From NCBI GenBank assembly GCA_016218805.1, contig JACRCW010000076.1, positions 49,439 to 69,438 on the forward strand: a stretch of 20,000 bases of DNA, in the 5' to 3' direction. Position 1 is the first letter of the stretch. The number at the start of each line of letters is the position of its first letter. Positions 1 through 20,000 of this stretch are shown piece by piece. The notes under the pieces were generated by a model, which searched no databases, had not been told where the DNA came from, and saw only the letters and a program-made list of their open reading frames with translations. The position numbers were made by a program, and so were the translations under genes. The DNA comes from Deltaproteobacteria bacterium. GTDB taxonomy: Bacteria > Myxococcota > JACRCW01.

Positions 1-575
1 TCCACGCGCGCAAACCCCGCGCGGGAGATGGCGCCCAGGTACTCGGCCTCTGGGACGGCGCCGCCGTAGCAGGCCGCCCACGCGGCGGGGTCCTCGCGCA
101 CCGCCTGGGGCAACTCCTGTTCGGCAATCACGTCAGACACCACAAAGCGGCCACCCGGGCGCAGCACGCGGTGGACCTCGCGGTAGACGGCTTCCTTGTC
201 GCGCGCGTGGTTGATGGTGCAGTTGGAGATGACCACGTCCGCCGCGGCGTCAGGCAGGTCCAGGGACGCCAGGTCACTGCGCACAAAGCGCACGTTGCGC
301 TGGTAGGGCGGCACCGCAGCGCGCGCGGCGGCCAGCATGGCGTCCGTGCGGTCCACGCCAATGGCGGCACCCTTGTCCCCAACGCGATCCGCCGCGCGGA
401 TGACGTCACGCCCGCGGCCGCAACCCAGGTCCACCAGCACCTCGCCGCGCTGGGGCGCGGAAATGTCAAATGCACTCCCGCAGGACAGCGAACCGGCGCA
501 GCAGGAGGTGGCCAGCGCGCCGTAGCGGGCTTCCACGGCGTCCTCGAGCGTTCTGGGGGCGGGACAACAGGACAT
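1..575 (-). CDS. arsM: Arsenite S-adenosylmethionine methyltransferase (ArsM/AS3MT-like), 3' end outside window
   Basis: Manual translation from the ATG at 575 (GGAGAG RBS at 581-586, minus strand) gives MSCCPAPRTLEDAVEARYGALATSCCAGSLSCGS...GEVLVDLGCGRGRD...IGVDRTDAML...DVVISNCTINHARDKEAVYREVHRVLRPGGRFVVSDV...DPAAWAACYGGA. It has SAM-binding motif I (DLGCGxG) and the ArsM-type Cys motifs SCG, ISNC and WxxC. The frame is open to the window edge, so it is absent from the ORF track. Confidence 0.85.
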   Translation of the reverse strand, partial: MSCCPAPRTLEDAVEARYGALATSCCAGSLSCGSAFDISAPQRGEVLVDLGCGRGRDVIRAADRVGDKGAAIGVDRTDAMLAAARAAVPPYQRNVRFVRSDLASLDLPDAAADVVISNCTINHARDKEAVYREVHRVLRPGGRFVVSDVIAEQELPQAVREDPAAWAACYGGAVPEAEYLGAISRAGFARV

Positions 576-718
576 GATGGCTCTCCAGGGAATCCGCCGT
601 GTGGGAGCCCCCGGCGGCGCGGAGGGTTCACGCCTCCCGGGTACGCCCCGGTGTCGACGGGAACAACCTCACGCCCGGGAAGGCCGGGCTGGATCTGCGC
701 CTGCACCGGGCGGTGCGC

Positions 719-1924
719 TCACTCGTACCGGAGCGCCTCCACCGGATCGACGAGCGCGGCGTTGCGCGCGGGCAGCACGCCACTGAGCACGCCCACCAGC
801 GCGGAGAAACCCATGGCCACGGCCACGATCCAGGCGGAGAGCTCCACCGGGAGGTCAGGCACCACGTTACGCGCGATGGCGATGATGCCCGCGCCCAGCC
901 CCAGCCCGACGAGCCCGCCCACCAGGCTGATGACCACCGCCTCAACGAGGAACTGCAGCAGGATGTCCGTGCGCGTGGCGCCCACGGCGCGCCGGATGCC
1001 GATCTCCCGCGTGCGCTCCTTCACGCTCACCAGCATGATGTTCATGATGCCAATGCCACCCACCACGAGCGAGATGGAGGCGATGGCGAGGATCACCAGC
1101 GTCATGGTGCGCAGCAGGTCGTTGACGGTCTCCAGCAGGTCATCCTGGCTGCGGATGGTGAAGTCCTCCTGGAAGTTGTGACGCGCGGAAAGCACCTCGC
1201 GGATGTCGTCCATGGCCGCGGCGGTGCTGCGGCGGTCACGGCTGCGGCACAGCACCTGCGTGACGCCGTCCAGTTGGAACAGGTCCATGGCCGTCTGGGC
1301 GGGGACGTACGCAATGTCATCCCAGTCAAACCCGAACGTCTGCCCCTTGGGCGCCATCACACCGACGATGCGGAAGGGCACGTCCGTGATCTTGACTGTG
1401 CGCCCCAGCGGGTTCTCCTCGCCGAACAACTCGCGCACGATGGTGGTGCCCACCACCACGACATGGCGGCCCGCCAGCGCGTCCTCGTCATCAAAGAAGC
1501 GGCCGGACTGCACGTGCAGGTTGCGCATGTCCGGGTACATGGCGCTGGTGCCGAACACCGCGACATCCCGCCGGCGATCCAGGTAGCGCAACGTCCCGCC
1601 GCCGAAGACGATGGGGCTGACCGCGTCGAGCGTGCGCGCGCGCCGCTCGATGGCGCGGGCGTCCTCCAGCGTGATCTTGCGCGGGTTGTTCAGCGGCGGC
1701 GGACCCATGCCCTTGCGCTCGGTCTTGCCGGGAATGACCTCAATGAGGCTGCTGCCCAGCCCGGAGAACGCCTCGGCCAGGTAGGTGCGCACGCCGTCAC
1801 CCAGGCCGACGAGCAGGATGATGCTCAGCACACCGATGATCACGCCCAGTGTGGTGAGGAACCCGCGCACCGGGTTGGCGCGCAGCGCGCCGAACGCCGC
1901 GACCACGTGGTCCAGCGTGTTCAT
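719..1924 (-). CDS. ABC transporter permease, MacB/FtsX family (type VII ABC)
   Basis: N-terminal TM (LRANPVRGFLTTLGVIIGV), large periplasmic domain, signature SLVVGGIGIMNIMLVSVKERTREIGIRRAVGA, and C-terminal PARNAALVDPVEALRYE. Confidence 0.95.
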   Translation of the reverse strand: MNTLDHVVAAFGALRANPVRGFLTTLGVIIGVLSIILLVGLGDGVRTYLAEAFSGLGSSLIEVIPGKTERKGMGPPPLNNPRKITLEDARAIERRARTLDAVSPIVFGGGTLRYLDRRRDVAVFGTSAMYPDMRNLHVQSGRFFDDEDALAGRHVVVVGTTIVRELFGEENPLGRTVKITDVPFRIVGVMAPKGQTFGFDWDDIAYVPAQTAMDLFQLDGVTQVLCRSRDRRSTAAAMDDIREVLSARHNFQEDFTIRSQDDLLETVNDLLRTMTLVILAIASISLVVGGIGIMNIMLVSVKERTREIGIRRAVGATRTDILLQFLVEAVVISLVGGLVGLGLGAGIIAIARNVVPDLPVELSAWIVAVAMGFSALVGVLSGVLPARNAALVDPVEALRYE

Positions 1925-2640
1925 CCGGCGGCCTCCGCGCGCGGCACCGGCCCGTCCTCCACGACGGCGCCGTCCACCAATGACACGCGGCGGCGGGTGT
2001 ACGCGGCCACCTCCGGGTCATGCGTGACCACCACAATGGTGGACCCCGCGGCGTGGAGTTCATCAAACAGCGTGATGATCTCGCGGCCGGTGCGCCGGTC
2101 CAGCGCGCCGGTGGGTTCGTCCGCCAGCAGCAGCGCGGGCTGCGTGACCAGCGCGCGCGCAATGGCCACGCGCTGACGCTGCCCGCCGGAGAGTTCATTG
2201 GGGCGGTGCGTGACGCGGTTGGCCAGGCCCACGCGGTCCAGGGACTGCAGCGCCAGGCGGCGGCGTTCACGCGCGGACAGGCCGCGGTAGCGCAGTGGCA
2301 GCTCCACGTTCTCCAGCGCGTTGGCGCGCGACAGCAGGTTGAAGTTCTGGAAGATGAAACCGATCTTGCGGTTGCGCACGTTGGCGAGACGGTGGTCCGG
2401 CAGCGCGGAGGCCTCTTCACCGTCCAGCGCGTAGGTGCCCGCGGACGGGCGGTCCAGGCAGCCAATGATGTTCATCAGCGTGCTCTTGCCACTGCCGGAC
2501 GGCCCAATGATGGCCACGTACTCGCCGCGCAGCACCACGAGGTCCACCCCGGCCAGTGCCACCACCCGGCTGTCCGCCTGGCCGTACTCCTTGCGGATGC
2601 CGCGCATGGCGATGACGGGCGGTGGTGCCGGTGCGCTCAT
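1921..2640 (-). CDS. ABC transporter ATP-binding protein, MacB/LolD family
   Basis: Walker A GPSGSGKS, signature LSGGQRQR, Walker B LLLADEPTGALD, H-loop VVTHD. ATGA overlaps with both neighbours. Confidence 0.96.
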   Translation of the reverse strand: MSAPAPPPVIAMRGIRKEYGQADSRVVALAGVDLVVLRGEYVAIIGPSGSGKSTLMNIIGCLDRPSAGTYALDGEEASALPDHRLANVRNRKIGFIFQNFNLLSRANALENVELPLRYRGLSARERRRLALQSLDRVGLANRVTHRPNELSGGQRQRVAIARALVTQPALLLADEPTGALDRRTGREIITLFDELHAAGSTIVVVTHDPEVAAYTRRRVSLVDGAVVEDGPVPRAEAAG

Positions 2641-3875
2641 GGCCGGGCCGCGGCGTCCGGCGTGGACGTGTCCGGTGCCGCCGGCCGGGGTGGGCGGCCG
2701 TCCTGCAGGCCCGCCAGGCCGCCCGGGAGCGTGGCCGCGCGTGCCAGGGGCACGGGGCGCGCGCGCACGCCCTCGCGAATGGCCGGGTCGTTGGGCGCAT
2801 GCACCACGCGGTCCTGCGGGTCCACGCCGGACAGGACCTCGGTGACGTCGTCGTTGTTCGCGCCGGTGCGGATCTTCCGGCGGCGCAGCGTACCCGCGCC
2901 CTGCGCGTCCACGTCCGCCACCACCATCACGGTGCGCTCCACGCCGCGCCCCTGCACGGACATGGTGGGGAGGATGGTGGCGCCGGATACCACCCGCTCC
3001 ACCACCGCCACGTTGGCCGCGGCCCCCACGCGCAACGGCGGTGCGCCCTGGAGTTCCACCTCAATGCGCAGCATGCGCGAGAGGCGCTCGTCCCGGCCAA
3101 TGGCGGGCGCCACCGCGCGCACCACGCCGGGCAGTTCCTCTGTCCGCAGCGAGTCAAACGTGACCAGCACCGGCTGGCCCACGCGGACGCGCGGCGCATC
3201 CACCTCGTCAATGGGCGCGGTCACGTACACGTGCGTGTCATCCACCAGGTCAAACAGCGGAACGCCCGGCGTCACCTGCGTCCCCACGGCGACAAACACG
3301 TCCTGCAGCACGCCACCAAACGGTGCGCGCAGCTCCATGCGCGCCAGCGCCAGCCGCGCCTGCGTGATGGCCGCTTCCGCCTGCCGGACCTGCGCCTCGG
3401 CCAGGCGCACGCCGTCACCCGCGGCGGCGGTCTCCACTTCCAGGCGTTCCAGTTCCACCTTGGGCGCACCGCCGCGCTCTACCAGTTGGGCCGTGCGCTC
3501 CTGCATCCGCCGGGCGCCGTCCTGGCGCGTCCGCGCGGCGGCCACGCCGGCACGGGCCACCTCCACGGCCGCTTCCGCCTGCGCCAGGCGCGCGCGCGCA
3601 TCCCGCGGGTCCAACGCCAGCACCAGGTCCCCGCGCGCCACGCGGTCACCCCGGCGGCGCAGCACGCGCTCCACGGTGCCCGGCAGTTCGCCGCGGACCA
3701 GCGTGCGCTGGTCAGGCGTCACTTCACCCGCGCTGCTGCCGTTGATGACAATCCGGACGTCACCCTTCTCCAGCGCAATCACCGTGACGTCCACCGGAGG
3801 GCGCGGACGCGTGAGCCACCACGCCGGGACACCGACGAGGCCCACCAGCACCAGCAGCGTCAGCACGCGCTTCAT
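2637..3875 (-). CDS. Efflux periplasmic adaptor subunit (MacA/HlyD-like membrane fusion protein)
   Basis: N-terminal TM anchor (MKRVLTLLVLVGLVGVPAWW), lipoyl half-motifs (GTVERVLRRRGDRVARGDLV and LRAPFGGVL), Ala/Glu/Arg coiled-coil hairpin, beta-barrel segment IDEVDAPRVRVGQPV. Start chosen at ATG 3875, which has GGAG at 3881-3884. Confidence 0.92.
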   Translation of the reverse strand: MKRVLTLLVLVGLVGVPAWWLTRPRPPVDVTVIALEKGDVRIVINGSSAGEVTPDQRTLVRGELPGTVERVLRRRGDRVARGDLVLALDPRDARARLAQAEAAVEVARAGVAAARTRQDGARRMQERTAQLVERGGAPKVELERLEVETAAAGDGVRLAEAQVRQAEAAITQARLALARMELRAPFGGVLQDVFVAVGTQVTPGVPLFDLVDDTHVYVTAPIDEVDAPRVRVGQPVLVTFDSLRTEELPGVVRAVAPAIGRDERLSRMLRIEVELQGAPPLRVGAAANVAVVERVVSGATILPTMSVQGRGVERTVMVVADVDAQGAGTLRRRKIRTGANNDDVTEVLSGVDPQDRVVHAPNDPAIREGVRARPVPLARAATLPGGLAGLQDGRPPRPAAPDTSTPDAAARP

Positions 3876-3996
3876 CCACGCTCCGGGGAGGAGCATCATG
3901 TTTGAGGGGCGCGTCGTCCAGTAATCCTTTGTCCGAGTTGACGGACGAGCCCCGGTGGCCGGCCCGCGTTACAGCTTCATGGTGCAGCACCCGTCA

Positions 3997-6900
3997 TCAG
4001 CAATGCGCGTTCAGCCACCGCTGAGCGCGGTCCACCACGTCCCTCACCCGTGCCGCGTCCCACGTCCCCGGACCCGGCAGGCTCCACTCCAGTCTGAACG
4101 GGGACGCGGCGCCTTCCACCACCGCCAGGAAGCGGGCGAGCCACGCCGCCGTCTCCACCCCACCGCGTAGCGCGGCGCCGGCACCGAGCAGCAGGTCAAC
4201 GTGGCGGGCCGCGGACTGGACCTCAGCCGCGTCAACGACGAGGGGCTCCTCCAGCAGGCGCAGCGCCTGGGCCACCTGGCCCGCGGCGGCGGCCCGGTCC
4301 GCGTCACGCAGTTGGCAGCGGAACCGCAGGAGTAGGGGTGAGGTGGGTGTGGGGTCATCCGGCAGGGGCGCCAGCAGCAGGCCCAGCGGCTCCAGGTCAC
4401 ACGCCAGGGTGGCCGGCGCGGCGGCGGGGGCGGCGGCCAGCAGGGCGCGCGCCTCGTCAAGGCGCCCGGTAAGCGCCAGCGCGTGGGCCAGCACGTGGAC
4501 GTCGTGGCAGGAGCGCTGCCCCGGCGGAATGTCCCCGGCCAGCGCGAGGGCGGCGGTGGTCTCGCCACGTCGCAGCAGACGTTCCACACGCATGGGGCGG
4601 GTGGCGGCATACGCGCGGACCGCGTCAATGCGGCCGAGCAGGGGCTCCACGTCGTCGTCAGCCAGCGCGTACCATGCAATGGCCTCCAGCCGCTCCGGTG
4701 TTGCGGACCACCGGTCTTCCAACCGGCGGCGGGTGGCCGCGTCAGCACGCGCCCAGTCACGCAGCTCCGCCAGGTCCGTGTTGGCGGGCCGCCCGCACGT
4801 GAACGGATCCTTGATGGCGACGACGGTGGAACGCCACACGGCCCCGCGCGCGCGTAGCGCGGGCAGGTGCGCAGCCGACGCGTGCAACTCCACGCCCTGG
4901 TCCGTGAAGGCGGCCACCGCAACACGCGTTCCGTCGTTATGGCCAACCAGGCACGCGCGCCCGGCAAACACGAGCCGATCACGCACCTTGAGGTCTCCGT
5001 CGGTGAGCGTGAGCGACGTGCGGGTTTCCGGACCCCACCGGACCACGAGGTCCCCGGATTCGGGCAGGGCGCACGCGGCAACCTGGCCGATGTGCGTGTC
5101 CGCCGCGTCGCCCAGGACGGTGCCGGTGCGCGACCGTCCGCCGTGCGCGCGGACGATCCGCAGTTCGCGCGGGCGGGCGTTGTAGGCGTCCATCTCCACC
5201 AGGGCGGATGGCCCGCCGTCCGGCCGGGCCACCACCGCTTCCACAAACGCGGACGGCGCGGACCATGCGGCAACCTCCGCCCCGTCGGCGGCGAGCACCC
5301 GCGTGACCCCGCCTTCGCTGCCGGCCGGCTCCAGCACCCGGCCGCGCGCCCGGCTGGCAAGCCGCACCGGCAGGCGGTTCATCTTCATGCGCCGCACCAC
5401 CTTGAGCGTCCGGCTGTCCACGATGGTGGTCACCGTGTCCGGCCCCGCGCTGTCGCACCGCCACGTGCAGCCGGCGTCCCCCAGGAAGAGCACGCGGTCC
5501 AGGCTCTCGCCGCTGGGCGGGGCGGGAAGCAGATCCCACGCAAGCACGTCCCACGTGGTGGCGGAGAGCACCAGCACGTGGCCCGTACGGGAGCACAGCC
5601 ACAGGGACCTGCCGGATGCGGCCAGGGCCAGGAGCGTGAAACCGGGCGGCAGCCGCAGGTGTGCGCGCGCGCGGACCGTCCCGTCCGCTGCGTCCAGGCA
5701 CCACACAAACAGGTGCGCGCCCCAGGCGCACGCGAAATACGCCCGCCCATCGTCGTCCACGCACGCGTTCACGGAGTCCGGCTCCAGGTGCTCCGGGAAG
5801 AACGGCATCCGCGCCGCCGGGTCCGCGACCGCTTCGGTGGCCGTGCGCGCGTGGCCGCGGACGGCGCGGGTGACCTGCTCCGCCAGCGCGGCCGGCACCC
5901 GCGCATCGTTCTCCCGCCGGATCTCGCCCAGCGCGGCAAGCGCGTCGTACGCCCGCCCCTCGGCGAGCGCCTCGCGCACGAGCCCCAGGCGGCGCGCCGC
6001 GTTCCGCTCGGCCTCCAGGGCACCCGTCCGCGCGCTCAGTTCGTCCCGGAGGGCCGGCGTGACGTCGTGGGACGGCGCGGTGCGCAGCGCGTCCAGCGCG
6101 GCTTCATGGTCACCCCGCGCGGCCAGTGCGGCGGCGGCGTCCAGCGCGGCCTGCACCGCGCGGCCGTGGAGCGCGGCCACGGCGTCGTCCACGGATGCGG
6201 TCACCTGGCGGCCCGCCCGGAACGACCGGGCCACCTCCAGATGTGGTGCCAGCGCGGTCTGCGCTTCCTGCGCTCGGTCCTCCGCGAGCAGGCGGCGCGC
6301 CTCGGCCAGGGCCCGCAGCGCGGGGACCGCTGCTGCACGCCGTGATCCCGCGCGCGGGAACTCGGCCAGCCACGCAATCTCGTCGGACCCGGCCTGCCGG
6401 CCCACCTCAGTCAGCAGCTCGTCATCGTCCAGCGCGGCGAGCGCGACCAGTCCGTCCGCGGGAGCGGCCGCGCGCCATGCGCGCACCAGCCGCGCCACGG
6501 TGTCCGCGCGCTCCTTCGCCTGCAGGGCCGCGGCCACGCGCGCACGCAGCGTCTCCAGCGCGGGATCCACCACGTGGTCGCGGGTGGCATCACGCAGCAG
6601 CGCGGCGGCGGCGACGGGATCGCGCTCCAACAGTTGTTCCACGGCGGGCGCCACCAGCAACGCACGCGCATGCGCGTCCGCCAGGCGCCGCCGGACCGTT
6701 CGCGCATCCACCTCAGCCAACACGCCGCGGGCCACGCGCGAATCCGGCCACCGCGCCAGTAACGACGTCGCGGCCGCGCGCGCCGCGTCCTCAGGGCCGT
6801 CATCCATCCGGCGCTGCAGGTCCGCTTCCAGCGGTTCCCGCTCGCGGCGGTCGTCGTCCGCCAGGCGTTTCTCCAGCGCCAACAGGTCCGCGTGCACGGC

Positions 6901-7701
6901 ACCACGGCGCCGTGCCTCGGCGAGCTGCGCGCGCGCGTCCGCGTGGTTGCCCGCCGCCAGCGCGCGTTCCACCAGGCGCGCGTGCACCTCTCCCGCGCGC
7001 GGATGCTCCAGGTCACGCAACCCGCTACGTGCCCGTTCAGCGTCCCCGCTGCGCGCCGCGGCCAGTGCGAGCAGCAGGCGGACGTCCGCGTCCGCCGCCG
7101 CCACTGCCGCGACGGGGAGCGCCAGCGCATCCGCGTCCGCGGCCAACGTGTCCACGAGCAATTCCAGCAGCGCCCGCAGCCGCGCCGGCGAAGGCGCGGC
7201 CGCCCAGGCGCGGCGCAGGCAGTCGCGGGCGGTGTCGTAGTCGTACGCGGCCAGCGCGTTCTCAGCCGCGCGGGTGAGCGAGGCCGGGTCCTCCGCGGGT
7301 ACCGCATCCGCCGCCGGTGCGGTCTCCACGACGGCGCGCGGCGGGGCGGCCACCGGCACCGCCGCGGGTCCCGCATCCAGATGGAAGCGCGCCCATGAGC
7401 GCGATTCGTCATCCAGTGCGTCCAGCACCGCGTGGCACAACCCGCGCCCGGTGGGAACATGCCGCAGCAGCACGGCGCCCTCATCAAGCACGGGTTCCAG
7501 CACGTCCCGGTGATCCCGGATGAGCACGCCAATGAGACGCGACTTGAGCTCGTAGCGGCGCCGCGCCTCGGGCTCGGGCAGGCCGCGCTCCGTCGGGTTG
7601 ACCGCGCGGATGACCGCGGCCAACTCCTCAATCGGCGGTCGCACCCGCCCGCGCAGGATGGCGTCGACCGTCCGGTCCGCCTTCGGGTCTTTGCGCGGCA
7701 T
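3997..7701 (-). CDS. Large hypothetical cytoplasmic protein (1234 aa): TPR-like alpha-solenoid plus a probable beta-rich/propeller-like central region
   Basis: Long ORF with GAGG upstream of the ATG. Ala/Leu/Arg helical repeats (AENALAAYDYDTARDCLRRA, ALAAGNHADARAQLAEA), then short beta-strand/turn segments (LFVWCLDAADG, LWLCSRTGHVLVLS, TTIVDSRTLKVV), then more helical repeats. Confidence 0.75.
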   Translation of the reverse strand: MPRKDPKADRTVDAILRGRVRPPIEELAAVIRAVNPTERGLPEPEARRRYELKSRLIGVLIRDHRDVLEPVLDEGAVLLRHVPTGRGLCHAVLDALDDESRSWARFHLDAGPAAVPVAAPPRAVVETAPAADAVPAEDPASLTRAAENALAAYDYDTARDCLRRAWAAAPSPARLRALLELLVDTLAADADALALPVAAVAAADADVRLLLALAAARSGDAERARSGLRDLEHPRAGEVHARLVERALAAGNHADARAQLAEARRRGAVHADLLALEKRLADDDRREREPLEADLQRRMDDGPEDAARAAATSLLARWPDSRVARGVLAEVDARTVRRRLADAHARALLVAPAVEQLLERDPVAAAALLRDATRDHVVDPALETLRARVAAALQAKERADTVARLVRAWRAAAPADGLVALAALDDDELLTEVGRQAGSDEIAWLAEFPRAGSRRAAAVPALRALAEARRLLAEDRAQEAQTALAPHLEVARSFRAGRQVTASVDDAVAALHGRAVQAALDAAAALAARGDHEAALDALRTAPSHDVTPALRDELSARTGALEAERNAARRLGLVREALAEGRAYDALAALGEIRRENDARVPAALAEQVTRAVRGHARTATEAVADPAARMPFFPEHLEPDSVNACVDDDGRAYFACAWGAHLFVWCLDAADGTVRARAHLRLPPGFTLLALAASGRSLWLCSRTGHVLVLSATTWDVLAWDLLPAPPSGESLDRVLFLGDAGCTWRCDSAGPDTVTTIVDSRTLKVVRRMKMNRLPVRLASRARGRVLEPAGSEGGVTRVLAADGAEVAAWSAPSAFVEAVVARPDGGPSALVEMDAYNARPRELRIVRAHGGRSRTGTVLGDAADTHIGQVAACALPESGDLVVRWGPETRTSLTLTDGDLKVRDRLVFAGRACLVGHNDGTRVAVAAFTDQGVELHASAAHLPALRARGAVWRSTVVAIKDPFTCGRPANTDLAELRDWARADAATRRRLEDRWSATPERLEAIAWYALADDDVEPLLGRIDAVRAYAATRPMRVERLLRRGETTAALALAGDIPPGQRSCHDVHVLAHALALTGRLDEARALLAAAPAAAPATLACDLEPLGLLLAPLPDDPTPTSPLLLRFRCQLRDADRAAAAGQVAQALRLLEEPLVVDAAEVQSAARHVDLLLGAGAALRGGVETAAWLARFLAVVEGAASPFRLEWSLPGPGTWDAARVRDVVDRAQRWLNAHC

Positions 7702-7716
7702 CGCGGGCCTCGGTGG

Positions 7717-9651
7717 TCAGGACGGGGGCGGCACGTCGTCCAGCCGGTAGATGACAAACGACGGCGTCCGGTACAGCTCCGGCAGGTTCCACGGCGGGTG
7801 CCGCGTGCGGCGGATGGCCACGTGCGCGCCGAACTCGCGGCCCAGGCGGCGCGCGTCGTCGTCGGTGAGGCGTTCGTCCAGCGGGTCCAGCCGCGAGAAG
7901 TGCGTGAAGCCCACAATGGGCGCCGGCTCCCACCCGTACAGGCGCAGCTTGCGCTGGAACGTCTCCACGTACGCCGGGTGGTGGAACGCGGCGTCCCCCT
8001 CCTGGAAGTCCACCGCCGGAATCTGGTTGGAGAACACCCGCAGCCCCATCTGCGTCAGCGGCACCATCACCACGTCGCCGCGCGGCAGCGTGCGCGCACA
8101 CCATTCCTGCACGTCGCGCCATTCGGACATGGCGCCCTTGCGCGGCCCGTAGGTCATCACCACGCCGCGCGCACCCAGGTGCAGCGCCGCCAGCAGACAT
8201 GCCGCCTGGAACAGCATCCGCCGCGTGAAGCCGCGGTGCGGGCCCTCCGCCCGCCGGATCCACGCCGACAGCACCGCCACCGCCGCAAACAGACCGAACA
8301 GACCCTCAATGAAGTAGAAGCCCCGCGGTGCCGCCTCTGCGCTGGCCACCGGCAGTTCGCGCACGCCTGACAGAGTCAGCGCTCCGGGGATGGCCACCGC
8401 CAACGCCGTCATCAATGCCACCATCCGCCCGCCCGGCTGGCCGCCGCGGTAACGCAGCACCATCCACAGCGCCGGGGCCAGCGTCAGCCAGTACGCGGGG
8501 CGGTACAGCGCCGCCACGCCCAGGCCCATCAGCATCATCACGCCGGTGGCCGCCGCCATGCGCGCATCCGGGAGGTCCGGCCGGTCCACCGCACGCACCA
8601 ACTGCACGCATGCGCGCGCCAGGAACGGCGCCCCGGCCAGCGCCATGATCCAACTGAGGCGCATGAGGTGCAGACGCAGGATGAACGGGTGCGGGTGAAT
8701 CTCCACCAGCACGCCGCCCACCATGGCCACCAGGATGGACAGCCACACCATCCGCGCCAGCGTGCCCGCGTCGGCCACCGGCTGCGTCGGCTGCGCCAGC
8801 GCCCACAACGGCCACGCCGTGGCGACGGGGAACAGCAACATCAGCCAGTCCAGCATGCCCCAGGTGGACGGCCAGAAATGGGACGGGAACCAATCCTTGA
8901 TGGCCTGCGCGTAGCCTGCCGGCGGCGTGCCGCCCAGCGCGCCCACTTCGCGCATCCACCACAGCGTGGGCAGGCTCAACAGCACGGCCACCACGCCGCC
9001 CAGGATCACCTGCCCGCGCAGCGCGCGGTCCCGCAGCAATGGCAGCTGCACCAAACCCAACACCAGCATCAGGTGCACCGCGTGCATGCCGTGGAAGTTG
9101 AACAGCACGCCCAGCACCACCCACGCCGCCACAATGCGCCGCCGCGCCACCAGCAGCAGCGCCCACAGCGCCATCACCTGCGCCAGCGCGCCATGCGTGA
9201 GGTAGATCTCGCTGACAATGTCCCAGCCGAACGTGGTGGACTGCACCGCCAGCACCGCGGCCGTCCAAAGCGCCGCCACCCCGTCGTCAAACAGCACCAT
9301 CCCCAACCGCCACCCCAGCCAGCAGGTGGCAAACCGGAACGCGAGAAACAGCGCGAACATCAGCACCGGCAGCGGCACGTAGCGCGCCGCGTAACCCACC
9401 GCGGGGAAGAACGCCGTCGTGTACGTGTTCACCAGGTCGGAGATGAACGGGTCGCGGTCAAAGGCGTCATCCCCCGCCCAGTGGCGGATGAGCGGGATTT
9501 GCAGCCCGTGGTTGATGAACCCCACCAGGTAGCCCTGCGTGAGGATGGAGCCGGCCGTGATGAGCAGCAGCCACAGGAGGGGGCGCTGCGGCGCGCGGCT
9601 CCACAGCGGGATGCGCAACTCGGGCAGCGGTGCCGGTGCGGGCGCGGACAT
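7717..9651 (-). CDS. Polytopic integral membrane protein, possibly GT-C-type glycosyltransferase-like (DUF6798-like C-terminus)
   Basis: About a dozen or more hydrophobic segments. First loop is acidic (DDAFDRDPF). Soluble C-terminal domain EWRDVQEWCARTLPRGDVVMVP...GLRVFSNQIPAVDFQEG. Start placed at ATG 9651, just after the VOC stop; the ORF-track extension to 9912 overlaps the VOC gene. Confidence 0.7.
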   Translation of the reverse strand: MSAPAPAPLPELRIPLWSRAPQRPLLWLLLITAGSILTQGYLVGFINHGLQIPLIRHWAGDDAFDRDPFISDLVNTYTTAFFPAVGYAARYVPLPVLMFALFLAFRFATCWLGWRLGMVLFDDGVAALWTAAVLAVQSTTFGWDIVSEIYLTHGALAQVMALWALLLVARRRIVAAWVVLGVLFNFHGMHAVHLMLVLGLVQLPLLRDRALRGQVILGGVVAVLLSLPTLWWMREVGALGGTPPAGYAQAIKDWFPSHFWPSTWGMLDWLMLLFPVATAWPLWALAQPTQPVADAGTLARMVWLSILVAMVGGVLVEIHPHPFILRLHLMRLSWIMALAGAPFLARACVQLVRAVDRPDLPDARMAAATGVMMLMGLGVAALYRPAYWLTLAPALWMVLRYRGGQPGGRMVALMTALAVAIPGALTLSGVRELPVASAEAAPRGFYFIEGLFGLFAAVAVLSAWIRRAEGPHRGFTRRMLFQAACLLAALHLGARGVVMTYGPRKGAMSEWRDVQEWCARTLPRGDVVMVPLTQMGLRVFSNQIPAVDFQEGDAAFHHPAYVETFQRKLRLYGWEPAPIVGFTHFSRLDPLDERLTDDDARRLGREFGAHVAIRRTRHPPWNLPELYRTPSFVIYRLDDVPPPS

Positions 9652-9656
9652 GGCGC

Positions 9657-10046
9657 TCAGCCCCGCCCCATCAACGGGTGGTGCGAAATGGCCACGCGGT
9701 TCCCCTCCGGGTCGCGCGCGTACGAGGTGTGGTCCGTGCGGCCCTCCACCGGCGCCCCCGCCGCCTCCAAGGCCGCCTCCAGGCGCGCGCGCTCCGCCTG
9801 GTCCACGCGCACCGCAATGAGAAACGGCCCCGCGCCCACGCCCCACACCCGGTGCGGCGCTTCGTCCGTGTGCTCCACCATCAGCGCCGCTCCCGCCCCC
9901 AGGTCCAGCCACACGCTGCGCAGGCTCCCGTCGTCGCGGAAGTGCCGCTGCTGTTCAGTGAACCCCAGCACGTCCCGGTAGAACGCCACCACGCGCTCCA
10001 CGTCCCGCGCGCCCAGCGCCACGTGGTGCAACACCCGCCCGCTCAT
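9657..10046 (-). CDS. VOC family protein (glyoxalase/bleomycin resistance/dioxygenase)
   Basis: LHHVALGARDVERVVAFYRDVLGF and YARDPEGNRVAI motifs. ATGA overlap with the upstream aminotransferase. Confidence 0.92.
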   Translation of the reverse strand: MSGRVLHHVALGARDVERVVAFYRDVLGFTEQQRHFRDDGSLRSVWLDLGAGAALMVEHTDEAPHRVWGVGAGPFLIAVRVDQAERARLEAALEAAGAPVEGRTDHTSYARDPEGNRVAISHHPLMGRG

Positions 10047-11185
10047 GCCACCGCCCAGCCCTTGCGGCGCAGCAGCCCGCCCAGCCGGCGGATCCCCTCC
10101 ACCACCACCGCGTCGTCCTGCGCAAAGCTGATGCGGAAGAACCCGTGCGCTGACGGACCAAATGCCTCCCCCGGCACCATCACCACGTCCTCCTCGTCCA
10201 GCAGCGTCTCGGACAGCTCTTTGGTTGTCACCGGCAGCTTGCGCAGGTCCAGCATCACGTAGAACGCGCCCTCCGGCCGCGGCGGGGTAAGCCCCAGGTG
10301 CTCCTTCACCGCCGCCAGCGTCACGTCCAGCCGCCGCCGGTAGATGTCCCGGTGGCGGAACAGCGCCCGCCGCTCAAACGCCGCCAGCGCAATGTACTGA
10401 GACATGGACGCCGCACACGTGGCGCACAGCTGGTGCAGCTTGAGGGCCGGCGAGTACGCGTACTCAGGCAGGATGGTCCAGCCCACGCGCAGGCCCGTCA
10501 TGGCGCAGTTCTTGGACATGCTCCCCACCGTGATGGCGCGCCGCGTCCACCGCGCCGGGGAAGGCGCTGGCGTGTCGCCGTGGTGCAACTCGCGGTAGAC
10601 CTCGTCCACCAGCAGCGTCACGCCGTTGTCCTCCGCAATGGCCGCCAGTTCCCGCGCCACCGGCTCAGACAGGGCCCGCCCCGTGGGGTTGCCCGGGGAC
10701 ACCACGCACAGCATCCGCGTGGCGGGTGTGAGCGCCGCGCGCACCGCGTCCGCTCGCAGCGCAAAACCGTCCGCGGGGTCCATGGGCACGCTCACCACCC
10801 GCGCGCCGAACAGCCGCGCAATGGGCCCGTAGATGTTGAACGCGGGGTCCAGCACCACCACTTCGTCACCGGGGTTGAGCAGCGCCGCCAGGCTGATGAA
10901 CACCGCCTCCTGGCTGCCCTGCGTCACCAGGATGCGCTCCGGCGCGGCCTCCACGTCGGAGCGGAACGCCGCAATGTGCTCGCGCAGCTCCGCCAGCCCC
11001 GCGTTGCGCGTGTAGCCCTGCGGCCCGCTACGGAAGCGCTTGAACCCGTCATCCACCAGGTCCGCGTCCGGGTGGATGGACGGTTCCCCCAGGCCCAGGT
11101 TGAGGGACGTGGGACGTTTGCGGTCATTCAGGGCCCGTATGAATGACGGGGGTATCTGCGCGAGGACCTGGTTGACGGGCTCCAT
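10043..11185 (-). CDS. Pyridoxal-phosphate-dependent aminotransferase, class I/II (aspartate aminotransferase family)
   Basis: LNLGLGEP, YTRNAGLAELRE, SPGNPTG, DEVY, PLP-lysine motif SMSKNCAMTGLRVGW, PEGAFY, PGEAFG...FFRISF. GGAG RBS upstream. Confidence 0.95.
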   Translation of the reverse strand: MEPVNQVLAQIPPSFIRALNDRKRPTSLNLGLGEPSIHPDADLVDDGFKRFRSGPQGYTRNAGLAELREHIAAFRSDVEAAPERILVTQGSQEAVFISLAALLNPGDEVVVLDPAFNIYGPIARLFGARVVSVPMDPADGFALRADAVRAALTPATRMLCVVSPGNPTGRALSEPVARELAAIAEDNGVTLLVDEVYRELHHGDTPAPSPARWTRRAITVGSMSKNCAMTGLRVGWTILPEYAYSPALKLHQLCATCAASMSQYIALAAFERRALFRHRDIYRRRLDVTLAAVKEHLGLTPPRPEGAFYVMLDLRKLPVTTKELSETLLDEEDVVMVPGEAFGPSAHGFFRISFAQDDAVVVEGIRRLGGLLRRKGWAVA

Positions 11186-11255
11186 GCCGCTCCCTGTAGT
11201 GGCGACGGGGCCCGCGGGGAAGCGCCGGCCGTCCCCGCTGTGGCATCATGGCCCC

Positions 11256-11855
11256 ATGCGACCCATCCTCCCCCCCGCCCTCCTGCTGCTGGCCGCCGGC
11301 GCCGCCCACGCCCAGGACCTCCGTATCCAGTGCCCATCCGGTACCCGCGCCGTGCTGGAGAGCGAAACCACCGTCCTGTGCAAGCCCAAGACCGCCCCGG
11401 CCCCGGCGGAACCCGCGCCAGCCCCGGCGGAGCACGTGGTGGTGCAGGAGGGCCCGGTCCGCACCACCGTGGTGGGCAGCGGCTCCATGGAGCTGACGGG
11501 GCTGCATTCGGTCCCGGAGGTCTGCGGCCTGGGCACGCTGGAGGATGACGTGGTGGAGGCCGCCAAGGAGGCCGTGTACCTGGCGGTGAACCACTGCCTG
11601 GAGGAGACCGAGGCCGTGGCGCCCGTGCGCCCGCCGCGGTGGGTGGGCTTCAAAGTGGAGGCGGTGAGCGAGAAGAGCCACACCGTCACCGTCCCCCCCG
11701 AGGCGTGGGCGCTGCCGGTGCAGACCTGTTTGCTCAAACGGCCGCCGCGGTTGCCCAAGCTGGTGCGGGGGCGGAGCTTTGTGGCGTACTACCGGATTGT
11801 GGCAACGCCGCAGGATAAGCCGCCGCCGCCCCCGTGCGTGGCACAGCGGCCGTAG
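11256..11855 (+). CDS. Secreted hypothetical protein, possible AgmX/PglI-like (TonB-C-like) C-terminal domain
   Basis: Signal peptide MRPILPPALLLLAAGAAHA-Q, small Cys-paired domain, Pro/Ala linker, then a C-terminal domain with two Cys (AVNHCLEE...VQTCLL...P..VAYYRI). GC-rich third codon positions. Divergent from the aminotransferase. Confidence 0.7.
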   Translation: MRPILPPALLLLAAGAAHAQDLRIQCPSGTRAVLESETTVLCKPKTAPAPAEPAPAPAEHVVVQEGPVRTTVVGSGSMELTGLHSVPEVCGLGTLEDDVVEAAKEAVYLAVNHCLEETEAVAPVRPPRWVGFKVEAVSEKSHTVTVPPEAWALPVQTCLLKRPPRLPKLVRGRSFVAYYRIVATPQDKPPPPPCVAQRP

Positions 11856-12068
11856 GCACACTACAGCGCTTCACGCCGTCGAGAGTACTGTGCATTCGGT
11901 TCGGAATCCAAGATGTGTCAGACTGGTGGAGGCCCCGGTATTGGGTCGCGTTGGGACAACATCGATCCAACGGATGTAGACCATATTTGGTGTATGGGGT
12001 GGTGCTTCCTGCGATTGGGTGGAGTGGGGGCAGCGGTTTGTCTGTATCCAGTTGAAAGGGGGCACGCG

Positions 12069-12758
12069 ATGGTGAGGTGCACTTTGACCGCCGCGGTCTT
12101 GGCTGTGCTGTCTGGCTGCCGCTGCGATTGCGACCCGGCGGGGCCATTTGGAAACGACATGGCGGTTCCGCCTGAGCACGCATTCCTTGCCGAGTTCGCA
12201 GACAGCGCGAACTTCGGCGGTCTCTTCTCTGTCAGCAAGGCAGTCGCCTGCGCCGAGCAGCCGACTTCAGACCCCTCGTGTGTCTGGATCGGCGAACGGG
12301 TCAACATTGAGCCCGTCGAGGTCTATTTCGGGGTCCCATCCACCTCGACGTACCATCCGGCTGGCGATTTCTATCGGGCGCTGCGCATGTACACCGGTTC
12401 CGAGGACGTGCGGGTTTATTTTGTGTTGACGGCTAGCCCCATCTCGCTAGACGCATCCGTTCCCGGCACGGTCTGTGGTGTCAGCACCGATGGGATTATC
12501 AGCAGGCAGAATGACGCACCTCCCTGGGTGCTGTCCCCAAACGGACAAATGGCGGTGGACTCCAGCTGCATCACCAGCCAAGCGCGCAATATTGGCGATG
12601 GGGGAGTGAACGAAGAGGGCCGCACACTTCGAGAACTGGTGGAAGGCAATCCGTGGTGCACGTTGCCTGTGTCGGTGGTGGAGGGGGATTTGTCCGCTTC
12701 TGCAGCGAGAGTCCCAACGAGGGGCGGCTTGGATCCGAGTGGCGGTTTCTGTCGCTGA
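12069..12758 (+). CDS. Cys-rich hypothetical lipoprotein in a lower-GC patch
   Basis: ATG at 12069 preceded by GAAAGGGGG. Signal MVRCTLTAAVLAVLSG-C with lipobox LSGC. Several further Cys residues. Codon usage has more A/T-ending codons than flanking genes. Confidence 0.65.
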   Translation: MVRCTLTAAVLAVLSGCRCDCDPAGPFGNDMAVPPEHAFLAEFADSANFGGLFSVSKAVACAEQPTSDPSCVWIGERVNIEPVEVYFGVPSTSTYHPAGDFYRALRMYTGSEDVRVYFVLTASPISLDASVPGTVCGVSTDGIISRQNDAPPWVLSPNGQMAVDSSCITSQARNIGDGGVNEEGRTLRELVEGNPWCTLPVSVVEGDLSASAARVPTRGGLDPSGGFCR

Positions 12759-12861
12759 ACCAGCCCCCATCCCGCGCCTTTCCTGAACAGGCTGTCACCC
12801 GCTCCCGCCGGCGGCAAAGGCGGACCACTACCCACATCTGACGGCACAGAGGCAGACGGCG

Positions 12862-13168
12862 GGCGGTCGGCGCGCAACCGTAGGCCGGTCGAACAGCGAC
12901 TCCGGCCCATCGAACACCGATCACCTGCCCTCCGGCCCCCCACCGCCGGCACCCCGGAGCGCGCGCGAGGCCGCTCGGAACCCCACTGCCGGGTGCCCGG
13001 AGCCGCTCTGCAGCCCACCCGGACGCCCAATGCAGGGTGCCCGGAAGTGGTCTGCAGGACCCTCCGGCGCCCCGTTGCAGACCCTCCGGAAGCGCTCTGC
13101 AGACCCCCCGGAAGGCCGCTGCGGAGCCGTCGGACCTACATTTCAGAGGGGTCGATGGGCGATTTCGG
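12862..13168. repeat. Degenerate tandem array, ~14 units with 22-bp period (consensus approx. NNNNN-YCGGA-N7-TGCAG), intergenic
   Basis: YCGR motif at 12867, 12889, 12910, 12932, 12954, 12975, 12997, 13019, 13041, 13064, 13086, 13108, 13130 and 13152 (spacings 21-23, mostly 22). Best units: 12992 ggtgcccggagccgctctgcag, 13014 cccacccggacgcccaatgcag, 13036 ggtgcccggaagtggtctgcag, 13058 gaccctccggcgccccgttgcag, 13081 accctccggaagcgctctgcag, 13103 accccccggaaggccgctgcgg. Confidence 0.85.
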
Positions 13169-13320
13169 GTGGAAAACCGCCCGCCGATTGGCCTGCAAAC
13201 CCATCCCGACCCCCATCCGCCGGATGACGGAGCAATTCCGGGTTGTGCGCGGGTGAGCCTGGCTGGCAGCTTCCCCCGCCCAAATCAGGAAGCACCACAG
13301 ACCACGGGAGGGTCGCCACC

Positions 13321-14106
13321 ATGCAGCTCGCAGAGATCAGTCAGTTGGACCTGTACTTCCTTGCTCAACTCGTCGGCAGCGCCCTGAAGGACCACCACGG
13401 CGTCATCCACCGCTTCATCAAGGAGGAACACGGCGAGCACTGGTTGGATGCCTACAACGCCGGCACCCGTGACTTCCGGGCGTCCGTGGATTCGGCCATC
13501 AAAGAGGAGACGGAGGCAAATGCTGCGGTGGGGGAGCAGGCGGCGCTTCGCGGCAAGTTCACGTCATGGCGGCGCCTTTTGGAGAACTGTGCCAGGCGGG
13601 CGGGCGTGCAGACCGAGGTGGACCGGCTGCTGAAGGCAGCGGGCTACGGTGACGGGACCCCCCGCAGCACCAAGGAGTTCAAGGATTTCCTGGTGATCGT
13701 GGGTCCCAAGTTGAAGGTGCATGAAGCCCGCTTCCGCAAGCTGGGCGCGTCTCCCAAGGCGCTGGCGTTCCCGGGGACGATGAGCGTGGCGCTGGACACG
13801 GCCGGTGCCAAGGTTGTCAAGGAGGTGGCAGAAGCCCGGACTGCGCGGGAAGCAGTGCGCACCCAATACGACGCGATGATCACCCAACTGCGCCTGGTGG
13901 ACCACGCCGCGCAGAGTGCCAGCGCCGATGCGGCGCTTGAGGAGGACAAGGAGGCATTGGCCAGGGCCAACGCGTTGCTGAACCTGCTGGACGCCGCCGA
14001 GGGTCAGGCCAAGGTGGAGGCGCGCAAGAAGGCGACTGAGGAGGAGATCCCGGAGAGCATCACTCTCCCGGTCAACCCGGATGCCGCCACGCCCGAACCG
14101 GCGTGA
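13321..14106 (+). CDS. Hypothetical all-alpha protein (261 aa) with an internal duplication
   Basis: ATG at 13321 with GGGAGG RBS at 13306-13311. Amphipathic helices throughout, no signal peptide or TM segment. Two similar halves (LKDHHGVIHRF/LKVHEARFRKL, AIKEETEANAA/VVKEVAEARTA, RRLLENCARRA/LRLVDHAAQSA). Acidic Pro-rich tail. Confidence 0.85.
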   Translation: MQLAEISQLDLYFLAQLVGSALKDHHGVIHRFIKEEHGEHWLDAYNAGTRDFRASVDSAIKEETEANAAVGEQAALRGKFTSWRRLLENCARRAGVQTEVDRLLKAAGYGDGTPRSTKEFKDFLVIVGPKLKVHEARFRKLGASPKALAFPGTMSVALDTAGAKVVKEVAEARTAREAVRTQYDAMITQLRLVDHAAQSASADAALEEDKEALARANALLNLLDAAEGQAKVEARKKATEEEIPESITLPVNPDAATPEPA

Positions 14107-14200
14107 CCGGGCAGACCGCGCGGAAGCGCACCGGATAGGGGAGGCCGCGTTTCCAACGCTTCAGCGCGCCCCCTCCCATTTGGCTGCATTCCCCCGGCGG
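14107..14200. terminator. GC-rich hairpins between convergent genes (possible termination or RNA stability elements)
   Basis: gcgc-GGAA-gcgc tetraloop hairpin at ~14118-14129 and an imperfect stem gggagg...cctccc at ~14139-14177. No clear U-tract. Confidence 0.3.
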
Positions 14201-17200
14201 TCACGGCATGGCAACGAACCGCGCCCCGGCCGTGGCCGAGTTCCCGACGTCATCCATGATCTCCACCTGCCATTGGTAGCCCGTTCCGGACGTGAGCGCC
14301 GGCGGTGAGGCGCGGCCGTCATAGTTGTACGTCACCGACAGCGTGCCCGCGGCGAGGTCCCACGCGTCCCAGAACCGCGGGTATCCGGCGTCCGGCGACA
14401 AATGGACGTAATACGTATGCACCGTGGGCACCGGGTTGGGCGCCAGCCAGGTGAAGGTGGGCACCAGCGTGCCGGCCGCGTTGCCCAGCGGGGAAACGGG
14501 CCGGGGCAGAACCAGCGTCTCTCCCACGGTCCCCGTGACCCGCTCCACCGTGCCGTCGTCATACAGCACGTTGAACTCCAACGTGGCGCCCGAGGCGGTC
14601 TGGCTTCCATCCCAGGAAGAGGCCATCCACGTGGGTGGCGCCCAGTCCTGCGGCCCGCGGGCCAGGGAGAGGTCCACCGGCAGCCCGCCCAATCCGCCCG
14701 CCTGCTGGCTGACCGCCACCGGCTGGCGGGCCTGCCCGGCCACCTCCAGCTGGAGACCAAACCCCTCATTGATGAACGCCGTGCCGGTGTACTCCGCGTT
14801 GTGGCGCGTCATCACGGCGGCGCGGGTGTCCGGGCCGGGCATGGTCAGCGCGGGCAGCGTGGCGTCACCGTTGATGGCAACGGTGCGTCCCTGCAGGCCG
14901 GTGGCGCCCACCAGGTCCCCGCGGTCCAGCACGCCGTCGTGGTTGGTGTCCAACAGCGCCACCACCGAGTACCGCCCCGGCTGCACGCCAGGCACGCTGA
15001 ACGGCACGGTGCCGGAGGCGCCGGGGACGCGCGTGAAGTAGTCGCCATTGGGGCCGCCCTGCAGCAGGACATACAGCGTGCCGCCCGCGCCGCCGGGCAG
15101 CGTGACGGTGCCCTGGACGGTGTTGCCCACCGGTGCGGGGCCCACGCGGAAGCGCTGCGGCTGGCCGGTCGGGCCTTCGCGCCCCTGCACCAGGGGTGCG
15201 GCGGTGACCCAATATTCCCCGTCCGCCAACGGGGCCACCATGGCGGCGTGCGCGCGGCCGGCGGGCACGGTGCGGACCCAAATGGATTCACCCGGTCCCG
15301 CGGGCGTGTCGCGGCCCACGTAGAGGCGGAACGCGTCGGCCATTTCGCGCTGCATGCTGTCCAAAGGGGACTCAAACCGGACCATGGCAACGCCGGGCGC
15401 GGAGTTGGCCCACACCCAGCGCGGCGGGGGGAACGCCACCGGCCCCGGGTCCGTGATGGTGACGTCAGCACCGGTGACGGAGGAGGACAGGTTCACCTGC
15501 GCCGTTCCCGTGGGGCTGGAGGACACGGGGAACTGCGAGCCCAGCGTGTCCACCCACGCCACCACGGTGTAGTTGCCCGGGCCCCAGCGCCCGCGCAGGT
15601 GGTAGGGGCCCGGTTCGGCCAGGCTGGTGGTGGCCATCAAACCATCACCGGCGGCGCCCCACGTCAGGCCCACGTAGATGCGCCCGCTGGCCCCGCGCGT
15701 GTAGTTCACCGTGCCGGACACGCTCCGCACGGTCCCCACCACAGTGACGGTGGCTGTGGCCGCTCCGCCCGCGTGCGTGGCCACCACGTGGTAGCTGCCC
15801 GTGCCGGACGCCGGCGCGGTGTACACGCCCGCCGCGGACACCGTCCCGCCGGCAGCGCCCTCCGTCACCGTGAAGGTCACGGTCTTGTCCGTGGAGCCGG
15901 TGACCAGGGTGGTGAACGCCTGCGTGTCACCCAGCGGCACGGTTGCCAGCGCGGGGTGGATGGCAACGGTGATGGTGGAGGTGACGTGAACCACCGCGGT
16001 GCCGCTGGCGGAGCCGTCCGCGGCGCTGGTGGCGCGCACCGTGTAGTCCCCCGGCGTGGTGGGTGCCACGTAGTGCCCGTTGGCGTCCACCGTCCCGCCG
16101 CCGGTGCCATCCACGCTCCAGGTGACTGCGGTGTTGCCGCTGCCGGTGATGTCGGCGCGGAAGTCCGCCGGTTCGCCCGGGGCCAGGGTGGCGGCCGCCG
16201 GGGCAAGCCGCACGGACACCGGCGGCTGCAGCAGCACGCGCACCGTGGCCACGGCGCTCTTGTTGGTGTCCGCGCTGGACACCGCCCGCACGTGGTAGGT
16301 GCCCGGCGTGGGCGGTGCGGTGTACGTCCCGTCCAGCGCCACCACGCCGCCGCTGCTCTCCACCACCGACCAGGTCACCGCCGTGTTGCCGGACCCGGTG
16401 ACGGTGGCGGCGAACTTCTGCAGCTGGCCGCCGCCCAGGACCACATTCAGCGGCGCCAGGACCACTTGCACCTGCGGAGCATCCGTGACGGTGACGGTGG
16501 CGCGCGCCACCTGGTTGGCATCCACGCGCGCGGCCGCCACCACGTGGAAGGTCCCGGTGACGTTGGGCGCCGTGTACAGCCCTTCCGGCGTGACGGTCCC
16601 GCCGCCGGTCTCCTCCACGCTCCAGTCCACCCCGCCGCCGCCGGTGACGGTGGCCAGGAACACCTGCTGGCCCAGCCGGTTCACGGTGGCGGTGGCGGGT
16701 TCCACGGTGACCTGCACCGGCAGGGAGAACGCCGCGCCCACGGCGGCGTAGTTGCCGTCCTGGTCGCTGGCCTCCAGGCGCCAGCGGTAGCGGCCGCCGG
16801 CCACCAGCGGTTCCATGGCGCGGCCGTCAAAGTCGTAGGTGAAGGTGGTCATGGACGGGTCCAGCGAGTCCACGCGCCACAGGTCCCCGTTGCCGCCATC
16901 ACGGGACACGCTCATGGCGTAGTGCAGCGCGCCGGGAGCGCCCGCCGCGGGCGCCCACGCAAACTGCACCGGCGCCGCCACCGTCCCCTGCGGCGAGGTC
17001 AGCGTGGGCAGTTCCAGCACGCCTGACACGCGCGGGTGCAGCGTCACCACCGTGTTGTCAGCCAGCGTGGCGTCCACGTCATAAACGTCACCCACCACGG
17101 GGCGCCGCAGGCCGGCGTAGAGGTCCGTGACCACCGACAGCGCCCCAAACTCCGCATCCGCCACGCCCAGGTCCCGCGGTGGCGCCGCCTGCGGGCCGCC

Positions 17201-19180
17201 GGTGAGCACCGCCGCCACCACACGCTGGAGGTTGGACGCCGCGCCCAGGTGGACAAAGTAGCCCTCCGTCCCGTCGTCAGCCCAGTGATAGGTCTGCGCC
17301 AGGGGGAGCGCGTCCCCAGCCGGCAGCCGCAGGGTGGGCACGGTGGCGTCCGCGCCGGAGACCGTCACCACGGGCCGGCTGGGCACGGTCGTCGGGTCAC
17401 CGGGGCCCATGGTGCCGTCCTGGTCCTGGTCCACAAACGCAAACACGTACCAGTTGCCGTCAAACGCGCCCGTGATGCTGAACGCCTGCGCGCCGGCGGG
17501 CTGCACCACGCGCTGGACGAACGCGCCCGCCGCCTCCATGAACATCACGACGTACAGCGGCCCGGTGGCGGTGATGCCCGTGAGGTCCACCACGCCCTGC
17601 ACGCGGTGCCCGCCGGTGCGCGGCCCGGTGGTGACGGGCGGCGAGGCCGCGGACGGCGCGCCCTCCGTCCCGTGGTTGTACGCGCGCACGCGCACGTAAT
17701 AGCTCCCGTCCGCCAGCTCCAGCACGGCAAACGGCGCGGTGGTGGGCAGGCGCCGGCTCGCCGCAATGGTGCCAAACGACGACGAGGTGGACGCTTCCAC
17801 CAGCACCTCGTCCGCCAGCATGCGCCCGTTGTTGTCCCGCGCCACGGTCCACCCGGCAATGATGCAGCCCTCCGCCGGGATGACCATCTCCAGGCCCGCG
17901 GCCCCGGGCGCCACGCTGGGCGGGGCGTTCATCTGGACCACCAGCCCGTTGACGTCGTTCCCCTGCAGGTCGAACTGCACCTCGCCCATCGGGTCCACCG
18001 CTTCGTTGAACGCGCCGGTGTCCTGCACGTCCATCCACGCCGCCACGCGCATGAAACCGCCGCGTTCAACGCCGCGGATGGTGAACGCGCCGGGCGCGTC
18101 CAGCGCGGTGCCGCCCATGGGCCGGCGCCGGTCATTGTCAAACACCACCACAAAGACCCGGCCCGTGTCTGACCCGGTGAACTGCACGGTGCCGGACACG
18201 GAGGGCAGCACCACCTGGATGGTGGCCACGTCGCTCTTGGAGGGGTCCTGTTCGCTGGTGGCGCGCACGTGGAAGCTGCCGCCCAGGTACGGCGCGGTGT
18301 AGGCGCCCAGGGCGGTGATGGTCCCGCCGTCAGGTTCCACCACGCTCCACGTCACGGCGGTGTTGGACGCGTTGGTGACGGTGGCCATGAACGTCTGGTT
18401 CTCCCCGCGGCGCAGCTCCACCTGCCGCGGGTTCACCGTCACGGAGACCTGCGGGGTGGAGGTCACGGTGATTGTGGCCTCGCCAGACGCGGTGGGCGCA
18501 ACGCGGCTGGTGGCGCGCACGTGGTAGGTCCCCGTGGTGCTCGGGGCGGTGTACAGGCCCGCGGCATCCACCGTGCCGCCGCCGGTCTCCACCACGCTCC
18601 AGTCCACCGCGGCGTCACCGGTCCCGGTGACCACCGCCAGGAACGCCTGCTGCTGGTCCGGGTTCAGCGCCGCGGTGGCGGGCTCCACGGCCACCGTGAC
18701 GTTGAGGACCGTGCCGCTGCTGCCTGCCCCCGACGCGCTCACCGCACCCGACGAGGCGGCCCCGCCCGACGACGACGCCGCGCCTGAGGAGGCGACGCTG
18801 CCCGAGGACGCGACGCTGCCCGACGAGACGATGCTGCCCGAGGACCCGACGCTGCCCGACGACACGACGCTGCCCGACGACACGACGCTGCCCGACGACA
18901 CGACGCTGCCCGACGACGCGGTCAATCCCGAGGTGGCCGCCGCGGAGGAGGCGCCGCTGGAGGCGGCCAGGGAGCTGGCCGTGCCGGACCCGCCGCTGGA
19001 GGAGCCGCCACCCGAGCTTCCCCCGGACACCGACCCGCTGGAGGACGACGACGAGGATGCCCCGGAAGAGCCGGAGGATGAGCTGGAGCTGCCGTTGTCG
19101 TCGTCATCCGACGGATTGGGGCAGCCCACCAGGGCCAGCAGGGAGAGGGAGAGGACCAGCCGCGAAGTCACCGTGCGCAT
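14201..19180 (-). CDS. Large surface lipoprotein (~1659 aa) with a Ser/Gly linker, six Ig-like (Big_2-type) repeats and two copies of an FN3/beta-sandwich module
   Basis: Signal MRTVTSRLVLSLSLLALVG-C (lipobox LVGC) and a Ser/Gly-rich spacer. Six repeats of V.V.P....L......F.A.VTG..N.AV.WSV.E..GGTV...G.YTAP...G.YHV.A.S. Duplicated module starting VSGTV.(F/Y)T....GR(V/I)(F/Y)V. DxDxDG-like motifs DQDQDGTMGPGD and DTNHDGVLDRGD. Confidence 0.9.
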   Translation of the reverse strand: MRTVTSRLVLSLSLLALVGCPNPSDDDDNGSSSSSSGSSGASSSSSSSGSVSGGSSGGGSSSGGSGTASSLAASSGASSAAATSGLTASSGSVVSSGSVVSSGSVVSSGSVGSSGSIVSSGSVASSGSVASSGAASSSGGAASSGAVSASGAGSSGTVLNVTVAVEPATAALNPDQQQAFLAVVTGTGDAAVDWSVVETGGGTVDAAGLYTAPSTTGTYHVRATSRVAPTASGEATITVTSTPQVSVTVNPRQVELRRGENQTFMATVTNASNTAVTWSVVEPDGGTITALGAYTAPYLGGSFHVRATSEQDPSKSDVATIQVVLPSVSGTVQFTGSDTGRVFVVVFDNDRRRPMGGTALDAPGAFTIRGVERGGFMRVAAWMDVQDTGAFNEAVDPMGEVQFDLQGNDVNGLVVQMNAPPSVAPGAAGLEMVIPAEGCIIAGWTVARDNNGRMLADEVLVEASTSSSFGTIAASRRLPTTAPFAVLELADGSYYVRVRAYNHGTEGAPSAASPPVTTGPRTGGHRVQGVVDLTGITATGPLYVVMFMEAAGAFVQRVVQPAGAQAFSITGAFDGNWYVFAFVDQDQDGTMGPGDPTTVPSRPVVTVSGADATVPTLRLPAGDALPLAQTYHWADDGTEGYFVHLGAASNLQRVVAAVLTGGPQAAPPRDLGVADAEFGALSVVTDLYAGLRRPVVGDVYDVDATLADNTVVTLHPRVSGVLELPTLTSPQGTVAAPVQFAWAPAAGAPGALHYAMSVSRDGGNGDLWRVDSLDPSMTTFTYDFDGRAMEPLVAGGRYRWRLEASDQDGNYAAVGAAFSLPVQVTVEPATATVNRLGQQVFLATVTGGGGVDWSVEETGGGTVTPEGLYTAPNVTGTFHVVAAARVDANQVARATVTVTDAPQVQVVLAPLNVVLGGGQLQKFAATVTGSGNTAVTWSVVESSGGVVALDGTYTAPPTPGTYHVRAVSSADTNKSAVATVRVLLQPPVSVRLAPAAATLAPGEPADFRADITGSGNTAVTWSVDGTGGGTVDANGHYVAPTTPGDYTVRATSAADGSASGTAVVHVTSTITVAIHPALATVPLGDTQAFTTLVTGSTDKTVTFTVTEGAAGGTVSAAGVYTAPASGTGSYHVVATHAGGAATATVTVVGTVRSVSGTVNYTRGASGRIYVGLTWGAAGDGLMATTSLAEPGPYHLRGRWGPGNYTVVAWVDTLGSQFPVSSSPTGTAQVNLSSSVTGADVTITDPGPVAFPPPRWVWANSAPGVAMVRFESPLDSMQREMADAFRLYVGRDTPAGPGESIWVRTVPAGRAHAAMVAPLADGEYWVTAAPLVQGREGPTGQPQRFRVGPAPVGNTVQGTVTLPGGAGGTLYVLLQGGPNGDYFTRVPGASGTVPFSVPGVQPGRYSVVALLDTNHDGVLDRGDLVGATGLQGRTVAINGDATLPALTMPGPDTRAAVMTRHNAEYTGTAFINEGFGLQLEVAGQARQPVAVSQQAGGLGGLPVDLSLARGPQDWAPPTWMASSWDGSQTASGATLEFNVLYDDGTVERVTGTVGETLVLPRPVSPLGNAAGTLVPTFTWLAPNPVPTVHTYYVHLSPDAGYPRFWDAWDLAAGTLSVTYNYDGRASPPALTSGTGYQWQVEIMDDVGNSATAGARFVAMP
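18790..18915 (-). repeat. In-frame 18-bp tandem repeat (7 units) encoding SSGS(V/I)(V/A/G)
   Basis: Plus-strand unit acacgacgctgcccgacg is identical three times (18862-18915), with four variant copies at 18790-18861. Confidence 0.92.
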
Positions 19181-19267
19181 GGGGAACCCCTGTTCAGGAG
19201 ACGAAAACGGAGCGGGAATCTGCCCCACGGCGCGGCCAAAGGCCATGCCTGCGGTCACGCCCGGGAC

Positions 19268-19921
19268 TCACCCGGGGCTGGCGTAGGCGGTGACGGTCTT
19301 CCACTCGTCAGGGTGGAAGGCGGCCAGCCACCGCCAGGCGGGCACCACGGCGGCCGGCCCCAGCGGCTGGATGCGCGCAAACTTCCGCTCCGCCCGCTCC
19401 TGCTCCGTGGGGGTGATGCCCATCCCGGCCAGGATCTCCTCCACCACTTCAGGGCTGCCCTGGACCTCCAGGTGCGGGTGGTTCCACCCGCGCACCACGG
19501 ACGCGTACCAGTGCCCGCGCGGGCCGGACGCCCAGGCGGACAGGTACGCGCTGCCTGTCTCCGGCGCGTCCGCCAGGATGTCCACCAGCCGTGCCACCGC
19601 CCCGCGGTCCTTCAGGTTGAACAACCGCGACAGAAGCTGGACGTCCAGACGCGCTACCAGGGGCGCCAGCGCGTCCGCGTCCACCCACCACGCCGGTCCG
19701 CCGGCGTTGCGCACGCCCGCCACCTCCCGCACCGCGGTGTCCACCCATGTCTCCTGCGCCGGGTCCTGGGGCAGGTCCTGGTCCCGCCCCAAGGCGGGGA
19801 TGCGCAGCAGCACGCGCTCCCCGTCGGCGGAGAACGTGAAGTCCCAGCGGTCACGTCGATAGGTGCGGCATTCGCCCAGCGCCGGCTCCAGGGGCGGCAC
19901 GGCGCGGGCGTCCCCGGACAT
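19268..19921 (-). CDS. Hypothetical protein (217 aa), translationally coupled to rho
   Basis: ATG overlaps the rho stop codon (TGATG at 19923-19919). GC-rich third positions. Trp-rich, no motif recognised. Confidence 0.7.
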   Translation of the reverse strand: MSGDARAVPPLEPALGECRTYRRDRWDFTFSADGERVLLRIPALGRDQDLPQDPAQETWVDTAVREVAGVRNAGGPAWWVDADALAPLVARLDVQLLSRLFNLKDRGAVARLVDILADAPETGSAYLSAWASGPRGHWYASVVRGWNHPHLEVQGSPEVVEEILAGMGITPTEQERAERKFARIQPLGPAAVVPAWRWLAAFHPDEWKTVTAYASPG

Positions 19922-20000
19922 CACGCGCTCATGGAGTCCAGGAATTCCTTGTTGCTCTTGGTCTGCTTCATGCGGCTGAGCAGGAACTCCATGGAGTCAA
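19921..20000 (-). CDS. rho: Transcription termination factor Rho, C-terminal fragment
   Basis: Manual translation ...DSMEFLLSRMKQTKSNKEFLDSMSA* matches the characteristic Rho C-terminus pattern (D(A/S)MEFL..(K/R)(L/M)..TK(S/T)N..F...M). Only 25 codons are visible. Confidence 0.85.
   Translation of the reverse strand, partial: DSMEFLLSRMKQTKSNKEFLDSMSA

Follow-up and report, generated by a model that had tools for sequence, protein, structure and literature searches.

Partition centromeres are built from phased repeats, with a 43-bp period in F sopC and 11-bp iterons in R1 parC; REP and REPIN units are GTAG-led hairpins whose RAYT partner is an HUH enzyme; and in type III toxin-antitoxin loci the toxin gene is preceded by a repeat array, from which a terminator separates it. 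Plasmid iterons are 19-22 bp long, and the R6K pi site is 22 bp (PMC5397143). BrickBuilt of Porphyromonas gingivalis consists of imperfect tandem repeats of ~23 nt that are dispersed over intergenic regions and vary in copy number; the available part of its report describes one repeat sequence with a shared leader and tail and terminal inverted repeats, and makes no mention there of a partner gene (PMC4596501). The TIGR-Tas report, in its available part, describes 36-nt dual-spacer units (PMC12045711).

The locus described here lies in the window, i.e., the whole 20,000-nucleotide stretch of DNA that was analysed, and is small (~1.3 kb), combining a 22-bp phased array (12862..13168) with the gene of a helical protein (13321..14106). 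Beyond what the earlier note had reported, this genome contains dozens of such arrays, and the window array belongs to an array-gene module that recurs. New findings are the census of many families within a single genome, the existence of lone copies, the dependence of the period on the protein family and the comparison of turnover rates; no description of the module or its proteins was found in the largely open-access literature searched.

The module could be assigned to none of the iterons, partition centromeres, BrickBuilt, REP/RAYT or TIGR systems. It resembles the iterons of R6K pi, F RepE and pPS10 RepA in having two-turn direct repeats beside a cognate gene, but the arrays here are GC-rich and chromosomal, may flank the gene on either side, and occur dozens of times with different units. 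Additionally, the partner protein matched neither a Rep family nor a winged-helix domain, no Rep was found in the six other window proteins scanned, and no AT-rich unwinding region lies beside the array (local GC 0.62-0.67 across 12001-14000). Partition centromeres are similar in their phased arrays able to wrap or align a protein, the DUF6261-like arrays described below having periods of 42-44 bp, but differ in that the 21/22-bp units here are not more palindromic than shuffles overall; no Pfam match to ParA, ParB, ParM or ParR was obtained among the seven window proteins scanned, both neighbours included. The earlier note had proposed a protein-binding array of iteron- or centromere-like type; protein binding is retained as the best reading, at somewhat below even confidence, whereas membership in either class is not, as no Rep or Par gene was found.

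To the extent that its report is available, BrickBuilt is alike in its dispersed intergenic tandem repeats of ~22-23 nt, but the arrays here have many unit sequences, no common ends that could be seen and a recurring partner gene. The arrays share with REP/BIME/REPIN-RAYT elements the many lone copies near 3' ends, the small gene-linked fraction and the rarity in divergent regions, but their units do not have the form of GTAG-led hairpins and their partner protein is no HUH enzyme; each array contains one GTAG, on the minus strand, with no hairpin after it by inspection. The resemblance to TIGR arrays raised in the earlier note was not sustained. A conserved/variable array beside one compact protein gene is common to both as far as the available account of TIGR-Tas goes, but the units here are 22 nt rather than 36 nt and not fixed in length, the variable stretches are those of a degenerate repeat rather than unique spacers, lag 36 in the window array gives z 1.0, and a Nop domain was found neither by Pfam nor as a Nop structure among the fold matches listed. 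The model of a sister-family protein aligned with TasR over 56 residues at Z 8.0, which is noise level. Type III toxin-antitoxin loci differ from the module, which shows 0 terminator-like sites, an array downstream of the gene in 19 of 29 modules and no toxin family match. As the earlier note had stated, the array is not a CRISPR: the period is 22 bp throughout the window array, a layout of repeats and separate unique spacers is absent, and Rfam gave no CRISPR match.

The window array and its partner gene

The array (12862..13168, plus strand) comprises 14 units of 21-23 bp with a consensus near YTGCAGACCCYCCGGAAG. The ~14-unit phased array described in the earlier note was confirmed by autocorrelation, with a peak at lag 22 (z 9.3; matched by 0 of 1000 dinucleotide shuffles) and a second at lag 44 (z 7.4), and by Tandem Repeats Finder, which called a period of 22/44 at 12982-13122. 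Fourteen YCGR anchors extend from 12867 to 13152 at spacings of 22, 21, 22, 22, 21, 22, 22, 22, 23, 22, 22, 22 and 22 bp. Seven TGCAG-like cores (12987-13120; spacings 22, 22, 22, 23, 22 and 22 bp) begin 12 bp past the CCGG anchors, in agreement with the second core that had been placed 11-12 bp on in the central units. The most regular part is the centre (12960-13135; z 7.9), the left end is weak (12862-12970; z 3.5, 17 of 1000 shuffles), and 13125-13260 has no significant 22-bp period (553 of 1000 shuffles as good), so that the fading of conservation towards both ends was likewise reproduced. Among eight central units CGG is kept in 8/8 and TGCAG in 5-8/8, most remaining columns agree in ~4-5/8, and the unevenness across columns is modest (permutation p 0.03). 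The second-last unit contains an ACCTAC motif (13134..13139, plus strand) that also occurs in five of seven other arrays examined of the same protein family; counted over family A1, defined here as the 22 aligned proteins of the partner protein's family, it is present in 6/8 arrays where 0.05-0.16 would be expected in each, these arrays being related and not independent.

Three of the six reading frames are stop-free across the array, which would fit a repeat within a coding sequence or the decayed remains of a heptad-repeat gene, and stops therefore cannot prove that the array is non-coding. The non-triplet period with its 21- and 23-bp units argues against coding, as does the GC3 of 0.70-0.76 in all six frames, which lies below the 0.84-0.92 of four neighbouring genes; with the same pattern at dozens of intergenic loci, a coding origin is very hard to credit. 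The array is therefore probably non-coding, and the earlier note's view that it is not a protein repeat holds. For an array RNA, no conserved structure was found by Rfam, which returned only chance-level matches without a meaningful score, or by folding, which was ordinary on both strands (z -1.8). The assembly at the locus is backed piecewise by contigs from one groundwater study, which are not independent support because the main run possibly represents the very sample from which the assembly came.

The leader between array and gene (13169..13320, plus strand) is likely to contain the promoter and has a Shine-Dalgarno sequence, GGGAGG, at 13306-13311; a scan of the leader for promoters, strict sigma-70 included, and terminators gave 0 sites, and a sigma-54 promoter was rejected because a GG-N10-GC sequence that includes a good -24 element could not be seen by eye. 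The partner gene (13321..14106, plus strand) encodes 261 aa predicted to form an all-helical bundle with a flexible Pro/Glu tail, a signal peptide being absent by inspection. Its AlphaFold2 model is a confident all-helical bundle (pLDDT 95.5), in which the longest helices have 52 and 62 residues. The protein matched no Pfam or PADLOC family and had no credible match in NCBIfam or PHROG, and fold searches against PDB and BFVD gave nothing above noise (the best Z, 8.9, is noise for helical bundles). Avd and Xcc0516 were rejected as fold matches (Z 7.7-7.8, noise range), and the fold searches matched the model to no known DNA-binding fold. Among 1.84 billion representatives the protein had 24 matches, the query itself included; the nearest Atlas clusters are unnamed and mostly from Myxococcota, pointing to a myxobacterial host, and family A1 is present in 3/401 genomes of the phylum, all in one class. 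No longer fused forms were found in a weak search and no viral relatives; seven viral pattern matches were unrelated repeats, and a 3500-aa match (P0010), a cadherin-repeat protein, was left out.

Immediately 5' of the array lies a low-GC (0.61) lipoprotein-like orphan (11913/12072-12758, plus strand), a paralog of which (66% identical; G000:C70:8263-8940) adjoins a different helical-family gene. On the other side, a large lipoprotein-like gene with many Ig-like domains (14201-19258, minus strand) is convergent with the partner gene and includes a Ser/Gly-rich linker with 18-bp repeats at 18747-18920. A possible lone repeat unit stands just past the partner stop codon (14110..14129, plus strand); 16 of its 20 bases match an array unit, and 5 of 2000 shuffles reach 15/20, but the match is uncertain and not significant against the flanks of other modules. 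This unit and the loci L029 and L043 prompted a solo-LTR model with the gene embedded in a direct-repeat array, which was rejected as only 2 of 29 modules match on the opposite flank, approximately the chance level.

Array-gene modules across the genome

The earlier note had proposed that regions upstream of homologs be searched for similar arrays. All eight relatives of the partner protein with enough flank have a 21/22-bp array, either upstream or downstream. The array is upstream in L002, L006 (of which L032 is a duplicate), L007 (weak), L008 and L030, and downstream in L029, where a few units are also upstream; L029 and L030 are close paralogs with arrays on opposite sides of the gene. In the C19 copy the gene is truncated at its 5' end and the array lies ~0.9 kb upstream of it; in C76 the array is fused to the last 33-36 codons of the gene. 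L031 has no array downstream, its upstream flank being absent from the sequence, and L004, a weak fragment match, is without an array. At A1 loci the orientation of the array relative to the gene is constant, upstream or downstream, and units of 21 and 22 bp are mixed inside single arrays. Most arrays of A1 relatives have a TGCAGACCC or GACCC core while the proteins are only ~30-40% identical to the window protein: TGCAGACCC-like cores are common to the units of the window, C76, L029, L030, L006 and L007, and GACCCC to those of L008 and C159. This core conservation is partly circular because the units were anchored on that consensus. Separately, L006 and L008 share a conserved promoter-like element and a long stem-loop ~590-460 bp upstream of the gene, with array units that differ completely.

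Based on gene calls from a codon model built in this analysis, 121 of the 1475 intergenic regions that are 150 bp or longer are periodic, with 25 at a period of 21, 21 at 22, 9 at 42, 17 at 43 and 5 at 20/23/41/44. In total, 77 of the 121 have a period of 20-23 or 41-44, and 73 one of 21-22 or 42-44, the next most common lag accounting for 8 regions. A non-triplet census of the genome gave 24 loci at period 22 and 20 at 43, to which periods of 20/23/44 add 5 and other lags 6. Unit sequences vary widely between arrays, and many sister arrays are near-perfect tandems without spacer diversity. Non-triplet 22/43/44 arrays number ~7.6 per Mb here, 1 in 400 kb of a second genome (G082) and 0 in 319 kb of a third (G003); the array expansion is lineage-specific because these samples hold far fewer. 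A strict three-core pattern was found in 0/401 genomes, this genome included, and is therefore uninformative.

Seventeen array neighbours chosen by eye encode uncharacterised, Ala-rich, signal-less proteins of 209-251 aa; with their homologs, the array-neighbour proteins form about ten families, each with its own unit sequence. In 29 array-gene modules the array is upstream in 10 and downstream in 19. For an array-independent test, 11 full-length homologs were picked by protein similarity alone, and 6/11 had a flanking array compared with 59/1320 size-matched genes (p 3e-6); of the remaining five, three have an array 0.8-1.5 kb off and two are without any. Approximately 55 further arrays are lone, i.e., without a partner gene, although this list probably includes some coding false positives of period 21; several match gene-linked arrays unit by unit. 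Lone arrays are nearer the 3' ends of genes (37/55), and arrays are depleted in divergent intergenic regions (10/75 vs. 358/990, p 2.5e-5).

Several candidate generalizations were discarded. A mirror orientation by C/G skew failed because the sense strand is C-rich in 8/10 upstream but also in 8/19 downstream arrays. Palindromic units are not the rule (91 21/22-bp units, 4.88 vs. 4.73 in shuffles). A hotspot for foreign-gene capture was dismissed as array flanks are not lower in GC (76 arrays vs. 917 regions, p 0.2), and a link to Uma2 was seen in only 2/33; the genome as a whole has 35 Uma2 endonuclease matches, mostly away from arrays. AAA_21 domains near arrays (6/32 at threshold vs. a 5.4% background, one of the six being an ABC transporter) are suggestive only. 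Stand-alone AAA_21 ATPases are often defence-associated, and genes for such proteins occur at or near the arrays G000:C1, C10, C96, C141, C155, C167 and C59.

The conserved period and its possible reader

A sister family, typified by the protein at C133, goes with a different period. Relatives of the C133 protein occur in 8/301 genomes; among 21 loci, a 42-44 bp array reaches a score of 53/88 or more in 10 and is visible by eye in one more, and units mostly differ between homologs. The family weakly matches DUF6261 (PF19775; 10/18 members, best E 3e-6), the best DUF6261 score in the genome being 21.8 bits at C54, below the cut-off of 27, and its proteins are predicted to be all-helical too. 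DUF6261 proteins are like the partner protein in being of similar size, all-helical and signal-less, but only the sister family matches PF19775, and weakly, whereas 0/22 members of the window family do; profile similarity between the two families is absent (probability 0.5%). The Atlas offers a weak lead to a DUF6261 fold, with a TM of 0.45 in the case of the window protein and 0.50 in that of a sister family. The window and C93 proteins each lead to an Atlas cluster that is described identically (255 aa, 108 members), suggesting that these two families may share a fold. DUF6261 is named once each in two Streptococcus papers, in the parts of them available.

The period follows the protein family, at 21-22 in A1 and 42-44 in the DUF6261-like family. 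What is conserved is therefore the period and not the sequence: two or four helical turns at ~10.7 bp, with a tolerance of one base, which bears out the earlier note's equation of 22 bp with two helical turns. As this period is conserved, one-base tolerant, family-dependent and independent of the side of the gene, a phased DNA platform is the simplest reading. The array is the non-coding half of a two-part module and may well serve as a helically phased DNA docking platform, where the adjacent helical protein would assemble at a density of one binding unit per two helical turns; docking is our leading interpretation, though a tentative one, and the presumed binder is the partner protein itself. 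The placement of arrays on either side of the gene (10 upstream, 19 downstream, L029 and L030 opposite) suits a DNA site, and the mixing of 21- and 22-bp units favours DNA phasing because phasing would tolerate it and precise RNA processing would not. The array-independent test, the concentration of periods at 21-22 and 42-44, the cores common to arrays of distant A1 proteins, the period kept in L006/L008 and the ordinary RNA folding also speak for docking. More broadly, the likely role of the arrays in this genome is to dock proteins, as platforms in an undescribed two-part module that would spread by itself and whose output could be self-regulation, self-propagation or a sequestered stress or defence factor. 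Against docking, the proteins are not basic (family members are neutral to slightly acidic, with D+E at least equal to K+R in 18/22), no DNA-binding fold was matched, substitutions do not significantly spare the core columns, array turnover is not faster than that of silent sites in two of five pairs, unit sequences mostly differ among homologs of the DUF6261-like family, five of the 11 homologs in the array-independent test lack an adjacent array, ~55 arrays stand without a gene and no mobilising enzyme was identified; additionally, the shared cores could be plain common descent.

A different reading is that the array is transcribed and acts as RNA, i.e., as a scaffold, antitoxin or guide that is cut to 21-22 (or 43-44) nt and bound by the protein. 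A length of 22 nt equals two turns of an A-form helix, the orientation of A1 arrays relative to the gene is constant on either side, and the depletion in divergent regions together with the placement of lone arrays near 3' ends (37/55) implies that many arrays would be transcribed. This reading is nevertheless unlikely, given units that vary from 21 to 23, no conserved RNA structure found, no terminator between array and gene, many arrays that are near-identical tandems without spacer diversity, and units inherited in register between copies rather than added at one end.

Within one genome, approximately ten unrelated-looking versions of one design are found, in which an orphan helical protein is joined to a repeat whose length is fixed and whose letters are free. 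It is conceivable, at somewhat less than even odds, that these are widespread, undescribed minimal elements, each encoding one helical-bundle protein that recognises its cognate array, as DNA or RNA, by means of a fixed ruler of 21-22 or 42-44 bases, and that specificity can shift freely from one family to another; the array would be the mobile, persistent half, and the pairs an orthogonal protein-array toolkit in genetic conflict or genome organisation. If each protein does read its own array, the modules would constitute a new family of orthogonal protein-nucleic acid pairs, would provide a function for a large class of uncharacterised proteins, perhaps including DUF6261, and would explain many dispersed 21-23 and 41-44 bp minisatellites of bacteria.

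Turnover, copying and spread

In five pairs of loci, identities of the array and of fourfold sites were 0.86/0.92, 0.63/0.81, 0.69/0.80, 0.73/0.69 and 0.71/0.44, where unrelated arrays reach 0.60-0.69 (null). In the second pair (L006/L008), array identity equals the unrelated level while fourfold sites (0.81) and flanks (0.77-0.87) are retained and the period is kept; in the window/C76 pair the two measures are level (n 16 for fourfold sites), and in C21/C42 the array is kept better than silent sites. Array turnover is therefore faster than that of silent sites in three of five pairs, with the period retained. When core columns are defined independently, the substitutions that separate copies show no significant avoidance of them (4/14, p 0.26; 24/63, p 0.37), suggesting that selection on particular cores is weak. 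The arrangement of conserved cores and variable spacers, which the earlier note had compared with processed small-RNA arrays such as TIGR, is probably the decay of a formerly uniform tandem repeat, because many sister arrays are near-perfect tandems and substitutions do not significantly avoid the cores.

Such turnover, near or above the silent rate, with weak core selection would also be expected of neutral minisatellites, hitch-hiking with accessory genes, if a mutational bias underlies their size of 21-22 bp. In L008 and C19, adjacent units have been homogenised in blocks, as slippage would do, and array density is lineage-specific. The strong, repeated tie to one class of orphan genes, across about ten families and several genomes, and the family-specific period, neither with an evident neutral cause, make this explanation improbable. 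Under the docking interpretation, the units would be rewritten by slippage and conversion, and a fixed protein footprint would keep their period constant.

Arrays recur as discrete copies of 200-300 bp at unrelated loci with 70-95% identity. Pairs whose units correspond one to one, although their flanks have little homology or none, include C93/C135 (87%), C133/C78 (95%) and window/C76 (73%), and further matching sets are C159/C67/C19, C15/C75/C83 and C64/C20. In 10 aligned pairs the homology is confined to the units and the ends are ragged, with no terminal inverted repeats, shared leader or tail, or target duplications seen by inspection. A further copy of 12928-13118 (~91% identity) was detected on a contig of genome-level depth and was not found in the assembly. 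Judged by their units, lone arrays are copies of gene-linked arrays; modules may duplicate and then lose the gene, or arrays may be copied alone, which would account for lone arrays close to where ordinary genes have their 3' ends.

Discrete copies of this type could also mark where non-autonomous mobile elements end, a transposase or host protein binding them in trans and the helical gene being a habitual passenger. At G000:C54:78377-78601 (minus strand), a DUF6261-like gene and its array are immediately followed by a Y1 (RAYT-type) transposase gene, one of two Y1_Tnp genes in the genome, none of which is in the window, and a 21-22 bp tandem array forms the left end of what we take to be an IS21-like element in G082 (L073:13306-13580). 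Set against this are the absence of visible terminal inverted repeats and target duplications in the 10 pairs, the lack of a match in this 92%-complete genome to the one IS21-like query from G082 (itself without a Pfam match), and a period that follows the protein family, which a passenger would not set; mobile-element ends are therefore doubtful, at about the level of an RNA array. An origin by reverse transcriptase was rejected as no RVT_1 was found in the same genome.

Other features were observed at or near individual arrays. A separate GTAG-led, REP-like palindrome of 45-60 bp lies near G000:C137, C99, C164, C75, C80 and C91. At G000:C1:10885-11142 and C73:23066-23160 the core flips about a central palindrome, giving a whole-array dyad, and G000:C96:17000-17488, downstream of a helical gene, is a higher-order array with a period of ~132 bp (3 x 43-44). 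Finally, at G000:C113:34000-35400 a helical-gene module lies between CRISPR-like repeats and a gene whose N-terminus appears, from its motifs, to resemble a Cas3 HD domain.

Follow-up and report, generated by a model that had tools for sequence, protein, structure and literature searches.

Iterons, such as the 22-bp repeats of R6K or pPS10, lie beside the gene for a Rep initiator, and in the ParR-parC and TubR-tubC systems centromere-like arrays are paired with adaptor proteins. Mycobacterial interspersed repetitive units and other VNTR minisatellites are present as tens of intergenic tandem arrays per genome. REP and BIME sequences, like the repeats of REPIN-RAYT systems, are short, often palindromic non-coding units found in intergenic tandem, with several unit families in one genome; REPINs are described as non-autonomous elements served by RAYTs (PMC3337134, PMC3116915).

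Here we analyse a phased repeat array and the gene behind it in a 20,000-nucleotide stretch of DNA (hereafter the window) from the genome bin G000 (6.4 Mb in 170 contigs, about 72% GC). DNA of the window also occurs in groundwater metagenome runs. The original prediction, made from the letters of the sequence, was that array and gene form an undescribed two-part system in which the protein may recognise or polymerise on the array. The initial observation proves largely right; that it amounts to a two-part system is not established, and several tests weaken this interpretation. In its favour, arrays lie upstream of four of the six intact family loci that we could score, against 1.0% of the genes in G000. 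What is not supported is the notion of a dedicated pairing, against which stand the 71 similar arrays of this genome, copies that consist of the array only, homologs without an array, differing repeat units, the acidity of 17 of 21 family members and a protein that matches no binding fold. Since similar arrays are scattered genome-wide, array and gene are probably not a dedicated two-part machine. To our mind there is an even chance that the array is a REP/BIME-like phased repeat situated in the upstream or leader region of an orphan gene, the two being inherited and copied together as a decaying cassette. The features of the locus and the regions upstream of the related genes are listed in Table 1.

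Table 1. Features of the locus, in window coordinates unless a contig is named, and regions upstream of related genes
Feature	Position	Strand	Evidence or remark
Source window	G000:C35:49439-69438		Contig C35 of genome bin G000
Lipoprotein-like ORF (lipobox LSGC)	12069..12758	+	Context only; immediately precedes the array
Degenerate tandem array, period 22 bp (also read as 44), about 11 units	12883..13137	+	TRF, repeat search, autocorrelation against shuffles
ACCTACAT box at the gene-proximal array end	13134..13141	+	Read directly from the sequences
Non-repetitive leader, from array to start codon	13138..13320	+	Holds the GGGAGGG ribosome-binding site, 13306-13312
Gene for a 261-aa protein, predicted soluble and all-alpha, of a rare uncharacterised family	13321..14106	+	ATG to stop; codon GC, homologs, AF2
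Upstream of C159 gene (G000)			Three 22-bp TRF rows, GTGACCCC units
Upstream of G021:C112 gene			Clean 22-bp array, 15.1 copies, GGAGACCCC and GGCGACCCC units
Upstream of L024 gene (metagenome)			About 13 TTGCAGACCCC units at 21-22 bp, reaching to about 35-60 bp from the ATG
Upstream of G021:C63 gene			No TRF array; scattered TGCAGACCCC and ACAGGGTCC relics
Upstream of G011:C301 gene			No periodic array

The likeness to an iteron locus is apparent: direct repeats of about 22 bp, all in one orientation, lie upstream of a gene in the 230-300 aa range. The measured gap between array and ATG is about 183 bp, which corrects the earlier figure of about 150 bp. However, the protein belongs to no Rep or winged-helix family, and none of the 21 aligned family members matches a Rep protein at E ≤ 1 among the families listed. 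Its predicted all-alpha structure has no beta wing, the locus contains no AT-rich unwinding region (the lowest GC in any 500 bp is 0.616), and the family is chromosomal, occurring at several loci among housekeeping neighbours. The ParR-parC and TubR-tubC systems also have a phased array upstream of the gene for the presumed binder. Here, however, no ParM, TubZ or ParA was found by Pfam near the family genes (11 window ORFs and 23 neighbours elsewhere), and the protein is acidic and far larger than the RHH or wHTH adaptors. The array differs from CRISPR in that its period equals its unit length, hence leaving no spacers; no Cas was found by PADLOC or Pfam, and PADLOC gave no defence match for the window protein.

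The locus lies in a patch of reduced GC content (0.62-0.67 over positions 12001-14000, against about 0.72 in its surroundings). The lipoprotein-like ORF, the array and the 261-aa gene that make up this patch are all on the plus strand, and the patch is flanked by minus-strand genes encoding an aminotransferase (10043-11185) and a 1685-aa Ig-domain protein (14201-19258). Both the GC drop and the gene layout agree with its earlier description as an accessory patch between minus-strand genes. The same description held that no integrase, Rep, ParA or Cas could be recognised, and Pfam indeed found none among the 11 window ORFs scanned.

The presence of a repeat array is well supported. Its units are degenerate, of the type yTGCAG-N5-CCGGAaG, and the sense strand is rich in C (0.44, against 0.32 for G). 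TRF reports four overlapping rows within 12982-13122: the rows with period 22 have 3.0-3.3 copies and 65-75% matches, and a row with period 44 has 3.0 copies, 73% matches and a score of 111. A repeat search places in-register copies over 12928-13122 and, more weakly, two 17-nt copies at 12883 and 12904. Base identity over 12925-13140 reaches 0.567 at lag 22 and 0.552 at lag 44, against 0.325±0.031 in dinucleotide shuffles (z 7.8), and in 1000 shuffles no lag between 8 and 69 gave an identity as high as the one observed. The box at the array end nearest the gene is found again, in the corresponding position, in the partial copy on contig C76, in the related C159, C19 and C67 loci, in L024 and, as ACCTACAC, in the G011 locus; in the form ACCTACA(T/C) it stands at the gene-proximal array end in five lineages.

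The leader has an A+T content of 0.34 over 13141-13320. A consensus scan of 12600-14300 found neither a sigma-70 consensus nor an intrinsic terminator, reading of the sequence by eye gave no convincing match to sigma-54 or ECF promoters, and Rfam returned nothing relevant for the leader and array region. Folded as RNA, array and leader together do not stand out from shuffles (z -1.73). The units of the window array are weakly palindromic, and the array copy on C76 contains near-perfect hairpins (TGCAGACCCTCCGG/GAGGGGTCTGCA). The metagenome contigs matching the locus comprise only a deletion copy of the C76 type and one further array copy, and no indel polymorphism of the array was seen in them.

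Whole-genome TRF places the window array in a larger class of elements. We found 71 merged non-coding arrays of at least 80 bp in G000, with periods of 21-23, 42-45 or 64-66 bp. The choice of period is narrow: non-coding TRF rows number 54, 43, 18 and 21 at periods 21, 22, 42 and 43, respectively, and 7, 9, 4, 3, 2 and 2 at periods 19, 20, 23, 25, 41 and 46. Such periods, about 21.5 or 43 bp, measure a whole number of DNA helical turns, and the window array is one member of this genome-wide non-coding class. The arrays comprise many unrelated unit sequences, several unit families being present at two to four loci each. Their placement in divergent (18), convergent (14) and tandem (26) gaps shows that they are not promoter-specific; those phased on GACCCC, for instance, are found in convergent gaps on contigs C162, C163 and C44. 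In eight multi-copy array families homology ends about 0-50 bp from the array, which indicates that arrays were duplicated on their own. The sole exception is the pair C159/C19, in which homology runs 734 bp into the neighbouring gene of the family studied here. A Y1_Tnp (RAYT-like) match at C54:78377-78601 is located about 500 bp from the array C54:79093-79281, whose family has further copies on C44 and C100; the Y1_Tnp matches of G000 are on C54 and C163, elsewhere than the window gene. Samples from other genomes, too small to decide how widespread such arrays are, gave no array in 165 kb of G029 and two loci in 278 kb of G021.

This class behaves like interspersed elements of the REP/BIME type or like minisatellites. 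With mycobacterial VNTRs it shares the tens of intergenic arrays per genome and the units of some tens of bases, but G000 sharply prefers 21-22 and 42-44 bp and uses many unrelated units. The likeness to REP/BIME elements resides in the intergenic position of the arrays and in their dispersal without flanks, the window array type recurring at C76; the Y1 (RAYT-like) transposase gene beside one G000 array recalls REPIN-RAYT systems as they are described (PMC3337134, PMC3116915). The G000 arrays differ from both in their fixed period and in the small number of loci per family. As to the palindromic units of REP/BIME elements, the window units are only weakly palindromic and the window copy folds no better than its shuffles, whereas the C76 copy has the near-perfect hairpins noted above. 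From REPIN-RAYT systems the locus differs in that the window gene, having no Y1_Tnp match, does not encode a Y1 (IS200/IS605-type) transposase.

The 261-aa gene was described as strongly supported by its ribosome-binding site, and this description is sound: besides the GGGAGGG motif, the gene has a GC content by codon position of 0.68/0.45/0.84, the pattern of real genes in this genome, and its start residue is identical in relatives in a 21-sequence alignment. The protein (P0001) has neither a signal peptide nor a membrane anchor. The proposal of a soluble all-alpha protein is supported by an AlphaFold2 model based on the 21-sequence alignment (pLDDT 95.3) and by the absence of any membrane-like segment (maximum KD19 1.06). 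Long helices are predicted at residues 8-37, 41-92, 145-206 and 210-240, and a small central insert of the model carries the most conserved motif of the family, LLxAAGYGLGSPRSxKExKDFL. The window protein has as its core motifs WRR at 83-85 and, at 106-116, the Gly-rich loop AAGYGDGTPRS; W83 is near-invariant and R84 invariant in the alignment. The conserved positions of the family (W83, R84, G108, G110) include basic residues and the Gly-rich loop that separates two helices. The two internal repeats that had been reported could not be recovered, as the profiles of the N- and C-terminal halves are aligned by hhalign with a probability of only 4% and blastp of the halves gives no match. The LK.H motifs ascribed to these repeats do exist in the window protein (LKDH at 22-25, LKVH at 131-134) but are not conserved in the alignment.

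The protein was said not to be assignable to a family, and our searches agree. No family was found for it in Pfam, NCBIfam, PHROGs or PADLOC, nor by Pfam for any of the 21 aligned members, and the family profile gave only chance rows against PDB sequences (E 0.38-0.6). The Foldseek search that had been recommended, with the predicted model against the PDB, returned nothing at E ≤ 0.001 and so identified no family. Exhaustive alignment of the model gave generic helical bundles. The best matches are the sensor bundles of McpS (2yfa, Z 8.9, rmsd 3.3 over 185 aligned residues) and TorS (3i9w, Z 8.1, rmsd 3.2 over 190), but their scores are below what is commonly seen between helical bundles that are unrelated, the identity is 9%, and the window protein has no signal peptide or membrane anchor. 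Under the same noise level, the generic four-helix matches include ROP (1yo7, Z 7.9), Avd (8ub7_B, Z 7.9) and an S23-family bundle (2rld, Z 8.1). We detected in it no HTH, RHH or winged-helix domain, no catalytic motif, no nuclease or recombinase fold, no Y1 domain, and no significant match in sequence or structure to a DNA- or RNA-binding family or fold. The pI is below 7 in 17 of the 21 family members, and a protein that is acidic, all-helical and soluble suggests a structural or scaffold role. Look-alikes in the ESM Atlas belong to unnamed clusters only, Myxococcota being the commonest phylum; clusters that carry a name, of which DUF6261 (in 16% of one cluster) and PEPcase come nearest, stay below a score of 0.9.

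The family is rare. HMMER retrieved 24 of 1.84 billion representative proteins at E ≤ 0.001, including the query. One of them, P0011, is a 3500-aa cadherin-repeat protein and was dropped as a compositional match, which leaves about 22 relatives (clusters) of 141-299 aa. A profile search for further homologous proteins returned the window's own proteins only. The profile matches three of the four genomes of the class and four of the 401 genomes of a phylum sample, or three of 401 when a weak and short match is set aside (G080, E 7.8e-4). A Rhodobacterales match (L022, E 5e-5 over 68 aa) reads like the N-terminus of an unrelated enzyme and was also dropped. Loci were sought with a sub-alignment of six sequences, which yielded two genome and three metagenome loci; as this search rested on one narrow peptide pattern, the contexts covered represent a minority of the 22 or so clusters.

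Six family loci are intact and have at least 500 bp of upstream sequence: the window, C159, G021:C112, L024, G021:C63 and G011:C301. Two others were not scored, L023 having only 249 bp upstream and L025 being cut inside the gene. TRF finds an array with a period of 21-22 bp upstream of four of the six, whereas an array of the same class is present within 500 bp upstream of 45 of 4355 G000 genes (1.0%, with genes from a GC3-based caller). The survey of homolog neighbourhoods for co-occurring periodic arrays that had been proposed as a check thus gives a positive answer, and the linkage between gene and array is real and beyond chance, although the scored loci share ancestry and are not independent draws. 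Homologs without a flanking array, which had been named as evidence against the pairing, are also found: G011 and G021:C63 have no periodic array, while the other four of the six loci do.

The linkage has further regularities. Array units are always in the same sense as the family gene, and the linkage spans lineages whose proteins are 29-36% identical, an argument for a functional tie of some kind. In the arrays of the window, L024 and G021:C63, whose proteins are about 33-36% identical, a recurring core reads GACCCC or TGCAGACCC. The 71 arrays are flanked by 98 proteins, and no other non-trivial family among these has an array in front of both its members. A strict search for GACCCC-N15-17 repeated three times gave 21 matches in G000, 10 in G021 and 0-6 in the other 399 genomes of the phylum sample, and its reversed control gave zero matches in G000 and G021; within G000, GACCCC is found at that spacing and at about twice that spacing only. 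G000 and G021 are the two genomes with several family members. Because they are kin, this enrichment is not independent evidence, and the GACCCC pattern may be a simple lineage trait.

Gene and array have been duplicated jointly, and several of the copies are decayed. The second intact paralog of G000, on C159, is 29% identical to the window protein. On C19 a copy of this paralog keeps 623 bp of the 3' part of the gene (94%) as well as the array (90%), its first 57 codons or so being replaced by an inserted lipoprotein-like ORF. C97 has the tail only (the last 288 bp of the C159 paralog, at 86%), and C67, in front of an Hsp70 gene, retains just a C159-type array, 84% identical across 236 bp that take in the ACCTACA box. 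On C76 a window-type array (71%) is fused directly to the last 129 bp, or 42 codons, of the window gene (86%). The cassette is about 1.3-1.9 kb long, and its decayed forms are the array alone, the array with the gene tail and the tail alone. In G011, the genes that flank the window locus map to different contigs.

The two G021 paralogs show how the parts of the cassette evolve. They are 88% identical in DNA and 83% in protein, with a dN/dS of 0.30 that reveals purifying selection. A 95-bp 5' element and a 45-bp leader are common to both, but their arrays do not align. The protein thus changes far more slowly than the arrays, a poor fit to the idea that it is tuned to the array of its own gene. 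On G021:C2, lexA is preceded by a third copy of the 5' element, again with a GACCCC array. Upstream of the arrays, all three G021 copies conserve a TTGATC-N17-TAG(A/G)C(A/C) motif; if this were a promoter, transcripts would include the array as part of a long leader.

Could the protein nevertheless be a partner of the array? It might bind the phased repeats, as DNA or as leader RNA, and control its own gene together with other genes bearing the same array, as a regulator or scaffold of the helical-bundle type. The frequency of arrays at family loci relative to the 1.0% background and the constant strand sense of the units are in line with such binding, and so is the difference in unit type between the distant G000 paralogs (TGCAG..CCGGA at C35, GTGACCCC at C159). 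That Hsp70 (C67) and lexA (G021:C2) are preceded by same-type arrays is how a regulon would appear, and the conserved basic residues and Gly-rich loop between two helices point in the same direction. However, two homologs have no periodic array, the 83%-identical G021 paralogs are preceded by different units, and GACCCC-phased arrays also occupy convergent gaps. The acidity of 17 of the 21 members, the absence of HTH, RHH and winged-helix domains and structural matches confined to generic bundles under the helical noise level also speak against binding, which we consider unlikely. We are likewise doubtful of the broader proposal of a new repeat-associated helical-bundle family that reads GACCCC/TGCAGACCC arrays, as DNA or in the leader, and either regulates array-tagged genes (its own, Hsp70 and lexA) or propagates the arrays. 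Propagation would be the essential function if array and gene formed a small autonomous mobile element, whose protein spreads or maintains arrays as in RAYT-REPIN systems while being unrelated to RAYTs. The recent partial copies of the cassette elsewhere in G000 (four places), the copies of the same array type that lack the gene, and the concentration of the family and of GACCCC arrays in the same two genomes fit this scenario, as does the presence of two paralogs with two array types, an arrangement described for RAYT/REPIN systems (PMC3337134, PMC3116915). But the protein has no catalytic motif, nuclease or recombinase fold, or Y1 domain, arrays stand on one side of the gene only, and most of the 71 arrays belong to unit families without a family gene nearby. 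The genome does have a genuine Y1 transposase, which could act on at least some of the arrays, and no target-site duplications or terminal repeats were identified, so that we hold an autonomous element to be very unlikely.

At the other extreme, the array may have no function at all and persist by pure hitch-hiking, the ancestral cassette having held a minisatellite able to renew itself. The quick turnover of arrays beside well-conserved genes in G021, the loss of arrays at two loci, the degeneracy of the window copy (65-75% matches) and its unexceptional RNA fold would all be expected. Such persistence is difficult to reconcile, however, with proteins that are about 30% identical and still share a constant unit orientation, a recurring core and the ACCTACA box; hitch-hiking alone therefore seems to us an improbable explanation. 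In the cassette model that we favour, the window copy of the REP/BIME-like class would occupy the upstream control or leader region of the gene for the long helical-bundle protein, and array and gene have been inherited and duplicated jointly, leaving decayed copies behind. The array most likely acts only in cis on the window gene: it could provide phased sites for a host architectural or regulatory protein, be part of a long transcribed leader, or be a tolerated repeat. The protein's own function would presumably be something other than array binding.

The present evidence documents a rare, confidently folded orphan protein family and a genome rich in phased REP/BIME-like arrays. The statistically strong habit of this new family of sitting behind phased arrays remains of interest. 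If the protein did read the arrays, it would represent a new nucleic-acid-binding fold and would help to explain why intergenic repeats measuring whole helical turns are built in some lineages of bacteria. The linkage is much stronger than would be expected for a tolerated repeat, and it sits uneasily with the cassette model, as do the constant orientation of the units and the GACCCC/TGCAGACCC core in the arrays of distant homologs.

The lipoprotein-like ORF was considered as a conserved partner of array and gene and rejected, since its paralog on contig C70 of G000, 67% identical, is followed by neither an array nor a family gene. Its likeness to the ORF inserted in the C19 copy is weak (E 0.001).

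Across the whole genome bin from which the window derives (G000), we counted 71 non-coding arrays, each 80 bp or longer, of tandem units that repeat every 21-23, 42-45 or 64-66 bp, and the non-coding repeats of this genome show a strong excess of periods 22 and 43. The repeat units of the 71 arrays are of many unrelated types, and the arrays are found in intergenic gaps of every kind. As for the degenerate 22/44-bp array upstream of the helical gene, sequencing runs X1 and X2 both contain, at similar depth, an extra copy with 17 differences over 206 bp relative to window positions 12928-13133 and with different flanks; this copy was not found in the G000 bin.

Examples of the period-defined arrays of G000, and features of the window
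Feature	Location	Strand	Remark
Array	G000:C42:124817-125076		
Array	G000:C44:65283-65528		
Array	G000:C163:42444-42737		
Array	G000:C133:98016-98367		
Candidate ORF	window 11040-11855	plus	GC3 0.89
Candidate ORF	window 11124-11861	minus	GC3 0.72
Lipoprotein-like ORF	window 12069-12758		no known family
Tandem repeat of 18/36/54 bp (as many as 9.7 copies)	window 18742-18920	minus (gene)	inside gene for 1685-aa Ig-domain protein

One 43-bp array (G000:C54:79093-79281), whose family has further members on contigs C44 and C100, lies about 500 bp from a match to the RAYT-like transposase Y1_Tnp (39 bits; C54:78377-78601). This transposase match and the neighbouring dispersed array look like a REP/RAYT-type pairing. 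G000 has a second, weaker Y1_Tnp match at C163:59716-60024.

In the related genome G021, each of the three copies (contigs C63, C112 and C2; loci L007, L010 and L039) has, 5' of the array, a conserved ~95-bp element that contains a promoter-like TTGATC-N17-TAG(A/G)C(A/C) motif. The first two contigs carry relatives of the helical gene, and both these genes share a leader with a 12-bp palindrome, GGCCCGCGGGCC, immediately 5' of the ribosome-binding site.

The lipoprotein-like ORF of the window has a paralog, 67% identical, at G000:C70:8263-8940, and is weakly similar (E 0.001) to the ORF inserted in, and disrupting, the decayed helical-gene copy on contig C19. The two candidate ORFs overlap each other on opposite strands, and neither gave a Pfam match. 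The 18/36/54-bp repeat is probably a coding repeat. On contig C97, a perfect hairpin of higher AT content, GGAAAGTGTCTCATT-N-AATGAGACACTTTCC, occurs twice in locus L013 (G000:C97:19308-22418), just 5' of the helical-gene tail remnant, with about 340 bp between the copies.
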